DNA of 64,000 bases from Candidatus Latescibacterota bacterium (GTDB taxonomy: Bacteria; Latescibacterota; UBA2968; UBA8231): positions 672,001 to 736,000 of the forward strand of contig CBDETY010000003.1 of assembly GCA_965243025.1 (NCBI GenBank), read 5' to 3'. This document shows positions 1 to 64,000 of the stretch, one piece after another. A program made the position numbers and the translations under genes. Positions within the stretch are counted from its first letter, which is position 1. Each line of letters starts with the position of its first letter. A model generated the notes under the pieces. The model did not search any database and was not told the origin of the DNA. It saw only the letters and a program-made list of their open reading frames with translations.

Positions 1-2
1 AA

Positions 3-254
3 CGGATCAGGCGTCAACAGGCACGGGATAGTAGGGAACAACAACGGATCAAGCGTCAATATTGTTCAATTGGAAGACATTTCTTCCAAGGGATAGAGGG
101 GATTAGGACTGTGACTTTTACTTGTAGATTCTGTCGGATAGAAAAGAAATTTGGCGAAATCGAATTTGATGAAGATTTTGAGTGGTGTTCCTATGGCCTT
201 GAGGGGTCCGGGTGGGGTACATTGAAAGACCATGATGCCACCAAGGGTAGCTGA
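3..254 (+). CDS. 3' part of a small hypothetical protein with possible Zn ligands (5'-truncated by window edge)
   Basis: Open frame 3-254 (RIRRQ...YCSIGRHFF...TFTCRFCRIEKK...KGS*) in an AT-richer segment; C-x4-H and CxxC; absent from the ORF track. Confidence 0.45.
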   Translation, partial: RIRRQQARDSREQQRIKRQYCSIGRHFFQGIEGIRTVTFTCRFCRIEKKFGEIEFDEDFEWCSYGLEGSGWGTLKDHDATKGS

Positions 255-383
255 ATACCTGTGGGCTGTTAATCCGGAAAATCGACCATCTGAGCAGGGT
301 AACATCAAAGCCAAAAGCTAAGAGTCATTCACCCGTAACCCTCCGGTATAAGTTCCAAAAAATAGGACAAAGCCAGGTCGCCG

Positions 384-1058
384 ATGATACTGCGCGGGAA
401 CCGCTTCGAGATCCGCTCGCAGAACTCCAACCTCGTCTACTGGGAGCAGGAGGAGTTTCCGTCCTGGACGGCACTCAACTGCCTGCGCCTGTTCACGACC
501 GTCCCCTCAGGGCACGGGGTCGAGCCCCATTACCACGACAACGACGAGATCTGGCTGTTCCGCTCCGGCCGCGGCGAGGTCTGGGTCGGCGGTGAAAAAC
601 GGGAAGTGACCCCGAACACGATGGTGTACACCCCGATGGGGGTGGTGCACCGTTTCCAGATGTTCGAGCCCTGGGAGAACACGGCGATCGTGACGCGGTT
701 GGAGGGAAAGAAGCGGGCCGCCCACATACTGGTGGAGGAGGACGGGGAGCCGGTGCCTGCCGCCGAAGGGTTCGTCGTTCCCGGGGCGGAAAACCGCGGG
801 CCCCTGGCGGATCCGGGGTCCCGCTGTCCGTTGAGCGAGTTCCGCGAGATCCATTTCGATGCCGGCGAAACCCTGGCTGCCGAGGGTTCCCTGCAGGTCA
901 ACGAACACTGGCTGGTGTCGGGAGGAGAGATCGAGCTGAGCGTCGACGGCGCGCAGGCCCTGCTCGTCGAGGAGGACGTCGCCCTGATGAAGGCCGGCGC
1001 CGTGCGGGCGGTGCGCGCGATCACCGGCGGGCGGGCGATCCTGGTGCGCGAGCGCTGA
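384..1058 (+). CDS. cupin-domain protein (probable bicupin)
   Basis: PHYHDNDEIW...G.GEVWVGG...TPMGVVH cupin motifs; second degenerate cupin in C-terminal half. Confidence 0.8.
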   Translation: MILRGNRFEIRSQNSNLVYWEQEEFPSWTALNCLRLFTTVPSGHGVEPHYHDNDEIWLFRSGRGEVWVGGEKREVTPNTMVYTPMGVVHRFQMFEPWENTAIVTRLEGKKRAAHILVEEDGEPVPAAEGFVVPGAENRGPLADPGSRCPLSEFREIHFDAGETLAAEGSLQVNEHWLVSGGEIELSVDGAQALLVEEDVALMKAGAVRAVRAITGGRAILVRER

Positions 1059-1078
1059 CCGGCGCCCCGCATTGGTAT

Positions 1079-1240
1079 CCGCAAAGTCGTTCTACAGTGC
1101 CCGCCCAGGTTCGGGGTAGCGCCTCACTCGGACAACACCCGGGTTCGGGGAGCTGGCGTCAGCGACCGCCGGGGGGAAAGCGGCGGGCGGCCCCTCTGAC
1201 CATCGGGTACCTGAGCAGGCAAGCGCAGGGACGAGTGCGG
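1079..1240 (-). ncRNA. candidate structured RNA in convergent intergenic gap
   Basis: 1098-1110 and 1209-1221 form a 13-bp helix with G-U pairs only on the minus strand; extendable outer stem and inner hairpins. Confidence 0.25.
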
Positions 1241-1245
1241 CGAAT

Positions 1246-2274
1246 TCACTCCTCCGGCAGGAGCAGGTACTTGTGCCCGCGCCGGGAGCGCACCGCCGCG
1301 AATGCCTGTTCCCACTCGCTCAGCGGGAAACGGCCGCTTATCAGCGGGGCCGTCTCGATCTTCCCCTCACCGAGCAGATGCAGCGCCCGTTCCCAGGTCC
1401 CGTGCCCGTAGGTGAAGCTCGGGAGCAGGGTCAGCTCCTTGATGACCGCCGCGTTCAGATCGACCGCGACATCGCCGCTGAAAAGGCCGACCAGCACCAG
1501 CTGCGCCCCCTTGCGGGCATGGGCGATGCACTGCTGCAGCGAGGCCTGCGAACCGCCGCATTCGATCGCGACATCGGCTCCCAGTCCGCCGGTCCTGTCC
1601 CGCAGCTGATCGAAAGAGTCGGCGCCCGCCTGGATGACGGCGTCGGCGCCCAGTTCTTTTCCGAGTTCCAGGCGGGCTTCATCTCCGGAAGCTCCGACCA
1701 GGACGACGGCGGCGCCGAGGCTCCTTGCCGCCTGCAGACAGAGCAGGCCGACCGGCCCCGGTCCCGAGACCATGACCACGTCGCCCTGGTTCACGGAGGC
1801 GCGTTCGTACACGGCGCGCACCGCTACCGCGGTCGGCTCGCACAGGGAGCCGCTTTCGAAGTCGACGCCGGCCGGGAGCCTGTGCGCGCTTTCCTCCCGC
1901 TGGCACACGTACCTGGCGAAAGCCCCGTCGACGTGCACGCCCATGCTGCGGCGCTCGGGGCAGAGCCCGATGAGTCCGCCGCGGCAGAACCGGCATGCGC
2001 CGCAGGTATGCCGGAAACTCTCGCAGCTCACCCGGTCGCCGGCCTTGAAGCCCGTCACGCGGTCCCCCACATCGACGACGACCCCGGACATCTCGTGCCC
2101 CAGGACGAAGGGCGGGTCGTTCGGGTACTCGTCGTCGTGGATGTGCAGGTCGGTGCCGCAGATCGCCGCGGCCATCACTTCGATCTTGATCTGACCGGAC
2201 TCCGGCGCCGGCTCCGGGACATCGAGCAGATCGACGTGGCCGATTCCTGCCGCGGTTTTCACGAGCGCTTTCAT
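1246..2274 (-). CDS. zinc-dependent medium-chain alcohol dehydrogenase (threonine/sorbitol DH-like)
   Basis: ICGTDLH, GHE, structural Zn CGACRFC...C, GPGPVG; start moved to MKALVK at 2274. Confidence 0.92.
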   Translation of the reverse strand: MKALVKTAAGIGHVDLLDVPEPAPESGQIKIEVMAAAICGTDLHIHDDEYPNDPPFVLGHEMSGVVVDVGDRVTGFKAGDRVSCESFRHTCGACRFCRGGLIGLCPERRSMGVHVDGAFARYVCQREESAHRLPAGVDFESGSLCEPTAVAVRAVYERASVNQGDVVMVSGPGPVGLLCLQAARSLGAAVVLVGASGDEARLELGKELGADAVIQAGADSFDQLRDRTGGLGADVAIECGGSQASLQQCIAHARKGAQLVLVGLFSGDVAVDLNAAVIKELTLLPSFTYGHGTWERALHLLGEGKIETAPLISGRFPLSEWEQAFAAVRSRRGHKYLLLPEE

Positions 2275-2348
2275 CTTTTGGCGAGTGCTCTCATGGCAGG
2301 TCTTGCTCAAAAAAGCGCTGACCGGCATACCCTCCCGTCACTGAGAAG

Positions 2349-3454
2349 GTGATGAATATGGCCACTGTGAAACCCTCTCTCAAAACCGCCGTGGTAGGCC
2401 TTCGCATCCACGCGGGCGACCTCGATCCGGACGGCAATCACGGCCTGCTGAAGTCGTTCAAGGCCCAGGCGGACGTCGACGTGGTCGCCTACTGCGAATG
2501 GGACCGGTCGGAAGCCGCGGCCCTCGAGGCGATCCGCAGGGCAGACCCGGAGGCCGGCATCCATACCGATCTGTCGGCCCTGTTGGCCGAGGTGGAGTTC
2601 GACGCCGCCCTCGTCATGCTGCCGCCGTCGGAGGCGGCCCCGGCGGCTCTGCGCCTGGCCGAGGCGGGCAAGCACCTGTACATCGAAAAGCAGGCGGCGC
2701 GGAGCGCCGCGGAGCTGGACCCGCTTTGCAGGGCAGCGGCCGACCGGAACCTGGTGATCCAGGCGGGGTACCCGTGGGTCTGCCATCCGGTCGCCCGGGA
2801 GATCAAGCGCCAGATCGACGCGGGTGTGCTCGGGGACCTCGCGGCCATGGAGGCCCGCTGGTCACGCTCCAGGTCGGGCCCGGAATGCGGGACCCCGAAC
2901 ACTGGATGTACACCAGCGCCGGCGAAGGGGGCGGCATCCTCCACATGGAGGGGGGCCACTGGCTCACCCTGTTTCACTATTTCAGCGGCGCACAGGTCAA
3001 GTCGGTGACCGCCCTGTGCAGCCGCGCGATCGGGGCAATTGAAGAGGACCTGGAAGATGTGGCCACAGTCGCGCTGGAATTCGAGAACGGCGTGCACGCC
3101 TGTCTGCACATGGGGTATCTCCTGCCCGGTGTCGGCCCCCGGAACGACACCTGCTTCAGCCTGCGCGGCACCCTCGGCACCGCGACATGGCCTTCCCCGG
3201 GCGACGGTGAGTTTACGGTCGCCAGCGCGCTGCCGGCTTGGCAGGGGGCGCCGGTGCGCACCTTTCGCATGGAGGTCGCTCCCCGGCCCGTCTATGCCGA
3301 TGAGTGGGGGTATCAGTTCGTCGCCGCGTTCGTCAGGGCCGTGCGGGAGAACGGGCGGCCCCTGGTCAGCGCGAAGGATGCCCGGCGCGTGCTGCAGACA
3401 ATCGAAGCCGCGTACGAGTCGTCGCGCACCGGGCGGCGGGTGCAGCTGAGCTGA
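2349..3454 (+). pseudogene. Gfo/Idh/MocA oxidoreductase, frameshifted near 2858 (pseudogene or sequencing error)
   Basis: N-half (GKHLYIEK) in frame 2349..3008; C-half (GGGILHMEGGH, EDVATV, IEAAYESSRTGRRV) in frame 2498..3454; adding one base at cgc^tg gives AMEARLVTLQVG. Confidence 0.8.
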
Positions 3455-3597
3455 GAGCGGCCCTCACACTCGCACGGCCCATCTCCGTTCCATCCAGGTC
3501 TCGCGTGCAGGGACGGGCAGCCGAAATCCCCAGGCAGCGCTGGTGGGCTGCCATCACCCGAACTGGTTCTGCACCGGCGAAAACAGACCGCCATCGA

Positions 3598-4008
3598 TCA
3601 GGCGGGTGGGGTTTCGGAACCGCCGGCGTCGAGCTGCCTGAAGACCTCATCGGCTGCGGCGAGTCCTTCCCAGGCGACCGGGAAACCGGCGTAAAAGGCC
3701 ATCTGCAACAGGGTCTCGCGAATCTCCTCGCGGGTGGCGCCGTTGCCGAGGGCCATCTCGATGTTCAGGCTGAGCGCGCGCGGGCGGTTGAGGGCGGCCA
3801 GCGCCGAGATCGTGACCAGGCTGCGGGTGCGCGGGTCCAGGCCGGGCCGGGTCCAGACCTGGCCTCCCAGAGCCCCGAGGACGAAATGCTCGAAGTCCGG
3901 CGAGATGCGGTGCCAGGTTTCTCGCAGCTGCGAGGCGCGTTCCTCACCCGCCATCCTGGCGAACTGTTCGAACCCCTGCTGGACGGTCTGATCGGTGACT
4001 TCGGACAT
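3598..4008 (-). CDS. carboxymuconolactone decarboxylase family protein
   Basis: VWTRPGLDPRTRSLVTISALAAL...ALGNGATREEIRE...YAGFP. Confidence 0.9.
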   Translation of the reverse strand: MSEVTDQTVQQGFEQFARMAGEERASQLRETWHRISPDFEHFVLGALGGQVWTRPGLDPRTRSLVTISALAALNRPRALSLNIEMALGNGATREEIRETLLQMAFYAGFPVAWEGLAAADEVFRQLDAGGSETPPA

Positions 4009-4187
4009 GGGTGAAATTTCCCGTTGGGTTGAGGTGACGGTTGGCTTGGCGAAATGCGCGGATCAACATGGATTCCAATCGGTTGCCGGGGCAATTACCC
4101 GAGCAGGCTTCCCTGCCGGGCGCGGGCTCCGTCTGTTTCCCGCAGCTGCCCGGCCGGCCTGGAAACCCCGGTAGCGGCCGCAGACGA

Positions 4188-5873
4188 TCATTGCGCGCTC
4201 TGCCCGGCGCACCTGACCAGCAGCTCGCACTGGTGCAGGGTCGGCCAACCCGGTCCCGGTTGCGGCCCCTTCTGAACGTACCCTTGCGGCTGCTCTGACC
4301 CCTCGATCACCACCAGAACCCGGTTTTCACCGCGGCGCAGCGGGGGGTCGTCCACCACCAGCCATTCCTCGCCGGGGGAGTTCGCCACTTTCCGCGCCGA
4401 CAGCAGGTCGACGCGCCCTCCGTTCACCTCGCAGCGGATCCGCGGCAGGCACCGCTCGTGCCCGGTGAGACGGAGGCGCAGCTCGGTCCCGGCGATGCGC
4501 CCGTCGGCCCGCCCCCCGTCGATGTCGTCCTCGATGAGAAGCCGCAGGGCGTGGGCCTCACCTGCCCCGCGGCCGGTCAGCGCCAGCTTGCGGGGCAGCT
4601 GGGGCGGAAAATCCCCCAGGTTGGAACCGTGGTTCAGGTGGTAACAGCGGTCCAGCCGCGCCAGGGCCTGCGGATCCCCCAGGTCGCGCAGGGTCTGCAG
4701 GTCTTTTCTCGTGAACCGGTCGGAGTCGAACGCACCCCGCAGCCCACTGTAGAGAGGCGGCGGTTCGACCAGGGGCATGTCGCTGGCGTCCCCCTCCGCC
4801 ACCGGCTGGGCGCGGTGGTTGGCGTAGTCGTGATTGAAGAGATGGACCCCTGCCGCTCCCCGCCGATAGCCGTTGAGGGCGATGGCGCGCCGCAGCGAAG
4901 GCTGGCCGCTCTCGTAGCCCTCCTGCGGCGAGGCTTTGTACGTCCCGGCGGAGCCGACGTACACGAGAGCCCCGCCTTTCTCCGCCGCGGCCACGGCCCG
5001 CTCGACGTCCATTTCCAGCTGCCAGCCTCCGGACGAGGAAATCACCGCGACATCCACCAGGCCGTTCTCGAGCCAGGTTTCCGGATCGAGCCCCAGCTCC
5101 ATGCAGGCGTCGAAGCTGCAGGGGACGCGGCAGCAGAGCTTCACGTCCCTGCCCTTTCGGGCTGCGCCGCGGCGCGCGGTCTCTCGCGCCCGGCGCACGA
5201 ACTCCGTCATCGTCGCCATCTGCCTGAATCCCCGGTGCGGTTTGAAGAACGGAGGGGCCCGGCAGAAATCCAGCTCCAGGCCGTCGACGTCGTAGCGCCC
5301 GATGGTTTCGTCGAACAGGCCGAGGAAACGGTCGCGCACCTCGGGTCGGGCGTAGTCCCATTGCCAGCTGAAGTTGAACTCTTTCCCGTACCCCGTGGTG
5401 CCTTCGGGCGCCGGAGAGCCGATCAGCAGATCGGGGCGATTCAGCATCAGGGCGGAGCGGCGCCCGTCGGCCATGCGGTGCTCCATGTTGCGGTGGGCGT
5501 CGTTCATCCGGAAAGAGGCGTAGATGCCGAGGCCCGACTGCCGCGCGCGGTCGACGTACAGCTGGAAGACGTCGTGCCCGTCCTCCACCAGGGCGGCGAG
5601 GTTCTTCTGCAGGAGGTCGCTGGGGGCCATTCCCTCCGGAGCGGCGGCCATGGTTTCCCCCCACAGCTCGCCGTGCGGGCTGCCCGGCCAGCTCAGGTCG
5701 TCGTTGATGCCGACGAGCACGGAGACGACGTCGACGGCGGTGTCGGCCAGGGGCTTCATCATGGCGGTCACGTCGTCGGGATTGCGGCGTTTGAGGTACT
5801 TGAACACCAGGCAGCCGTCGGTGTTGAAGATGATCCGCGGCGGCCACCGGTAGGGCAGCGGGTTGTCAGGCAT
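4188..5873 (-). CDS. GHL10/DUF187-like glycoside-hydrolase TIM-barrel protein (paralog 1)
   Basis: RIIFNTDG, SFRMNDAH, WDYARPEVR, YDVDGLELDFCR, GVHLFN; start at MPDNPLP. Confidence 0.75.
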   Translation of the reverse strand: MPDNPLPYRWPPRIIFNTDGCLVFKYLKRRNPDDVTAMMKPLADTAVDVVSVLVGINDDLSWPGSPHGELWGETMAAAPEGMAPSDLLQKNLAALVEDGHDVFQLYVDRARQSGLGIYASFRMNDAHRNMEHRMADGRRSALMLNRPDLLIGSPAPEGTTGYGKEFNFSWQWDYARPEVRDRFLGLFDETIGRYDVDGLELDFCRAPPFFKPHRGFRQMATMTEFVRRARETARRGAARKGRDVKLCCRVPCSFDACMELGLDPETWLENGLVDVAVISSSGGWQLEMDVERAVAAAEKGGALVYVGSAGTYKASPQEGYESGQPSLRRAIALNGYRRGAAGVHLFNHDYANHRAQPVAEGDASDMPLVEPPPLYSGLRGAFDSDRFTRKDLQTLRDLGDPQALARLDRCYHLNHGSNLGDFPPQLPRKLALTGRGAGEAHALRLLIEDDIDGGRADGRIAGTELRLRLTGHERCLPRIRCEVNGGRVDLLSARKVANSPGEEWLVVDDPPLRRGENRVLVVIEGSEQPQGYVQKGPQPGPGWPTLHQCELLVRCAGQSAQ

Positions 5874-6164
5874 GTCGGGCGTCGAAAACTGAACGGGGCG
5901 GGCTGGAGTTTCTGTTGGACCTCGGCCGCATTTCGGCCAGGCCGTTTCCCGGCGATGAAATAAGACGAAGGCCGCCGGCATTCAAGGGGGATAATCCGAA
6001 TCAGTTCAACGGCCTCGCCATTCCCTCTGCACCGTCGGCTTCCTTGCGGTTCGGGCGCCTCGACACCCTTATTCCCATTTACGTGAAGATTGCATGATTC
6101 GGGTTTCCCTGGCTATTGGTGAGGGCAGCCGGATCTTGCGCCGAAAGCCACTTGGAGAGCTGAA

Positions 6165-7070
6165 ATGAAGCTGAGCGAAAAACACCGGGAGCAGTTCGTC
6201 GACCAGGGATACGTCGTCGTCGAGGGGGCGCTGACCGACGGCGACCTGCAGCCGGTGATCGACGACTACTCCGCCATCGTCGACGAGCTGGCGAAGAAGC
6301 TGCACGCCGGGGGACGGATCTCCCGCCTGTACGAAGAGGAGCCGTTCGACACGCGGCTGGCGCGCATCTGCGACGAGGACGAGGAGACCTACTTCGCATC
6401 GGACGAGTTCCTCGACATCGGCCATGTTCGCGGGCGGGGGACCTTCGAGTTCATGCGCAACCGGAATCTCCTCGACCTGGTCGAGGGGTTCATCGGGCCG
6501 GAGATCGCCTGCAACTCCATCTCCCACATCCGCGCCAAGCTGCCTTCCGACGAGTCCCGCAGCAGGGACTCCAACATCGCCTCCCGGCACCAGGACGCGA
6601 TCTTCACCACCCCCGAGGCGCGGGACCTCTTCGTTCTGACGGTCTGGCTGCCGCTGAACGAGGCCACCGCGGAGAACGGCTGCCTTCAGGTCGCGCCCGG
6701 GGTGCACCGGAGCGGGATCGTGTACTGGGGCGGGTCGCTCCCGGAATACGAGGCCGCGACCGTGCCGATGCGGAAGGGGGACGTGATCTTCCTCCACAAG
6801 CTCTGCCCGCACGGCTCCGGAACCAACGATACCGACGGCATCCGCTGGAGCATGGACCTGCGCTACCAGCGGCTCGGCACCCCCTCGCCGCGGCCGGAGT
6901 GGCCGGGCCTGGGGGCGAGAAGCCGGGAGAACCCCGGTGCGCTGACTGAATACGAGGAGTGGGCGGCGGCCTGGGAACAGGCGCTGGAGAAGCACCCGAA
7001 GAAGCTGGGATACCCGCGGCCGTCCGAACCGGCCCCGTTCGCCGGGGAGATGTACCCGTGGATGTCGTGA
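6165..7070 (+). CDS. phytanoyl-CoA dioxygenase (PhyH) family protein
   Basis: GYVVV, HQD, VWLPL.EAT.ENGCL, PHGSG.N...IRWSMDLRY. Confidence 0.92.
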   Translation: MKLSEKHREQFVDQGYVVVEGALTDGDLQPVIDDYSAIVDELAKKLHAGGRISRLYEEEPFDTRLARICDEDEETYFASDEFLDIGHVRGRGTFEFMRNRNLLDLVEGFIGPEIACNSISHIRAKLPSDESRSRDSNIASRHQDAIFTTPEARDLFVLTVWLPLNEATAENGCLQVAPGVHRSGIVYWGGSLPEYEAATVPMRKGDVIFLHKLCPHGSGTNDTDGIRWSMDLRYQRLGTPSPRPEWPGLGARSRENPGALTEYEEWAAAWEQALEKHPKKLGYPRPSEPAPFAGEMYPWMS

Positions 7071-7104
7071 ACGACCCGAATCCGGCAAGGGGAGGGGAGA
7101 GGGA

Positions 7105-7878
7105 ATGACCATGACGATCGGGGAGGCGCTCGCCAGCCTCGGGGTGCACGACGGCGTCCTCTCGAAGGAGGAGAAGAACTTCCTCGACGGGCAGGGGTAC
7201 CTGCCGCTGCCCGGCCTCCTCTCTCGAGCGGAGGCGGCCGCTTTCGCCGCCCGCCTCGGGGAGCTCGCGGAAATGGAAGGGGAGGAGGCCGGCAGGGAGG
7301 TGCACCAGGAGGAGGGGACCACGCGGCTCGCCAACCTGATCGACAAGGACCCGCTGTTCGAGAAGTGCGTCACCGACCGCCGGCTGCTGGCCGCGGTCCG
7401 GCACGTCATCGGCGGCGATCTCAGGCTCTCCTCGCTCAACGCCCGGGCATCCCACCCGGGGCAGGGCCTGCAGGGCCTGCACGCCGACTGGGGAAAGGGG
7501 GTCGAGCCGGGGGAGTTCCAGGTCTGCAACTCGGTCTGGATGCTGACGGACTTCACCGCGGAGAACGGCGCCACCCGCGTGGTCCCGGGATCGCACCTGA
7601 GCCGCAGGACCCCGTCCGAGGCGATGGAGGACCCCACCGACGCCCACCCCGAACAGGTGCAGCTGCAGGCGCCGGCCGGGACCGTGGTGGTCTTCAACGG
7701 GCACCTCTGGCACGGGGGGGCGTTCAACGCCAGCGGCCGCAAGCGCTGGGGCATGCACGGGTACTACTGCCGCCGCAGCGTCCCGCAGCAGACCGACCAG
7801 CGCCGCTGGCTCAGCCCCGGGACGGTGGCGCGCCTGTCTCCGGAGGCGCGCGCCGTCGTCGACGTCGAGGATCCCTGA
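7105..7878 (+). CDS. PhyH family dioxygenase
   Basis: LHAD, DFTAENGATRVVPGSH, LWHGG. Confidence 0.92.
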   Translation: MTMTIGEALASLGVHDGVLSKEEKNFLDGQGYLPLPGLLSRAEAAAFAARLGELAEMEGEEAGREVHQEEGTTRLANLIDKDPLFEKCVTDRRLLAAVRHVIGGDLRLSSLNARASHPGQGLQGLHADWGKGVEPGEFQVCNSVWMLTDFTAENGATRVVPGSHLSRRTPSEAMEDPTDAHPEQVQLQAPAGTVVVFNGHLWHGGAFNASGRKRWGMHGYYCRRSVPQQTDQRRWLSPGTVARLSPEARAVVDVEDP

Positions 7879-8005
7879 GGGGACGGCGGCAGACGGGAGT
7901 TCCTGCCCGGTTACGCCGCCTCTATATCGGTGCGGGTGAAATCCTCTCCCTTGAACAGCAGCGGTTCCCCGGTCTCGTGTGCGAGCGACCAGGATCAGCG
8001 CCGCC

Positions 8006-9883
8006 TCACCGGAACGGGATGGACCCGCCGTGCCAGGGAAAGGCGCAGCTCGGCCGGTGGCAGTGCAGGTCCATGTCGAGCCGCAGCTCGATCTCGGTGC
8101 CGGGCCGCAACTCGACGTCGAAATGCCTGCCGTTGACCGGCACCGTCGCCGGCGATTCCCCGGCCTCGGAGGCGGTGCTGAAGCGGTGCTCGCCGAAGGA
8201 GCCCGCCTGCACGGTTAGCCCGCGGCTGCGGTGGGGGCTGAGGTTGACCAGGGTGAGGTCGACGCCGTCGGGCCGCACCGCCGACACCAGGGCGGCGACG
8301 TCGTCGGGCAGGCCCGGGCGCTGCCGGCCGCGGTCGAAGTAGCGCACGCGGCCGCGGGCGAGGCCGCCCCAGTAGTTGGTCTGGTGGCCGCCGGTGGTCA
8401 GCAGCTGCAGCGCCTCGGTCACCACCGGGTTGCGCTGCAGCCAGTGGTGCTCGTCGGTCTGCGCCAGGTCGGTGAGGTCGGCGTCGTCGCTCTCTATAAG
8501 GTCCATGCGCCGCATCATCTCCCGGTAGTTGGCCTGCAGCACCTCCTCGGGGAAGCCGGGGCAGTCGCCGGCGAGGTAGCGGGTCCAGGCGCGGTCGTCG
8601 CCGCCGCGCGGGTCGTTCTGGCGCACGCTGCCCCACTCCTCCTCGGCGCCTCGGCGGATCGTCTCGAGGCGCTGCCAGTCCCGCTCCTCCTGCGAGGCGA
8701 ACCACAGCTGGATCGGCTGCTGGTGGCCCATCGGCGCGTGGCCGACCCAGCCCTCCTCGTTGTGGCGGTAGGGGATGAGCACGCGCCCGTCCTTCTCGAC
8801 CGCGCGCTCCAGCAGCATGTCGAACTGGGAGCGGACCAGGTCCAGGTACCCCTTGTCCCCGGTGACCAGGTGGGCGCAGGTCGAGGCCACGGTCATGGCG
8901 TTGAACATCATCTGGTACGAGGAGGAGGCCGCCCAGCCGTAGAAGCCGCCCCACCACTGCCCCTGGCGGTTGCCGCCGATGCGGCCGTCGAGGCCGACGT
9001 TGTCGGGAATGATCCCCCCGTTCTCCCCGATCCGGTCCATCCAGGCCTCGACGTAGTCGGCGATCCAGGTGCGGTACTTGTCGTCGCCGGTCAGGGTGTA
9101 GGTGTGGGCGACGAGGCCGACGACGCCGAGGTTCACGGGCACGTCTCCCTCCATGACGACCTTGTCGAACATCGAGTGGATCCGCTCCCTCCTGGCCGGG
9201 TCCTCGAACCAGAGGCCGCGGTCCTCCCCCTCGCTGCGGTGCGACTCCCGCTCCGCGGGCGTCGAGCGGCGCTCCAGCCATTCGCGGGGGATCTCGAAGG
9301 TCGGGGAGAGCTTGACGTGGCCGTGCTCGATGTTGTACTGCACGTCGTCCCAGCGGGCGTGGAACATCGGGCCGGCGCTGCCGCTGAACGGCGAGCGGAT
9401 GATGCGGTGCTCCGGGTCGTAGTTCGGGACCTCGGGATCCTCGGCCATGTAGAAGCCGGAGAAGCGCCGCGCCCGGCGCATCATCTCGGCGTTGGCCGGG
9501 TCGGCGAGCCCGATGGCGTAGAAGTAGACGTAGTTCTCGCTGCTGTGGAACCAGTCGTCGTCGCAGACGAACTCCCTGGCGATGCGGCCGTAGTCGTAAG
9601 TGATCTGGCGGGTAACGGCGTTCCACTGGCTCACCGCCTTCTCGCCGATGTACTCGCTTCCCCCGAGGGCGTAGAGCAGCGGCCAGTTGAAGAATGCCTC
9701 GTAGAGGTCGTCGACCCAGACCCCGTCCCCGGGGTACTGCTCGGTCCAGACGAGGGAGCCGCCGGTGCGGGTGTACTTGTCGATGTAGACCGGCGCCGCC
9801 TGGTTCAGGGCGTCGATCAGCCGCCGTTCGAGCACCGCCCATACCGGCGGTTCGGTTCGTTTCGCGCTGGTGAAGGTCGCCAA
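8006..9883 (-). CDS. large hypothetical protein (possibly alpha/alpha-barrel hydrolase or lyase fold)
   Basis: About 625 aa with strong GC3 bias; AGGAGGA RBS before TTG at 9883; W/D/H-rich motifs (DDLYE, DWFHSSE, IPDNVGLDG, WWGGFYGW). Confidence 0.8.
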   Translation of the reverse strand: MATFTSAKRTEPPVWAVLERRLIDALNQAAPVYIDKYTRTGGSLVWTEQYPGDGVWVDDLYEAFFNWPLLYALGGSEYIGEKAVSQWNAVTRQITYDYGRIAREFVCDDDWFHSSENYVYFYAIGLADPANAEMMRRARRFSGFYMAEDPEVPNYDPEHRIIRSPFSGSAGPMFHARWDDVQYNIEHGHVKLSPTFEIPREWLERRSTPAERESHRSEGEDRGLWFEDPARRERIHSMFDKVVMEGDVPVNLGVVGLVAHTYTLTGDDKYRTWIADYVEAWMDRIGENGGIIPDNVGLDGRIGGNRQGQWWGGFYGWAASSSYQMMFNAMTVASTCAHLVTGDKGYLDLVRSQFDMLLERAVEKDGRVLIPYRHNEEGWVGHAPMGHQQPIQLWFASQEERDWQRLETIRRGAEEEWGSVRQNDPRGGDDRAWTRYLAGDCPGFPEEVLQANYREMMRRMDLIESDDADLTDLAQTDEHHWLQRNPVVTEALQLLTTGGHQTNYWGGLARGRVRYFDRGRQRPGLPDDVAALVSAVRPDGVDLTLVNLSPHRSRGLTVQAGSFGEHRFSTASEAGESPATVPVNGRHFDVELRPGTEIELRLDMDLHCHRPSCAFPWHGGSIPFR

Positions 9884-9986
9884 GGGTTCCTCCTGTGCGA
9901 TGTCCGGGGCGGGACCGGGAAACCCGGCCTCGCCTGTGCCGATGGTCGTCGGAAGGCCTCCGCAGAGGCCGGTCAATCGAAATGAG

Positions 9987-10835
9987 CTATCTCACGACAC
10001 CGCCGCAGTAGCTGCACGGCCTGTCGTTCTCGAGGTAGTAGACCGGCAGGTTGTTCCTTTCGGCGAGGTAGCGGTCGTACTCCCCGCACAGCCAGAAGAA
10101 CATGCCGGCGTGGTCGTCCCGGGCGCGGTGGAACTCGCGGTGGTCGCACCACTCGTCGGGGGGATGGTAGGCGTGCATCAGCGGGAAGTCGGGCTGCACG
10201 ATCCAGTCGCGCCGCGGCGGGCAGGTGCGGACGTACCAGTACTTCAGGAGGTTGCGCGTCCCGGAGGCGGTCGACGCCGAGCGGCGGTGCCAGAGGTTGT
10301 AGGCGGTCAGGAAGATGCTGCCCGCCGGAGCCGCGGTGGAAACGGCGCCGCGGAAGCTGCGGTAGTGCTGCATGAACTGGCTGGCGGCGTAGAGGAGGTG
10401 CGACCCGGGCAGGATTTCGGTCGGTCCCAGCTCCCCGGGGACGTCCTGGGGGTAGTAGAACACCTGCAGGGAGTCGAGCTCGTGGGGGGTGTGCTTGGAG
10501 CCGCCGTCGCGGTGCCAGCCCTGGGGTTGCGGGTTCGCCTCCTCGGTGCGGTGGTTGTGCAGGAACGGCATGGTGATGCGGAAGTTGCGTCCGAGCAGGG
10601 AGCGCACGGCGCCGGCGGCGGCCGGGTTGAGGAGGACGCCGTCGACGAACCAGTCCTGCTCGAGGATGGTCTCGTGCGGCAGGCCCTCGCCGGCGACGCG
10701 GTCCATCAGCTCGCAGGACCTCTCGTTGACGTCGCCGGGGACCACCGCTTCGAGGACGAGGTATCCCTTGCGGCAGAAGTCGAGGATCTGCTCGTCGTCG
10801 AGGGTCGGTTTGCAGTCGTGGGTTCGGATCGCCAT
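9987..10835 (-). CDS. PhyH family dioxygenase
   Basis: WHRDG, YYPQD, GPTEILPGSH, LWHRR. Confidence 0.9.
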   Translation of the reverse strand: MAIRTHDCKPTLDDEQILDFCRKGYLVLEAVVPGDVNERSCELMDRVAGEGLPHETILEQDWFVDGVLLNPAAAGAVRSLLGRNFRITMPFLHNHRTEEANPQPQGWHRDGGSKHTPHELDSLQVFYYPQDVPGELGPTEILPGSHLLYAASQFMQHYRSFRGAVSTAAPAGSIFLTAYNLWHRRSASTASGTRNLLKYWYVRTCPPRRDWIVQPDFPLMHAYHPPDEWCDHREFHRARDDHAGMFFWLCGEYDRYLAERNNLPVYYLENDRPCSYCGGVVR

Positions 10836-10996
10836 GGGTGGTCCCGGGGAATGTCGTCGGAGTTGGCGGGAACGGCGAGGGGCCGGTGCGCGGCGGGTTC
10901 GGAGGGCGGCTGCATCCTTGCCGCTGCCGGGAAAATAGACCTATATCTCCCGCCCCGGTAGGGAACGTCGAGCCGCGAGAAGGAGATCGACACGAA

Positions 10997-11713
10997 ATGT
11001 CAGGGGCAACCGAGGAACAGCGAAAGCAGTGGGAGGAGGAGGGGTACGTCCGTATCGACGGGGCGATTGCGGGCGGCCGGCTGCAACGGCTGCAGTCGGC
11101 CTTCGACCACTGGGCCGACGCCTGCCGCGAAGAATGGGTCGAGGCGATCGAACGGGGGGAGGCGGCGCCGACGTGGTACGACGTGCCGGATCCGTTCGCC
11201 AGGGACGACGCCTTCCTCGACCTCGTCGACCACCCGGGCTGGTACCCGCTGGCGGCGGAGTTCTGCGGCGGGGACCCGGTGGTGTCGGGCGGCCCCCAGG
11301 TGCGCACCGTTCCCTGCTGGCCGGTCAGCTACACCGGCTGGCACCCCGACCGGGCCGACGACGGGGTGCGCAGGGTGAAGATGCAGCTCTACGTCAACGA
11401 CGTGCCCGCCGGGGGAGGGGAGTTCGCCTACGTGCCGGGCAGCCACCTCGCCGACCCGGGGACCTGGTACCGCCCGGAGCGCAACGACGCCATGCCCGGG
11501 CACGTCACCTTCCCGGGCGGGGCGGGCACCGCCGTTCTCTTCGACAACCGGGGGATGCACACCGCCATGGACAACACCACCTCCGAGCCGCGCAAGTCGA
11601 TCATCATGGGCTGGTGCGAGCGCGCCGCGGGGCAGGCGGCCCCGGGTGAGTTCGCCGCGCTCGCGGACAGGCTGAAGACGCCGGAGCGCCGGCGGCTGTT
11701 CGGACTGGAATGA
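10997..11713 (+). CDS. PhyH family dioxygenase
   Basis: AGGAG RBS then MSGATEEQ; WHPD, YVPGSH, MHTA...RKSI. Confidence 0.9.
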   Translation: MSGATEEQRKQWEEEGYVRIDGAIAGGRLQRLQSAFDHWADACREEWVEAIERGEAAPTWYDVPDPFARDDAFLDLVDHPGWYPLAAEFCGGDPVVSGGPQVRTVPCWPVSYTGWHPDRADDGVRRVKMQLYVNDVPAGGGEFAYVPGSHLADPGTWYRPERNDAMPGHVTFPGGAGTAVLFDNRGMHTAMDNTTSEPRKSIIMGWCERAAGQAAPGEFAALADRLKTPERRRLFGLE

Positions 11714-11723
11714 GGAGGAAGCG

Positions 11724-12617
11724 ATGGTGAGGATCGACTGCCACCTGCACGTGTTCGCCAAACGGTCCGCGGAGTTCCCGCGCGAGGCCTCCGACGCCTA
11801 TCCCGCCGACCGCGAGGAGACCGCCGAGAAGCTGCTCGGGGAGATGGAGGCCAACGGCATCGACCAGGCGGTGCTGACGCAGATGGGGGGCGCCGAGCCG
11901 GAGCACCACAACTACGTCCGCCACTGCGTCGACACGTACCCCGACCGCTTCCGGGGGATCGGCCTGATCCCCGGCGACTGCGCCGAGCCGGAGGAGCACA
12001 TGGACCGGGTCGCCGGCGACGGGCAGTTCATCGGTTTCCGCCTCGGCGGCCTCGGGGGGCCGCGCGACCCCCTGACCCCGATGGACCTGCGCGACTACGG
12101 GACCTACCGGATCTGGAAACACGCCGCCGAGCGCGACTACGTGATGTGGCTCTACCTCGGGCACGCCGACATCTACGCGGCCGGCTACCTGGTCGAGGCG
12201 TTCCCCGAGGTCAGGGTGGTGTTCAACCACCTCGGCGTCAGCCCGGGCAGCGGCAACTTCTCCTGGGACGAGCACGGGCGCCCCCACGTCGAGAATCCCA
12301 ACATGTATTTCCTGTGGCACAACGTCTACCGCCTGTCGCGGTTCGAGAACGTCTCGATGATGTTCTCCGGCCACTACGCGTTCAGCAACGAGCCGTGGCC
12401 GTGGCGCGACTTCGCCGACAACGCCCGCCTGCTGCTGCGGCATTTCCCGGGGCGGCTGATGTGGGCCAGCGACTTCCCCTGGATCTGCGTCGAGCCGGGG
12501 TACGACAAGATGGTGCGGCTGCTGAAGGAGCTGGTCCCCGACGTCGGCGACGAGGAGCACGACTCCGTCATGGGGGGCGCGGCAAAGCGGATCCTGCGGT
12601 TCCCCGACAGGGACTGA
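11724..12617 (+). CDS. amidohydrolase family protein (Amidohydro_2, lactonase-like)
   Basis: IDCHLH, VVFNHLG, RLMWASDFPW; GAGGAGG RBS. Confidence 0.9.
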   Translation: MVRIDCHLHVFAKRSAEFPREASDAYPADREETAEKLLGEMEANGIDQAVLTQMGGAEPEHHNYVRHCVDTYPDRFRGIGLIPGDCAEPEEHMDRVAGDGQFIGFRLGGLGGPRDPLTPMDLRDYGTYRIWKHAAERDYVMWLYLGHADIYAAGYLVEAFPEVRVVFNHLGVSPGSGNFSWDEHGRPHVENPNMYFLWHNVYRLSRFENVSMMFSGHYAFSNEPWPWRDFADNARLLLRHFPGRLMWASDFPWICVEPGYDKMVRLLKELVPDVGDEEHDSVMGGAAKRILRFPDRD

Positions 12618-12660
12618 GCCGCTTGCGACCGGCGTGCCCTGGCGAGGCTGTCACCCGGCC

Positions 12661-12750
12661 ATGCTCACCCGGCTGATCCGGCTCGCCTGCAACCTGTGCC
12701 TGTTCCTGTGGGGCCTGGCGCTGCTGTTCTACGTGATCCGGAGCTGCTGA
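12661..12750 (+). CDS. putative 29-aa single-pass membrane peptide
   Basis: MLTRLIRLACNLCLFLWGLALLFYVIRSC*; every sense codon ends in G or C; hydrophobic core; below the ORF-track cutoff. Confidence 0.5.
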   Translation: MLTRLIRLACNLCLFLWGLALLFYVIRSC

Positions 12751-12945
12751 AGGCAGGAAAAGACCGGCGCAGGAGACCGTTCCCGCCGCCCGGGCCCCTT
12801 CCCCGCATCGAGCTTCTGCCGCCCGGCCCAGGAATCCCGGGTCCTGTCCTGCATCGAGTTCCCCGGATTCGTTCCGGCCGTTGCGGGCTCCTTTGCCCAT
12901 CGATCCCCCGCAGCCCCAGGTCACCGGGGGCCGCGGGTTCCGATT

Positions 12946-13773
12946 CTAAGTCGGCTTGTCCATGACGTTGGCGTAGTAGTACTCGTCCGAGTACCCGGCC
13001 GCGGCGAACGCCCTGGTCGCCTCCGTCCACTGGCTGTAGAAGGCGCGCACCTCCGGGTCGTGGTGCTCGGTCAGGCGCCGGGGCAGCATAACCCAGTCGG
13101 TCAGCGGCGGGCTCTGCTCGCGGCCGAAGTAGTTGTGCTGGGTCAGGCGGCGGCCGGCGCCGCTCACGCGGGTGTGCAGGATGCCGATGTTGTAGAGCAC
13201 GACGGTCCCCGCGGGCCCGCGGACCGGCACCATGCGGAACTCCTCCCCGAGCTCCTCCTTCGCCTCATCGAAGTTCCCGCAGCGATGCGAGTTGGGCACC
13301 ACCGCGAAACAGGGCTGGTCCTCGCCGACGTCGGTCAGGTAGTGGATGGCGCAGACGTAGCTGCAGTCCCAGCGGGGACCGGGATCGTCCGCGGCCCGGG
13401 GCAGCCAGGGGCGGTCCCGGTGCCAGCGCATCGGCCCGCTGGCGGCCCCGTCCCAAAGGTCGCGGAAGTCGAACTGGGAGAAGCGGGTGTCCGGCCCCAT
13501 GATGGCGTCGACGAGCCCCCAGGCCACGGACGGGCGCACGTGCCCGTCGAGCTCGGGGTGGTGGACGAGAATCTGCGCGTGCGAGCGGCAGCCGAGCCTG
13601 TCGGGCCCCCACTCGGCGGCGATCTCCCGCTCGGAGCGGTCCACGAAATCGGTGAGGGTGCGGATGTTCTCCGGCGGCAGGGCGTCGCTGACGACGACGT
13701 AGTTCCAGGCGGCGAAGAAATCGAGGGCCTCCTGTTTCCGGTCGGGGGTGAAGGTCGGGTGTGCGGGCATCAT
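12946..13773 (-). CDS. PhyH family dioxygenase
   Basis: WHRDR, YLTDV, VVPNSH, GPAGT...ILHTR. Confidence 0.88.
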   Translation of the reverse strand: MMPAHPTFTPDRKQEALDFFAAWNYVVVSDALPPENIRTLTDFVDRSEREIAAEWGPDRLGCRSHAQILVHHPELDGHVRPSVAWGLVDAIMGPDTRFSQFDFRDLWDGAASGPMRWHRDRPWLPRAADDPGPRWDCSYVCAIHYLTDVGEDQPCFAVVPNSHRCGNFDEAKEELGEEFRMVPVRGPAGTVVLYNIGILHTRVSGAGRRLTQHNYFGREQSPPLTDWVMLPRRLTEHHDPEVRAFYSQWTEATRAFAAAGYSDEYYYANVMDKPT

Positions 13774-13852
13774 GCTCCTGTGTCTGTTGCGATGGCGGGG
13801 ACTTCCGCCCGGGCCGGAGTGGATCGCCGGGAAGGTGCCGGCAACCGGGCTT

Positions 13853-14623
13853 TCAGGCGGACTCCTCGATTCCGAAGGCGCGCATGTACAGGCGGGTGAT
13901 GGCGTTGAGGTTGCCGTAGAAGGCGCGCACCTCCGGGTCGGGGTGGTGGTTGAAGAACATCGGCGGAATGAGCGAATCGTCGGCGAGGTAGGGGCGGTCG
14001 CGGTGGCCGTAGTACACCTGGATCGACTTGCGCTCCCTGCCGGTCTGGCGGACGGTGGCGCGGTGCAGGACCGCCACGTTGAAGAGGCAGACGGTGCCGG
14101 CCGGGCCGTGAACGTCGAAGCAGCCGCGGCGCTCGAGCTGTCCGGCCTTCTCGAGGACCGGCTCGTCGACGGATTCCGGCGAGAGCGAGAAGCAGTGGGT
14201 GGTCTCGTCGACGTCGGTCAGGTAGAGCATGAGCTGGATGTAGTCCATGCGCAGCGGGTGCTCGAGGTAGTGGCCCCGGTCCCGGTGCCATCCGCCGCTG
14301 CCCGGGGCGTCGGCAGGCTCCATGTGGCGGATGCAGAGCTCGCCGAAGCAGACCGGCCCGCCCATCAGCTCGCCGACCGCCCGCAGGATCAGCGGGTGGC
14401 GGACGACCTCGTCGAACTCGGGGGTCGTGCACAGGGCGTCGCAGTTCATGGTCTGGGAACCGCGCTGCGCCCAGCGCAGCGGCGCCCGTTTCCGGTCCTC
14501 GTCGAAGAGCTCGAGGAAGCGCTCGATTTCGGCGGCGGGAAGGAGGTTTTTCAGCAGGACGAAGCCCTGCCGGCGGAAGAACTGATGGTCGGAGTCGGTA
14601 AGCAGGGTCATGAGAAGTGCCAT
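13853..14623 (-). CDS. PhyH family dioxygenase (tandem paralog of 12946-13773)
   Basis: WHRDR, YLTDV, GPAGT...VLHRA, shared DPEVRAFY tail; start may be 14611. Confidence 0.88.
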   Translation of the reverse strand: MALLMTLLTDSDHQFFRRQGFVLLKNLLPAAEIERFLELFDEDRKRAPLRWAQRGSQTMNCDALCTTPEFDEVVRHPLILRAVGELMGGPVCFGELCIRHMEPADAPGSGGWHRDRGHYLEHPLRMDYIQLMLYLTDVDETTHCFSLSPESVDEPVLEKAGQLERRGCFDVHGPAGTVCLFNVAVLHRATVRQTGRERKSIQVYYGHRDRPYLADDSLIPPMFFNHHPDPEVRAFYGNLNAITRLYMRAFGIEESA

Positions 14624-14671
14624 GGGTTGGGTGAGGAAGACTGTGGAAGCAGTTCTGGTTTGGCTACTTTT

Positions 14672-14698
14672 TCAGTTTAAACCCGGACTAGTAAGTTC
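14672..14698 (-). promoter_or_regulatory. candidate ECF (sigmaE-type) promoter for the phyH pair
   Basis: GAACTT-N16-ACTGA on minus strand versus RpoE consensus GAACTT-N16-TCTRA. Confidence 0.3.
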
Positions 14699-14836
14699 CC
14701 TTTCCGCCGCGTCTTTTTTACGGCACCGCAATGACGACCGGGCATGGCCGAGGACTCTCCCCCCCTGAGGCCACCCCGCCGCGACCGATCTCCAACGGGA
14801 CCGTCCAATCGCAACACCATTGCCCGAATCCCCTGC

Positions 14837-15427
14837 ATGGCAGAGAACGACAGCGAACTGGTCAGAAGGACGCTCGAGGGCGATTCGAAGGCGTTCGACG
14901 AACTGGTGAAACGGTACGTAAAACTCGTGCACGGCGTGATTTTCGAGGCCGTTCGGCGGTCCGAAGAGGTGGACGATCTCAGCCAGGACGTATTCTGCAA
15001 GGCCTACCTCGAGCTAACCAAGCTCCGGAAGCATTCCAGATTCGCCCCCTGGCTGGCGAGAATGGCGAGCAACGTCTCTACCGACTGGCTTCGAGGTCAT
15101 CAGGTGCGCCGTCGTCCTCAGCTCAAGGGGGTCGTCAGGGAGGGGGTTCTCGACGCCATGCTTCCCGTGACCGGGAGGGAGAAGACCCCGGAACAGAAAC
15201 TGGTGGAAAAAGAGGAACGCGAGGCGTTGATGGAGGCCCTCGACCGCGTCAGGCCGGAGTACCGGAGAGTGCTCATCCTGTTCCACATCGAGGGTTGCTC
15301 GTACGAGCAGATCTGCAGCTTTCTCGGGCTGAGCTTCGCGACGGTGAAGATGCGTCTGTACAAGGGCAAGAAGCTCCTGCGCGAGGAATTCGAAGCCATG
15401 CAGGGCGATTGCGGAAGGATGGAATGA
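14837..15427 (+). CDS. ECF sigma-70 factor (RpoE-like)
   Basis: DSELVRRTLEGDSKAFDELVKRY, DDLSQDVF, FAPWLARMASN, region 4 EGCSYEQI...TVKMRL. Confidence 0.92.
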   Translation: MAENDSELVRRTLEGDSKAFDELVKRYVKLVHGVIFEAVRRSEEVDDLSQDVFCKAYLELTKLRKHSRFAPWLARMASNVSTDWLRGHQVRRRPQLKGVVREGVLDAMLPVTGREKTPEQKLVEKEEREALMEALDRVRPEYRRVLILFHIEGCSYEQICSFLGLSFATVKMRLYKGKKLLREEFEAMQGDCGRME

Positions 15428-15526
15428 AGGGAATGGAGCGCATGTGAAGTTACCCGGGGGGCCGCAACCTGCGGCGGCCGGGAGCGGAGGTGCAGGGGCC
15501 CGAACCGGAAGGTGCCTGCGACCTTC

Positions 15527-16624
15527 CTACTGCTCCACTCCCAGGCGCACCCAGCGGATGTTGTGAATGCAGTCCTCGAGGCACCAGAAGGCGACGAATA
15601 CGTCCCCGTCCTCGAGCAGGTGAGGGTTCGGAAAGCCGAACTGCAGGCCCGCCAGCTCCTCCGCCGCCCGGCCGTCCCCGAGCATGCGGGAATCCGCCCC
15701 CTGCCAGACCGGGGCCTCGGCTTCGTTGATCCACCCGCCCCCTTCGATCCGCGACACGCAGGCCCACAGTCCGGGCCGGTCGGTCCTGCGCATGAACGAC
15801 ATGACGCGGTTGCCGCCGAGGCCGACGAGCTTGGTGGTTTCCCCCGGTATCTCCGTCGACCCGCGCACGCTGAAATCCCCGCCCTCGGGGGCCAGGGCGA
15901 ACGGCACCTTCGTCACCGTGCGCCCGACCTCCGGGTTGAACGGCCAGGCGACCGCCAGCAGGCCGCCGTCGGGCAGCTCGATCAGGCTCACCTCGTGGTG
16001 GAAAATCTTCCCCTCCGGATCGCTGAACAGCTCGACGCTGTCGGGCCAGGTCGAGCCGCGGTCGTGCGAGACCAGGGCGACCGTCTTCAGGCCGTTGGGG
16101 GCCTCCCCCTCCCAGGTGCGCACCAGTGCGGCGGGCAGGAGCAGGCGGCCGTCCGCGGTCTCCAGCGCCGCGTGGCAGTGCTCCCAGGGCTGCCCGGTGA
16201 TCGCCGGCTCGAAGACCAGCGGTTCGCTCCAGGTCTGGCCGTTGTCGGCGCTGCGGATCGTGAACCACTCGCCGGGGCGGCACCCGTAGGTCTCCGGGTT
16301 CCAGCTCTGCGTCTCCAGGTCCGGCACCTTGCGCTGGCCCACCCCGAGGACGGTGCCGTCCGACAGGCGGCTCAGGCGGATGAAATCGGTGACTTCGGTG
16401 TGGCCGGGCACGAGCCGGCGCGGCTCGCTCCAGGTGCGGCCGCCGTCGTTCGACCTGGCCATGTAGGACCGGTAGTTCGCCGCGGAGATCGCCTCGGCGA
16501 GGTCGAAGCCGGCGAGCATCACGCCGCCGCCGAGGGGAACGATGGTCGGGTGCCAGGCGTGGACCGACCTGAGGTAGGGTTTCGGGTTGCGGTAGACGAG
16601 TCCTGTCGATTTGACCTCGATCAA
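15527..16624 (-). CDS. sialidase-family / BNR-repeat beta-propeller protein
   Basis: Asp-boxes SNDGGRTW, SADNGQTW, SHDRGSTW; TTG start with AGGAG RBS. Confidence 0.85.
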   Translation of the reverse strand: MIEVKSTGLVYRNPKPYLRSVHAWHPTIVPLGGGVMLAGFDLAEAISAANYRSYMARSNDGGRTWSEPRRLVPGHTEVTDFIRLSRLSDGTVLGVGQRKVPDLETQSWNPETYGCRPGEWFTIRSADNGQTWSEPLVFEPAITGQPWEHCHAALETADGRLLLPAALVRTWEGEAPNGLKTVALVSHDRGSTWPDSVELFSDPEGKIFHHEVSLIELPDGGLLAVAWPFNPEVGRTVTKVPFALAPEGGDFSVRGSTEIPGETTKLVGLGGNRVMSFMRRTDRPGLWACVSRIEGGGWINEAEAPVWQGADSRMLGDGRAAEELAGLQFGFPNPHLLEDGDVFVAFWCLEDCIHNIRWVRLGVEQ

Positions 16625-16727
16625 TGGGGTTTCTCCTGAAAACGGATCGCCGGAAATCCAAGCCGCCGGTCCTGAAAAAGGGTACTGCCGCGGACTGCCA
16701 GGTGCCCGGCGCCTGGACGCGCACGCT

Positions 16728-17936
16728 TCAGTCCCGGAACGGATCGTACTCCTCGGCCCCTGCCATCGCCACCCCGATCGGTTTCAGGGTGTGCAGGATG
16801 CGGATGCCCGCGGAGTGGTACTCCAGCACCTCCGGCAGGCGCTTGTAGCAGTGGGGGGACTCGTCGGTTCCGGCGCCGCGCAGCTCCACCCCTTCGCGGG
16901 ACACCCACTCCATCATCATCTGCCGGCTGACGGCTCCCCCCTCGGCCTTCCTCTGTTTCTTCCCGGCCCGGCGGCGCGCCCGTTTCCAGCGCCGCTTGCC
17001 GGCGGCCGCGGTCCGCGACATCACCCGCCCGGCGCCGTGAACGGTGGAGTACATCGACCGGGCGCTCTCCTCCCCGTCGACCCCCTCGACGATAACGGAG
17101 ATGTCCCCCATCGAGCCGCCGATGAAGCCGCGCTGCCCCGGGAACGCCGGGGTGGCCCCCTTGCGCACCACCCACAGCTCCTCGCCGAAATGCTCCTCCT
17201 CCCAGGCGAAGTTGTGGTGGTTGTGGACCTCGTCGAGGATGTTGCAGCGCAGCAGTGAGGCGACCTTGGCGCACACCCAGTCGCGGCCGGCATAGGCGTA
17301 GCGGCCGGCGAGCTTCATGCAGGCGACGTACTCCTGGCCGAGCTGGGAGCCGGTGCCCAGAAGCACGGGATCGACGTCGATTCCCTCCCTGCCGCCGCCC
17401 GCCCTGATGAAGTGGGTCGCCAGCTTGTGGCCGAGGCCGCGCGAGCCGAAGTGCACCCCGCACCAGACGCGCCGTTCCTCGTCGAGAAAGAGATCGACGT
17501 AGTGGTTGCCGGAGCCGATGGTTCCCAGCTGGCCCTGCGCCAGGGACTTGAGCCTGCCGGCGACCTCGATGTCCCAGGCCGGGTCGTCGCGGAACAGCTC
17601 GTGCTCCACCGGTTCGTCGTTCTTGCGGCCGATGCCGAAGGAGAGGGTCTCCCAGATCTCGTCCATGACCGCGGCGATTTCCGAGGTGACGAGATCGGGG
17701 TCGGCGTCGAGCAGGACCGCCTTGTTGCCGCAGCTGATGTCGTAGCCGACGCCGGAGGGACTGACGGCGTCGCGGTAGGCGGCCACCCCGCCGATCGGCA
17801 TGGAGTAGCCGAGGTGGTGATCGGCCATGAGCGCGGTGTGCTCGGCGCTGCGGGCGCAGTTGACGATCTGCCGCACCGCGTTGTCGAGCGGTTCTCCCCA
17901 GACCGGTACGCCTTCGATTTCAGTGTGGGTTTTCAA
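16728..17936 (-). CDS. rtcB: RtcB family RNA ligase
   Basis: GYDISCG, GTIGSGNHY, HFGSRG, HNHHN, RKGAT, STVHGAGR, DESPHCYK. Confidence 0.95.
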   Translation of the reverse strand: MKTHTEIEGVPVWGEPLDNAVRQIVNCARSAEHTALMADHHLGYSMPIGGVAAYRDAVSPSGVGYDISCGNKAVLLDADPDLVTSEIAAVMDEIWETLSFGIGRKNDEPVEHELFRDDPAWDIEVAGRLKSLAQGQLGTIGSGNHYVDLFLDEERRVWCGVHFGSRGLGHKLATHFIRAGGGREGIDVDPVLLGTGSQLGQEYVACMKLAGRYAYAGRDWVCAKVASLLRCNILDEVHNHHNFAWEEEHFGEELWVVRKGATPAFPGQRGFIGGSMGDISVIVEGVDGEESARSMYSTVHGAGRVMSRTAAAGKRRWKRARRRAGKKQRKAEGGAVSRQMMMEWVSREGVELRGAGTDESPHCYKRLPEVLEYHSAGIRILHTLKPIGVAMAGAEEYDPFRD

Positions 17937-17960
17937 ACTGCTGGTCCGGCTGGATTAGCG

Positions 17961-18785
17961 CTACGCCGTTTCCCGCCTGCCCAGCTCGGCCTTGCGCTCG
18001 ACGAACTCCCGCGGCGGAGGCGTCAGGATGGCGCGCTTGCGCTCGTCCACCCCTTCCCATGAGTCGGCGCCGGTCGGGCTGAAGAAGTTGTCGGGTCCGG
18101 AGTAGGCCTCCCCCCGCTCGGTGTACTTGTAGAAGAGGGTGGTCCGTGTGCTCGGCGCGGTCCAGGGCAGGGTGACGTGGAAAAGGGCCTCGGTGAAGAC
18201 GATGGCGGTGCCGGCAGGGGCGGGCACCCGGGTGACCATCGGATGCACCCCTTTGGCCAGGTCGACCCATGTTTCGGGGACCGGCAGATGTCCCTTGTGC
18301 GAGCCGGCCAGGCATCCGAAACCGCCGCCGTTGCAGACCGTGTCCTCCAGCTCGTAGGCCACGGTCACCAGACCGTTGGAATAAGCTCCGGTCTCGGGAT
18401 CGCGCGCGAAGTAGATGGGCGTCAGCTCATGCGGCCGGTCCGGATTCAGCAGGCGTCCGTTGCCGCCGTGGAGGCGCCCCCCGGCGAGGTTCTTGTTGAA
18501 GGTGCCGTGGGTGTGGACGTTGATGTGGTCGATGCGGAAGGGAGGGAGTCCTTCTGGCCGCCGGCCCCCGAATATCTCTTCCAGGATGTCGGAGACCACC
18601 GGGACGTCGAGCAGATCGACGAACGCCTGGGACCAGAAACCGCCCCGGTCGGGGTGCTGAGAGTAGAGCTCCGGGCCCCGTGCGTCGACAGTGGCCTTCA
18701 GCTCCGCGACCTGCCCGGGGGTAATCGCATCCTCAACGGTGAGGAAACCCCAGGTGTCGAAGGCGAAGCGCTGTTCTTCGTCCAT
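17961..18785 (-). CDS. PhyH family Fe/2OG enzyme with HxG motif
   Basis: FDTWGFL, LHGG in place of HxD, GGFGCLAGSHK, EALFHVTLPW...RTTLFYKY. Confidence 0.85.
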   Translation of the reverse strand: MDEEQRFAFDTWGFLTVEDAITPGQVAELKATVDARGPELYSQHPDRGGFWSQAFVDLLDVPVVSDILEEIFGGRRPEGLPPFRIDHINVHTHGTFNKNLAGGRLHGGNGRLLNPDRPHELTPIYFARDPETGAYSNGLVTVAYELEDTVCNGGGFGCLAGSHKGHLPVPETWVDLAKGVHPMVTRVPAPAGTAIVFTEALFHVTLPWTAPSTRTTLFYKYTERGEAYSGPDNFFSPTGADSWEGVDERKRAILTPPPREFVERKAELGRRETA

Positions 18786-19269
18786 GGTTGAACCAGTCTC
18801 CTCACAAATAGGTCAATGGTTTCCTGCCCCTGTCAGCGGTCCGGACCGACCGGCAAACTTCAGGGATATGCCCGTGTCCGCAAGGGCCCGGGGGACAATC
18901 GGGATCCGGGACCCGCGGCGAGGCCAGGCGCTGGTGCGAGGTGGGAAAGGGGGGAATCAGGGACGGGTATTTTGCGGAAGGCAGGTGCGTTCCGGCGGGC
19001 GGAGCAGGCAGGTTTCCATCCGGCGGCCGGCCAGAGGCGAAGGCTGGCGAACTGACTGCGGAAGTCGGGGGCGCTGTCCGAGGTTCATGCAAACGCCTCC
19101 TGCGCCGGCGGCATACAGGGCCGGCACAGGAAGCGGGGGGTACTCAAGGCACTTTCGAACGACTCGGCGAGATCGCAAGCGGAATCGGGAACATGACCCT
19201 CCCCTGGAGCACACCCCGCACCGCGAAAAGCGTTTCGACGAAAGTACCTCGGGGTACCGGTACTTCGAT

Positions 19270-19602
19270 TCAACCCTTCAGGCGGTTGATCGCCCTCGTG
19301 ACCAGAACGGTAACGGCGCCGGCGAACAGGGCGATGACGGCCTGGTCGAGGATGGCGTCCAGCCGGTCGCCAACCATCGCGAGAATATCCTGGTCCAGCA
19401 CGTTCATGCTGGCTGCACCCCCGGCGGCAAGGGTGACGACCAGGTATGCGGTCGCGTCCTCGGCATCGACCCCCAATGACCCGTACACCAGGCCGAGAAT
19501 GACCAGCGCGAGGGTCAGAATGCCCCCTCCGATCGGATCGCCCGCCAGGCCCTGGATGATGGCCAGCAGGGTGATCAGGGCAACGATGATTCTGACTGCC
19601 AT
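19270..19602 (-). CDS. small hydrophobic membrane protein
   Basis: 110 aa with 3-4 hydrophobic segments; AGGAGG RBS; hairpin downstream at about 19238-19267. Confidence 0.75.
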   Translation of the reverse strand: MAVRIIVALITLLAIIQGLAGDPIGGGILTLALVILGLVYGSLGVDAEDATAYLVVTLAAGGAASMNVLDQDILAMVGDRLDAILDQAVIALFAGAVTVLVTRAINRLKG

Positions 19603-19986
19603 TTCTTCCTCCTGCGATTTGCGGTGCCACTTCCAGCGCCCCGCCCCCCCGTGGCGATCACGGAAGTATTCGGAGCCGCGGGATTCGTGCCACCAGTGGG
19701 GAAAAAACTTCCTCAGAAATCGGACTTCATGCGGTTCCGCAGCCGACCGCGGACGGGCGGCTGGTGCATGTCGACAACTCGTTCAGGCAACCTGGCATGG
19801 ACCGGCTGCCGCGATCGCTTTCCTGACCAGCGAACTCTGATGAATATGGTTGAGAGGTACGTTATTTTCGGGCGCCTATCAAGGAAATTCTGGGGGCCCT
19901 CCCGGTAGGGGGAGATAGGCGCGATTGCCGGGTGAAACCCCAACCTGTTGTGGTGCCCCGGAATCCCCCGCACCTCGAGAAACCCT

Positions 19987-20706
19987 GTGCGGATCAGCGA
20001 ATTTCCCGTCCTGACCTTCGACACCTATGGCACCCTGATCGACTGGGAGACCGGAATCTGGGAGGCCCTGCAACCGCTCTGCTCGCGTCTGGCCGAACCG
20101 CCGGCCCGGGAGGAGGCCCTGGCGGCCTTCGCGCAGGCGGAATCCGCATGCCAGGAGGCGGCGCCCGGAATGCTCTACGCGGATGTCCTGGCTGCAACCC
20201 ACCGCACCCTCGCCCAGGGCTGGGGAGTCGAAGCGGACGATGCCGGGAGCGTCCGCTTCGGCCGGTCGGTCGGTGACTGGCCGGCCTTCGAGGACGCGGC
20301 CGATTCGCTGGCTTATCTGAAAAACCACCACCGGCTGGTCACCCTGACCAACTGCGACCGCGCCAGCTATCCGGGCAGCGCCGCCCGGCTCCGGAATCCC
20401 TGGGATGCGGTCCTCACCGCAGAAGAGATCGGCTCGTACAAGCCGGCGGCGGCCAACTTCGAGTACCTGCTCGAACGGGTGAAAGCGGACTTCGGCTGCG
20501 GGCCCGAAGACATTCTGCATGTCGCGCAGAGCCTCTTCCACGACCACGTGCCCGCAAAGAGGACGGGACTGGCGACCGCCTGGATCGACCGGCGCGCCGG
20601 CCGCGGCGGCGGGGCGACCGCCCCGCCCCGGGAGGAGGTGAGGCCCGATTTCCGGTTCGCGAGCATGGAGGAATTGGTTGCCCGGCACCGGGGGGAGCGA
20701 GGCTGA
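19987..20706 (+). CDS. HAD-superfamily haloacid dehalogenase, type II-like
   Basis: TFDTYGTLIDWETG, SYKP, LHVAQSLFHDHVPA; GTG start chosen. Confidence 0.9.
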   Translation: MRISEFPVLTFDTYGTLIDWETGIWEALQPLCSRLAEPPAREEALAAFAQAESACQEAAPGMLYADVLAATHRTLAQGWGVEADDAGSVRFGRSVGDWPAFEDAADSLAYLKNHHRLVTLTNCDRASYPGSAARLRNPWDAVLTAEEIGSYKPAAANFEYLLERVKADFGCGPEDILHVAQSLFHDHVPAKRTGLATAWIDRRAGRGGGATAPPREEVRPDFRFASMEELVARHRGERG

Positions 20707-20844
20707 AATCGGGAAATCACTGCCGCAGGAAGAAACGGGGATTCAGGCGGCCATCCGGTCAGGCTCCGAAATCAAAGAGCCGCCGAGCCTGACCGTTCCG
20801 CTTGCAGTATTCGCTCCCGCTCAGATCGTGCGCATCCGCTTGAG

Positions 20845-22026
20845 CTACCAGCCTTTCCAGCTCCCGTCTTCGTGGCGGTACTGGCGGTACTCCATCGGCA
20901 CGTGGGGGAGCTTGGCGATGTCCGCCTCTTTCACCTCGACCCCGAGCCCGGGCCCCCCGGGAGTGTTGACGTACCCCCCTTCGATGCGCAGGTCGTGCTC
21001 CATGTACCTGGCGAAGTGCTGCAGCTGGTGGGATTCCTGGATCAGGAAGTTGGGGGTCGCCGCGTCGGCGTGCAGGGAGGCGACGTACAGCAGTCCCCCG
21101 ACCCCGAGATGGGGGGCCATCAGGATCTGCTGCTGCTCCGCATGGCGGGCGATCTCCATGTAGCTGCCCAGGCCGAAGCTGTGTCCGATGTCGGGCTGCA
21201 GGAAGGAGACGGCCCGCGCCCGGATGAGCGGCTCGAACCCGGGCAGGTCGAAGATCTTCTCCCCCGTGGCGATCGACACCGGGCTGTTGCGCGAGACGTC
21301 GAGGAGCGCTTCGAGCGATCCGACCTTGCAGGGTTCCTCGAGAAAGAGCGGGCGGTACGGGGCGACGCGGCGGGCGTACTCGATCGACAGCTCGGGATGG
21401 GGGCTGCCGTGGGTGTCGAGCATGATGTCGAACCCGGGACCGGCCGCCTTGCGGATGGCGGCGACCACCGATGTGCTGTTGGCCAGGGCCTGCTCGTCCA
21501 TCGCCCACAGCCGCTCCTCGAGCGGATTGCCCTTGACCCCGGCGTATCCGGCGGCCTGCACCTTCAGGGCCGAGGCGGCCGCGGCGTCCGGGCTGCTGAA
21601 GTCGCCGCCGCTGTACACGCGGATGCGGTCGCGGCGGGCACCTCCGAGAAGGGTGTGGACGGGGACTCCCCAGGCCTTGCCGGCGAGATCGTGGAGGGCG
21701 ATGTCGACCGCGGCGACCGCGGTGCCGGGCACGGCCCCTCCTTTCCATGGACTGCGGTTCTGCAGGTCGTCGGTGATCGCGGCGATCCCCAGGGGATCCC
21801 GGCCCACCAGCAGCGGTTCCCAGTCGCGCAGCATCGCCTCTACCGGTGAGGTGAGCCATTCCCCGGAGCCTTCCCCCCAGCCGGAGATTCCCGCGTCGGT
21901 CTCGATCTTGAGGAAGAGCCAGTCCTTGGCAGGGGAAGCCGGCAGCAGCTCGCCCCGTTCGCCGTTGATGGTCTGGCCTTCGCCGACGTGGGTGAACTTG
22001 TAGATCCTGATGCCGGTGATCTTCAT
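20845..22026 (-). CDS. mandelate racemase/MLE family, galactonate dehydratase-like
   Basis: WLFLKIETD.GI.GWGE, DIALHDL.GK, LDTHG, FLEEP, ATGE, QPD. Confidence 0.9.
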   Translation of the reverse strand: MKITGIRIYKFTHVGEGQTINGERGELLPASPAKDWLFLKIETDAGISGWGEGSGEWLTSPVEAMLRDWEPLLVGRDPLGIAAITDDLQNRSPWKGGAVPGTAVAAVDIALHDLAGKAWGVPVHTLLGGARRDRIRVYSGGDFSSPDAAAASALKVQAAGYAGVKGNPLEERLWAMDEQALANSTSVVAAIRKAAGPGFDIMLDTHGSPHPELSIEYARRVAPYRPLFLEEPCKVGSLEALLDVSRNSPVSIATGEKIFDLPGFEPLIRARAVSFLQPDIGHSFGLGSYMEIARHAEQQQILMAPHLGVGGLLYVASLHADAATPNFLIQESHQLQHFARYMEHDLRIEGGYVNTPGGPGLGVEVKEADIAKLPHVPMEYRQYRHEDGSWKGW

Positions 22027-22144
22027 GGTGGATCCTGTGATCGGCTCCTTAACCGAATGCCAAATTGTTTTGGGCCGTCATCGGCTGGGTTTCGCGGAAT
22101 CGCAACGGGTTGGCCGGGGCCGGTCGGTGGCCGAAGGTGACCGG

Positions 22145-22570
22145 TCAATCCGGCTGCTGCTCTTGTTGCTCGAGGGCGGCAATACGGCGGGCAAACTCGG
22201 CGATTGGCTCGAGATCCCGGATCGCCCCGACAACCTGCTCGTAGTCGAGAGAGACGTACTCGTGAATGAGGATGTTGCGGAAGCCCGGGAGGCGGGCGAG
22301 GCGATCGACGAGCTCCTGCGGGAACTCCTCCCAGGCCGACAGGTTCCTCACGGCCTCGGTGTAATCCTCGAAACGCAGCCCGCGGCGCGCACCGAGTTCC
22401 CCGGCGATGTCGATGACGAGCTGAGACGCAGTCAACAAGGAGAAAAGGACGTCGTTGTGGAGGCTCAGGTCGTCCCGAAGTGATGCGGGCCCCTCGACCT
22501 TCGGTTCCAGCATGCGCAGGTGGTCGAGGTGTTTGCGCAGCTCGGCGAGCCGCTCTACCAACCAGGTCAC
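22145..22570 (-). CDS. hepT: HepT-like HEPN ribonuclease toxin (DUF86)
   Basis: GFRNILIHEY (Rx4HxY) motif; GTGA overlap with mntA. Confidence 0.9.
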   Translation of the reverse strand: MTWLVERLAELRKHLDHLRMLEPKVEGPASLRDDLSLHNDVLFSLLTASQLVIDIAGELGARRGLRFEDYTEAVRNLSAWEEFPQELVDRLARLPGFRNILIHEYVSLDYEQVVGAIRDLEPIAEFARRIAALEQQEQQPD

Positions 22571-23013
22571 GAGGAAAGAGCCCCGAGCTTTATCTGCCGC
22601 ATTCGGCGCAGGAACGGCTCGAGATCGGCGGCGCGCAGCTGGACGTCCCGGAAAAAGGCGTGATCCGCCTCGGGGTCGGCCACGTACACCCGAATTCCCT
22701 CCGTGACTGCGTGGCGTCCGAGGCCCGGGGGTACGTCGTTGAGGATGACGAGGTCGACGTCGTTGTTCCTCAGAACGTGGATCAGCTCCGCGGTGAGCCG
22801 GACCCGTTCCCCGGATCGTTGCTGGCGCGAGGGAAAGCGGGCGCGGTCCAACAGCACCGCGACGTCGACGTCGCTTTCGGCATGCGCCTGTCCCCGGGCG
22901 GCGCTTCCGTAGAGATAGGCCGAGGCCACTCCTGCCGGCCGCACCCGGTGGAAGTAATCACGCAAGGCGCTTTCATGCGTTTGGGTGTCGGTTGTGTGTT
23001 TGGGGCGGCTCAT
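22567..23013 (-). CDS. mntA: MntA minimal nucleotidyltransferase antitoxin (type VII TA)
   Basis: YLYGSAARGQAHAESDVDVAV (GSx10DxD), VDLVILN; start at MSRPKH. Confidence 0.88.
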   Translation of the reverse strand: MSRPKHTTDTQTHESALRDYFHRVRPAGVASAYLYGSAARGQAHAESDVDVAVLLDRARFPSRQQRSGERVRLTAELIHVLRNNDVDLVILNDVPPGLGRHAVTEGIRVYVADPEADHAFFRDVQLRAADLEPFLRRMRQIKLGALSS

Positions 23014-23145
23014 TTTCGCGTCCTCAGATTCCGCCAGAATATAAGCCCCCGCCCGAGGGAGTTCTTGAGGATGAGGCCGGCATTTTTGATAGTCTCCTGG
23101 CCTCTGTCCGGGCAGATTGGGCGATCCGACCGTCCCCAACGGCTC

Positions 23146-23427
23146 ACCGTTGACGACGTAGAGATCGAGCCAGCCGTCGTCGTCGTAATCGAAGAACGCC
23201 GCCCCGCTGCCGTTGGCCTCGAGAATGAACCGCTTCTCGACGCCTCCGAAGGTGTTGGTGAGGCTCCGAAGTCCGGCCTCCGCCGTGCGGTCGACGAACC
23301 GGGGTTGGCTCCATAGCGGGAAGGCGCCCAGGATCAGTCCGGGAAAGAACGGGGTTAGGCTGCGAAACAAGTCGATACCTCCGTATCGCAGGGTCAGACC
23401 CTTGAGAACCCAGGCGGTGAAGATCGC
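23146..23427 (-). pseudogene. fused gene remnants: DUF6784-like membrane fragment plus CRTAC1/FG-GAP N-terminal fragment
   Basis: AWVLKGLTLRYGG...PFFPGLILG followed by FVDRTAEAGL...GSGAAFFDYDDDGWLDLYVVNG, then abrupt loss of similarity. Confidence 0.65.
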
Positions 23428-23588
23428 CGGCAGTCCCTGTAATGTTCCCCGGAAACCGGACAGTCGGTCAAGGGGCATTACTTGAGAAATCCTCCCTGTC
23501 CAGAGGATAGCCGATGGCCGGGAAACACACCTTTCACTTCCCGCAGTCCAAGGCCAAAGACCCGGCTCGCGCGATGGGTGCGCGTGGT

Positions 23589-24878
23589 TTACTGAAGACC
23601 TTCCTGGCTCCTTCTGTCAGGCTCCCTGATGAACCAGACCGCCACTGCGCACAGCAGCGGCAGCAAGGCGAAGGCGAACAGGGCGCCGGTATAGCTTCCG
23701 TACAGATCCCAGGCCAGTCCGAACGGGATCGGTCCGACGGAAGCCCCGAGAACGCTGACCATCTGCGAGGCCCCCTGGATGCTGCCGAGATGCCGGCGCC
23801 CGAAGAACCGCGGCCAGATGTAGGCGAGCAGGTTGTGGCTGCCGGCGTTGGCGGCGCCGAACAAGATGCCGAAGAATACCGAGGACAGGGTGTCGGAGGC
23901 CGCGGCGAGCGCCGCAAGGGAGCAGGAAAGCAGCAGCAGGCCCCCGGCGAACACGGTCCGGGTCCGCAGGCGGTCGAGGAGGCGGCCGAAGACCGGCATG
24001 AAGGCGACCATGGTCATGGCGGACACGGCGAACACGCGGGAGGCGTCCCCGGGGCTCAACCCGCGCGACTCGAGGATGGAGACCTGGTGGAAGAAGATCG
24101 CCGTGATCGCCAGCGACAGGGTGGCCACGGCAACCGCGCAGATCCAGAAGGCGGAGGTCCGCATCGCCTCCCCCAGGGTCAGTCCGGCTTCGGCGGAATC
24201 CCCCGGTTCGTCTGCTCCCGCGGCGCTGCCGCCGCGGTCGCCGTCCGGGGCCAACCCGAGATCCTCCGGCCTGTTGCGCACCAGCAGGGCGGCGCACGGA
24301 ACCAGCAGCACCCAGGTCGAGACGCCGAGCCAGAGCCAGGCCTGGCGCCAGCCGGCCTCGTCGATCAGCCACTGCGAGAAGGTGGGATGCACCGCCATGC
24401 TCAGGGAAAACCCGAGGCTGACAAGGCCCATGGCGAGGCCGCGTTTCCGGCTGAACCACTGCGCCACCAGGTTGTAGGAGCAGATCATCAGCGATCCCTG
24501 GCCGAGGAAGCGCAGGGCCGCGAACCCGACCGCCAGCAGCCACAGGTCCGGGACCTGCCCGAAGGCCGCGGCCCCGGCGCCGAACAGCACCCCCACCCAG
24601 AGCATCACGGCGCGGACCCCGAAGCGGTCGACGAGGCGCCCAACCCAGGGCAGGCCGCAGGCGGCCGCCAGGGTGGCCGCGGCGTAGGCGGTGGAGACCG
24701 CGGTGCGCGAGATCCCGAGGTCCTCGCCGATCGGCGTGATGAAGACGCTGAATGCATGGGACTGGCCGGGGCCGCTGGCGAACAGGCAGAGAGCGCCGGC
24801 GGCGAGCATAAGCCAGCCGTAGAAGAAGCGGTCGTTGATGATCAGGGGGATCGGCCCGGGGGTTCGGCGGGGAGTCAT
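23589..24878 (-). CDS. MFS transporter
   Basis: About 12 TM segments; GRLVDRFGVR motif A; WFSRKRGLAMG. Confidence 0.92.
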   Translation of the reverse strand: MTPRRTPGPIPLIINDRFFYGWLMLAAGALCLFASGPGQSHAFSVFITPIGEDLGISRTAVSTAYAAATLAAACGLPWVGRLVDRFGVRAVMLWVGVLFGAGAAAFGQVPDLWLLAVGFAALRFLGQGSLMICSYNLVAQWFSRKRGLAMGLVSLGFSLSMAVHPTFSQWLIDEAGWRQAWLWLGVSTWVLLVPCAALLVRNRPEDLGLAPDGDRGGSAAGADEPGDSAEAGLTLGEAMRTSAFWICAVAVATLSLAITAIFFHQVSILESRGLSPGDASRVFAVSAMTMVAFMPVFGRLLDRLRTRTVFAGGLLLLSCSLAALAAASDTLSSVFFGILFGAANAGSHNLLAYIWPRFFGRRHLGSIQGASQMVSVLGASVGPIPFGLAWDLYGSYTGALFAFALLPLLCAVAVWFIREPDRRSQEGLQ

Positions 24879-25963
24879 GGAACGCTGAATCTCCGCAGCG
24901 CCCCGGCATCGAGGTCAACCCCGAGCCCGGGGCGGTCCGGTACGCGGACGAATCCGTCCTCTACCTCGAACCGGGTCGGCGACAGGCCGGTGCGGAGACC
25001 GTTTTCCGTCACGTCGAGCTCGAGAAAGGGGGGTAGCTCCCCGCGGGGATCCTCCGGTACCGCGGCCAGCCAGTGGAGGGTGGCCGCCAGCCGCACCACC
25101 GACCCGAACATGTGCGGGATCACGTGGACCCGGTTCGCCGCGGCGAGCCCGCAGACCCTCATTCCCTCGGTGAACCCGCCGGCGCGGCCGATGTCGGGCT
25201 GGATGATGTCCATGGCTCCGCTCTCGACTACGTCGCGGAAAGAAGCGAGCCCGCTGCGTCCCTCCGCGCCAGCCACCGGCATCGGCAGGGCCTGCCGGAG
25301 CTCGCGGTACCCGTCGAGGTCTTCGGCCGGGACCGGCTCCTCGAACCACATGACATCACTGGTGGCAAGCCGGTTGCCTGCCTCGATAGCCGCCGGAAGG
25401 TCGTACCCCTGGGTGGCGTCGACGGCGAGCCTCACCTCGCTGCCGACGGCGCTCCGCACCGCCTCGACGATGCGTTCGTCCCGCTCGGGACCGAAACCGA
25501 TGCGGACTTTGACTGCGTCGAACCGGCCCCGGCAGCGGCGGGCTTCTTCGGCGACGTGGCGCAGGTGATCCTCCCCCTGCGGCTGGAAGAACCCGCTGGC
25601 GTACGCGGTCACCCTGTCCCGCAGGGTACCCCCGAGAAGTTCGCAGACCGGCTTGCCTTCCGCCTTCCCCGCGAGGTCCCAGAGGGCGATCTCGATTCCG
25701 CAGGCAGCGGGGATGTCTTCCCCGCAGGCCGTCAGGCTGTCCCAGATCTCCTCGCGGTCGAACGGGCTCTTCCCGACCAACAGGGAGTCTGCCGTTTCCC
25801 GCGCCAGGGTCCCATCCCCTTCCCCCCAGCCGGCAAGGCCGTCGTCGGTCCTGACCTCCACGATCGCCGCTGTCCGTTCGCGGATCCAGTCCGTGCGGCA
25901 GGCCCGGAAAAGACGCGGGACCGGGCAGGCGAGGCGGTGGGTGATTACCTCGGTGATCCGCAT
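24875..25963 (-). CDS. mandelate racemase/MLE family enolase
   Basis: IALWDLAGK, KVRIG, WFEEP, AGAE, IQPD, PGLGV. Confidence 0.92.
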   Translation of the reverse strand: MRITEVITHRLACPVPRLFRACRTDWIRERTAAIVEVRTDDGLAGWGEGDGTLARETADSLLVGKSPFDREEIWDSLTACGEDIPAACGIEIALWDLAGKAEGKPVCELLGGTLRDRVTAYASGFFQPQGEDHLRHVAEEARRCRGRFDAVKVRIGFGPERDERIVEAVRSAVGSEVRLAVDATQGYDLPAAIEAGNRLATSDVMWFEEPVPAEDLDGYRELRQALPMPVAGAEGRSGLASFRDVVESGAMDIIQPDIGRAGGFTEGMRVCGLAAANRVHVIPHMFGSVVRLAATLHWLAAVPEDPRGELPPFLELDVTENGLRTGLSPTRFEVEDGFVRVPDRPGLGVDLDAGALRRFSVP

Positions 25964-27571
25964 TCAGGCATACCGGACGTGCAGCTCGAGCTTCTCGATC
26001 CGCGCCCCCGCGGTCGTCCGGTCGGTTCGGCAGATGCCGACGAGGTTTTCCCCCAGGGCGAGGAACCGCGGCGGGACGGCAAAGATCAGCCAGTGTTCGA
26101 AGCGGGCGTTCAGCCGGGTCGCGGTTCCCGTTTCCCGGACCGGGGCGCCCAGTAGCAGATTGTTGATTCTCACCTCAACCTGGAGCCCGCCGGCCGCCTC
26201 CTCCGGATCGGCGGTGAGGGCGAGGTTCAGGGTCAGGCTGTCGAGGCGGTCCGCCGCGGCCGCGAGGTCGTCGGCAACGTCGAGGGTGAGAAGCGTGTCC
26301 GGGGAGCCGCCGCCCCCCAGCGCCGCGGGCAGCTGCGCCCGCATGTTGGTCTGGAAGTAGCAGTGCCGGGGGGTGCGCCAATCGTCGGGGGCGGGTACGA
26401 AGTCGCTGCCGTGGCCGCCCCCCCGGCGCTCGACCAGGAACACCTTGTCGCGGCCCTCGAGGGTTTCGGGGCTGCCGATTTCCGCGAAGACCCGGCACTG
26501 GGTCTCCCAGTCCGACAGCGGCGCTCCTCCGTCGAGGCCGCCGCGGCGGTGCTCCGGCGCCGCTTCGATTCCGAGGCCGCGCTCCGATTCCGGCGAGGGG
26601 AACATCAGGTTGAAGGTGTGCATGCCGTCCGGGTTCTGCCGCCACCAGTTGGCGCAGACCCCGCGCCAGACCTCGACCTTCGGGTGGCGGTACCCGTCCG
26701 AGGAGTGGTGATCGTCCCAGCTCGGGTACACCTTGACCGGGGTCCCGCTCGTCAGGGCGCGGAAGCCGGCGACGTCGGCGGCCGCCGTACGCGTGCCGAT
26801 CGCGAGGATGTCGACCACTCCCTCGGCGACCCAGGTCTCGACGTCGATGCCGTCGAAACGGCACCCCGGGATGTCTTCGGGGATCCTGGCGGCCAGCAGG
26901 TACGGCCGCCCGCGGCGGCGCGCGATCCCGTGCAGGGCGGAGCGGACCTCGCGCATGAAGCCGGTAAGCAGGTCGCGGTGTTTCCACTGCTCCCCCTCGG
27001 GAAACAGCACAGGGACCCTCGCGAAGTCGACGGAGATGCCGTCGTAGTCGTACATCTCTGCGACTTCGCGCAGGACCTCGAGCTTGAGGCCGCGGACCTC
27101 CTCGCGGCGGAAATCCCAGTACACGTGCCACTTGTGGATGAGCCAGTCCGGGTGCCGGGCCTTCAGCGGGACGGGGCCTTCGAGGGGGTGCGGGGGATCG
27201 AAGAGGTCGTCGTTGTCCGAGCCGTTGATACGGTAGGAGAAGAAGACCTCCCGCCCGCGTTGCCGGGTCTCGTCGAGGAGCACCCTGACCGGGTCGATTC
27301 CCGCCTCCCACCAGCGGGGGAAGACGTTCTCCGTGCGCGGCAGCACCTCGCTCGGCCAGACCGCGGTGTTCCCCTCGCCCCACTCGTGCCAGACGCTGTC
27401 GATCTGGTTCGGCGCCGCCTCGAGACGGCTCATGTAGAAGGCGATCAGCCTGTCCAGGCGGGAGGGGCCGACCTCGCCGCGGCGGAAGGCGTCGTTGGCG
27501 AGGATGTCGTCCTGGAAGATGATGCGGCGCTGCCGGGCGGCGGCGAGCGCATGCGGGTCGTCGGGGGTCAC
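25964..27571 (-). CDS. GHL10/DUF187-like TIM-barrel protein (paralog 2)
   Basis: RRIIFQDD, SYRING, WDFRREEVR, YDYDGISVDFAR, GMHTFN; GTG start 11 nt after upstream stop. Confidence 0.75.
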   Translation of the reverse strand: MTPDDPHALAAARQRRIIFQDDILANDAFRRGEVGPSRLDRLIAFYMSRLEAAPNQIDSVWHEWGEGNTAVWPSEVLPRTENVFPRWWEAGIDPVRVLLDETRQRGREVFFSYRINGSDNDDLFDPPHPLEGPVPLKARHPDWLIHKWHVYWDFRREEVRGLKLEVLREVAEMYDYDGISVDFARVPVLFPEGEQWKHRDLLTGFMREVRSALHGIARRRGRPYLLAARIPEDIPGCRFDGIDVETWVAEGVVDILAIGTRTAAADVAGFRALTSGTPVKVYPSWDDHHSSDGYRHPKVEVWRGVCANWWRQNPDGMHTFNLMFPSPESERGLGIEAAPEHRRGGLDGGAPLSDWETQCRVFAEIGSPETLEGRDKVFLVERRGGGHGSDFVPAPDDWRTPRHCYFQTNMRAQLPAALGGGGSPDTLLTLDVADDLAAAADRLDSLTLNLALTADPEEAAGGLQVEVRINNLLLGAPVRETGTATRLNARFEHWLIFAVPPRFLALGENLVGICRTDRTTAGARIEKLELHVRYA

Positions 27572-27581
27572 GGCACGCGGC

Positions 27582-29060
27582 TCAGCCTGCGGCGTCCGGT
27601 TCCCAGATCGCAACCGGGTTCGCCGGGTCCGGATCGACCGGCCAGAGCCCGCGGCCGCTCCCGGTGAACGGGATGGAGGCGAAGTCCAGGGTGCAGACCC
27701 CGGGGCCGTCGAACAGCATTCCCCGCTCCCAGCCGGCGCCGAAGGCCGCCATCCACCCGGTCATGCTCTTGGCCATGACCGCGAGGGCGGCGTCCGGCTG
27801 CAGTCCGGCGCACTCGTAGAAGGCCGGATCCGGAGTCATCGCCGGCAACGAGCAGGCGACGAGCTGGATCTGCCCGGACTCGACGACCGCGGCTTCCCCC
27901 ATCGAGAAGGCCTGGCCGGTGTAGGCTCCGCCGCGCGCCTTGTAGTTCCCCTCACCGGTCCAGGTGACCCGCCCGTCCCAGGAGACCGGCGGGTCGCCGG
28001 TGGTGAAGCGGGTCGCGCCGCGGCGGGCGGCGGCCGCGGTGTCGGGGTCGACCACCCAGAGCAGGACCTTGCCGGGCAGCTCTTCGCGGAGCGGCAGCAG
28101 CCGGCGCAGGGCCTCGGCGCTGTGGCCGGGGGAGCCCCCGGCGGTCGCGTCCGCGGTGTCGACCAGCACCCAGGGCTCCGGCTCCTTGCGCCGGAGCTTC
28201 CGCAGGATCTCAGGCCAGGGGGTGAGCCGGTTTCTCCAGTTTTGCCGCTGGGCGTACCACTCGCCGGCGAGTTTCTGCAGCTCATCGAGGGGAACGCCGC
28301 CACCGGCAGCGGTGACGACCACGGAAGAGCCCATTTCGTCGATGTCCATCCAGGGCTGCACCGGCAGGATACAGACGTCGAGGACGTCTCCGTGCCGCCG
28401 TTCCAGCTCGCGGGCGCGGGTCAGCAGGCCGCACAGGTTCCCCTCGAAATGGGTGCTGTCCGCCGGCGACATGAGGGCGGACACCTTGGCCGCGGCCCGG
28501 GTGAAAGGGCCCGGGTGCAGGGCCAGGCGCGCGGCGCGCTCGCCGGTGGCGGTGAAGTCCATGTGGGGGAAGGTGCGGTACGCGGTGACCGCGTCGGCGT
28601 GCTGCAGCATGCGGCGCGTGAAGTTGGCGTGCAGGTCGAGCGAGAGCACCACCCGGCCGCGGTACCCGAGATCGGTGCGCACCTTCTCGAGGATGTACCC
28701 CTCGGGATCGTCCTCGCCGTCGGCGGCGGCGGCCCCGTGCAGGTGGAGGATGAGGACGTCGAACGGCATCGCCGCGGCGACCCGGTCGAGCAGGGTGCCC
28801 CCGATCTCGCGGAAGCAGGCGGCGCTGAGGCGTCCGGCGGGAGAGCCGCAGAGGGCGGTGAAACAGGGTGCGGTCTCCCAGCCGGCCGCGGCCAGCACCT
28901 CGAGGCTGCCGTGCATCTGCGAGTCGGTCCCGGCGGCCCAGGCGCGCACCCGGGCTTCCTCTTCGAGGAAGACTCCCCCTTTCCTGAAGAGGTCGATCTC
29001 CGCCAGGCCGGGGGCGAAGGTGTTGCTTTCGAAGATGAACTGGGCGAGGGCGGCTTTCAT
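27582..29060 (-). CDS. M81 family metallopeptidase (MlrC-like)
   Basis: ESNTF, LHLHGA, DDPEG, LDLHAN, YRTFPHMD, DTADATAGG; start at MKAALAQ. Confidence 0.9.
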   Translation of the reverse strand: MKAALAQFIFESNTFAPGLAEIDLFRKGGVFLEEEARVRAWAAGTDSQMHGSLEVLAAAGWETAPCFTALCGSPAGRLSAACFREIGGTLLDRVAAAMPFDVLILHLHGAAAADGEDDPEGYILEKVRTDLGYRGRVVLSLDLHANFTRRMLQHADAVTAYRTFPHMDFTATGERAARLALHPGPFTRAAAKVSALMSPADSTHFEGNLCGLLTRARELERRHGDVLDVCILPVQPWMDIDEMGSSVVVTAAGGGVPLDELQKLAGEWYAQRQNWRNRLTPWPEILRKLRRKEPEPWVLVDTADATAGGSPGHSAEALRRLLPLREELPGKVLLWVVDPDTAAAARRGATRFTTGDPPVSWDGRVTWTGEGNYKARGGAYTGQAFSMGEAAVVESGQIQLVACSLPAMTPDPAFYECAGLQPDAALAVMAKSMTGWMAAFGAGWERGMLFDGPGVCTLDFASIPFTGSGRGLWPVDPDPANPVAIWEPDAAG

Positions 29061-29286
29061 GGGGCAATTCGGGGAAACGGGTTGCAGCTGCCGCACCTGG
29101 TTTTTTCTCGCGCTCGCAGATGCGCCGGGGTGCGGGCAGATGGTTTCGGGCGGCTCCGGCGGGGGCCGGGATGGCAGCGGCCGGTGTCTCAGGCAGCTCG
29201 GGCCGGTGCTCTGCGGCGCTCCTTCCGTCCCGTGCGGCAAAACATATCCAATACAGTGAAAGCGGGGCCACCGGAGAGTTGCACCC

Positions 29287-29525
29287 GGGTGCTCGCCCGC
29301 AACGCATGCCCGCGGATACCCGGACAGGCGGAGTCGCGGCGGGTCGGCACCCTTCAAGGCGTACGGGGCGCTCGGGCGGCAAGCATTCCCGCAAGATACG
29401 GGGCCGGGCGGAGTCGCGGCGGGTCGCGGTATCCTTCAAGCAGAACCGGGGGCGCTCCCCGGCAGGCATGGCTGCAGATACGGGGCCGGGGAGTCGCTTC
29501 CGGTCGCGGCATCCTGCAAGCCGAG
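29287..29525. repeat. degenerate about 80-bp tandem repeat, 3 copies
   Basis: Recurring GCTC...GCAT...GATAC...GGAGTCGC..CGG(G)TCG...CCTTCAAG units. Confidence 0.7.
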
Positions 29526-29860
29526 GTGAGCTCGGCACTTGCCCCGGGATTGCGCCGGGGAATTGAAGTGTCGGATCGGTTCCCGGGAATGCGGGCGGCG
29601 GAGACTGGATTCATGCCGGTCCCGTGCGCGCAATCAGCAGCCCGATTCATTCCGGCACGGACCCGGCGACCAGTCCTGTCCCTGACCGTTGCCCTGGGCG
29701 GTGGTGCGGGAATGCCTGCCCGAGGGGGACTGGATCGATGCTTGATCCGGTCCCGCGCGAGCGGTCTGCCTGAATCGGGGCCCCGTGGATTGCCCGGCCT
29801 TTACTGCAAGGCGACCTTTCCCCGGCGGTCAGGGGGTGACGAAACCGCTCTGTCAGCCTT

Positions 29861-30030
29861 GAGTTCCAACCGACGCCGGCGACCCGGAGTTTTCACCGGC
29901 CTGGCGAACCCGGAGTTCCAACGGCCCCCCGCGCCCCGGAGTTTTCACCGGCCTGGCGGCCCGCGGTTCCAACGGCTCACGGCCGCCCGGAGTTTTCACC
30001 GGCCTGGCGGAACCGGGGTTCCACCGGCCC
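29861..30030. repeat. about 52-bp tandem repeat, about 3.3 copies
   Basis: CCCGGAGTTTTCACCGGCCTGGCG exact at 29883, 29935 and 29986; linkers share GTTCCA(A/C)C. Confidence 0.85.
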
Positions 30031-30089
30031 CAGGGGCCTCGAACCGCAACATCCTCTAAGACCACTTCCGACCACGAAAGGAAAGAACC

Positions 30090-31181
30090 GTGCTGATCTT
30101 CGACGGCGACTACCCGATGGCGCACGGCGCCCTCAATCTCAACAGGGACCTGACCCTTCCGCTCGACGAGCTGCGGGAAGCCGACGCCAACCCCTCCAAC
30201 ATTCCGTTCGCCTGCCTGCCGGAGATGCGCAGAGGGGGGGTGTACTGCGCGCTGATGAAGATCGCGGCGCGGCGCATGCGCAAGGACAGCATCCTGCCGG
30301 GGTACCGGGGCAAGGAGGCGGCGTACGCCGCGGGCAAGGGGGAGCTCGCCCTGTACCGCGGCCTGGAGAGCACCGGGGAAGCGGTCGTCGTCACCACCGC
30401 GGCACAGCTGCGCGCCCTCGCCGGACAGTGGGAGCAGGGGGAAGGGGACTCGCGGCTTCCGGTCGGCTGCCTGCTCGGAATTGAAGGGGCCGACCCGATC
30501 CTGACGCCGGGGCAGGTGGGGGAGTGGTGGGAAGACGGGGTGCGCGTGGTCAGCCTGACCCATTACGGGCGCAGCCGTTACGCCCACGGCACCGGCACCG
30601 GGACCGAGGGAGGGCTGCTGCCCCCCGGACCGGAGCTGCTGCGGGAGATGGAGTCCTGCGGCATGCTGCTCGACGCCACCCACATCGCCGACCGCAGCTT
30701 CTGGGAAGCCCTCGACCATTACTCCGGCCCGGTCCTGGCGAGCCATCAGAACTGCCGCGCCCTGGCCCCGGGAGAGCGCCAGTTCAGCGACGCGCAGGTC
30801 CGGGCGGTGATCGAGCGGGACGGCGTCGTCGGGGCCTCGATGGACACTTGGATGCTGCGGGAGAAGCAGGAGATCGACTGGTCCTGCACCGAGAAGTTCC
30901 CGCGGCGGCAGCACTACGCGCGGGAGGAGGTCACCCTGGAGCATATCGCCAACCACGTCGACCACGTCTGCCAGCTGGCCGGCAACTCCCGGCACGCCGG
31001 GATCGGCGGCGATACCGACGGCCAGGGCGGGATCGACGGGGCGCCGTTGGAGATCGACAGCGTCGCCGACTACCAGAAGCTCGCCCCGATCCTCGAGCGC
31101 CGCGGCTACGGCAGCGAGGACGTCGCCAACGTCATGTACGGGAACTGGCACCGGTTCTACACCTCGTACCTGCCGCAGTAA
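30090..31181 (+). CDS. membrane dipeptidase (peptidase M19)
   Basis: GIEGAD, SLTHYG, LDATH, ASHQNCRAL.PGERQ, HVDHVC, GGDTDG. Confidence 0.92.
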   Translation: MLIFDGDYPMAHGALNLNRDLTLPLDELREADANPSNIPFACLPEMRRGGVYCALMKIAARRMRKDSILPGYRGKEAAYAAGKGELALYRGLESTGEAVVVTTAAQLRALAGQWEQGEGDSRLPVGCLLGIEGADPILTPGQVGEWWEDGVRVVSLTHYGRSRYAHGTGTGTEGGLLPPGPELLREMESCGMLLDATHIADRSFWEALDHYSGPVLASHQNCRALAPGERQFSDAQVRAVIERDGVVGASMDTWMLREKQEIDWSCTEKFPRRQHYAREEVTLEHIANHVDHVCQLAGNSRHAGIGGDTDGQGGIDGAPLEIDSVADYQKLAPILERRGYGSEDVANVMYGNWHRFYTSYLPQ

Positions 31182-31296
31182 GGCGGCCCGGTGGAAACGG
31201 CGTTCCACACCGGCAGCTGCAGCCGGTTTTCCGCCGGGCAGGCCCTGGAGCTGGCGGCCCGCTGCTGCGGGAAGCGGAGCCGGCCCTGGCGGCGGA

Positions 31297-32217
31297 TCAG
31301 GAGACGTCGGCCTTCGCCAGGTAGATGCTCGTCTTCTCTTCGTGGCTCGAGTAGTAGCTGATCCAGAGCAGGCCGTCGTGCCAGACCATCCCGGGATAGG
31401 AGCAGTCGCCGCCGCTGGGCAGGCGAGCAACGGTCTCGTACCGGGTCGCCGTCATGCGGGCGAGAACGGTGCCGCGCTCGCCCTCGTGGGTGCCGCGCGA
31501 GCCTGCCCACAAGGTTCCGTCCGGAACGCGGATGAAGTTGGGGCCGCCGAGGCCGGCCTCGATGCGGGTGAACGACCAGTCGGTGTAGGGCGGCCAGCTG
31601 CGGCCGATCCAGTCGGGGCGGATCAGGGCGATCATCACCTCGTCCGGCATGACGCGCAGCGTGGTTTCGCTGGCGGTCCAGATGTCGTCGGGAAGCCGGA
31701 ACTCGGTGACCCACTGCCAGTCGAGGGCGTCGGCGGTCCTGTAGAGCATGCCGCGGCGCGGGTTGCTCCCCTCGCCCAGCTTGGAGACGGAGTACCCGGT
31801 CCCGTTGTGCCAGGTCACCCGCCACAGCCAGTGGTCTTCGGCGAGGCAGCGGACCGGCGCGGTCCAGGAGGTTCCGTCGTCGGAGAACGCTACCCGCGGG
31901 GAGCGGGTGAGGTACCTGCCGGCATCGTCGATGATCGAGCCGCCCGCCAGCAGCAGCATGCGGCCGTCCGGCATGACGGAGAGCTTGGGGTCGCGGAGGT
32001 CCACCCCCTCCTCGCTCACCTGCCCGGCGCTCGACCACGCGGCTCCGTCGTCCGACACGAGCACCCGCAGGGTTCCGATGCTGGCGCCGTGGTCGTCGGC
32101 CTCGCGGAACGTGCACCACCAGCGGCCGCGGTGGCGCAGCAGGTCGGTGAAGGCGTTGTGCGGCGCAAGGTCCCAGATCTTTTCGACGCTGAGTATGCGC
32201 GGGGTCTCCGTGGCCAT
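31297..32217 (-). CDS. exo-alpha-sialidase-like BNR propeller protein
   Basis: PHNAFTDL, SDDGAAW, DLRDPKL, SDDGTSW, GGDCSYPG, SYYSSHE. Confidence 0.85.
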   Translation of the reverse strand: MATETPRILSVEKIWDLAPHNAFTDLLRHRGRWWCTFREADDHGASIGTLRVLVSDDGAAWSSAGQVSEEGVDLRDPKLSVMPDGRMLLLAGGSIIDDAGRYLTRSPRVAFSDDGTSWTAPVRCLAEDHWLWRVTWHNGTGYSVSKLGEGSNPRRGMLYRTADALDWQWVTEFRLPDDIWTASETTLRVMPDEVMIALIRPDWIGRSWPPYTDWSFTRIEAGLGGPNFIRVPDGTLWAGSRGTHEGERGTVLARMTATRYETVARLPSGGDCSYPGMVWHDGLLWISYYSSHEEKTSIYLAKADVS

Positions 32218-32299
32218 GGCGGCATAAGCTAAGCCGGGTCCTGCCTGATCGCACCCTGCCGGATCCCGGCAGGGAGGTCCCAACTCGAGGAAGGACGAG

Positions 32300-33316
32300 A
32301 TGAACAGCTATCGCTTCGTGCCCGCGCGGGACCGGCCCGTTCTCAGCCTCGCCCCGCTGTGCACCCGCATGGTGGCGGCCTACCGGGACCGCGCCGGCAC
32401 CGTCCACCTGTTCACCGACGCCTACGACCCGCGCAGGGAGACGGCTTTCGACGACCCCCTCGATTCCTGGGAAGCGGAGCCTCGCTACCTCACCACCACC
32501 GATTTCGACAGCTGGCAGGATCACGGCTTCGCCCTCACACGGGGGCGCTGGCGCGGCGGCGTCGCGCGCTCCGACGGTGACTGCGTCGGGGCCGCCAGCC
32601 CCGGGGTGGCGGTGGCCGGGGGCAGGGTGCTGCTGTTCTACGCCGGCAAGGGGCCGGCGAACCCGGCCGGGCCGTTCGCGCGCACCACCAACCGGGAGGA
32701 CCTGCCCGGCCTCATCCATCTGGCCGTGGCGCCGGCGGACGAAAACGGGGCTCCTGCGGGGCCGTTCGAGAAGAGGGGGCCGGTTACCGACTACGACGCC
32801 GGCTGGCGCTCGATCCGGCACGACGACCCCAACGCGGTGGTGACCGGGGAGGAGGTGCTGCTGTTCTTCAAGGGAATAGGCTCGGGCCAGACCCACGCCA
32901 ACCGCGTCTTCGGCGTCGCCCGTGCGCCGGTCGACCGGCCGGAGGGCCCATACCGCATCCACCCCGAACCGGTACTGCGCACCGACCGCGGGGTGGAGTC
33001 GCCCCGGGTGTTTTGCGCCGGAGGCCGGTGGCAGATGTTCGCGCTGCAGTACAGCCTTCCCGGGGACGACAGGCCGCGCCGCTACGGGCACTTCCGCGGG
33101 CAGGACCCGCTGCGCTGGGAACTGGTGAACGACGAGGTGCTGGCGACGACGAGCGACCGGCCCCAGCACGGGGCCGCGGACATGTGTCCGCTGTGGACGC
33201 CGTTCGAGCCGGGGCCCCCGAAGCTCGCCTTCAGCAACCGCCTGGACGACGGCGCCTGGGGGGACCCCGGGGTGTTCAAGCAGTGGCTGTGGGAGATCGT
33301 GGAGGTGCCGGAGTAG
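32300..33316 (+). CDS. five-bladed beta-propeller glycoside hydrolase (GH43/GH117-like)
   Basis: SPGVAV...LLFYAG, RHDDPN...LLFFKG, GPYRIHPEPVL; GAGGAAGGA RBS. Confidence 0.7.
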   Translation: MNSYRFVPARDRPVLSLAPLCTRMVAAYRDRAGTVHLFTDAYDPRRETAFDDPLDSWEAEPRYLTTTDFDSWQDHGFALTRGRWRGGVARSDGDCVGAASPGVAVAGGRVLLFYAGKGPANPAGPFARTTNREDLPGLIHLAVAPADENGAPAGPFEKRGPVTDYDAGWRSIRHDDPNAVVTGEEVLLFFKGIGSGQTHANRVFGVARAPVDRPEGPYRIHPEPVLRTDRGVESPRVFCAGGRWQMFALQYSLPGDDRPRRYGHFRGQDPLRWELVNDEVLATTSDRPQHGAADMCPLWTPFEPGPPKLAFSNRLDDGAWGDPGVFKQWLWEIVEVPE

Positions 33317-33414
33317 AAGTGCCCGGGGGCGCAGGAAAGGAGCGAACGAGGGCGCCGTTTACCGGGGTCGCAGTCCGGCCGTGTTTGAAGCCCGTTTTTA
33401 CTGGGGAATCGAAA

Positions 33415-33487
33415 TGTCGAAATAATGTCAAATAAAAAGTAGACAAAAAATTGACAAAACATATTCATGCGATATATTGGTTAGACA
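33415..33487 (+). promoter_or_regulatory. sigma70 promoter overlapped by a CarH/LitR-type operator
   Basis: TTGACA (33451) N16 TATATT (33473); TAGACA/TTGACA/TATTCA at 33440/33451/33462 (11-bp phase); inverted TGTCGA/TGTCAA at 33415/33426. Confidence 0.75.
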
Positions 33488-33541
33488 ATTGGTGGCCAGA
33501 GAGGCCTCCTTTCACCATTTCCTTCCAATAGGAGGAATCGC

Positions 33542-34081
33542 ATGAATACCTTCCGAATTGCCTCGCTCCTGGCGCTGGCTCTTTCGTTCAGGGCCGGCCC
33601 GGCCGATGCCCAGAACGACGAGGATATCGTCGGGGTTGCCGTAGAGGCGGGCATTTTCACCACGCTGGTCGCCGCAGTTCAGGCCGCCGAGCTGGTCGAG
33701 GTGCTCCAGGGTGAAGGGCCCTTCACCGTCTTCGCCCCCACCGACGATGCCTTCGCCGCACTGCCGGAGGGCACCGTCGAGTCCTTGCTGCAGCCGGAGA
33801 ACAAGGAACTGCTGATCTCCATCCTGCTTTATCACGTCGTCCCCGGTTCGGTTCTGGCCGCCGACGTGTCGGAGCTGGATTCGGCCACCACCGTCAATGG
33901 CGCTTCGATCAGTATCAGCGTCAGCGACAGCGGCGTGATTATCAACAATGCCAATGTCCTCCAGACCGATGTCGCCGCCAGCAACGGCGTCATCCACATC
34001 ATCGACGCGGTGCTTCTGCCTCCGCCCGGTACCGCCGTCGAGAGCAGTACCTGGGGCACGGTCAAGCAGCAGGCTCGCTGA
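33542..34081 (+). CDS. secreted fasciclin (FAS1) domain protein
   Basis: Signal peptide; [26 protein letters not shown]; C-terminal [16 protein letters not shown]; AGGAGG RBS. Confidence 0.95.
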
Positions 34082-34102
34082 GCAGGCACACTTCGACCAG
34101 AC

Positions 34103-34141
34103 GGGCCGCGACGGTATCCTGTTTCCGTTGCGGCCCTTTTT
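34103..34141 (+). terminator. intrinsic terminator
   Basis: GGGCCGCGACGG / CCGTTGCGGCCC stem followed by TTTTT. Confidence 0.75.
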
Positions 34142-34198
34142 ACGTCCGGCTTGCGGGGGGCCAACTGCCAGCACGGAAACCGGGTATATTCCTCACGC

Positions 34199-35164
34199 AT
34201 GGAAGAAATGCAGGGACACCCCATCAAGGTTGTCGTGCGACGGACCGGGCTTTCCGCCCACGTCATCCGCGTCTGGGAAAGGCGTTATGCAGCCGTGGAG
34301 CCGGCCCGGACCGAGACCAACAGACGGCTCTATTCCGACGACGACATCGCGCGCCTGATCTGCCTGCAGCAGGCGATTCAGGCCGGTCACAGCATTGGCC
34401 GGATCGCCCGGCTGCCCGCGGACGAGCTGGAGAAGCTGGTCCGCGCCGAGCACGCGGCTTCCCCGTTGACTCCAGGCCGGTCCGATGGAGAGGATGAGGA
34501 AGAAGGCAGCGACGGCCGCGGCGAATTCCTCGAACGAGCCATGGCCGCGGTAAAAGCGCTGGACGCGGTCTCGCTGGAAGAGCAGTTGGTCCGCGCCTCG
34601 GTTGCCTTGAGCCAGCGGGCTCTTATCGAAGAGGTGGTCCAGCCGCTGATGGAGGGCATCGGCAGGATGTGGCGGGAGGGCGATTTGCGGGTGGCCGACG
34701 AACATATGGCCACCGCGGTGGTGCGCAGCTTCGTCGGCAACATGCGGGCCGCTTTCCAGGTGTCGGAAGCCGCACCCCGTATTGTCGCGACCACGCCGGC
34801 GGGGCAGCTGCACGAGCTGGGGGCCCTGCTCGCTTCGATCGTGGCGACGTCGGAGGGCTGGAACTCGACTTTCCTCGGATCCAACCTGCCGGCCGAAGAG
34901 ATCGCCGGGGCCGCGGCGCAAACGGGTGCCAGGGCGGTCCTCCTCAGCATCGTCTATCCGGGCGACGACCCCCACCTTGGCGGGGAACTCGAAAAGCTGC
35001 GGCGTCTGCTTGGCGGCGAGGTTGCCTTGTTGGCCGGCGGCCGGGCGGCCGCGCAGTACGGGCCATTTCTCGATCGGGCCGGGGCCGTCACCCTGGCCAC
35101 CCTGGAGGAGCTGCGCGGCACCTTGAGTCGGCTTCGCCGGCAGCCCCTGCCGGTCGATGGGTAA
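34199..35164 (+). CDS. carH: CarH/LitR-type MerR regulator with cobalamin-binding domain
   Basis: IRVWERRY MerR HTH; W-x9-EH (WREGDLRVADEH); QLHELG B12 His motif; FLGSNLP, GGR. Confidence 0.88.
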   Translation: MEEMQGHPIKVVVRRTGLSAHVIRVWERRYAAVEPARTETNRRLYSDDDIARLICLQQAIQAGHSIGRIARLPADELEKLVRAEHAASPLTPGRSDGEDEEEGSDGRGEFLERAMAAVKALDAVSLEEQLVRASVALSQRALIEEVVQPLMEGIGRMWREGDLRVADEHMATAVVRSFVGNMRAAFQVSEAAPRIVATTPAGQLHELGALLASIVATSEGWNSTFLGSNLPAEEIAGAAAQTGARAVLLSIVYPGDDPHLGGELEKLRRLLGGEVALLAGGRAAAQYGPFLDRAGAVTLATLEELRGTLSRLRRQPLPVDG

Positions 35165-35231
35165 GAGCCCCGCCCGAAAAGAGGTGCGCAGGGACAGCCC
35201 GTTGCGGTCCCCCCGGCCCCATGTTCAGGGC

Positions 35232-36275
35232 TTAAGGTGTCCGCACCGCATACCGTTGCACCGCGTCCTCGTCCAGCTCGACCCCCAGTCCCGGCTTGTC
35301 AGGGACCACCGCATACCCATCCCTGACCAAAGGCTCGGCGAGCAGGCTGTGCTCGTGGACGAAGTTGCCGCACAAGTCGCTGGCCAGGGTGCAGTTCGGA
35401 GCGGCGGCGGAAGCGTGGAGACGGAACGCGTCGAAGATTCCCAGGTCGACGTTGGAGGCCTGCCACACGGGGATGCCGGCGGCCTCGGCGATTCGCGCCA
35501 TGTCGAGGAAACCCCAGTCCGAGGGCGCGACATTGATCCCGTCCACGGCCTCCCGGTACACCATCTCGATAACCTGGCGGGGGTTCTGCAGATGGGGCGC
35601 GATCAGTATCGATGTCTCTTCCTTGAGCCGCCGGTAGTCCTCCACGTCGTCCTTGGGGATCGGGTCTTCAAAGACGACATCGTACGCCTCAATCTCGCGC
35701 GCGAGCGCCAGGGCCTGGTCGACGGTGTGGAACCGGTGACCGGGGTCGAGGACGATACGCAGCGAGGGCGCGGCCTGGTGAATGGCGTGCACCCGGTCGG
35801 CCACGTTCCCGTCGTCGAGGGTGCACTTCACCTTGATGCCGTGGAAGCCCAGTTCCGCCGCTTTCCTGGCAGCCGCCGCTGACGCTTCCGGGCCCATGCG
35901 GGCGATCCAGTAGTCGACGAGCACCCGGCCCTGGGTCTTGCCGCCGAAGATGCGGTACAGGGGCCAGCCGATCCCCTTGCCGATCAGGTCCAGCAGGGCG
36001 ATGTCGTACCCGCTTCCACCCAGGCTGCGCGGCTCGAAGTCGAGCGGGTTTCGGCCGATCAGGTCCGGGACCGGATCCTCGCGGTCGCCGAAACAGGGTC
36101 CGCTCATGCCGAGCCCGGTGATCCCCTCGTCCGTGTGAATGCGGAGCAGGTCCTGCCTTCTTTCCCCGAGGGGAGCGGGATAGGATTCGGTGAATTCCTC
36201 GTACTCGGGGGGAGGCAGGATCCCGGGAAGAAAGGGGACGCACACCACCGTCCGTTCCAGATGCGTGATTTTCAT
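35232..36275 (-). CDS. mandelate racemase/MLE family enolase
   Basis: DIALLDLIGK, KVK, FEDP, PGLGVELD; start at MKITHLE. Confidence 0.88.
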   Translation of the reverse strand: MKITHLERTVVCVPFLPGILPPPEYEEFTESYPAPLGERRQDLLRIHTDEGITGLGMSGPCFGDREDPVPDLIGRNPLDFEPRSLGGSGYDIALLDLIGKGIGWPLYRIFGGKTQGRVLVDYWIARMGPEASAAAARKAAELGFHGIKVKCTLDDGNVADRVHAIHQAAPSLRIVLDPGHRFHTVDQALALAREIEAYDVVFEDPIPKDDVEDYRRLKEETSILIAPHLQNPRQVIEMVYREAVDGINVAPSDWGFLDMARIAEAAGIPVWQASNVDLGIFDAFRLHASAAAPNCTLASDLCGNFVHEHSLLAEPLVRDGYAVVPDKPGLGVELDEDAVQRYAVRTP

Positions 36276-36339
36276 TGAAACAATCTCCTCCCCAACCGGA
36301 CCAACTCTGCGTTGTGCCGGGAAGCGGCCCGGGCCCCGG

Positions 36340-36711
36340 CTACTCCTCCAATTTGCCGCCAAACCCGATCCGCCCTTTGGCGCCGGGGGAATACAGCACG
36401 TGCACGTTTTCCCGGGGCCTGCCGAGGATCCGGGCGACGGCTTCGGCGATGCCGGCCATCTCCCGGCGCAGCTCGGCCGCATCGGGCAATTCGTAGCGCA
36501 ACACGCTGACGAAGGTTGGACGCACGCTCCCGTCGATCGGGGTCCTGTTTTCGGCGTAGCCGCGCCGGTCGATCGAGCGCAGCCTTATCCACGTGTCTCC
36601 CGGCCCGCTGCCGAACAGGTCCCCCAGCTCGTCGGCGAGAGACTGGAGCAGCTCCTTGCCGGCCATGGTTTCCGAGGGGTTCGTCACGACCTCGATGTCA
36701 ACGATGGGCAT
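36340..36711 (-). CDS. tautomerase superfamily protein
   Basis: Pro-1 start (MPIVDIEV), two beta-alpha-beta units, GRIGFGG tail. Confidence 0.8.
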   Translation of the reverse strand: MPIVDIEVVTNPSETMAGKELLQSLADELGDLFGSGPGDTWIRLRSIDRRGYAENRTPIDGSVRPTFVSVLRYELPDAAELRREMAGIAEAVARILGRPRENVHVLYSPGAKGRIGFGGKLEE

Positions 36712-36725
36712 TTATTCGGCTCGAT

Positions 36726-37334
36726 TCAGCGCTTCGGACCAGTGATTCGGCTGCTGCCGGAATCATCATGTTTTCCCGTCTTCAGCCGCTCATACTCCGC
36801 CCGCGAAATCTCGAAATCCAGCGCTTTCCCCCGGTCCACTTCTCTCGCGACGGTCAGGCCGAGGGACCGCCACAGGGCCACTGAACGCGCATTGTCGGCA
36901 GACACATCCATCGGGCAGAGCCGGTCGATTCCCAATTCTTCGAAGGCGCAGGCCATCAGGCACTGCGCCGCCTCCTTCCCGTAACCCCTTCCCCACAGGG
37001 ACTTGTCCCAGATTCCGATGGGCAGGCGCATCACCTTCTCACCCGGAATTTCCCCACGATCCTGATTCATCCACTGAAGACAGACTTCGCCGATGGTGCG
37101 GCCGCTCGCTTTCTCGACAATGGCAAACAGGAACCCCTGTTCCGCCATGGCCCTGCCCGCGCGTCTGAGAAAACCGGCTGTGGCGGGTTCGTCCGGAGGC
37201 GCCCCTTCCATCGCATTCAGGAAGTCGGGATCCCGATAGAACGGGACGGCCAGATCGAAGTCCCCATCCTCGAATGGCCGCAGTCTCAGGCGCGCCGTTT
37301 CCAGGTGAAGGTCGTGACCGGCGAAGTTGGCCAT
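36726..37334 (-). CDS. GNAT N-acetyltransferase (RimJ/RimL type)
   Basis: LETARLRLRPF, WGRGYGKEA, DNARS...LG; start at MANFAG. Confidence 0.88.
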   Translation of the reverse strand: MANFAGHDLHLETARLRLRPFEDGDFDLAVPFYRDPDFLNAMEGAPPDEPATAGFLRRAGRAMAEQGFLFAIVEKASGRTIGEVCLQWMNQDRGEIPGEKVMRLPIGIWDKSLWGRGYGKEAAQCLMACAFEELGIDRLCPMDVSADNARSVALWRSLGLTVAREVDRGKALDFEISRAEYERLKTGKHDDSGSSRITGPKR

Positions 37335-37363
37335 TTTCCCGAGGCCGGTTCCGGCAGGCGCCT

Positions 37364-38965
37364 TCAGAAGGTGAGGTCGATCTCGAGGCCGATCAGGGAA
37401 ACGTAATTTTCGGGGGCCCGGGTCTCCGAGATCAGGCGGACCTCGATCTCGTTCTCTCCCTGCCGCAGCGGCGGCGCGGCGGCCTCGTACCAGGCGCTCG
37501 ATCCCTCCACGTGCTGCTCCACCGGCTCGGCCGGGTAGCGGAGCCAGAACAGCGACGCCGCGGTCAGCTCCTCCCAGCCGTCGAAGGAGACCTCGGCCCC
37601 GCTCCAGTCCAGCTCCATGCCGTTGAGGCGGACGGACAAGGAATCGCCCTCCTCGAGGGAGTCGAACCGCAAAGTCAGCCGGCAGGGGCCGAGCTCCCCG
37701 GCCCCCCGGGCCGCCTCGAGATCGTCGGCGATCGCCAGGCGCAGGACCGGTCCCTCGCCGTTGTAGTTCGGCTGCAGCCGCACCGGCAGCTGCGTCTGCG
37801 ACTGCGCCAGGGCGAAGGCGCTGCCGTGCCCGGCCGAGCCGTACGCCGAACCGGTGGTCTCGAGCTCGTAGCGCTTGTCGAGGCGCCGGAGCTTCTCGAG
37901 GTCGGTCAGCTCGGAGGCGATGCGTCGGTTCCACCCGGGTGAGCGGGTGAAGAAGTTGTAGAGGTAGACGCCGTGTGCGCCCTCGTTGAGCCAGCGGCAG
38001 GCCAGGGCGCGCAGCTTGCGGTCGTCGCTGTCCCGGGTCGCCTCGATACAGCCGTAAACGAGGGCGCCGGTGCCGGCCGCCGCGGCGACGAACTCCTCGA
38101 CCGGGGTCTCGAAGGAGATGAAGCCGCCCCCGACGACGACGATGTCGACGAGGCCCTCCTCGAGCCAGCGGCCGGCGTCGAGGCCGACCCGGTTGCAGTC
38201 GGCGATCGTCGGCGGCACGCGGACCCCGAGCAGCAGCCGGCGCCCGCGATCGGCCGAGACCGCCCGCATGCGGGCGCGCACCTCGCGCAGGAGGCCGGTC
38301 ATGAAGTGGCGGTTGGCGTACCCCTCCTCGACTCGGAAGAAGGCGGGGTGGCGCATGAAGTCGAGCTCGACGCCGTCGACGTCGAAGCGCTCGAAGCACT
38401 CGCGGATGATGCCGGTGACGAAGGCGCGGTTTCCCGGGTGGGCGTAGTCGAGGCCGGTGCCGATGCCGTTCTCGATGGTGCCCTCGGCGAACTCCTCCCC
38501 GGGGCGGGCGATCAGGCGGTCGGGATGGTGCCGGCGGTAGTTGCCGTACCCCGGGTGGCGGGGGTCGATGACGTAGTGGCTGTTCATGCGCACGCGCGGA
38601 AAGAAGGGGATGCCCTGTTCCCGGCAGAGGCGCAGGAGGGCGGTAAGCGGCCCGCCGCACTCCTCGATCAGGGAGCGCACGTTGGCGGCGATCTTCGGGT
38701 AGGAGTCGTCCGCGCCGGCCGAGTGCACGAAGGAGTACAGCTCGTCGAGCCCTTCGAGCGGCTGTTCGGCTCCGAAGATTTCGCCGTTTTCCGTTTCGAA
38801 ATGGTAGACCTCGTGGTCGCCGGTCGACCACCAGAAGGCGCCGCCGGTGCCGGCGTACGCCCCGGCCACCTTGTCGCGCAGGTCGGCCTCGGAGACCGGC
38901 GGGTCCGAGTTGAAGATCCAGGCGTCGTCGGTGAAGATGATGCGCGGGAACTCCGGTTTTTCCAT
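37364..38965 (-). CDS. GHL10/DUF187-like TIM-barrel protein (paralog 3)
   Basis: RIIFTDD, RVRMNSH, LDYAHP, FDVDGVELDFMR, GVYLYNF; start at MEKPEF. Confidence 0.75.
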   Translation of the reverse strand: MEKPEFPRIIFTDDAWIFNSDPPVSEADLRDKVAGAYAGTGGAFWWSTGDHEVYHFETENGEIFGAEQPLEGLDELYSFVHSAGADDSYPKIAANVRSLIEECGGPLTALLRLCREQGIPFFPRVRMNSHYVIDPRHPGYGNYRRHHPDRLIARPGEEFAEGTIENGIGTGLDYAHPGNRAFVTGIIRECFERFDVDGVELDFMRHPAFFRVEEGYANRHFMTGLLREVRARMRAVSADRGRRLLLGVRVPPTIADCNRVGLDAGRWLEEGLVDIVVVGGGFISFETPVEEFVAAAAGTGALVYGCIEATRDSDDRKLRALACRWLNEGAHGVYLYNFFTRSPGWNRRIASELTDLEKLRRLDKRYELETTGSAYGSAGHGSAFALAQSQTQLPVRLQPNYNGEGPVLRLAIADDLEAARGAGELGPCRLTLRFDSLEEGDSLSVRLNGMELDWSGAEVSFDGWEELTAASLFWLRYPAEPVEQHVEGSSAWYEAAAPPLRQGENEIEVRLISETRAPENYVSLIGLEIDLTF

Positions 38966-38973
38966 CGCTGGGC

Positions 38974-39879
38974 CTAGGCCGGCGGGAAGAGGCTGTCGAT
39001 GCGGGCGCGGACCTCGTCGAGCAGCCCCGGGTCCGGCGGCGGCTGCGGCGGTCCCGGGAGGTGGTTGGGGTAGAAACCGAGCAGGTGAATGGCGGATTTC
39101 ATCACCCCGAGCCAGTTCCTGCTCACCGCCCAGTTGAGGAACGGCTCCTCGTACCTGAACACGATCTCCCAGGCCCCGTCGTCGTCGCCGGCGGCCAGGC
39201 GCTGGTAGAACTGCAGGGCCACCGCCGGCCGGAAGGGGGCGATCGGGCAGAGGTAGGCGGGGGAGCCGAACTTGTACCCGAAGGCGAAGTTGCGCATCTG
39301 GCCGCCGCTGATGACGCCGAACTGGTTGCCGGCGGAGCCGCGGGTGTAGTCGTAGTAGCCTGCGAACATGTCGGCGTCGTTCTTCATGCCGATGATGCCC
39401 GGGCGCCGCGACAGCTCGACCGCGGTCTCGACCGGAAGCATCGGCTGGGAGATCGTCCACAGCAGCAGCGGCATGTCGTTGACCCCCTCGATCTGGTCGA
39501 AGTACCGGGGCAGGGCCGCGGCGGTCTGGTTGTACCCGTCGACCTGCACCTTGACGGCGTCGGCGCCGGCGGCGTCGGCGTGGGCGAGGAACTTCCGGGT
39601 TTCGGAGGGCTTCCAGTACTTGGTCGAGGCGATGAACAGGGAGCGGCCGTCGTTGGCGGCCGCGACGACCTCGGTCAGGCGGTACACCTCCTTGTCGCTG
39701 AGGGCGGCGAACTCGCTGCTGCCGTAGGTCAGCAGCAGGATCGGGACCTGCTGTTCGGCAAGCCAGGAGACGTAGGCTGAGACGGCCCCGTAGTCGACGG
39801 TTCCGTCCTCGTTGAAGCAGATGTTGAGCGGCACTACCGGGCCCTTCATGCGGTCGTACGCTGCGCTGGCTCGGCTCAT
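38974..39879 (-). CDS. DapA/NanA family class I aldolase (divergent)
   Basis: FNEDG.VDY, YGSSE in place of GTTGE, Schiff-base Lys in GMKND. Confidence 0.85.
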   Translation of the reverse strand: MSRASAAYDRMKGPVVPLNICFNEDGTVDYGAVSAYVSWLAEQQVPILLLTYGSSEFAALSDKEVYRLTEVVAAANDGRSLFIASTKYWKPSETRKFLAHADAAGADAVKVQVDGYNQTAAALPRYFDQIEGVNDMPLLLWTISQPMLPVETAVELSRRPGIIGMKNDADMFAGYYDYTRGSAGNQFGVISGGQMRNFAFGYKFGSPAYLCPIAPFRPAVALQFYQRLAAGDDDGAWEIVFRYEEPFLNWAVSRNWLGVMKSAIHLLGFYPNHLPGPPQPPPDPGLLDEVRARIDSLFPPA

Positions 39880-40056
39880 TCGGTGTTCTCGATTCCTCGG
39901 GGTGTCAGGGGTAGTTCGCGCCGCGGGCTGAAGCGGGGCAGGGCTTTGCGTTGCCCCGTGGGAGCGGCGATGTTATGCCGCCGGCCCCGCGCACCTCGCG
40001 CGCAAATGGATCAGGAGCGGGCAGAAGGTATCCCTGCCCGGGAGGGGAAACAAGGC

Positions 40057-41208
40057 GTGAAGCTCACCCGCACAGACCGCAGGATCGAAGCCGAGCACGG
40101 CGCCATCGCCAGCTTTCCCGACGACTTTTTCGGCTACTTCGGCTGGCCGACGGTCGCGCGCATGCCGGACGGAACCCTCGTCGCGGCCGCCTCGGGATTC
40201 CGCAACGAACACGTCTGCCCGTTCGGGCGCAGCGTCTTCTTCACCAGCGCCGACCAGGGCCGCACCTGGTCGAATCCCCGCGTCGTCAACGACTCGCCCC
40301 TCGACGACCGCGACACCGGGATCGTGAGCTGCGGCGGCCGGCGCCTGCTGCTGACCTGGTTCACCACCGACAACCGCAGGCAGCTCGAGCGCCGCTCCGC
40401 GGAACTCGGGGAGGAGCGGCGGCGGCTGTGGGAGCAGGGGCTGGTGCGGGCCGGGGCCCCGGATGCAGGCCAGTGGATCGGGGCCTGGTGCCGGACGAGC
40501 GAGGACGGCGGGGACACCTGGTCTGCCGCGATCCGGGTGCCGCAGACCACCCCGCACGGGCCGATCCTGCTCGCCGGCGGAGAGCTCCTGTTTTTCGGCA
40601 AGCTGTTCGAGGTGGACATGGCCGGCTTCTCCGCCGGCATCGGCGCCATCGCCGCGATGAGGAGCAGGGACTTCGGCCGCACCTGGGAGCCGCTGGGCAC
40701 GGTCCCCCTGTTCCCGGGGACCGAGGAGGGGAACTACCACGAGCCCCACGTCGCCGAGCTGCCCGGCGGCAAGCTGGTGGGGCTGATTCGCCTCGAGCCG
40801 GCCAGGGAAGGGGTCGACCCCGCCGACCTCGGGCTGGAGCAGTTCATGCAGATGTACACCGAATCGAACGACGGCGGCCTCACCTGGACGCGGGCGGAAC
40901 CGATGAACTTCCACGGCAGCCCCCCGCACCTGCTCGCCCACTCGAGCGGGGCCCTGGTGGGGACCTACGGGCGCCGGCGCGAGCCGTACGGCGAGCGCGC
41001 CATGATCAGCCGGGACCGTGGGGAGAGCTGGGAGTACGACTGCATCCTGCGCGACGACGGACCGGACCGCGACCTCGGGTACCCGTCGAGCGTCGAGCTG
41101 GAGGACGGCAGCATACTGACCGCCTATTACCAGAAACCCCGGTCGGCCGGGGACAAGTGCGCGTTTCTCTGGAGCAGGTGGAGCCTGCCCGACAAGGAAG
41201 GAGCCTGA
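40057..41208 (+). CDS. sialidase-family BNR protein
   Basis: YFGWPTV, SADQGRTW, DDRD, SEDGGDTW, SNDGGLTW, SRDRGESW, DLGYPSS. Confidence 0.88.
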   Translation: MKLTRTDRRIEAEHGAIASFPDDFFGYFGWPTVARMPDGTLVAAASGFRNEHVCPFGRSVFFTSADQGRTWSNPRVVNDSPLDDRDTGIVSCGGRRLLLTWFTTDNRRQLERRSAELGEERRRLWEQGLVRAGAPDAGQWIGAWCRTSEDGGDTWSAAIRVPQTTPHGPILLAGGELLFFGKLFEVDMAGFSAGIGAIAAMRSRDFGRTWEPLGTVPLFPGTEEGNYHEPHVAELPGGKLVGLIRLEPAREGVDPADLGLEQFMQMYTESNDGGLTWTRAEPMNFHGSPPHLLAHSSGALVGTYGRRREPYGERAMISRDRGESWEYDCILRDDGPDRDLGYPSSVELEDGSILTAYYQKPRSAGDKCAFLWSRWSLPDKEGA

Positions 41209-41211
41209 ACC

Positions 41212-42141
41212 GTGATATCCGACAAAGTGCTGGGAGCGTACGCCGCGGTGGGGGCGCTGGCCCCGTCAGAGCAGGCGGAGTGGTACTCGAGGGCGTGCAG
41301 CGAGTGGAAGATCGACACCTTCGAGATCCCCCTGCTGGGAGGAGTGCCCCTGGCCCCGGAGCTCGTCGAGGCCCTGGCCGCCGGCTCCGCCTCCCTGGTG
41401 GTCACCATGGTGGCGCAGTGGGCGACCAAGGGGCAGGAGAGCCCCGGGTACGGGCTCTCGTCCCTCGACGAGGGGCTGCGCCGCGAGGCCCTGCTAGACG
41501 TCCAGTCCGCCATGCAGCAGTGCCTGACCCTGCAGCGCGCCGGGATCGGCATCCGCGCCATCGAGCTCCACACCGGGCGGCGGACCGGCAGCGCCGTCGC
41601 CCACGCCGTTTCCTTCGCCCGGAGCCTGCAGGAGCTCGCAGGGGCGGCTGCCGCGGCCCTGCCGGACTGCCGGCTCACCGTCGAGGTGACCGACAGTCTG
41701 CCGCCGGAGCACCCCATAGCGTTTCCGGGAGCCAAAAAGGCGTCCCTGACGACGGAGGAGCTGATCGAGGCGGTGGCCGCCGTAAACCTGGGTTCCCCCT
41801 GCCTGCCGATCTCGCTGGTCCTCAACTGGGGCCGGCTGCTTATCAACGGCGACCGGCCCCTCGACGTCGTCGGGCAGGTGCTCGCATCCCCGGTGCCGCT
41901 CGGGGGAGTGATCCTGTCCGGGGCCAATCCGACGCCGGACGGGTTCGCCGACGCCCACAACTCCCACCTCGACCCGGGGGGCGGCTTCACCGAGGAGGAC
42001 GGCCGCGCCTGCGCCGGGGCGCTGCAGGCCGCAGGCGACTCCTGCTTCATCGGCATGAAGTGCGGGGTGACCTCATCCGCGGGAGAGCTGACACCGGAGC
42101 AGGTGCTGGCCGCCGAGGTGGAGTTTCTCGACAGCGTTTAA
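41212..42141 (+). CDS. DUF4862-like TIM-barrel protein
   Basis: GAYAA, YGLSS.DE..R, AIELHT, LNWGR, FADAH; recognised from family motifs. Confidence 0.65.
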   Translation: MISDKVLGAYAAVGALAPSEQAEWYSRACSEWKIDTFEIPLLGGVPLAPELVEALAAGSASLVVTMVAQWATKGQESPGYGLSSLDEGLRREALLDVQSAMQQCLTLQRAGIGIRAIELHTGRRTGSAVAHAVSFARSLQELAGAAAAALPDCRLTVEVTDSLPPEHPIAFPGAKKASLTTEELIEAVAAVNLGSPCLPISLVLNWGRLLINGDRPLDVVGQVLASPVPLGGVILSGANPTPDGFADAHNSHLDPGGGFTEEDGRACAGALQAAGDSCFIGMKCGVTSSAGELTPEQVLAAEVEFLDSV

Positions 42142-42266
42142 GCAGCCCTGTCCCCGGCGTCCACTGTATCGAGTCCGATCCGGGGCTTGTGAAGTGCGGC
42201 CGGTCGAGGACAGTGCGCGGACGGGCCCGGGATAGGCAGCGGCGGGGTCCCCGAGCCGTCCGGTGC

Positions 42267-43832
42267 TCATGGTCCGTTCCCGTCTGCCGGCTTCAGCCGG
42301 CGCGAGATCGCGAACTGCTCATCCGCTTCGCGGTACCTGCCCGTTTTCTGGTAGGCGTCGCCGAGACGGCGGTGGTATTCGGCATTCGCAGGGTCGAGAG
42401 CGATGGCGAGTTTGTACTCGTTGATGGCGCTGATGTCGCGTCCCTGCCGGGAATACTGCATGGCGAGCTCGAAGTGGAACTGCGGGTTGTCGGGGGCCAG
42501 GGCGACGCTGCGTTCGAGATCGGCGATGTTGCCTTCCCGCTGCTTCCGGTAAATCTGCATCTCCCTCTCGCCCTCTTCGCGATTACCCTGCTTGAGGTAG
42601 GCGTTGGCGAGACCGAAATGCGCTTCCGTGTTGAAGTAGTCGAGTTCGATGGCCCTCTCGTACTCGGCGATCGCCTCTTCCATCCTTCCGGTCCGGGCAT
42701 ACACGGCTCCCAGGGCGTAGTGGAACAGGGTGTTGTCCGGTTCGCGCTCGATTGCCTCCCGAAACTGCTCGACAGCCTCCTCGGACTTCCTGTCCCTGGA
42801 GTAGATCATCCCGAGGCGATAGCGCGTGTACGCAAGGCCGGGATCCACCGTCAGGGTCTTTCTGTACTGAGCCGCCGCTTCCTCGTAGTTGCGCTGCCGC
42901 TCATAGGCCATGCCGAGGTTGTGCTGGAACCAGCCGTTGCCGGGGGCCAGCTCGACCGCCTTGCGGTGTTCCGTCACCGCGGCGGCGAGTTTGTCCTGGT
43001 CGGTCATCGCCGCTCCGAGGGGCACGTGTGACTGTTCGGTGTACACGAGCCCCAGCTTGTCGTGCGCGTCTGCGCGGCGGGGGTCGAGCCGCAGGGTTGC
43101 CGCAAACGCGTCTGCCGCTTCGTTCAGTCTGCCGATGGCCAAGTACGCATTTCCCAGGACGTAGTGGACCGACGGTTCATTCCCGGCCAGCTTTGCGGCC
43201 TGCCGCAGTTCTTCAATCGCTTTTGCGTATTGCTGGTTCTGAAGATGGATGGCTCCAAGCCGGTAGCGGGATGGGCCGTAGTCCGGCTTGAGCACGAGAA
43301 CGGTCTCGAAGTGCTCGGCCGCCCTTGCCGGGTTTCCCTCCTGCGAGTAGATCATGCCGAGCCCGTGATGAGCAGGGAAGTATGAGGGCTCGGATGCGAT
43401 CACTCTCTGGTAGGCATTCCTGGCTTTTTCGAGATCCCTCCGGATCAGGAAGATCTTTCCCAGCTTGTAGAGAGACGGCGCATAATCGGGGTCGATCTCC
43501 AGGACTCTCTCGAATTCTGCCTCCGCTTCCCGGAACCTGGCCTGGTCGGCATAGATGGAACCGAGGCCGTCCCGGGGGCGGATGGCGGTCGGATCGATCT
43601 CGATCGCCTTCCTGTATTCCCGCTCGGCGCTCTGGAAGTCGCCCCTCTGCGCATGGCGCAGACCGAGTCTGTAGTGGTGTTCACTCTGTCCGGCCACGAG
43701 TCCGTCGAGCTCCTGGCCGGGAAGCTCGGGGACGCTGACCGGGAAGCAGACGGCGAATGCCGCGCAGCCGACGATCCCGCGAAACCCGGTGCCGGTCGTG
43801 CGCATGGTCCTCGCTGTCCATGTCCTTTTCAT
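42267..43832 (-). CDS. tetratricopeptide repeat protein, probably exported
   Basis: More than 10 TPR units (e.g. YKLG..., A...YRKAIEIDP); hydrophobic N-terminus. Confidence 0.9.
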   Translation of the reverse strand: MKRTWTARTMRTTGTGFRGIVGCAAFAVCFPVSVPELPGQELDGLVAGQSEHHYRLGLRHAQRGDFQSAEREYRKAIEIDPTAIRPRDGLGSIYADQARFREAEAEFERVLEIDPDYAPSLYKLGKIFLIRRDLEKARNAYQRVIASEPSYFPAHHGLGMIYSQEGNPARAAEHFETVLVLKPDYGPSRYRLGAIHLQNQQYAKAIEELRQAAKLAGNEPSVHYVLGNAYLAIGRLNEAADAFAATLRLDPRRADAHDKLGLVYTEQSHVPLGAAMTDQDKLAAAVTEHRKAVELAPGNGWFQHNLGMAYERQRNYEEAAAQYRKTLTVDPGLAYTRYRLGMIYSRDRKSEEAVEQFREAIEREPDNTLFHYALGAVYARTGRMEEAIAEYERAIELDYFNTEAHFGLANAYLKQGNREEGEREMQIYRKQREGNIADLERSVALAPDNPQFHFELAMQYSRQGRDISAINEYKLAIALDPANAEYHRRLGDAYQKTGRYREADEQFAISRRLKPADGNGP

Positions 43833-43929
43833 CGCTCGCCTCTCGCTATGTGATTCCCGCCTGGAATAAACCTTCCGGAAGGTGACCACTGACCGCAACG
43901 CCTGGCCGAATCCGGCCGGGGCCGGCGCT

Positions 43930-44802
43930 TCAGGACGGCCGGATCGGACTGCTGTTATCGGCCCGCAGCAGCAGGTTGGTCGATTCGAGGTCCCACACCT
44001 CGTTGAACACCGTCGGTCTCGGCCTGCGCGGCGGGTACCCCTCGGGGGGGTTGGCCGGGTGGATCAGCTCGAGGCGGTCCCGCCCCCGGGGCCGGTCGAG
44101 CCACTCCTTCTCCGCATCGGCGGCCTCGACCTCCCGCCTCAGGATGAACTCGACCCGGTCGAAGCGGGTGAGGGCGACGTCGGCGACGAAGATCCGCCTG
44201 AGGTCGGCCCCGTCCCAGGTGGCGAGGTCAGGCAGCAGGATGGGACCGGTGCAGACCTGGAACTGCGCCGGGTCTGCGTTGACGTTGATGAGGTTGACCG
44301 GGAACTCGACGGCCACCTCGAGGCCTCGCGCCTGATCGCTCCAGGTGCAGACCCCGTTCAGCAGGTCGTCGCCGAGGGCGGCATCGACGATCTGCCGGTG
44401 CGTCCTCAGCTCCTCGCCGCCGTCGAAGCAGCGGATGACGATGCGGTGATCGGCCCAGGCTTCGGCGTGCGGTGTCATCCGCGAAGGCTCCCGTTCCCAG
44501 CTGGGACGGGCGGCGATGGTGTAGGCCCCGGCGCTGCTGAAAGGCATGCGCCACTCGCCGCTGGGTATCTGGAAGAGGTTGCTGTCGGCGATGGTGTACT
44601 CGCTGCGGCAGGGGGAGCCGAGAAACAGCTCCAGTCCGTCCTCGGAGCCGGGCTCGCGAACCAGGCATGCCGACTGCAGGTTGAAGCGGACGTGGTAGGC
44701 CTCCCCCGGCGGGCCGACCAGTCCCCCCGAGTACTTGTAGAACGGGTCCGGCTCGTGGGGGCGGCTTTCCCAGGTGAAGGAAGAGGCGTGGAAGTTGATC
44801 AT
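43930..44802 (-). CDS. hypothetical protein
   Basis: 290-aa frame from MINFHASSF, ATGA overlap with upstream aldolase, strong GC3 bias. Confidence 0.75.
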   Translation of the reverse strand: MINFHASSFTWESRPHEPDPFYKYSGGLVGPPGEAYHVRFNLQSACLVREPGSEDGLELFLGSPCRSEYTIADSNLFQIPSGEWRMPFSSAGAYTIAARPSWEREPSRMTPHAEAWADHRIVIRCFDGGEELRTHRQIVDAALGDDLLNGVCTWSDQARGLEVAVEFPVNLINVNADPAQFQVCTGPILLPDLATWDGADLRRIFVADVALTRFDRVEFILRREVEAADAEKEWLDRPRGRDRLELIHPANPPEGYPPRRPRPTVFNEVWDLESTNLLLRADNSSPIRPS

Positions 44803-45716
44803 CGGACTCCGGCCTCCTCCGGCACCGGTTCGAGCTGCAGTTGATCCAGGGCTCGGTCGACCGCGTCCCGCTGCTCGCCGCTGAGGGGCAGGGCGGGCAG
44901 CCGCGGGTCCCCGCACTCGATCCCGAGCCGCCTGCCGAGCACGTGCTTGCATATGGCGACGTAGCGGCCCCCCTCGAACAGGGAGATCAGGGACTCGACG
45001 ACATTCGAGGCCCGCGACTGGGCCCGGCGCGCCGCCTCGATGTCACCGGCCTCGAAGGCGTTCCAGATCGCCACCCAGCATTCGGGGACGAGGTTCGGCG
45101 GGCCGTCGACGCAGCCGGCGCCGCCGGTGGTCATGGCCGGCAGCATCCAGTGGCAGGAGCCGGTGAAGGTCGCCAGCCCCATCGAGGAGAAGGCGCGGAT
45201 GTTGTGGAAGTTCTGAGCCGAGTGCTTGACCCCGGCAAGCTGCGGAACCGCGTCCTGCAGCTTCTTCATCAGGTCGGCGGTGATCTCGACGTTGGTGCAG
45301 CCCGGCAGGTTGTAGCAGAAGAAGGGCAGGTCAGCGGCGGCGGCGACGGCGCGGTAATGCTCGACGATCTCCTCTTCCCGGCGGGGGTAGAAGAACGGCG
45401 GCACGCAGCATACCGCGTCCGCACCGGCCCCGGCGGCGTGCTCGGCCAGGGCGGCCGCCCGGCTCGTGGTCGCCGCCCCGACGTGGTGGATGTGGAAGGC
45501 CCGGCCGCGGCAGACCTCGGCGGCGATTTCGGCGATGCGCCGGTTCTCCCCGTCTTCGAGCAGCACGCTCTCGCCGGTGCCCCCGGCGACCCAGAAGCCG
45601 TGAACCCCGGCGGCGATGTTGAATTCCAGGATCCTCCGCAGGCTCTCCTCGTGCAGGCTGCCGTCGGCCCGCATCGGGGTGACGAGAGCGGGAACGACCC
45701 CCTTGAACTGGTTCAT
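44799..45716 (-). CDS. DapA family, N-acetylneuraminate lyase-like aldolase
   Basis: GVVPALVTP, GGTGE, PPFFY, YNLP, GVKHS. Confidence 0.9.
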   Translation of the reverse strand: MNQFKGVVPALVTPMRADGSLHEESLRRILEFNIAAGVHGFWVAGGTGESVLLEDGENRRIAEIAAEVCRGRAFHIHHVGAATTSRAAALAEHAAGAGADAVCCVPPFFYPRREEEIVEHYRAVAAAADLPFFCYNLPGCTNVEITADLMKKLQDAVPQLAGVKHSAQNFHNIRAFSSMGLATFTGSCHWMLPAMTTGGAGCVDGPPNLVPECWVAIWNAFEAGDIEAARRAQSRASNVVESLISLFEGGRYVAICKHVLGRRLGIECGDPRLPALPLSGEQRDAVDRALDQLQLEPVPEEAGVR

Positions 45717-45880
45717 TTTCTGTTCCTTCGTAGTAAAAGTGGAGACCGACAAACAGGTGGTCCGGAGACGGGGCGTCAAACCGGCCGGCAGGGATGCGGC
45801 CGGTCATGGCGCGCCTGGCCCCTGCAGGCCCGAGTAATGTGCCTGGCCAACGATAACCCATTTCACCGGGAGCGAACGGA

Positions 45881-46354
45881 ATGTCCGCTGAAGTCGCGTA
45901 CACGTCGAAAGTGGGAATAGAGAGGGTGAAGGGGCCGCTGCGGCGCGCCACCCTGCCCGTGGAGCCGGAGCCGGTGCTTTTCGGCGTTCACTCCGAGGTC
46001 GCCGAGCATTACGGGGTCGATCTCGACGTCGTCGAGCCGCACGCCACCACTCTCGACTATGTGGTGGCCGCCGCGGCCGGGTGACTGACCGGAACCTTCG
46101 GGGGCGCGCTGGAGGCGCGCGGGGTACCGGCCGGCGAGGGCCTGCTGTCGTCCGAGGCGACCGGGGAGATCGAGAAGGAGGGGGGAGTGCTGGTCATCAG
46201 GCGGATTCACGTGAAATACCGCCTGAGGATCGACGCGGCGAACCGCGAAAAGGCGGAGCGGGTGATGAAGGCGCACGTCGGCTACTGTCCGGTGGCCCGC
46301 TCGCTCGCCGGCAGCATCGACATCACCACCGAGCTGGAAATGCAGGACCTGTGA
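45881..46354 (+). CDS. OsmC/Ohr-family protein, probable selenoprotein (UGA 46082-46084 = Sec)
   Basis: 157-aa readthrough frame: DYVVAAAAG-U-LTGTFGGAL...HVGYCPVARSL; SECIS-like hairpin follows the UGA. Confidence 0.85.
46085..46130 (+). promoter_or_regulatory. candidate bacterial SECIS element
   Basis: GCGCGC-UGGAG-GCGCGC apical hairpin with loop 25 nt after UGA; lower stem CCGG-A-ACCUU / GGGGU-A-CCGG. Confidence 0.6.
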
Positions 46355-46355
46355 A

Positions 46356-46910
46356 GTGAAGATCTCGCTGATCGGCTACCGGGCTTCCGGGAAATCGACG
46401 CTGGGCCGCGAGCTGTCGCGGCGGCTCGGGTGGCCGCTGCTCGACATCGACCGCGGAGTCGAGGTTCGCTTTCCGGAGGAGACTCTGACCGAGGTGTGGC
46501 TGCGCATCGGCGACCCCCGGTTCCGCGAGATAGAGGCGGAGGTCGTCGAGGAGATGTGCTCCGGCGACGAGTGCGTGGTCTCGTTCGGGGCCGGCACACT
46601 CGGCAGGCCGGAAAACCGCAGGCACGCCTGCCGGGACGCCCTCGTCGTCTACCTCGAGATGAGCGCCGAGGAGTTGTGGGAGCGGATGCAGGCGGACCCC
46701 ATGAACGCCTCGACGCGGCCCAACCTGGCAGGGGGCGGCTTTCAGGAGGTGGTGGAGATGCTCGCCCGGCGCGACCCGGTGTACCGCGAGTGCGCCGACC
46801 TGCTCGTGGATGCGTCTCTGCCGACCGAAAGGCTCGCCGATATCGTCGTCGCCGAGCTCGAGGCTCGCGTGCCGCCGGGGCAGAACGCCGCCGATCAATT
46901 CCAGCGGTAG
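46356..46910 (+). CDS. aroK: shikimate kinase
   Basis: GYRASGKSTLG P-loop, DID, FREIE, SFGAG, RPNL, R...YRECAD. Confidence 0.88.
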   Translation: MKISLIGYRASGKSTLGRELSRRLGWPLLDIDRGVEVRFPEETLTEVWLRIGDPRFREIEAEVVEEMCSGDECVVSFGAGTLGRPENRRHACRDALVVYLEMSAEELWERMQADPMNASTRPNLAGGGFQEVVEMLARRDPVYRECADLLVDASLPTERLADIVVAELEARVPPGQNAADQFQR

Positions 46911-47809
46911 GTCCGCGCCCCGCGGCTGCCGGCGCGGGCGAACTTCCAGGCGGTGACCCACTCCTCGCGGTCGCGCACCACCAGCTCGGGGTTTTCGCTG
47001 CTGCGCACGTAGAGCCCGGGCATGTGGGGGCGGCCGTTCGGCATGCGGGCGTCGTTCCAGCGCAGGTCGAGACTCCAGCGGATGGTGTCGGCCCGGTTGG
47101 GCCCGCTGCTGTGGGGGGTGCGGCAGTGTATCATCAGCAGCCCCCCGCGCGCCACCGGAACCTCGACCGGCTCCCTGTCGGGAAGCTCCCCGGGGTCGAT
47201 CATCCAGTTGCCCCCCATTTCAGGCGGCGGCTTCACGTGCCTGCGCAGGGGTTCGTTGTGACAGCGCGGTATCACCCTCAGGGTGCCGTTGGCCGCGTCT
47301 GCGTCGACCAGGGGAATCCAGGTGGTGACGACGAGGGTGTTGTCGGCCTCGGGGAGGAGCACCCCGAGGTCCTGGTGCCAGCAGGTGTCCCGCGCCCACT
47401 CCATGCTCGAGAGTCCGCCCTCGTAGTCGCCGGTGGCCGGCAGCTTGGCGCGGATGTGCTGGCAGGGGTTGGCGAAGATCTCGGGGCCGATGACCGACTC
47501 GACGGCGTCGAGCAGGTTGTCGTTGCGGAAGAAGTTGAAAATCCCGCTGCCGAGGTTGCCGGGGATGTTGATGCCTTCGGTGGCGCTGGCATGCGCCCGG
47601 CCGAGCGGAATCAGGCGCTTGTCGAAAGGCAGCTCGGCGTAGTCGCGGTCGACCTTGCCTGCGGCGAGCAGCCGTTTGGCATTGCGGTCGACGATTTTCT
47701 CGAGGTCGGCCTGCACGGGGGCGAGGTCGGCGTCGCCGAGGACTCCGGGTACGTGCACGTAGCCTTCGCGGTGAAAGAAATCGAGTTGCTCCTGGGTCAG
47801 TCCGGACAT
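46895..47809 (-). CDS. PhyH family dioxygenase (same subtype as 6165-7070)
   Basis: HIRAKLP, WHQD, TWIPLVDA, PHSSGPN...IRWSLDLRW. Confidence 0.92.
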   Translation of the reverse strand: MSGLTQEQLDFFHREGYVHVPGVLGDADLAPVQADLEKIVDRNAKRLLAAGKVDRDYAELPFDKRLIPLGRAHASATEGINIPGNLGSGIFNFFRNDNLLDAVESVIGPEIFANPCQHIRAKLPATGDYEGGLSSMEWARDTCWHQDLGVLLPEADNTLVVTTWIPLVDADAANGTLRVIPRCHNEPLRRHVKPPPEMGGNWMIDPGELPDREPVEVPVARGGLLMIHCRTPHSSGPNRADTIRWSLDLRWNDARMPNGRPHMPGLYVRSSENPELVVRDREEWVTAWKFARAGSRGARTYRWN

Positions 47810-48096
47810 GGTCGCTGCGCTCGTTCCGATTTCGGGGTGTGTGAGTCTCTACAGCCGTGGAGACGGTTCGTTTGCAGGGGAGACCGGCCGTCGGCACCGG
47901 ACGCCTGCGGCAGCACCAGGACCGGGCGCGGGATGCGCCCCGGTGCCAGCCGTTCGGGATCGGAAATTAGAACCGGCCACCCCGCCGGGCAAAATGATCG
48001 GGCGGCCGGTTTGTCAGCTCCGTACCTGCTGCCGGATATTTGGCAATTCCCCGATGCCGGGCGCGTTGACGAGCCCTGGGGGGCGAAACGGAGACC

Positions 48097-49131
48097 ATGA
48101 CGAAGCGGGCGCTGATAACGGGAATCACCGGGCAGGACGGGTCGTACCTGGCCGAGCTGCTGCTCTCCAAGGGGTACGAGGTCGTCGGCCTGAGCCGCCG
48201 TTCCACGAGTTACCATCACGAAAACATCGGCCACCTGTACGGAAGGATCACCCTCGAGTACGGGGACCTGATGGACGGCCCCAGCATCGAGCGGGTCGTC
48301 GCCGAGCACCAGCCGGACGAGGTCTACAACCTCGCGGCCCAGTCGGTGCCGGCCGACAGCTGGACCCAGCCTGTGGTGACCGCCGAGATCACCGCGGTCG
48401 GCGCCACCCGCATGCTCGAAGCGGTCAAGCGCTGCTGTCCGTCGGCGCGCTTCTACCAGGCGAGCAGCCGCGAGATCTACGGCGGCTCTCCCGCCGCTGT
48501 CATCGACGAGTCGACGCCGCTGGCGGCCAACAACCCCTACGGCGTGGCCAAGCTCTACGCCCACCGGATGACGGAGACCTACCGCGAGTCGTACGGCATG
48601 TTCGCGTGCGGCGGGGTGCTGTTCAACCACGAAAGCCCCCGGCGGAGCCTGCACTTCGTAACCCGCAAGGTCACCATGGCCGTGGCCTGCCTGAAGACGG
48701 GGACTGAGGAGGTGCCGCTGAACGAGGCCGGGCTCCCCCTGGTGAGCGGCGGCAAGCTGAGGATGGGGGACCTCGACTGCGTGCGCGACTGGGGGTACGC
48801 AAAGGAGTACGTAGAGGCGATGTGGCTGATGCTGCAACAGGACGAGCCCGACACCTACGTGATCGCGACCAACACGGCGCACACGATCCGCGAGCTGTGC
48901 GAGGTGGCGTTCGGCCACGCCGGGATGAGCTGGGAGGAGCACGTCGTCAGCGACGAGCGCTTCATCAGGCCCACGGAGATCGGCGCCTCGCGCGGCGATT
49001 TCTCCAGGGCGAAGGAGAAACTCGGCTGGGAGCCGGGGACGATGTTCGACGAGCTGATTCGACTGATGGTCGACGCCGACGTCGAGCGTCTTTCGAAGCA
49101 GCGGACAGGATTCACAACCACACCAGCATAA
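48097..49131 (+). CDS. gmd: GDP-mannose 4,6-dehydratase
   Basis: ALITGITGQDGSYLAELLL, YNLAAQS, FYQASS, YGVAK, FNHESPRR, FVTRK, RDWG. Confidence 0.95.
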   Translation: MTKRALITGITGQDGSYLAELLLSKGYEVVGLSRRSTSYHHENIGHLYGRITLEYGDLMDGPSIERVVAEHQPDEVYNLAAQSVPADSWTQPVVTAEITAVGATRMLEAVKRCCPSARFYQASSREIYGGSPAAVIDESTPLAANNPYGVAKLYAHRMTETYRESYGMFACGGVLFNHESPRRSLHFVTRKVTMAVACLKTGTEEVPLNEAGLPLVSGGKLRMGDLDCVRDWGYAKEYVEAMWLMLQQDEPDTYVIATNTAHTIRELCEVAFGHAGMSWEEHVVSDERFIRPTEIGASRGDFSRAKEKLGWEPGTMFDELIRLMVDADVERLSKQRTGFTTTPA

Positions 49132-49146
49132 GGGGCGAAAATCCAC

Positions 49147-49914
49147 ATGAGCATGTTCGATCTGAGCGGCAAGACAGCCATCGTCACCGGGGGCAACAGC
49201 GGCATCGGCCTCGGGTTCGCGCGCGGCCTGGCGGGAGCCGGGGCCACGGTCGCCATCGCGGCGCGCAACGAGGAGAGGAACGCCGCGGCGGTGGCCGAGT
49301 TGGAGGAAGCCGGCGGACGTGCCCTCGCCGTCCGTTGCGACGTCTGCTCCGAGGCGGAGATCGCCGAGATGGCCGCCAAGGTGGTCGAGGAGGCGGGAGG
49401 CATCGACATCCTCGTCAACAACGCCGGCACCAACGTCCGCAAGCAGCCGGAAGAACTGAGCTACGAGGAGTGGAAGCTGGTGCTGGAGACCAACCTCGAC
49501 AGCGCCTTCCTGTGCAGCAGGGCATGCTTCCCGGCGATGAAGCGGGCCGGGGCCGGAAAGATCCTCAACAACGGTTCCATGCTGTCGATCTTCGGTGCCC
49601 CGTGGGGTTCCCCCTACGCCTCCTCCAAGGGGGGAATGGTGCAGCTGACCAAGTCCCTGGCGACCGCCTGGGCCCAGTACAACATCCAGGTCAACTGCTT
49701 TCTCCCCGGTTTCATCGACACCCCCCTGACCCGGGCGGCGCGCGCGCAGGTCGAGGGCCTGAACGAAAAGATGCTTGCCCGCTGCCCCGCCGGGCGCTGG
49801 GGGAGTCCCGACGACTTTGAGGGCCTCGCGGTGTTTCTGTCGAGCCCGGCGTCCGACTACGTCACCGGCACGGCGATCCCGGTCGACGGCGGGTTCTCCG
49901 TCAACATGCTGTAG
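49147..49914 (+). CDS. SDR oxidoreductase (KduD/gluconate 5-dehydrogenase-like)
   Basis: TGGNSGIG, NNAG, YASSK, DYVTG..IPVDGG. Confidence 0.92.
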   Translation: MSMFDLSGKTAIVTGGNSGIGLGFARGLAGAGATVAIAARNEERNAAAVAELEEAGGRALAVRCDVCSEAEIAEMAAKVVEEAGGIDILVNNAGTNVRKQPEELSYEEWKLVLETNLDSAFLCSRACFPAMKRAGAGKILNNGSMLSIFGAPWGSPYASSKGGMVQLTKSLATAWAQYNIQVNCFLPGFIDTPLTRAARAQVEGLNEKMLARCPAGRWGSPDDFEGLAVFLSSPASDYVTGTAIPVDGGFSVNML

Positions 49915-49924
49915 GCCCCTGCGC

Positions 49925-50881
49925 ATGGCGACCCTGATCACCGGAGGCACCGGATTCATCGCCGCGGAAGTCGCGCGCCTTCTCGTCTCCCGGGGGGAGA
50001 CGGACCTCACTGTTTTCGACATCGACGACTCGACCCGCCGCCTCGATGAAATCGCCGGCAAGGTGAGGATGGTGCGCGGCGACGTCGGCAACTTCAGCCA
50101 CGTTCTCGAAGCCGTCCGCGACAGCTCTCCGGAGGTCATCTACCACCTCGCGGGGATGCTGTCCCTCGGCTGCGAGGCCGACCCCCACTCGTCGATACGG
50201 GTCAACGCCCTGGGCACCTATCACGTGCTCGAGGCCGCCCGCCTGTTCGGGGTCGGCAAGGTGATCTTCTCCAGCAGCATCGGCACCTACGGAAGCGGCA
50301 TCACGACCGATGCCATGGACGACCTCACCCTGCAGCGGCCGCTGCTGGTGTACGGGGCCTGCAAGCTGTTCGGCGAGCACCTCGGACTCTTCTACCGGCG
50401 CAAGTACGGCCTCGACTACCGCGGCCTCCGCTATCCCCCCGTGGTCGGTCCCGGGGTCCGGTCGCTCGGGGTGACCCAGTACATCTCATGGGCGATCGAG
50501 GAGTCGGGCAGGGGGAACCCCTTCGCGATCTGGGTGCGGCCCGACACCCGCGCCACGGTGCTCTACTTCAAGGACATCGCGCGCGCCACCGTCGAGCTTG
50601 CCGGGGCGCCGGCGGAAGACCTGCGGATGATCAACTACCTGCTCGCCGGGCCGATGCCGACCGCGGGAGAGGTGGCCGCCGCGGTTGGCGACCGGGTTCC
50701 CGGGGCGCGGATCGAGTTCGCCGTGGACCCTGAGCGGCAGGCCCTGGCCGAGCACGCGGGCCTGCGGATCGACGACCGCTGCGCGCGCGAGGAGTGGGGG
50801 TGGAAGCCGGCCTACGGCTTGGAGGAGATGGTCGACGACTTCCTGCGCGAGCTGCGCGAGAACCCCCAACGGTACGGCTGA
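49925..50881 (+). CDS. NAD-dependent epimerase/dehydratase (extended SDR, L-threonine DH-like)
   Basis: TGGTGFI, YHLAG.LS, SSIG, YGACK. Confidence 0.88.
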   Translation: MATLITGGTGFIAAEVARLLVSRGETDLTVFDIDDSTRRLDEIAGKVRMVRGDVGNFSHVLEAVRDSSPEVIYHLAGMLSLGCEADPHSSIRVNALGTYHVLEAARLFGVGKVIFSSSIGTYGSGITTDAMDDLTLQRPLLVYGACKLFGEHLGLFYRRKYGLDYRGLRYPPVVGPGVRSLGVTQYISWAIEESGRGNPFAIWVRPDTRATVLYFKDIARATVELAGAPAEDLRMINYLLAGPMPTAGEVAAAVGDRVPGARIEFAVDPERQALAEHAGLRIDDRCAREEWGWKPAYGLEEMVDDFLRELRENPQRYG

Positions 50882-51061
50882 CAGGGTTCCCGGTGATCGC
50901 GGCCCGACCCCGGAGATGGCGCAAGTATCCGGGTTTCCGGTCAGTTGATTCCGGGGGGACCTGAGCCCGTGAAGATCGCCATGCTTTGCGAGGGGGATTG
51001 CATATGAGTGCCCGGGCACATGAACGGAAGCCGGGCGGTCGATAACGCGGAGCCGGATACC

Positions 51062-52456
51062 ATGAGCGAAGAGATCTGTTTTGACGACGCCACCGGGCTC
51101 GCCGCGCGAATACGCGCAAGGGAGCTTTCGCCGGTGGAGGTCACGGCCGCCTTCCTCGACCGGATAGAAGCGGCAGACCCCGGGGTCCACGCCCTCGTTA
51201 CCCTGGCCGGCGGCGCCCTCGAGCAGGCGCGGAAGGCGGAGACGGCGGCGGTCCGGGGCGAGTTCCGCGGGCCCCTGCACGGGGTGCCGTTCACCGCCAA
51301 GGACTGCTTCGACACCGCGGGGGTGAGAACGACCCGGGGTTCGCTGATCTTCTCCGACCTCGTGCCGGATACCGATGCCGAGGCGGTCGGCAGGCTCAAG
51401 GCAGCCGGGGGCATCCTTCTCGGCAAGACCAACCTGCCGGAGTTCGCGCTGCGGGCGGAGACCGCCAACCGCCTGTTCGACCGCACCCTCCACCCCATGG
51501 ACCCGGAGCGCACCTGCGGGGGTTCGAGCGGGGGCGAGGCCGCGGCGGTCTCCTCCGGTCTCTCCCCCCTCGGGATCGGCACCGATCTCGGAGGCTCCAA
51601 CCGGCTGCCCTCCCACTACTGCGGCAACGTCGGCTTCAAGCCGACCCACGGCCGCATCCCCCTGACCGGTTCGTGGCCGGAGCTGACCTGCCGCCACATG
51701 CACGTGGGGCCGCTCTGCCGCAGCGTTCGCGACGCCGCCCTGGCGCTGTCGGTGCTGTCGGGCCCCGACGGGGAGGACCCCTACGCCACGTCGGAACCGT
51801 TCCGGTTGGAGCAGGAAGCGGAAGGCGGGATCGCCGGCCTGAGGGTCGGGGTGTTCGCCGAAGGGCCGTTCGCGCCGGTGGAGAAGGAGATTCGCGGCGC
51901 CGTGTCCCGGGCGGCTGCGGCCCTGGAAGGGGCGGGGTGCCTGGTCGAGGAGGTCGATTTCGACTGGTCGGACAGGATGCCGATCGACGTCTGCATGACC
52001 ATGGTCAGGGCCGAGCTCGGGCCTTGTCTCGAGCCTTTCATCGAGGGCCGGGAGGAAGAGCTGAGCGAGCCGATCCGGGGGCTGCTCGACCTGCCGCGGC
52101 CCTCCCTGGAGGAGTTCCTCGGATCGATGGACAAACGCGACCTGCTGGCCCGGGACATGGCCGGTTTCTTCGCCGGCCACGAACTGCTGCTCTGTCCGAC
52201 GTCCCCTGTCACCGCGCACGGGCACGAAGCGGAGACGCTGCCCATAGACGGCGATGAGGCCGGGCCGGGCCACGCCGCGAACATCACCGCGGCCTTCGGT
52301 CTGGTCGGTTGTCCGGCCGTGTCCGTGCCGTTCGCCAAGAGCGGGGAAGGGCTGCCGATCGGGGTCCAGGTGGCGGCCCGGCATTTCGACGAGGCCACCC
52401 TGTTCCGGGCGGCGGGCGCGCTCGAATCCGCTGGGGGGCAGAGCCGCGGGGTCTGA
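51062..52456 (+). CDS. amidase signature family protein
   Basis: GVPFTAKD, GKTNLPE, GGSSGG, GTDLGGSNRLP, GLPIGVQ. Confidence 0.93.
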   Translation: MSEEICFDDATGLAARIRARELSPVEVTAAFLDRIEAADPGVHALVTLAGGALEQARKAETAAVRGEFRGPLHGVPFTAKDCFDTAGVRTTRGSLIFSDLVPDTDAEAVGRLKAAGGILLGKTNLPEFALRAETANRLFDRTLHPMDPERTCGGSSGGEAAAVSSGLSPLGIGTDLGGSNRLPSHYCGNVGFKPTHGRIPLTGSWPELTCRHMHVGPLCRSVRDAALALSVLSGPDGEDPYATSEPFRLEQEAEGGIAGLRVGVFAEGPFAPVEKEIRGAVSRAAAALEGAGCLVEEVDFDWSDRMPIDVCMTMVRAELGPCLEPFIEGREEELSEPIRGLLDLPRPSLEEFLGSMDKRDLLARDMAGFFAGHELLLCPTSPVTAHGHEAETLPIDGDEAGPGHAANITAAFGLVGCPAVSVPFAKSGEGLPIGVQVAARHFDEATLFRAAGALESAGGQSRGV

Positions 52457-52587
52457 CCCCGCCCGGCGCTGGCCGCAGGGATTCGCCGGGTAAGCTGTTG
52501 CCGGTGAAGGTTACGGGCGGTCAGGGCCGCGGACCTGCCCCGGCCTCGGGAGGGTCCAGGGGAATTCCGGGGGGGCGCCTGTTCCGC

Positions 52588-53361
52588 TCACCCCTTCGGC
52601 ACCACCATGGCGCGGTCGCCGTAGGGGATCGTGTCCATCCCGGTGTCGTAGATGCGCTCGAGGAAATCGCGGTCCCACGGCCGCTCTGCGGCCGGCAGCC
52701 GCTCGACTTTTCCCTCCTTCAGGAAGATGAAGTGGTCCCCGTAGAGGAAGGCGCTGTTGGGGTCGTGGAGGACGGCGAGGACGGTGAGGTCGGCGTCGAC
52801 GAGCTCGCGGATCAGGCGCAGGAGGTGGGCCGAGTTGAGGAAGTCGAGGTGGGAGGTCGGCTCGTCCAGGAGAATGAGTCGCGGCTGCTGGGCGAGGACG
52901 CGGGCGATGCGGACCATCTGCTGCTCGCCGCCCGACAGCTCGGTGTAGGGGCGTTCTCTCAGGTGGAGGATGCCTATCCGCCGCAGGGCCTCGACGGCGA
53001 TATCGAGGTCCTCCTGCCTGGGCGCATAGCTCACGTAGCTGGCGCGGCCGGTCAGCACAACGTCCTCGACGGCGAAGGGGAAGACCGGGCGGTGATGCTG
53101 CGGCAGGTACCCGAGGACCTTTGCCCGCCCCCGGGTCGAGAAGGAGCGCAGCTCCTCCCCCATGATACGGACCTCGCCGCGGTCGAACTCGAGCATGCCC
53201 CCCAGGATGCGCATGAGCGTCGACTTGCCGCTGCCGTTCTTGCCGAGCAGCACCGTGAACTGCCCCGAGGGAATCTCGAGGGAGACCTCGTCGAGGATCG
53301 GCCTCTCCTCGTAGGCGAAGGAGAGCTTCTCGACCGTTATCGCCGGGGTCAGTCCTCCCAT
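52588..53361 (-). CDS. ABC ATP-binding protein, Fe-chelate/cobalamin type
   Basis: GKNGSGKS, LSGGEQQ, LLDEPT, HD; start at MGGLTP. Confidence 0.92.
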   Translation of the reverse strand: MGGLTPAITVEKLSFAYEERPILDEVSLEIPSGQFTVLLGKNGSGKSTLMRILGGMLEFDRGEVRIMGEELRSFSTRGRAKVLGYLPQHHRPVFPFAVEDVVLTGRASYVSYAPRQEDLDIAVEALRRIGILHLRERPYTELSGGEQQMVRIARVLAQQPRLILLDEPTSHLDFLNSAHLLRLIRELVDADLTVLAVLHDPNSAFLYGDHFIFLKEGKVERLPAAERPWDRDFLERIYDTGMDTIPYGDRAMVVPKG

Positions 53362-54356
53362 CCGATCCGCGCCCTCTTTAAAAGGAAAATGAAGAACGGC
53401 CCCCCGAGCAGGGTGGTGAAGACCCCGACCGGGATCTCGAAGGAGGCCAGCGTTCGCGAGCAGGTGTCGACGAGCAGCAGGAAGGCGCCGCCGAAGGCGA
53501 AGGACGCCGGCAGGGTGTGGCGGTTGTCCGGCCCCAGCAGCATGCGCACCATGTGCGGAACCGCCAGTCCGATCATGCCGATGACCCCGGCCACGGCGAT
53601 CGCCGCGGAGGCCGCAAGGGTCGCCGGCACCAGGATCAGCACCCGTTCCCGCTCCGGGTTCAGCCCGACCGCCCGGGTCTCCTCGTCCCCCTGGGCGAGC
53701 ACGTTCATGCGCCAGCGGAACAGGAACAGCCAGATGACGCCGATCCCGATCCCGGGGGCCGCGGAGCGCAGCTTTGCCCAGCTCGAGTTGTGCAGGTTGC
53801 CCATGGTCCAGTGGACGATGGTCTGCAGCTTGTAGGGGTCGGTGAGGAACTGGACGATGGTCAGCAGGGCGGTGAAGATACCGGTGACGATCACTCCCGA
53901 GAGGATCAGGGAGACCACCGACACGGTCTTGCGGGTGCGGGCCAGGAAGTAGGCGAGGCCGACGGCGAAAAGGGCGAAGCCGAAGGCGGTCGGCTGCACC
54001 GGCAGCAACGGCAGGCTCAGGGCGAGGGCGGCGCCGAAGGCGGCCCCGGAGGAGAGACCGAGGATGTAGGGGGCGACGAGGGGGTTGCGAAACAGCGCCT
54101 GCAGGGCGTTGCCGGCCGCCGCCAGAGAGCCTCCCACCAGGAAGGTGAGGATGATCCGGGGCATCCGCACCTCCCAGACAATGGTGCCGACCAGGGCCTC
54201 TTCCGGGCCGGGGGACGGCTCGCGGAAGACGAGGCCGTAGAGCCAGGACAGGATCTTCCCGGCCTCGGCGCTCGCGGACGGTCCCAGCAGCAGCGAGCCG
54301 AAGAGCACGGGCAGGGGAAAAAGGTAGATGACGCGGCGCCGCAGGGTGGCGTTCAT
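53349..54356 (-). CDS. FecCD/BtuC family ABC permease
   Basis: RMPR, QALFRNPL..P..LG.SSGA, GLAVPH, EIPVGV.T..LGGPFF. Confidence 0.93.
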   Translation of the reverse strand: MNATLRRRVIYLFPLPVLFGSLLLGPSASAEAGKILSWLYGLVFREPSPGPEEALVGTIVWEVRMPRIILTFLVGGSLAAAGNALQALFRNPLVAPYILGLSSGAAFGAALALSLPLLPVQPTAFGFALFAVGLAYFLARTRKTVSVVSLILSGVIVTGIFTALLTIVQFLTDPYKLQTIVHWTMGNLHNSSWAKLRSAAPGIGIGVIWLFLFRWRMNVLAQGDEETRAVGLNPERERVLILVPATLAASAAIAVAGVIGMIGLAVPHMVRMLLGPDNRHTLPASFAFGGAFLLLVDTCSRTLASFEIPVGVFTTLLGGPFFIFLLKRARIGWED

Positions 54357-54550
54357 CGGCTGTGAACCGGGAAATGCATCGGAAACGGGCGAATTCGGGG
54401 TTGACCGGGCGCGGAAAAAGATAGAGCGGCCAACCCCGGCCGGCTAACCCGCCCCCTGAGATAAATGCCGCTGAACAGGGGTCTCGGGGAGGTCCTCGTG
54501 TCCCCTTTTTGGTCCCCCTTTTCAGCTTCACTTTTCAGCTTCATATGTTG

Positions 54551-54582
54551 TTGCTTTTTCCACAATATGTAATGATATTGGA
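54551..54582 (+). promoter_or_regulatory. AT-rich promoter with palindromic operator
   Basis: TTGCTT at 54551; CAATAT-N6-ATATTG at 54563-54580. Confidence 0.4.
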
Positions 54583-54593
54583 CGCAATTCGAG

Positions 54594-54734
54594 AGGCATT
54601 GCAGCCCCTTTTCTGCCCAATTCCACCAGATGGAGGCCACTATGAAGTTCGTTTTGCTTTACCCAGGCATTGCAGCCAGATTCACTTTTTCCAATTCCAC
54701 CGGATGGAGGCCACAATGAAGTTCGTTTTGCTTT
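54594..54734 (+). repeat. tandem duplication (about 71-74 bp) of the RBS and first codons
   Basis: CCAATTCCACC(A/G)GATGGAGGCCAC(T/A)ATGAAGTTCGTTTTGCTTT at 54617 and 54691. Confidence 0.85.
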
Positions 54735-55321
54735 CCCTGATCGCCTGCGTTTTCACCCTGATCGCCTGCACCGACCGCGACCCTGTTTCTTCCAAACAGC
54801 CGGGGACGGACACGGAGGCGGCCGCCAAGCGCATCAGCAGCGCAAGGACCACGAGCGCTCCCGTAGCGGGTGTGGCCGAATCCAAGGACATGGATGACGG
54901 CATGGGCATGGACGACGAAGGGATGGACGACGAAGGGATGGACGACGAAGGGATGGACGACGAAGGGATGGACGACGAAGGGATGGACGACGAAGGGATG
55001 GACGACGAAGGGATGGATGACGAAGGGATGGATGACGAAGGGATGGATGACGAAGGGATGGATGACGAGGGCATGGATGACGAAGGGATGGATGACGAGG
55101 GCATGGACGACGAAGGGATGGACGACGAAGGGATGGATGACGAAGGGATGGACGACGAGGGTATGGACGACGAAGGGATGGATGACGAAGGGATGGACGA
55201 CGAGGGTATGGACGACGAAGGGATGGACGACGAGGGTATGGATGACGGTGGAACCGATGACGGTGGAACCGATGACGGTGGAACCGATGATGGAGGCACC
55301 GACGACTCCTCGGGTAGCTGA
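54716..55321 (+). CDS. lipoprotein with (MDDEG)22 acidic Met-rich repeat
   Basis: GGAGG RBS; MKFVLLSLIACVFTLIA-C lipobox; repeat occupies more than half of the protein. Confidence 0.8.
   Translation: MKFVLLSLIACVFTLIACTDRDPVSSKQPGTDTEAAAKRISSARTTSAPVAGVAESKDMDDGMGMDDEGMDDEGMDDEGMDDEGMDDEGMDDEGMDDEGMDDEGMDDEGMDDEGMDDEGMDDEGMDDEGMDDEGMDDEGMDDEGMDDEGMDDEGMDDEGMDDEGMDDEGMDDEGMDDGGTDDGGTDDGGTDDGGTDDSSGS
54908..55297 (+). repeat. 15-bp coding tandem repeat: 22 x MDDEG, then MDDGG and 3 x TDDGG
   Basis: ATGGA(C/T)GACGA(A/G)GG(G/C/T) units varying only at synonymous positions. Confidence 0.97.
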
Positions 55322-55386
55322 GGTAAGCGTTTGAGGATCGGCCCCTTGGTACAGGAGGTCGGTTCCGCATAGAACCAGGAACAGAC

Positions 55387-55428
55387 AGAAGAAGCCCCCG
55401 GTGGCCTTTGCCCCCGGGGGCTTCTTCT
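55387..55428 (+). terminator. intrinsic terminator-like hairpin
   Basis: AGAAGAAGCCCCCGG / CCGGGGGCTTCTTCT, 15-bp perfect inverted repeat. Confidence 0.8.
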
Positions 55429-55554
55429 ATAGAGGGGGAACTTCAGACTCGGTCCCGGCGTTTGCCAGGAAGCAGATGCGCATCATGAAAACCCTTCAGG
55501 CCCCGAAAGAAACAGATTCCGTTTTCTGCTCTTTTCGCCGAATGGAGGTTTCTC

Positions 55555-56434
55555 ATGAAGTTCCTTCTGTTTTCCCTGCTCGTTTGCGTCCTCACGCTTG
55601 GCGCGTGCACCGACCGCGACCCTGTTTCTTCCAATCACTCGTCCGTGGACCCGGAAGGGTCCGCCAAGCGCGTAAGCAGCGCCAGGACTACAAGCGTTCC
55701 TGTAGCGGGTCTTTCCGAGTCGCGGCCGAAGCCGCCCGAAATGTTGGACGAGGCGATGGGCCCGCAGGCGTTCAAGGTCGCGATCGAAAATGTCACCACC
55801 GGGGAAGCGCCTTATCACCTGGCCCCGGGCGTATTCGTCGTCCACAGGGACGGTCAGCCCCTGTTCACCGAGGGTGAAGTGGAGCGCGGCGAGGGCCTCG
55901 AACCCCTGGCTGAAGACGGCAATCCCGGGCCCCTCTCAAGCAATTGGCGCCACGGTGTTCAATACGCCCGAGGGCAGCGACATGCCCGGGCCCCTGGGCC
56001 CAGGTGGTGGAATGGGTCCGGGTAACAGCTACGTCTTCGAGTTCGAGGCCGGAGAGGGCAGCTACCTGTCGTTTGCCACCATGCTGGTCCAGTCAAACGA
56101 CCTGTTCTTCGCTCCCGATGCGACCGGTATCGCCCTGTTCGAGGACGGCTACCCCATCAAGGGGGAAATAACCGGCCGGATCATGCTCTGGGACGCCGGC
56201 ACCGAGGTCAACCAAGAGCCCGGGACCGGTCCCGATCAGCCGATGAATCAGTCCGGACCGAACACAGGTGAGGACGAGGGCGGCGCGGTTCGTCTGGTAG
56301 ACGACGAGTTCGAATACCCGGAGACCGCCAGCGTCATCGCGGTGACCATCACCCCCTTGAAGGGCATGATGGACGATGAAGACGGGATGGCTGGCGACGA
56401 CGACGGAATGGAGGACGACGAGACCGACGGCTGA
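55555..56434 (+). pseudogene. spondin_N-domain lipoprotein, frameshifted near 55940 (pseudogene or sequencing error)
   Basis: Lipobox LGAC; LAPGVFVVH, GLEPLAEDGNP, then +1 frame LSFATMLVQSNDLF, LWDAGTEVNQEPG; acidic Met-rich tail. Confidence 0.8.
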
Positions 56435-56505
56435 CGCAAGGCCAGCCTGGGAGAACCGGTTTTCTGGTACAGAAGGCCGGTTCCGGGAAGTAACGGAAAC
56501 ACCGG

Positions 56506-56547
56506 AAAGCCCCCGGGGGCCGGTATTGCCGCCGGGGGCTTTTTCTT
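56506..56547 (+). terminator. intrinsic terminator
   Basis: AAAGCCCCCGG / CCGGGGGCTTT plus T tract; homologous to the 55387 hairpin. Confidence 0.8.
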
Positions 56548-56678
56548 GCCGTTGCCCCGGCAAGGGCTGCCGAAGGAGGGCTGCATGCCAGCTTGCAAGG
56601 CGGAGAGGGGACTTGCCCTCGACCGCGCCGTTCAGCCCCACCGGGCCGGGGTCCGACCCGAGGCGACAATTCGGGGGG

Positions 56679-57767
56679 TCAGCCACTCCCCCCGCGGAGC
56701 AGCTTGAGGAACTTCCCCTGCTGGCTTGCCAGGGAGTACCCGGCCTCGACCCGTTCCCTTCCCTCACGGCCCATCCGCGCCCGCAGCTCGGGGTCGGCGG
56801 CCAGCGCCAACAGCTTCTCCTCCCACTGCTCATCGGTGCCGGCGAGGTACCCCGTGACTCCGTCCACCACGATTTCGGCGTTGATCCCGACCGGGCTTGC
56901 GACTACAGGCAAGGCGCTCGCCATGTACTGGAGCAGCTTGTACCCCCCCTTCCCGAGGGTCCAGGGATCTTCGGTAAGCGGCATGATCCCGATGTCGAAC
57001 CCGGACAGGTCGCCGCTCTCCTCCTCCAGCCTCCACTCCTTCCTCTCCACCGGCACCCCGGCCCAGGACCAGGAGGCCGCCCCGACGAGGCGCAGCCTGA
57101 TCCCGGGGCAGCGCTTCCCCAACCGCGCCAGGGGAACCTGCAGAAGGTCGAGGTACTGGGCCGACGAGGCGCTTCCGATCCACCCGACGACCACGGTCTC
57201 TCCGGCGCGCCTGCCGCCGGCAGGCGGGCGGATGGCCTCGGTATCCACCGGCCCCGTGATCCTGGTGACCCTGCAGTAGCGGGCGGCGTAGTTGCCGGTG
57301 TAGTCGTTCTCGACGACAGCCCCCTCCGCCAGCTTCAGCATCGCCGGCAGGCCGCGGCGGTTGCGGCGCTCCTTCCAGGCCGCGGTCCAGTGGAGGCCGC
57401 GGATCTCGCTGGTGAAGATGGCGTCGTCGAAGTCGAACAGCACCGGCGGCCGCCGCAACCGCAGCAGGACTCTCACAGGCCAGGGAAAGATGACCTTCTG
57501 GACGAACAGCAGGTCGAAGCCCAGGCTCGACCGCCAGGCTCGCCACCCGCACAGCAGGGTTCGCCACCAGGTGTGGATGTAATAGAAGATCTTGCGCCAG
57601 GGTCTCCGGGTCGCCAGTAGTCCGGAACCCTCGGTCCCGCCGTCCGGGACGACGGTGATCACCCGGGTCTCGAAGCCGTGACGGTGCAGGTAAGGGAGGT
57701 ACTGGAAGACCCGCGTCCGGCTGCTCGCCATCGATGGGCCGTACTGGGTTACGAACAGGACCCGCAT
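56679..57767 (-). CDS. glycosyltransferase family 4
   Basis: ASSRTRVFQY, FDFDDAIF, GWIGS, DIGIMPL, GKGGYKLLQYMA..LPVVASPVG. Confidence 0.92.
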   Translation of the reverse strand: MRVLFVTQYGPSMASSRTRVFQYLPYLHRHGFETRVITVVPDGGTEGSGLLATRRPWRKIFYYIHTWWRTLLCGWRAWRSSLGFDLLFVQKVIFPWPVRVLLRLRRPPVLFDFDDAIFTSEIRGLHWTAAWKERRNRRGLPAMLKLAEGAVVENDYTGNYAARYCRVTRITGPVDTEAIRPPAGGRRAGETVVVGWIGSASSAQYLDLLQVPLARLGKRCPGIRLRLVGAASWSWAGVPVERKEWRLEEESGDLSGFDIGIMPLTEDPWTLGKGGYKLLQYMASALPVVASPVGINAEIVVDGVTGYLAGTDEQWEEKLLALAADPELRARMGREGRERVEAGYSLASQQGKFLKLLRGGSG

Positions 57768-58059
57768 GAATCAGACCTCGGTGTGTCGGGAACGACCTCC
57801 TCCCCCGGTGTGTCCGCAGGTTCCGGCCCGGGGAAAGGGGCCTCCAATGCGAAGTCGCCCGGAGGCGGAAGGCCTTGAAAAGTCTACCAAATACAGTGCG
57901 CTTGTTGAACAGGGCGGGTATTCGCCCGGGGTGAGGCCCTGCTGTCCCGGTCACCTCCCATGGGCAAACAGGAAAATTTTTCCTTGATCCGGCATCCGGC
58001 GCGGCCGTTTTTAGCACCTCAAACGGGGCGGCATCCCAAGCCAATAAGGGAGGAGAAAG

Positions 58060-59427
58060 ATGAACACGGAGTTGAGTTCCCTCAGTGTCATTTTCACCGA
58101 GTTCTACTACTGGCTGACGGTGGTGCTCATGTTCTTCATCCACGTGGGGTTCTGCATGTACGAGGTCGGGGTCTCCCGGCACAAGAACCACGTACACACG
58201 CTGATGAAGAACACGATGCTGATACCGCTTGTCACCATCACGTTCTTCTTCTTCGGCTGGTGGATCTATTTCGCCTTCCCCAACGGCCCCGGCTTCACCG
58301 GCGGCCTCGTCGAGGCCCCTCACGCGGTCGCCTGGAGCGAGCTGATGGGCCCGCACATGGGGGGCGCCGGCGACCCCGACGGCTGGGCGCGGCTCAACGG
58401 GGTTTTCTGGGCGGCCTTTCTCCTGTTCTCCTGGACCGCGGCCTCCATCGTCTCCGGGTCGGTGATCGAGCGCATTCGCTCCTCGGCCTTCTGGATCCTG
58501 GCGATCCTGATCGGTTCGGTGTTCTGGGTCATCGACGCGGCCTGGGGATGGCACGCCGAAGGCTGGATGGTGAAGCTGCTCGGCTACCACGACGCCTATG
58601 CCTCCGGAGTGATCCACGCCATTGCCGGCGGCTTCGCCCTCGGCGTCCTGGTGGTGCTCGGTCCCCGCATCGGCAAGTTCGCCCCCGACGGCACCCCGAG
58701 AAGCCTGAACCCCCGCAATCCCTGGCTGGTGACCATCGGACTGTTCCTTATCTACACCGGCTTCTGGGGCTTCTACGTCGCCTGCAACGTGCCGATGTGG
58801 GACGTGCAGAGCGGCGACGGCAGCTTCTACTCGGCCACCAACATCTACCTCGCTCCCACGACCCTGTCGGCGATCACCGTGAACTTCCTCATGGCGCTGT
58901 CCGGCGGACTGCTCGCCGGTTACGTCATCTCCAGGGGGGACGCCTACTGGACCTATTCCTCCGGTCTGGCCGGCATCATCGCGGCGTCGGCCGGCAACGA
59001 CCTGTACCACCCGATCCAGGCGATGATCATCGCCGCCCTCGGCGTCCTGTTCATGTACAAGATGCACTACTGGGTCGAACGCCGGTTCAAGGTCGACGAC
59101 GCGGTCGGCGCGGTGGCGGTGCACGGCTACGCCGGGTTCTTCGGGGTCGTCATCTGCGGCTTCGTGCTCTGGGGCTATCCCTCCTCGCCGGACGACAGCT
59201 TCGCCAGCATCAATCCCCTGGGACAGATCGCCGGCGCCGTGATCATGTTCTTCGTGCTGGGCTTCATCCCGGGCTGGATCGCCGCAAAAATCTTAAACGC
59301 CTTGGGCGGGCTCCGCATTCCGCGCCAGATCGAGCTGGCGGGCCTCGACTTCGGCACCGCCCACGACCGCGCGCAGGAGGAGCAGGGCATCATCGACGCC
59401 GAGCGCGAGGAGCTCGGCAGGATCTGA
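58060..59427 (+). CDS. amt: ammonium transporter family protein (divergent Amt)
   Basis: About 11 TM; IVSGSVIER, GVIH, LGPRIGKF, DDAVGAVAVHG; GGAGGAG RBS. Confidence 0.9.
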   Translation: MNTELSSLSVIFTEFYYWLTVVLMFFIHVGFCMYEVGVSRHKNHVHTLMKNTMLIPLVTITFFFFGWWIYFAFPNGPGFTGGLVEAPHAVAWSELMGPHMGGAGDPDGWARLNGVFWAAFLLFSWTAASIVSGSVIERIRSSAFWILAILIGSVFWVIDAAWGWHAEGWMVKLLGYHDAYASGVIHAIAGGFALGVLVVLGPRIGKFAPDGTPRSLNPRNPWLVTIGLFLIYTGFWGFYVACNVPMWDVQSGDGSFYSATNIYLAPTTLSAITVNFLMALSGGLLAGYVISRGDAYWTYSSGLAGIIAASAGNDLYHPIQAMIIAALGVLFMYKMHYWVERRFKVDDAVGAVAVHGYAGFFGVVICGFVLWGYPSSPDDSFASINPLGQIAGAVIMFFVLGFIPGWIAAKILNALGGLRIPRQIELAGLDFGTAHDRAQEEQGIIDAEREELGRI

Positions 59428-59496
59428 TCCGTCCGATGTCCCCGAGGGGCGAGGAAATCGGAGCATAAACAGCATACCGGAATACGGGAGAAAGTC

Positions 59497-59730
59497 ATGA
59501 CTACGGGAAACGTCGAAAGCTGGGGGGGCAACATTTCCGAGATCGGCCCCCTGTACCCCTTCGTCGGTCTGGAGGGCCTGCTGTTCGTTGTCGGGTTGGC
59601 CCTGTGGATCGTCTGGCACGTCCTGCAGATCCGCACCGAGACGCAGAGCTACGAGGACGAGATTCAGAGGTTCGGCGACAAGGAGACGCTGCAGAAGATC
59701 CTCGACTCCGAGGATCCGTACGCTCCCTGA
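59497..59730 (+). CDS. small single-TM protein downstream of amt
   Basis: 77 aa, IGPLYPFVGLEGLLFVVGLALWIVWH; GGGAG RBS; strong GC3 bias. Confidence 0.75.
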   Translation: MTTGNVESWGGNISEIGPLYPFVGLEGLLFVVGLALWIVWHVLQIRTETQSYEDEIQRFGDKETLQKILDSEDPYAP

Positions 59731-59775
59731 GGAGCTTTCTTCAGCAGAAGCTGCAGGTTGTGGGGCCGGGCGGGT

Positions 59776-60171
59776 TCAATGTCCGGTTCCCGGTCCCGCA
59801 ACCCCCTCCACCCTGACCGGCGTCCCGGTCTTCGGCCGCCGCGCCCCAATCGCACAGTGTGCCTTCGCGGTCCCCGGGTTCGCATCTCGCGGAGTTGCGG
59901 GCTCGGCACAGACTGACCCGGTAGCCTCCGGGGCAGTGCCCACCTTCCGGCTCAGCTTTCTGCCCAGCTCCTGCGGCACATGGGGCCAGACTTCCGTCTC
60001 CAGAAATCGGCGCAACCGTTCTCCACGATCACTGCCGGCGCCCTCGCAGGCCAGCCGCGCCCGCCGCTCCTCCAGGGATCGGCGCACTGCCTCGGTCTTG
60101 CTCTCGCCGGTAAGCTGTGCGACCTCCCCGACAAGCCGCTCGACCTCCTTGTTCTTGATGTTCAGGCTCAT
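59776..60171 (-). CDS. vapB: VapB-like antitoxin (Rv0623/PSK type), orphan, aberrant C-terminus
   Basis: AGGAGG RBS; MSLNIKNKEVERL...LTGESKTEAVRRSLEER; no PIN toxin follows. Confidence 0.75.
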   Translation of the reverse strand: MSLNIKNKEVERLVGEVAQLTGESKTEAVRRSLEERRARLACEGAGSDRGERLRRFLETEVWPHVPQELGRKLSRKVGTAPEATGSVCAEPATPRDANPGTAKAHCAIGARRPKTGTPVRVEGVAGPGTGH

Positions 60172-60278
60172 AGTCCTCCTTCGCCGTGTCACCGGAACAA
60201 CCAGAGAAGCATGTCTGGAAGGAGATGGAAGAAAGGCAGAAAAAATCAACTATGGTGGAAAGCAGGGTCGGGCGCGCC

Positions 60279-61412
60279 TCAGCCCCGATCCGGCCCGGTG
60301 GGCAGGGGCGGCAGCTCCCCCAGGCGCCCCCCGTACAGCTTGTTGAGCAGGCCGGCCCGCAGGACCTCGGCGTCGTCTTCCGGGAATTTGTCCGGGTGGC
60401 ACCAGCGGGCAACGAGCTCGACGGTGAAGATGTACTTGAGGGTCCAGAAGTCGCAGGAGAACGGATCCGGCAGTTCGTGCACCCGCCCCTCGCGCACCGC
60501 GGAGAGGCTGCGCCAGCCGGCCATCTCGCCCACGTCCCCCGGTCCGAGGCGGTCGTTGCACCACATGACGATCAGCTCCGGGTTCCAGACGAGGACGTTC
60601 TCGAGGTTCACCAGCAGGCCTTCCAGCTCGCTGCCGGCGGCGACGTTGGTGCCCCCTGCCAGGTCGATCAGCTCCTGCACGGTGCTGTTGCGGCCGGCCG
60701 TCTGCAGCGGCCCCTGGGCCCACATGAAGTAGACCCGCGGCGGGTCGGGCGCCTCCCCTTCCACAGGGGCGATCTTGCGCCGCACCGTCTCCAGCTCCTC
60801 TTCGGCGATGGCGAGGAGCTCGGCGGCGCGCTCGCTGGTGCCGGTCAGCTCCCCGAGGGCGGCGATCTCCCGGTGGATGTCCTCGAAGCGCTCGATGAAG
60901 ACGCCGAAGACCGGGATCCCCTTCTCCTCGAGGGCCTCGATCGACTCCTCCTGCCCCGACCAGACGATGACGAGGTCGGGTTGCAGGGCCACCATGCTCT
61001 CGATGTTGACGAAGTCCCAGTTGCCCGGCGTCGCCAGGGTGCGGTCGCGGATGCGCTCGTCCATGGCCGCGTAGTAGGGGAAGACGCTGCCCTGGTAGAC
61101 GTTGGTGGAGATGCCGACGAGGCGGTCCTCGGCCCCGAGCATGTAGAGGCCGGTGAGGGCGCTTTCCAGCAGGCAGACGATGCGCTCGGCCGGCTTGTCG
61201 AGCTCGATGCGCTTGCCGCGGAAGTCGGTGGCGGCCACCCCTTCGGCGGCTGCTACCCCTTCCGGGGCAGCCGCCCCTTCCGCGGCGGCAACGTGGCCGG
61301 CGAGGAGGAGGGAGAGGGGAAGAAGAAGCAGCAGGGGGCGGAAAAGCAGAGGCCCCGCGGCGGCCGCTCCCGGTCGGGAAGGCGCCGCGGGGCCGCAGGC
61401 TGCAGCGGTCAC
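60279..61412 (-). CDS. ABC substrate-binding protein (Fe-siderophore/cobalamin class III)
   Basis: TDFRGKRI.L.KPAERIV, NIESMVALQPDLVI, W..LSAVREGRV; start uncertain. Confidence 0.9.
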   Translation of the reverse strand: MTAAACGPAAPSRPGAAAAGPLLFRPLLLLLPLSLLLAGHVAAAEGAAAPEGVAAAEGVAATDFRGKRIELDKPAERIVCLLESALTGLYMLGAEDRLVGISTNVYQGSVFPYYAAMDERIRDRTLATPGNWDFVNIESMVALQPDLVIVWSGQEESIEALEEKGIPVFGVFIERFEDIHREIAALGELTGTSERAAELLAIAEEELETVRRKIAPVEGEAPDPPRVYFMWAQGPLQTAGRNSTVQELIDLAGGTNVAAGSELEGLLVNLENVLVWNPELIVMWCNDRLGPGDVGEMAGWRSLSAVREGRVHELPDPFSCDFWTLKYIFTVELVARWCHPDKFPEDDAEVLRAGLLNKLYGGRLGELPPLPTGPDRG

Positions 61413-61423
61413 AGGCAGAAAGG

Positions 61424-63439
61424 CTAGAAGCTGACCATCAGACCGGCGTTGGTCGAGAAGCCGGGATCCTGGAATCCCCAGGGCATCTCGAAGGTCTGGT
61501 TCGTGAGGTTGTAGGGCTCCAGGAAGAGGGTCATATCATACCCGTCCCGGGTGCTGACGTCGTACTGGACACGGGCGTTCACCAGGACGTACCCGTCGAG
61601 GGGTTCGGCTGTCGGACTGATGTCCTGGTAGATGCCGCTGTAGGACTGCGCCGTGATCGTCGCCCGCAGGCCCTGGGCGAGGGTCAGGTGGACCCCGAGG
61701 CCGATGGCGCTGTCGGGGACGAAGTTGATCTTGGCGCCTTCCTTCTCTGGTTCCTCCGTGTTCTCGGTGACCTCGGCGTTGGTGTAGGTGTAGTTGGCGA
61801 ACCACTCCACCATGTCGCTGAGGCGGTGGGCGACCTCCAGCTCGGCGCCGTTGGTGGTGGTCTGGCCGGCGTTGATGTCCTGCGACTGCGCCGGATCATC
61901 CTCCGCAACAGGCACCACCCGCTGCACGATCTGGTCGGTGAGGGCGATGTTGAACCCGCGCACGCCGACCTGCAGGTCCTCCATCGGGCTGTAGTTCACG
62001 CCCAGGTCGATGCTGGTTCCCGACTCCGGCTTGATATCGGGGTTGGGCAGGTGGCCGCCCTTGCCGTCCGGAGGAACGGTGCCTCCAACCGACTTGAGGG
62101 AGGGGGCCTTGAAGCTGGTCCCCATGTTGGCGTACAGGCCGAGGTTGTCGCTCTGGTTGTAGCGCGCCCCGGCGCTGTAGAGAAGCTTGCCCCAGGAGTT
62201 GCTGGTCTCGTTCGGCGTCATTCCCTGCAACAGCTCGATGTCGTGGGCGATGCTGGTGAAGCGCGCCCCTGCCCGCAGGGTGAGGTTGTCCAGGCGGAAC
62301 TCCTCCTGGGCGTAGAGCCCGAAAGCGGTTGCGGTGGCGTCGTTTCCGGGGCTCACCTCGCCGGTCTCACGCTGCGTGGCGTACGAGGAGAGCTGGTAGT
62401 CGGCGCCCACGGTGAGCACGTCCGCCTCCCTGGTCAGGACGGTGAGGGAGACATCCGCCGGAATCACCGACTGGTCTACCCCGTCCTCGGAGCGCAGCTC
62501 GCGGCTCTTGGGATCCTCCCAGATGCCGTCCTCCTCCCAGCGCCGCACGTAGTCGCGGTACCCGACCTTGGCGTTGGCGGTGATCTTGTCGGAGACCGGG
62601 TGCACGTAGCCTGCGTTGAGGGTGGTGTAGGTGTGGCCGAAGTCCCGGTTGATACGGCCGGCGTCGCCGGTGTGCCAGGTGCGGTGGGCGTAGAGAGAAG
62701 CGCGCTGTCCGCTGTCGTTGAGGTAGTAGGTGCCGCGCATGTACAGCTTGGTCTTCTCGTACTCCGGGTTGTCGTCCATCTGCAGCCAGGAGCCTTCGGT
62801 GCCGTAGTCGGTGTAGTCGGAGTCCTCGTGGTGGCCGCCGAAGAAGAGGTGCAGGTTGCCGGCGGCGCGCTGGTGGAAGAAACGGCCCCCGATCGTCTTG
62901 TAGGAACCGCCGTACACCGAGGCGCTGGTGCGGGTGGTCCTCACCCGTTCCCGCAGGATGAAGTTGGCCGTGCCCGCCAGCGGGGACTGGTTGCCGGCGA
63001 AGTCCATGGCCAGGTAGGTCGGATAGAGGACGGAGGCGGAGCCGCGCTGGTCCTCCACGCGCTCAAAGGCCCAGGGGTCGAGGCTCTGGAGATCGACGAA
63101 AGCGTCGATCGGCAGACCGTCGAGCATGTACCCCTTGTAAGTGTGCGCGAGGCCGCCTGAGGAGCCCCAGTTGGCGTCGTTGCGGGACAGCACGTTGGCG
63201 AAGTTGCCCGGGCTGTACGAGAGAATCTCGGCGAGGTTGCCGTTGCCCTGGACCAGGGACCCGATCTCGTCGGAGGTGATGATGGAGATCTTCTGGGTCA
63301 CGTTGCCCGGCGTCTGCGGCAGCTTGGAGCCGGTGACGATGACCTCTTCCATCTCGGTGATCTCTCCCTCATGGTCGTCGGCGTAGGCGAGGCCGGCCCC
63401 GAGGCAGAGAGACAGCGGGATGCGGAGAAGCCGCTTCAT
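61424..63439 (-). CDS. TonB-dependent receptor
   Basis: Signal peptide, EEVIVTGS TonB-box region, plug (ERVE..RGSASVLY), PNPDIKPE, terminal Phe; GGAGG RBS. Confidence 0.93.
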   Translation of the reverse strand: MKRLLRIPLSLCLGAGLAYADDHEGEITEMEEVIVTGSKLPQTPGNVTQKISIITSDEIGSLVQGNGNLAEILSYSPGNFANVLSRNDANWGSSGGLAHTYKGYMLDGLPIDAFVDLQSLDPWAFERVEDQRGSASVLYPTYLAMDFAGNQSPLAGTANFILRERVRTTRTSASVYGGSYKTIGGRFFHQRAAGNLHLFFGGHHEDSDYTDYGTEGSWLQMDDNPEYEKTKLYMRGTYYLNDSGQRASLYAHRTWHTGDAGRINRDFGHTYTTLNAGYVHPVSDKITANAKVGYRDYVRRWEEDGIWEDPKSRELRSEDGVDQSVIPADVSLTVLTREADVLTVGADYQLSSYATQRETGEVSPGNDATATAFGLYAQEEFRLDNLTLRAGARFTSIAHDIELLQGMTPNETSNSWGKLLYSAGARYNQSDNLGLYANMGTSFKAPSLKSVGGTVPPDGKGGHLPNPDIKPESGTSIDLGVNYSPMEDLQVGVRGFNIALTDQIVQRVVPVAEDDPAQSQDINAGQTTTNGAELEVAHRLSDMVEWFANYTYTNAEVTENTEEPEKEGAKINFVPDSAIGLGVHLTLAQGLRATITAQSYSGIYQDISPTAEPLDGYVLVNARVQYDVSTRDGYDMTLFLEPYNLTNQTFEMPWGFQDPGFSTNAGLMVSF

Positions 63440-63642
63440 GGGAATTCCTCCCGTGTGTGAAAGGGTGCGGGTTGTCGGTGCTGTATATTCGGTGCCCGGC
63501 TGGACAGCCGGAATCTGAGCGGGGAAAGTAATCAGAAAGTAACGAAAAGAGACTCGAAGCAACAAAAAGAGGCTCGCTTCACCTGACCGCCTTTCCGGCC
63601 GCATCGAGGTGGACAGCAGAAGAGGGAAAGGAAGATGTGGAG

Positions 63643-64000
63643 ATGAGCTTGCTGGCCGTGTTCGCCCACCCGGACGACGAGTCCTTCATCTGCGGGGGGA
63701 CCCTGGCGAAGGCAGCCTCCGAGGGGCGCGACGTCCACCTTGTCTGCGCAACCCGCGGGGAGGAGGGGGAGATCATCCACCCGGAGATCGACCCGGGCGG
63801 CTACCCCAAGGGGGAGGAGCGGGGAAAGCTGCGGGCCAAAGAGCTGGAAAGCGCCTGCGCGATCATGGGGGTCGCCCCGCCGATCTGGCTCGGCCACCGC
63901 GATTCCGGGTTTCCCGTCGAGGTCGGGCGCGGCAACCCGCGGGCGCTGGTGAACCAGGATTCGGTGTCCCTGGAACGGCAGCTCCTGCCCATCATCGCCG
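63643..64000 (+). CDS. PIG-L family deacetylase (MshB/BshB-like), 3'-truncated by window edge
   Basis: MSLLAVFAHPDDESFICGGTLA...CATRGEEGE...LRAKEL..AC..MG...HRDSG; absent from the ORF track. Confidence 0.92.
   Translation, partial: MSLLAVFAHPDDESFICGGTLAKAASEGRDVHLVCATRGEEGEIIHPEIDPGGYPKGEERGKLRAKELESACAIMGVAPPIWLGHRDSGFPVEVGRGNPRALVNQDSVSLERQLLPIIA

Follow-up and report, generated by a model that had tools for sequence, protein, structure and literature searches.

Proteins of the Ohr/OsmC family use a two-Cys peroxidase cycle, with one redox residue on a central helix and the other near the C-terminus; a catalytic Arg and Glu surround the peroxidatic residue, and the proteins form homodimers. 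Structures of their Cys-based organic hydroperoxide reductases include 1usp, 1nye, 6ebg and 1zb9. Selenium-containing relatives have stood in catalogues since 2005: the family 'OsmC-like protein' was listed among the Sargasso Sea selenoproteins by Zhang, Fomenko and Gladyshev (2005; PMC1088965, tables and supplement), and OsmC-like selenoproteins also appear in PMC2398784, PMC1976440, PMC9312934 and PMC13188914. The kind of protein is therefore already known and involves nothing new in principle; within the accessible parts of this literature we found no experiment on an OsmC-like selenoprotein. The bacterial selenocysteine insertion element (bSECIS) is modelled in PMC13188914 as a hairpin with a loop of 3–9 nt and a stem of 4–16 bp, situated 16–37 nt from the UGA and with an MFE of −7.5 kcal/mol or lower; a G is expected within the first two loop positions, the loop pattern is N1-G-[G|U]-N-N2 and elements of different families are usually dissimilar.

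We describe here a gene at positions 45881–46354 (+ strand) of the window, i.e. the whole stretch of 64 000 nucleotides that was analysed. With a probability of roughly 90%, we read it as one OsmC/Ohr selenoprotein of 157 residues in which selenocysteine (Sec) is inserted by way of a SelB hairpin and which is likely to reduce hydroperoxides. This had been proposed in a sequence-only reading, as a 157-residue OsmC-family selenoprotein with UGA at the first Cys, and the Pfam match, predicted fold, Sec machinery, codon conservation and hairpin all agree with it. With the 2005 Sargasso family, as represented by two supplement sequences, it shares the PF02566 superfamily, an in-frame TGA that falls, on a long helix, at the column of the first Cys, another Cys towards the C-terminus and a bSECIS hairpin directly 3′ of the TGA. 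The Sargasso members (COG1765, ∼137 residues, A+T-rich DNA) read GF-U-LLTQ...GCFAEN, with the motif UxxT, whereas the protein described here reads G-U-LTGTFGGALEAR...CPVARS, has 157 residues and carries a conserved N-terminal extension; it has U-L-T-G-T in place of the Sargasso U-x-x-T (u-L-L-T-Q), both comparisons being by eye only, and the hairpin sequences differ as well. The earlier reading was right that OsmC-like selenoproteins are on record, as far as the tables and supplement of PMC1088965 go, with the refinement that those form another subfamily: judged by sequence, the present protein and the 2005 examples belong to separate subfamilies of one superfamily, with Sec at the same column.

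Gene and reading frame

The gene comprises 157 codons and a terminal TGA and begins with an ATG at 45881. A GGGAG at 45868–45872 (+ strand), 8 nt 5′ of the ATG, may serve as its Shine–Dalgarno sequence, judging from its letters and position. Codon 68 is the Sec-UGA (46082–46084, + strand), at the column of the family's first (peroxidatic) Cys, with the surrounding residues AAAAG-U-LTGT; the same frame then stays open for 89 codons up to the true stop, which is also TGA (46352–46354, + strand) and has no SECIS-type hairpin noted 3′ of it. The second Cys of the family is Cys136 (TGT, 46286–46288, + strand) in the motif CPVARS. One base past the stop, the ORF of a shikimate kinase begins with a GTG at 46356 (46356–46910, + strand; Pfam SKI, 3e-30). 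Several of these points had been noted beforehand, namely a 67-residue ORF ending in TGA with its frame reopening for 89 codons, the AAAAG-UGA-LTGT context with an intact second Cys in CPVARS, and aroK 1 nt after the stop, and each can be read in the DNA. It had also been suggested that standard callers would split the gene. The split is real, since the default ORF listing gives a 67-residue ORF (45881–46084) and, as the longest ORF in the same frame past the TGA, one of 55 residues (46187–46354); at NCBI an ortholog is likewise annotated as two entries of 66 and 90 residues.

Protein family and fold

Read through the TGA, the protein matches Pfam family PF02566 (OsmC) with 55.8 bits (cut-off 27.5) over residues 58–151, a span that crosses the Sec codon. 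The AlphaFold2 model of the 157-residue protein has a pLDDT of 96.6 and a pTM of 0.89. A Foldseek search with this model gave 63 matches at E ≤ 0.001, and the entries listed are OsmC, Ohr or OsmC-like proteins, save a few untitled structural-genomics ones. The best match is Ta0195 from Thermoplasma acidophilum (PDB 2onf; E = 2.1e-9, TMq 0.79, TMt 0.87, r.m.s.d. 2.3), an OsmC-like protein without assigned function that differs in having Cys instead of Sec and is only 14% identical. Ohr and OsmC structures follow; the hydroperoxide reductases 1usp, 1nye, 6ebg and 1zb9 share the fold with TMq values of 0.64–0.73 at 11–22% sequence identity. By sequence match and predicted fold, the gene encodes a protein of the OsmC/Ohr superfamily. 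The two redox residues are placed as in that superfamily: in the model U68, which takes the place of the first Cys, is part of the long central helix formed by residues 57–79, C136 lies near the C-terminus, and the C136 column is invariant across a 58-sequence alignment (A4).

Sec68 would thus stand at the column of the peroxidatic Cys of Cys-type homologs, with Cys136, presumed from its role in the OsmC/Ohr family to be the resolving Cys, as its partner. The likeliest chemistry would be a thiol-dependent reduction of hydroperoxides, in which Sec68 would be oxidized to a selenenic acid, Cys136 would resolve this to a selenenylsulfide and a thiol donor would then reduce the latter again. A peroxidase activity, with its substrate and reductant, is what we infer for this OsmC-type protein. 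A genuine selenoprotein with another role, in thiol/selenol redox chemistry or in sulfur or selenium transfer on the OsmC fold, is rather unlikely but deserves weighing. With 31.1 bits for the OsmC subfamily proper (NCBIfam TIGR03562; cut-off 85.8) and 18.6 bits for the SACOL1771 peroxiredoxin model (cut-off 166.15), the protein falls short of both thresholds; when the family profile was compared with solved structures in the PDB, the functionally unassigned 2onf was the sole match (E = 0.0022); and the Pfam match does not take in the conserved first ∼57 residues. Such a role is opposed by the fold and by the two redox residues, which are those of Ohr/OsmC in kind and position, and by the genome search, in which no other OsmC-family gene was found. 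With hydroperoxide reduction as the preferred function, the gene gives back to the genome a likely enzyme of peroxide defence, which annotation would otherwise miss or show as two fragments.

Conservation of the TGA codon

An alignment of homologs at the Sec column had been proposed as a check. TGA was found there in all 164 orthologous loci examined, from many phyla, in a sample that was retrieved by means of peptide patterns including GTFGGALEA, leans to close relatives and draws on overlapping genome sets. TGA occupies the column in 80 of 80 genome loci (76 by motif and four by eye; the best 80 of 535 relatives), and the 80 metagenome loci, the best of 591 relatives, agree without exception (77 by motif and three by eye); TGG occurs at the column in none of 160 loci. 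A search of 40 other genomes gave three relatives with the gene, all with TGA at this position. Among 301 Acidobacteriota genomes, all 37 matches contain one TGA (the column not being inspected individually), and among 301 Actinomycetota genomes one TGA is present in 33 of 38 matches; the other five have TGC (four) or TGT (one) at the Sec column. DNA-verified Cys forms were encountered only at 40–44% identity; these distant homologs have a Cys codon where the close ones have TGA. Carriers of the gene fall into at least ten phylum-level groups.

The proposed SECIS hairpin

The sequence-only reading had claimed a SECIS-like hairpin with its loop 25 nt 3′ of the UGA. The candidate core hairpin GCGCGC-TGGAG-GCGCGC is located at 46104–46120 (+ strand), with arms at 46104–46109 and 46115–46120 and the loop UGGAG at 46110–46114, inside the codons for G-A-L-E-A-R; it begins 19 nt, and its loop lies 25 nt, downstream of the UGA. 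With a loop of 3–5 nt and a stem of 6–7 bp, it agrees with the published bSECIS model in all four constraints (loop size, loop G, 25-nt spacing and MFE), and UGGAG fits the pattern N1-G-[G|U]-N-N2. Windows of 23 nt around the hairpin in the 164 orthologs fold with −8.3 to −16.0 kcal/mol. The 60 nt past the TGA fold with −26.9 kcal/mol, an energy that is not unusual for the G+C content when compared with shuffled sequences (z = −0.34). The surrounding DNA has 66–70% G+C, and the window contains a single exact copy of GCGCGCN5GCGCGC, compared with 0.19 expected; at least one copy is present in 17 of 100 shuffles. By itself, the hairpin is unremarkable in such G+C-rich DNA; what raises it above chance is that the TGA, the reading frame and the synonymous sites of the hairpin are conserved across orthologs.

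The entropy of four-fold degenerate third positions is 0.47–0.88 bits at codons 75, 76, 77, 79 and 80 compared with 1.07–1.96 bits at the other 58 sites, and the nucleotide-level constraint on the hairpin exceeds what the peptide needs. Pairing is retained in 96.3% of cells across 150 sequences. The substitutions in the stem are one-sided and compatible with wobble pairing (G-C to G-U in 42 sequences and C-G to U-G in 19); in the same 150 sequences none of the seven pairs shows a double-sided, compensatory change, and every one of 500 shuffles attains as much pairing as was observed. The RNAalifold consensus retains only 4 bp in a shifted register, and in about 20 of the 164 orthologs (the GGYGCCCTTGAGGCN type) pair 33–41 is broken and a shifted register is needed. 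The corresponding segment in the only five Cys forms found gives −4.8 to −13.2 kcal/mol, a range that overlaps that of the Sec forms. An Rfam scan of the window gave no match at gathering scores, bacterial SECIS included, which is uninformative either way, and a tRNA scan of the window gave none. The UGA–SECIS core of 42 nt is nearly identical across phyla and interlocks with the protein's most conserved peptide; compared with the consensus bSECIS, the present element is distinctive in lying inside the near-invariant peptide GGALEAR and in this near-identity of sequence across phyla.

We infer SelB binding and Sec insertion. SelB with Sec-tRNA(Sec) would bind the hairpin as the ribosome meets UGA 46082–46084 and selenocysteine would be inserted as residue 68, whereas the terminal UGA at 46352–46354, which has no such element, would end translation.

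Selenocysteine machinery, genetic code and database records

A search for selA, selB, selC and selD had been suggested, and the genome proved to contain selA (533.7 bits, cut-off 267.9), selB (320.2 bits, cut-off 242.25), selD (361.8 bits, above the curated cut-off) and a tRNA-Sec with anticodon TCA (69.7 bits, above the curated cut-off). The selA and selB genes are free of internal stops and selD has exactly one in-frame TGA, in the context ..KTCGU.. TGA, the stop codon of the selenoprotein gene, also ends the adjacent DHDPS-family and PhyH genes. Since selA and selB lack internal stops and TGA ends neighbouring genes, TGA is no general sense codon here.

Database records appear at first to speak for an ordinary amino acid. 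Trp is given at the Sec column in 95 of 120 listed database homologs, which is most simply explained by TGA having been read under code 4: the database proteins P0040 and P0055 are 96–98% identical to loci L179 and L126, where the codon is TGA (tblastn, code 4), and no exact identity was found between database proteins and the fetched loci translated with TGA as Trp. Cys is given in seven database proteins (P0031, P0038, P0042, P0058, P0080, P0084 and P0113), which may be genuine Cys forms or may be Sec annotations entered with the letter C. The source DNA of P0058 was not found in its order (201 genomes) or its phylum; matches in the order occur in two of the 201 genomes, both with TGA. Cluster 1 holds C forms together with a truncated member of 66 residues. 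Mis-annotation of this OsmC-type Sec subfamily is widespread, some entries being split into two and others having Trp in place of Sec, and the survey exposes how poorly it is recorded, those 95 homologs being given a wrong Trp as their catalytic residue.

It is very improbable that the UGA is read as Trp, Cys or Gly, by a changed code or by near-cognate suppression, with the hairpin a by-product of the GGALEAR codons. The Trp entries would fit this, as would the position of the hairpin inside a strongly conserved peptide and its stem free of compensatory changes, but the former go back most simply to code 4 and TGG is absent from the 160 loci. Moreover, TGA terminates the selenoprotein gene itself and its neighbours, internal TGA is absent from selA and selB and single in selD, the full Sec machinery is present in the genome, the non-TGA forms have Cys at the homologous residue and the hairpin shows more constraint at its synonymous sites than the peptide requires.

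Independent assemblies and RNA

Where the sequence-only reading had pointed to TGC or TGT in the reads as a sign against it, the rows listed for four independent runs have no difference at 46082–46084, and one full-length contig from another run is identical. Past the TGA, pN/pS is 0.23–0.39 in six comparisons (0–0.25 ahead of it), and by this measure the downstream segment is under purifying selection. When selenium runs short, part of translation would be expected to stop at a Sec-UGA. That UGA 46082 simply terminates a 67-residue peptide and leaves untranslated DNA behind it, because the locus is a pseudogene, has acquired a nonsense mutation or was misassembled, is scarcely credible: default ORF calling does yield 67 residues and many ortholog entries of 66 residues stand in public databases, but the TGA recurs at the same column in all 164 loci, the 89 codons beyond it are selected and encode a complete OsmC domain and fold, and the independent assemblies agree in the rows listed.

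In the metatranscriptome run X19, one contig of 268 nt covers 45816–46086 with ten other letters and three gaps and ends at 46086, 2 nt beyond the TGA. It proves neither transcription nor read-through, since the data are contigs only and carry-over of DNA is possible; uncovered parts of the stretch in runs X7 and X19 carry no meaning. A second piece looks foreign.

Relation to other OsmC-like selenoproteins

It is possible, though we hold it only tentatively, that the subfamily with G-U-LTGTFGGALEAR...CPVARS and the ∼57-residue N-terminal extension is a separate, individually undescribed clade of the OsmC superfamily, near-obligately dependent on Sec, in its ten or more phylum-level groups. 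The near-obligate dependence is suggested by TGA in every one of the 164 close orthologs, DNA-verified Cys being confined to the 40–44% identity range. If true, this would suggest that the gene and its SECIS have moved horizontally more than once as a unit and that the reaction is one in which Cys replaces Sec poorly. Because every close ortholog with DNA examined has TGA, the family offers a clean natural case of Sec being retained over Cys, and it lends itself equally to the question of how a SECIS and a conserved peptide restrict one another. For the Olavius Delta-1 symbiont, a 2007 paper counts three OsmC-like selenoproteins; the ortholog from this symbiont (L087/L111) is one of two TGA-bearing OsmC matches in its genome.

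Gene structure and genomic context

The gene under study is read on the forward strand from an ATG at 45881 through an in-frame TGA at 46082–46084 (Sec68) and 89 further sense codons in the same frame to a second TGA at 46352–46354. We take it to be a genuine Sec-decoded gene of the OsmC family, with a probability of about 0.9. The sequence-only reading had proposed such a hidden selenoprotein and proves right. The first TGA lies in the context AAAAG-U-LTGTFGGALEAR, and the second cysteine (Cys136, codon TGT at 46286–46288) is present in the motif CPVARS on the same strand. A hairpin, GCGCGC-TGGAG-GCGCGC, occupies 46104–46120 (forward strand), with 25 nt from the TGA to the loop. A default ORF listing gives a 67-aa ORF (45881–46084) and, after the TGA in the same frame, at most a 55-aa ORF (46187–46354). 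Frame, short ORF, second cysteine, hairpin and the adjoining aroK gene had all been described in the sequence-only reading and were recovered here as described.

The shikimate kinase gene (Pfam SKI, 3e-30; forward strand, 3′ end at 46910) opens with a GTG one base past the selenoprotein stop (junction 46352–46358), and the two genes may be co-transcribed or coupled because of this spacing. A DHDPS-family gene lies upstream on the opposite strand and a convergent PhyH-family gene lies downstream; the latter overlaps the 3′ end of the shikimate kinase gene by 16 nt (46895–46910).

Conservation of the TGA codon

Among the nearest 40 other genomes the gene occurs in three (two congeners and one member of the family from a different genus), all with TGA at the Sec column. 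Within the phylum it is patchy, being found in five of 168 genomes (own included; TGA in 5/5), although Sec machinery is common, with selA above the cut-off in 131 of the 168, including all five with the gene. Comparison of homologs for Cys or UGA at this column, as the sequence-only reading had suggested, gave TGA in 80/80 of the best 80 of 535 relatives in species-representative genomes (76 by motif and four by inspection) and in 80/80 of the best 80 of 591 relatives in JGI metagenomes (77 by motif and three by inspection); these samples overlap, lean to close relatives and were retrieved by peptide patterns that include GTFGGALEA. The genome set carries names from Chloroflexota, Desulfobacterales, NC10, Rokubacteria, Nitrospirota, Acidobacteriota, Gemmatimonadota, Poribacteria, KSB1, Binatia and Actinomycetota, the last with the isolate Haloechinothrix halophila, and includes the Delta-1 symbiont of Olavius. 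Every close ortholog for which DNA was examined has TGA.

The 37 matches in 301 Acidobacteriota genomes each have one TGA, counted over the whole match. In 301 Actinomycetota genomes one TGA is present in 33 of 38 matches, three of the 33 being in genomes flagged as unpublished. The other five (40–44% identity) have TGC (four) or TGT (one) at the Sec column in the context VAG-C-LIGTFGG, and these Cys codons supply the Sec/Cys pairing by which selenoproteins are usually recognised.

The top match outside the phylum, in a Chloroflexia MAG (locus L030), has 73% identity and is as near as the ortholog from another genus of the same family (74%). This near-equality, together with the presence of the gene in 5/168 genomes of the phylum against 131/168 for selA, hints at horizontal transfer.

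Evidence for translation beyond the TGA

In six pairwise comparisons with orthologs of 65–92% identity, pN/pS was 0–0.25 ahead of the TGA and 0.23–0.39 past it; from the latter values, the downstream half of the gene is under protein-level purifying selection. This half also completes the OsmC domain and fold in the Pfam match and the AlphaFold2 model.

The sequence-only reading had raised the possibility of reads with TGC or TGT in place of the TGA. A 3.8-kb contig of one run is identical across the whole stretch and may be its source; contigs from three other studies align at 90–99% likeness, and none of the differences listed falls at 46082–46084. Sponge and marine metagenomes account for most of the runs in which the stretch occurs. 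A metatranscriptome contig spans 45816–46086 and is weak evidence at best.

Selenocysteine machinery

The genome to which the window belongs (6.8 Mb in three contigs, 96% complete) contains all four Sec components whose presence the sequence-only reading had left to be checked: selA (533.7 bits), selB (320.2 bits), selD (361.8 bits) and tRNA-Sec (69.7 bits, anticodon TCA). The selD gene (G000:C3:31883-32806, outside the window) is itself a selenoprotein gene, since it has exactly one in-frame TGA, in ..KTCGU... No in-frame TGA occurs in selA or selB, and the selenoprotein gene, the DHDPS-family gene and the PhyH gene all use TGA as their ordinary stop; TGA is therefore a stop codon in this genome, special sites excepted.

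Fold and predicted chemistry

When the TGA is decoded as Sec, the product has 157 residues and hits Pfam OsmC (PF02566) with 55.8 bits (cut-off 27.5); the match spans residues 58–151, on both sides of the TGA. No other OsmC-family match occurs anywhere in the genome. The product falls under the cut-offs of the NCBIfam models for OsmC proper (31.1 versus 85.8 bits) and the SACOL1771 subfamily (18.6 versus 166.15 bits). The AlphaFold2 model (58-sequence input) has a mean pLDDT of 96.6 and a pTM of 0.89. A Foldseek search of the PDB returned OsmC and Ohr structures, led by 2onf (Ta0195; TMq 0.79, TMt 0.87) and followed by Ohr of Deinococcus, OsmC of Thermus and E. coli and OhrB of Chromobacterium. 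Since 2onf is also the sole match of the family profile among PDB sequences (E = 0.0022), the selenoprotein family is a remote subfamily of OsmC. In the model residue 68 lies within a long helix (residues 57–79), and Cys136 is without variation in the family alignment (58 sequences). By analogy with the family, the protein is probably a hydroperoxide reductase, in which Sec68 would be peroxidatic and Cys136 resolving.

The hairpin as a candidate SECIS element

The published bSECIS consensus (PMC13188914, section 5) comprises an apical loop of 3–9 nt on a 4–16 bp stem, a G at one of loop positions 1–2 (mostly N1-G-[G/U]-N-N2), a UGA-to-loop spacing of 16–37 nt and an MFE of at most −7.5 kcal/mol. 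The hairpin at 46104–46120 has six G-C pairs, one U-G pair and the loop U-G-G-A-G, with a spacing of 25 nt and energies well under the −7.5 kcal/mol limit. Taken alone, it could be expected by chance at a G+C content of 66–70%: the exact pattern is found a single time in the 64 kb (0.19 expected; at least once in 17 of 100 shuffles), and shuffled sequences fold as well as the 60 nt past the TGA (z = −0.34).

Covariation does not prove the structure. Across 150 distinct sequences the seven-pair stem has standard pairs in 96.3% of cells; the variation is wobble-compatible only (G-C to G-U in 42 sequences, C-G to U-G in 19), the closing pair is U-G or U-A and compensatory double changes are absent, while a pairing shuffle control reached the observed value in 500/500 shuffles and is uninformative. 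RNAalifold gave a consensus of only 4 bp in a register shifted by two. About 20 of the 164 orthologs, mostly Dehalococcoidia/SAR202-like records, have a minority type, GGYGCCCTTGAGGCN, which pairs in the two-shifted register only, with the loop CUUGA, and often has Met next after Sec (for example loci L063, L066, L070, L075, L102, L108, L153 and L180; columns 28–45 of alignment A3).

Constraint at synonymous sites is the stronger argument for the hairpin. Among four-fold degenerate codons of conserved residues, 58 sites elsewhere in the gene have a third-position entropy of 1.07–1.96 bits, whereas the hairpin codons G75, A76, L77, A79 and R80 have 0.47–0.88 bits, a constraint that the peptide alone does not need. 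Hairpin-window energies are −4.8 to −13.2 kcal/mol for the Cys forms, only five sequences of high G+C, versus −8.3 to −16.0 kcal/mol for the Sec forms; the two ranges overlap, and the comparison does not decide the matter.

In sequencing runs X1 and X5 the depth over 46078–46131 climbs to more than 100 from about 6, since the 42-nt UGA-hairpin core recurs on short contigs from other community members. The SECIS core is nearly the same from phylum to phylum and interlocks with the peptide that is most conserved in the protein. The loose ends of these short contigs resemble Caldilineaceae-type orthologs (loci L092, L094 and L106).

Relation to known OsmC-like selenoproteins

As the sequence-only reading had stated, OsmC-like selenoproteins are a kind already known, because the family has been listed since the Sargasso Sea study (three Sec sequences, motif UXXT, COG1765; PMC1088965). 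Later sources list five Sec sequences and 161 Cys homologs in the GOS study (PMC2398784), three OsmC-like selenoproteins in total in the Olavius symbionts (PMC1976440) and the family again in reviews of 2022 and 2026 (PMC9312934 and PMC13188914). The present locus adds the TGA in every close ortholog examined, the near-uniform SECIS core across phyla, the patchiness in the phylum and the database mis-annotation.

Two Sargasso sequences in the supplement of PMC1088965 have Sec at the equivalent column and read GF-u-LLTQ...GCFAEN, whereas ours reads G-U-LTGTFGGALEAR...CPVARS; compared by eye, they represent different subfamilies. Of the two TGA-containing OsmC matches in the Olavius Delta-1 genome, one (L087/L111) is an ortholog of our gene; the other (L113, G041:C1173:28868-29116) belongs to the OsmC superfamily, with an in-frame TGA in ..FAL-U-ASMD.. 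and a second Cys in NCLVAR, and has no significant similarity to ours by BLASTP (E = 5.2). The superfamily thus holds three or more groups, distinct in sequence, that use Sec at the first-Cys position; the accessible parts of the literature on OsmC selenoproteins contain no experimental study of any of these groups.

Database records

Mis-annotation of the family in databases is widespread. At the Sec column, the 120 top-ranking homologs from the protein collection (P0002–P0121) have W in 95, C in seven, L in two and S, G and R in one each, the remaining 13 having no motif match. Because TGG occurs at this column in none of 160 loci and the W proteins P0040 and P0055 are 96–98% identical to loci with a TGA codon, the W entries are most simply explained as TGA read under the Mycoplasma-type code (code 4) by gene callers on short contigs. 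Public protein sets would then hold a systematic false Trp at the catalytic site. The seven C entries are either true Cys or Sec written as C. The proteins with L (P0053 and P0078), S (P0103), G (P0110) and R (P0116), known from protein records alone, may have truly lost the redox residue or may stem from faulty gene calls; for P0053 the source contig is 5.9 Mb long.

Many 66-aa truncated entries occur in the homolog clusters. The splitting by standard callers that the sequence-only reading had expected is seen in the 67-aa default ORF here and in the NCBI record of a KSB1 MAG ortholog (P0097 cluster), which consists of two genes: MCH8873500.1 (P0127; 66 aa, ‘hypothetical protein’), ending before the TGA, and MCH8873499.1 (P0128; 90 aa, ‘OsmC family protein’), whose start is the ATG directly downstream of that codon.

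Follow-up and report, generated by a model that had tools for sequence, protein, structure and literature searches.

What could a bacterial lipoprotein do with 22 consecutive Met-Asp-Asp-Glu-Gly (MDDEG) units, and is such an array held in place by selection? The question is raised by two adjacent genes, copy 1 and copy 2, in the window, i.e., the whole 64,000-nucleotide stretch of Candidatus Latescibacterota DNA analyzed here (Table 1). A first-pass annotation made from the letters of this DNA had described them as paralogous lipoproteins, one with a spondin domain and the other with a repeat proposed to bind metal or interact with mineral. The organism is a sponge-associated bacterium; the small shares of the stretch's words that recur in sponge and coral metagenomes carry no habitat claim.

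TABLE 1 Locations of the features discussed, as positions in the window
Feature	Position	Strand	Basis or remark
FecCD-type permease (53349-54356) and its ABC ATPase, divergent from copy 1	52588..54356	-	Pfam
Two 47-nt direct repeats, spacing 74 nt, 94% identical	54617..54737	+	Copy the ribosome-binding site and first codons
Copy 1, lipoprotein gene	54716..55321	+	201 aa; ORF and translation, composition
Copy-1 leader module, 57 aa	54716..54886	+	Alignment of 9 genomic copies, genome HMM scan
MDDEG array, 22 exact contiguous 15-nt units	54908..55237	+	TRF, codon table
Degenerate 3' units MDDGG, TDDGG (three times), TDDSS, then GS	55238..55318	+	Codon table, allele comparison
Conserved 13-bp hairpin just 3' of copy-1 stop	55335..55366	+	RNAalifold
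Terminator hairpin, copy 1	55390..55429	+	Terminator search and alignment
Copy 2, spondin-domain lipoprotein gene, broken	55555..56434	+	Frames 55555-56025 and 55790-56434 overlap
F-spondin (FS) type domain, split by frameshift	55768..56347	+	NF038123
2-nt deletion (frameshift)	55933/55934	+	Alignment to intact same-genus orthologue
Short Met/Asp tail of copy 2, MMDDEDGMAGDDDGMEDDETDG	56366..56431	+	Translation, composition
Conserved post-stop hairpin, copy 2	56453..56484	+	RNAalifold
Terminator hairpin, copy 2	56507..56547	+	Terminator search and alignment
Peripla_BP_2 binding protein (60279-61412) and TonB-dependent receptor (61424-63604)	60279..63604	-	Same uptake system

Copy 1 and its repeat array

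Copy 1 joins a 57-residue leader to a 144-residue tail made of Met, Asp, Glu, and Gly. The tail is 55% Asp plus Glu, 23% Gly, and 17% Met, contains no basic residues, His, or Cys, and has a net charge of -79. The leader comprises a signal peptide, the lipobox LIAC (Cys18), and then TDRDPVSS ... KRISSARTTSAPVAGVAESK. Substrates of signal peptidase II carry a lipobox of the form [LVI][ASTVI][GAS]C; the box is MKFVLLSLIACVFTLIAC in copy 1 and ...LTLGAC in copy 2, and each of the two has a signal peptide ending in it. Pfam and NCBIfam scans of copy 1 gave nothing above cut-off, in keeping with the earlier view that it has no folded domain, and the top scores of an ESM Atlas search (0.77 to 0.79) fell under the level of meaning. 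By these signs copy 1 is an intact gene whose product, with no folded domain, is predicted from its lipobox to be lipid anchored.

The array was resolved by TRF as 22.7 copies of a 15-nt period with 92% matches; the count of 22 units is as assembled, and a short-read contig ends ~69 nt left of position 55330, within the array's 3' edge. At the DNA level the 22 MDDEG units exist in four versions, with substitutions confined to unit positions 6, 12, and 15, and the codon table bears out the claim that all of these differences are synonymous. Only 6 of the 45 possible single-base changes of an MDDEG unit are synonymous, and the probability that three or four independent changes would all be silent is ~0.0003 to 0.005, a figure qualified by the fact that being MDDEG was the criterion by which the 22 units were chosen. 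Non-synonymous units (MDDGMG, MDDGG, TDDGG three times, and TDDSS) occur at the array edges, and the terminal ...GTDDSSGS is found in relatives as well.

Unit turnover among alleles

Seven copy-1 alleles were available, from this genome, two genomes of the same genus, and four database proteins; all belong to one genus-level clade and are therefore not independent. The frame is open in every one of them, with D+E between 0.43 and 0.55, K+R+H of 0 to 1, and Met spaced by 5, 7, or 8 residues. Tails vary from 47 to 144 aa and are built from units of 5, 7, or 8 residues. Met starts most units in all seven alleles and recurs in all six copy-2 tails; the number of Met residues per copy-1 allele ranges from 3 to 25, and in some units an ATG>ACG change has turned Met into Thr. 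Additionally, TDDS[ST] stands at the end of each allele or at most 2 residues from it.

Each allele compared has its own unit type and number, indicating that the tail evolves by slippage, and the copy-1 repeats evolve unusually fast. Between one allele (P0121) and that of a sister species the difference amounts to a single unit, on a 921-nt contig in which assembly collapse is possible. The expansion to 22 units is recent, as P0143, which has the same leader type as copy 1, contains only 3 Met units, and the 22-unit array is unique to this genome. Despite slippage, the tail evidently keeps its frame, its acidity, Met at most unit starts, and its TDDS end, although unit lengths are multiples of 3 nt, so slippage preserves the frame even without selection. 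These comparisons agree with the annotation's view of a length-variable protein, and its proposal of selection at the protein level gains support from the synonymous-only variation of the core together with a frame that is open in all alleles despite complete turnover of the units.

Origin from a spondin lipoprotein

At the N-terminus the two proteins have 66% identity, and the mean column identity of their aligned 5' regions is 80% at the DNA level. Their 3' regions share GGAYCGGCC..CTGGTACAGGAGGYCGGTT and a AAGCCCCCGG...CCGGGGGCTTTTT hairpin, so the homology and common terminator reported for the pair are confirmed; leader, hairpin, and terminator are homologous in five genes, among which RNAalifold recovers the post-stop hairpin with one compensatory pair. 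Composition likewise confirms Met/Asp-rich C-termini in both copies. Moreover, the GTDDSSGS end of copy 1 is also the end of the long tail in the intact copy-2 orthologue. Together, these homologies uphold the proposed duplication and indicate that copy 1 arose by tandem duplication of a spondin lipoprotein with an acidic, Met-containing tail, after which one copy lost the domain.

Copy 2 is not the intact paralogue that had been described, since a 2-nt deletion leaves two overlapping frames and splits the domain. Contigs of runs X1, X4, and X6 carry the deletion with no differences from the window, and a contig of run X5 has a frame-restoring TG inserted behind 55933; the frameshift is therefore a real, polymorphic allele. 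A near-identical database protein (P0002) is intact, and copy 2 is a recent pseudogene in this genome. Copy 1 is present in all three genomes of the genus, in which copy 2 is intact once, broken once, and not found at the locus once. The spondin copy is dispensable: it is broken here, and one sister species lacks it at the locus.

The assignment of a Spondin_N domain to copy 2 stands in part. Model NF038123 matches the first frame over profile positions 2 to 56 (E = 1.8e-8) and the second over positions 70 to 206 (E = 1e-27; 97.6 bits against a cut-off of 40), and the intact orthologue scores 145.7 bits across positions 2 to 206; the Pfam model Spondin_N (PF06468), which is found in 5 of the 120 homologues listed, has no match at E <= 1 on either piece. 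In a structure model of the intact orthologue, pLDDT is mostly 66 to 92 in the core and below 50 at residues 1 to 57 and most of 287 to 357, such that leader and tail are modelled as disordered. A Foldseek search with this model placed 3d34_B, 3d34_A, and 3q13_A at the top (E = 4.7e-7 to 7.5e-6, probability 1.00, TM 0.58 to 0.63 normalized to target), with a fourth match at E = 0.03; searches of PDB sequences, with the single protein and with a profile, returned no matches. By this model, the parent domain is folded like the F-spondin domain, which binds Ca2+.

The bacterial spondin proteins (NF038123) and the FS domains of animal F-spondin and mindin (3d34, 3q13) thus have domain and fold in common with copy 2 and its orthologues; copy 1 descends from such a gene but has lost the domain. 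Bacterial spondin homologues among those listed are mostly ~430 to 470 aa long, and the distant P0004 and P0017 have two domains and no acidic tail. The literature searched contained nothing describing the function of the bacterial spondin domain.

Flanking DNA and the neighboring importer

The 5' duplication gives rise to an upstream ORF of 25 codons (54642-54719), the TGA of which overlaps the ATG of copy 1; the duplication occurs in this genome only and is absent from the two same-genus genomes. Downstream, the TGGTACAGGAGG core of the hairpin has eight matches in the genome at <= 3 mismatches, the two copies and six apparently due to chance. The core was also sought in metagenomes, where none of its 57 loci encodes the leader, and these matches are therefore ascribed to chance. 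A search of the whole window against Rfam gave no matches at the gathering score, and hence no riboswitch in the 359-nt interval between the permease and copy 1. A scan for sigma-70 promoters found no sites, and other promoter types may operate in this organism.

The first-pass annotation had placed the pair beside a metal uptake ABC system. An importer does adjoin copy 1 (Pfam FecCD, 1.3e-82; ABC_tran, 5e-31), but it has its own binding protein, and its character is narrower than the label implies: the NCBIfam models closest to the permease (BtuC, FhuB, and heme types) all stay under cut-off, and the importer belongs to the FecCD/BtuC type that takes up chelated iron, heme, or corrinoid (B12-type). 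A ~6-kb block holding both copies separates the permease from the binding protein and receptor. In a sister genus (L102) permease, binding protein, and receptor are contiguous with no such gene between them, so the adjacency seen here stems from an insertion and is weak evidence of a functional link. Among the annotated neighbors there is no cop, cus, or sil gene; beyond the importer they include a glycosyltransferase and an ammonium transporter.

Possible roles of the acidic tail

The reading that we favor, tentatively and at slightly less than an even chance, is that selection maintains the copy-1 product as a fast-evolving, disordered polyanion with a lipid anchor, and that it most likely binds cations. 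The tail would form a disordered polyanionic brush tethered to a cell-envelope membrane, binding or concentrating mainly hard cations (Ca2+, Mg2+, and perhaps Fe3+), and Met thioethers may add affinity for soft metals. The disorder modelled for leader and tail of the copy-2 orthologue and the F-spondin-like fold of the parent domain speak for this reading. If it has such a role, selection would act on composition and periodicity, not on exact sequence. The genome holds a second secreted polyanion, with D31 followed by ~360 aa of DEG/DEN repeats and a T9SS sorting domain that scores 31.7 bits with TIGR04183 (cut-off, 23), suggesting that the organism exports acidic polymers by two routes. Hard-cation binding does not explain the Met at unit starts in every allele, and Mg2+ and Ca2+ at seawater level would saturate any low-affinity site, which counts against cation binding.

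Two other readings do without a ligand. The locus readily undergoes slippage and duplication, as the 74-nt tandem duplication and the 2-nt deletion in copy 2 attest, and copy 1, with no folded domain, a fast repeat turnover, and a 22-unit array confined to this genome, might be a functionless duplication remnant whose array length drifts. We regard this as quite improbable: the copy-1 frame is open in all seven alleles whereas the sister gene has decayed in two of three genomes, the core variation is silent (P as given above), conservation extends to the ribosome-binding site, 3' hairpin, and terminator, and the composition is maintained across three unit lengths. Alternatively, a composition that is kept while the sequence is not, at freely variable length, would suit a charged disordered layer with no specific ligand that serves as an electrostatic or steric shield against adhesion, phage, host cells, or mineral crusts in the sponge. 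The second exported polyanion and the acidic/Ser/Thr/Gly linkers of other leader-family members (e.g., P0168) fit such a shield, but it leaves the conserved Met unexplained, and the Peripla_BP_6-type proteins that make up 27 of the 57 leader-bearing database proteins are normally periplasmic; we therefore judge it unlikely.

The periodic Met itself, at most unit starts in the copy-1 alleles and again in the copy-2 tails, is what would recommend a soft-metal sponge that binds Cu(I) or Ag(I) and buffers or detoxifies envelope copper in the manner of SilE and PcoE. Mets motifs, however, have MxM or MxxM spacing and the tail has a Met every 5 to 8 residues, it contains neither His nor Cys, some units have exchanged Met for Thr, and the Met count falls as low as 3. 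With no cop, cus, or sil among the annotated neighbors and no family match by sequence, we give this reading little credence. Still less probable, to the point of being hardly credible, is that the polyanion captures a metal or chelate and passes it to the FecCD-type transporter. The divergent layout with the permease recurs in all three genomes of the genus, but the importer has its own Peripla_BP_2 protein and TonB-dependent receptor, this type of permease carries chelates and not free cations, and the adjacency arose by insertion.

Among known repeat families, RTX-type Ca2+-binding repeats, which are Gly/Asp-rich nonapeptides of the form GGxGxDxUx, were considered and set aside, as the copy-1 units of 5, 7, or 8 residues do not have the RTX pattern and match no Pfam or NCBIfam repeat family. 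SilE and PcoE resemble the favored cation binder in being exported, disordered, low-complexity, Met-containing, and acidic, and the cited source portrays SilE as a disordered periplasmic metal sponge with His and Met motifs (PMC5008109); the action proposed here from sequence, soaking up metal ions in the envelope, is likewise similar. By that account SilE folds on Ag+ through His and Met motifs, whereas the copy-1 tail has no His; nor is SilE there described as lipid anchored or tandemly repeated, and it lies in a resistance operon (PMC5008109). Copy 1 has none of the His motifs, sequence similarity, or sil/pco operon location that mark SilE and PcoE. The Asp-rich biomineralization proteins of animal shell, coral, and otolith share its extreme Asp/Glu/Gly content, disorder, and fast change in repeat length, but are eukaryotic, secreted, and linked to minerals; copy 1 is predicted to be lipid anchored, has periodic Met, and is associated with no known mineral. 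The literature searched contained nothing relevant on Met-rich or Asp-rich repeat lipoproteins or on lipoproteins of sponge Latescibacteria.

If the tail does bind cations, it would be a compact natural case of selection on composition and periodicity over sequence, in which a single genus has gone through several repeat units and the decaying sister gene provides an internal control. It would also offer a simple peptide scaffold for metal-binding work and hint at surface cation handling by symbionts of marine sponges.

A leader shared with other lipoproteins

The signal peptide and N-terminus were rightly said to be common to the pair, but they are not particular to it. An HMM scan places the leader at exactly nine loci in the genome (E <= 1e-23; next match, 0.14), and it also occurs on 57 database proteins. 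It forms a family of ~55 to 57 residues on otherwise unrelated lipoproteins, with a lipobox Cys that is invariant in the nine genomic leaders and present in 55 of the 57 database leaders, followed by motifs of the CSDRDPVSS type and KRISSxxTxSAPVAGLAESR. No Pfam or NCBIfam model covers the module. Apart from the leader and an ABC ATPase of a generic kind, the surroundings of the nine loci have no gene in common, and thus no dedicated partner gene was found. The two Peripla_BP_6 members in the genome adjoin none of four BPD_transp_2 matches, whereas one small member of unknown fold does. The leader would be a sorting or tether signal common to other lipoproteins, and as such it probably does not bear on what the copy-1 tail does.

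A known parallel is the lipoprotein export signal (LES) of Bacteroidota, for which the cited source gives the consensus SDDDD or SDDFE and the optimum C-X-K-(D/E)2 (PMC5080379). In 55 of the 57 proteins the leader reads C-[SGT]-[DE]-[RG]-D-P-V-S-S, with S, G, or T at +2, D or E at +3 (49 of 55), R or G at +4, and D at +5 (52 of 55), so that its acidic residues are mostly non-adjacent; two genomic members carry C-S-K-E-D, which fits the optimum stated in that source (PMC5080379). The leader is much longer than the LES, has a second conserved motif 25 to 35 residues further on, and is fused to periplasmic-type binding proteins, and the organism is not a member of Bacteroidota, its relatives being named Latescibacterota.

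A joint reading, bolder and accordingly doubtful, would make the tails an undescribed class of lipid-anchored Met/Asp/Glu/Gly polyanions, mixed hard- and soft-metal sponges on the envelope of sponge-associated bacteria, with a unit that each lineage reinvents under selection for composition and Met periodicity, and would make the bipartite leader C-S-D-R-D-P-V-S-S ... K-R-I-S-S-x-x-T-x-S-A-P-V-A-G-L-A-E-S-R a new sorting, tethering, or processing signal on binding, Cache-domain, and other proteins. As a conserved disordered module of ~55 residues on unrelated lipoproteins, the leader may outweigh the repeat in importance and could mark a route of lipoprotein sorting or processing in a poorly known phylum. 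Were it a targeting signal, export-signal-like targeting of lipoproteins would extend beyond Bacteroidota.

A leader shared by unrelated lipoproteins

Copy 1, the lipoprotein gene with the MDDEG array, and copy 2, the neighboring spondin-domain gene, begin with the same N-terminal leader, and this module is a less expected result than the repeat protein. Alignment and hairpin comparison bore out the first-pass annotation on the common N-terminus of the two genes, on the homology of their 3' regions, and on their terminator hairpins, but the N-terminus proved not to be restricted to the pair: tblastn followed by a six-frame profile scan placed the leader (55 to 57 residues) at exactly 9 genomic loci (E ≤ 1e-23; next match, 0.14). 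The mature parts behind these leaders are unrelated to one another and comprise two Peripla_BP_6 binding proteins, one Cache-domain protein, one weak NigD-like protein, three proteins of no family, and copies 1 and 2.

A profile search of a 5.8-billion-protein collection yielded 57 leader-bearing proteins, nearly half of which are periplasmic-type binding proteins (27 Peripla_BP_6), the others being Cache (5), spondin (5), copy-1-like (4), and other proteins (16). The motif C-[SGT]-[DE]-[RG]-D-P-V-S-S runs from the lipobox cysteine onward in 55 of the 57, and some 25 residues further on lies a second block, KRISSxxTxSAPVAGLAESR. No model in Pfam or NCBIfam matches the leader, which is predicted to be disordered in an AlphaFold model. 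Of 41 related genomes, 9 have matches at E ≤ 0.001; strong matches (E < 1e-20) are confined to the three members of the genus, where they make up 9 of 9 matches in the window genome (G000), 6 of 10 in G001, and 3 of 6 in G002. The acidic motif behind the cysteine resembles the lipoprotein export signal of Bacteroidota, namely SDDDD, SDDFE, or C-X-K-(D/E)2 (PMC5080379), although almost half of the proteins bearing the leader are of the periplasmic binding type.

In three database proteins (P0168, P0154, and P0142), expanded Ser/Asp/Gly or Thr/Asp repeats lie between the leader and a folded domain, and repeat-prone acidic linkers therefore appear to be a general trait of the leader family. Two leader-family genes of the window genome (L005 and L007, at G000:C3 ~3008000 and ~994000; 226 amino acids, no known domain, 96.5% protein identity) sit in a duplicated 1.6-kb stretch with 94.6% DNA identity.

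Positions in the window of the features discussed
Feature	Position	Strand	Basis
Two 47-nt direct repeats, 74-nt spacing	54617-54737
25-codon upstream ORF	54642-54719
Copy 1, 201 residues	54716-55321	+	ORF and translation
Leader regions compared	54716-54886 and 55555-55725
MDDEG array, 22 exact units	54908-55237	+	Translation, codon comparison
Post-stop hairpin, 13 bp (copy 1; copy 2; equivalents in loci L035 and L019)	55335-55366; 56453-56484	+	Five-gene comparison
Copy 2, two overlapping frames	55555-56025 and 55790-56434	+	ORF calls
2-nt deletion in copy 2	55933/55934		DNA alignment with G001
Block genes: Rv0623-like factor (PSK_trans_fac), 77-aa small ORF, ammonium transporter, and glycosyltransferase, in a block that also holds the lipoprotein genes	56679-60279
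Peripla_BP_2 binding protein and TonB-dependent receptor of the FecCD-type importer	60279-63604

The repeat protein and its alleles

From its sequence, copy 1 encodes an exported-type, lipid-anchored chain that has no domain and carries a net charge near -79. Behind a signal peptide and lipobox (…FTLIAC, Cys18), low complexity begins 39 residues beyond the cysteine and passes from DMDDGMG through 22 exact MDDEG units to MDDGG, TDDGG ×3, and TDDSSGS; according to Tandem Repeats Finder, the period is 15 nt, with 22.7 copies and 92% matches. As the first-pass annotation had claimed, the 22 units vary only at synonymous sites: there are four DNA forms, whose differences are confined to unit positions 6, 12, and 15. 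Of the 45 single-base changes that a unit can undergo, just 6 are silent, and the probability that three or four independent changes are all silent is ~0.0003 to 0.005, a statistic that shows silent-only variation in the homogenized array core, the 22 units having been selected as MDDEG by definition and altered units being present at the array edges. Upstream, the pair of 47-nt repeats duplicates the ribosome-binding site and first seven codons of copy 1, yielding a short ORF that ends in a stop codon overlapping the true start codon (ATG); among the three genomes of the genus, this arrangement occurs only in the window genome.

Copy 1 occupies the same locus, divergent from a FecCD permease, in all three genomes of the genus. 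For copy 2, one of the three genomes has an intact gene and another a broken one, and in the third no copy was found at the locus. The copy-1 tail consists of MDDEG ×22 in the window genome, six units of MDDGEEDG and TEDGEEDG in G001, and MAEEDDG ×6 in G002; among copy-1-like database proteins, it consists of MAEEDDG ×5 in P0121 (otherwise identical to G002, the one-unit difference resting on a 921-nt contig), MDGEEDG ×12 in P0139, MEDGxxDG ×3-4 in P0125, and three Met units plus TDDGG ×5 in P0143. Tail lengths of 47 to 144 residues support the proposed variability in length. All seven alleles have an open frame, units that mostly begin with Met, and TDDS[ST] at or within 2 residues of the C terminus; Asp and Glu make up 43 to 55% and Gly 19 to 32%, with at most one basic residue and no His. 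This pattern fits selection that would act on composition and periodicity and leave unit turnover free, in alleles that all come from one clade and whose 15-, 21-, and 24-nt units can slip in frame without selection. The ×22 expansion is young, because P0143 has the leader type of the window genome but few Met units.

Decay of copy 2 and history of the pair

The first-pass annotation described copy 2 as a paralogue carrying a spondin domain. The domain stands, but the gene is broken: a 2-nt deletion relative to the 357-residue single gene at the same locus in G001 splits the match to NF038123, the NCBIfam spondin-domain model, between two frames (profile positions 2-56 and 70-206), and neither piece reaches E ≤ 1 with Pfam Spondin_N. 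The window form recurs without differences in independently built contigs from three sequencing runs, X1 and X4 (both of one study, which may be the source) and X6 (of a second study), ruling out assembly error. A contig from a third study (X5; 949 nt, depth 3, two other letters) has TG inserted behind 55933, restoring the frame, and the 293-residue database protein P0002 reads GNPGPLSQAIG across the site. Because both forms occur, copy 2 is a recent, polymorphic pseudogene in the window genome.

In an AlphaFold model of the intact orthologue, the core is confident, and the top three PDB matches (3d34_B, 3d34_A, and 3q13_A; E, 4.7e-7 to 7.5e-6; fourth match, 0.03) are FS domains of mindin and F-spondin, the title of 3q13 describing the domain as Ca2+-binding; the spondin assignment is sound. 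Copy 2 belongs, as an ordinary member, to a large, uncharacterized family of bacterial spondin-domain proteins (2138 proteins at E ≤ 0.001 among 8000 scored). In the spondin orthologue P0006, a Met/Asp stretch leads into a further domain of ~120 residues and there serves as an interdomain linker.

Five compared genes (both copies in the window and in G001, and copy 1 in G002) share the leader, a 13-bp hairpin immediately behind the stop codon, and a 17-bp terminator. The post-stop hairpin is kept in all five, with one compensatory pair, despite wholly different coding tails; its core occurs within the window genome only in copies 1 and 2, and the hairpin might serve as an element for mRNA stability or binding. 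Intact copy 2 of G001 has a Met/Asp/Gly tail of ~85 to 90 residues ending in GTDDSSSGS, nearly the same as the copy-1 end in the window, and the more distant P0004, which its source assigns to a Latescibacteria MAG, carries the leader plus two spondin domains but lacks an acidic tail. (Near relatives, namely P0004 and L038-L040, are named Candidatus Latescibacteria or Latescibacterota by their sources.) The simplest history would be that a leader-spondin lipoprotein gained an acidic tail, that the tailed gene was duplicated in tandem, and that one copy then lost its domain. Within each genome, the two leaders share residues without counterpart in orthologues (SSARTTS in the window, SSSITLS in G001 at L035), a pattern indicative of gene conversion within the tandem pair.

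Possible function

The genes divergent from copy 1 encode a FecCD-family permease and its ATPase, whose closest NCBIfam models (BtuC, FhuB, and heme-type subunits) all score under cutoff; no riboswitch was found in the window. Importers of the FecCD/BtuC type carry iron in chelated form, heme, or corrinoids and do not take up free cations. In the sister genus (G004, locus L102), the genes for receptor, binding protein, and permease follow one another without interruption on a single strand, and in the window genus a ~6-kb block sits inside this operon of receptor, binding protein, permease, and ATPase, so the proposed location beside a metal uptake system holds as adjacency to a chelate-type importer and is weak evidence for a functional link. 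That copy 1 is an accessory of this importer, as the adjacency might suggest, is very improbable given both the type of substrate and the intervening block.

Copy 1 appears to belong to no described family. In its proposed mode of action it is most like acidic disordered cation binders such as SilE/PcoE and animal Asp-rich matrix proteins, but it lacks the features of SilE membership. Our tentative reading, somewhat short of an even chance, is that the tail binds cations: the chain would be disordered, and hard cations would be favored because carboxylates form half of it, His and Cys are absent, and the fold class of the parent domain is one that binds Ca2+. The periodic Met has no explanation under hard-cation binding and, with the analogy to SilE (PMC5008109), keeps alive a role with Cu(I)/Ag(I), which the lack of His and Cys makes unlikely. 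A brush without a ligand is similarly doubtful. Slippage of whole units could by itself keep the frame of a neutral remnant, an explanation we consider quite unlikely.

The window genome encodes a second extreme polyanion (L104, 507-2237; G000:C3:964911-966641), in which a signal peptide precedes a run of 31 Asp and ~360 residues of DEG/DEN repeats, whose Gly period gives weak matches to collagen models; the protein also has a sorting domain for type IX secretion (TIGR04183; 31.7 bits, cutoff 23).
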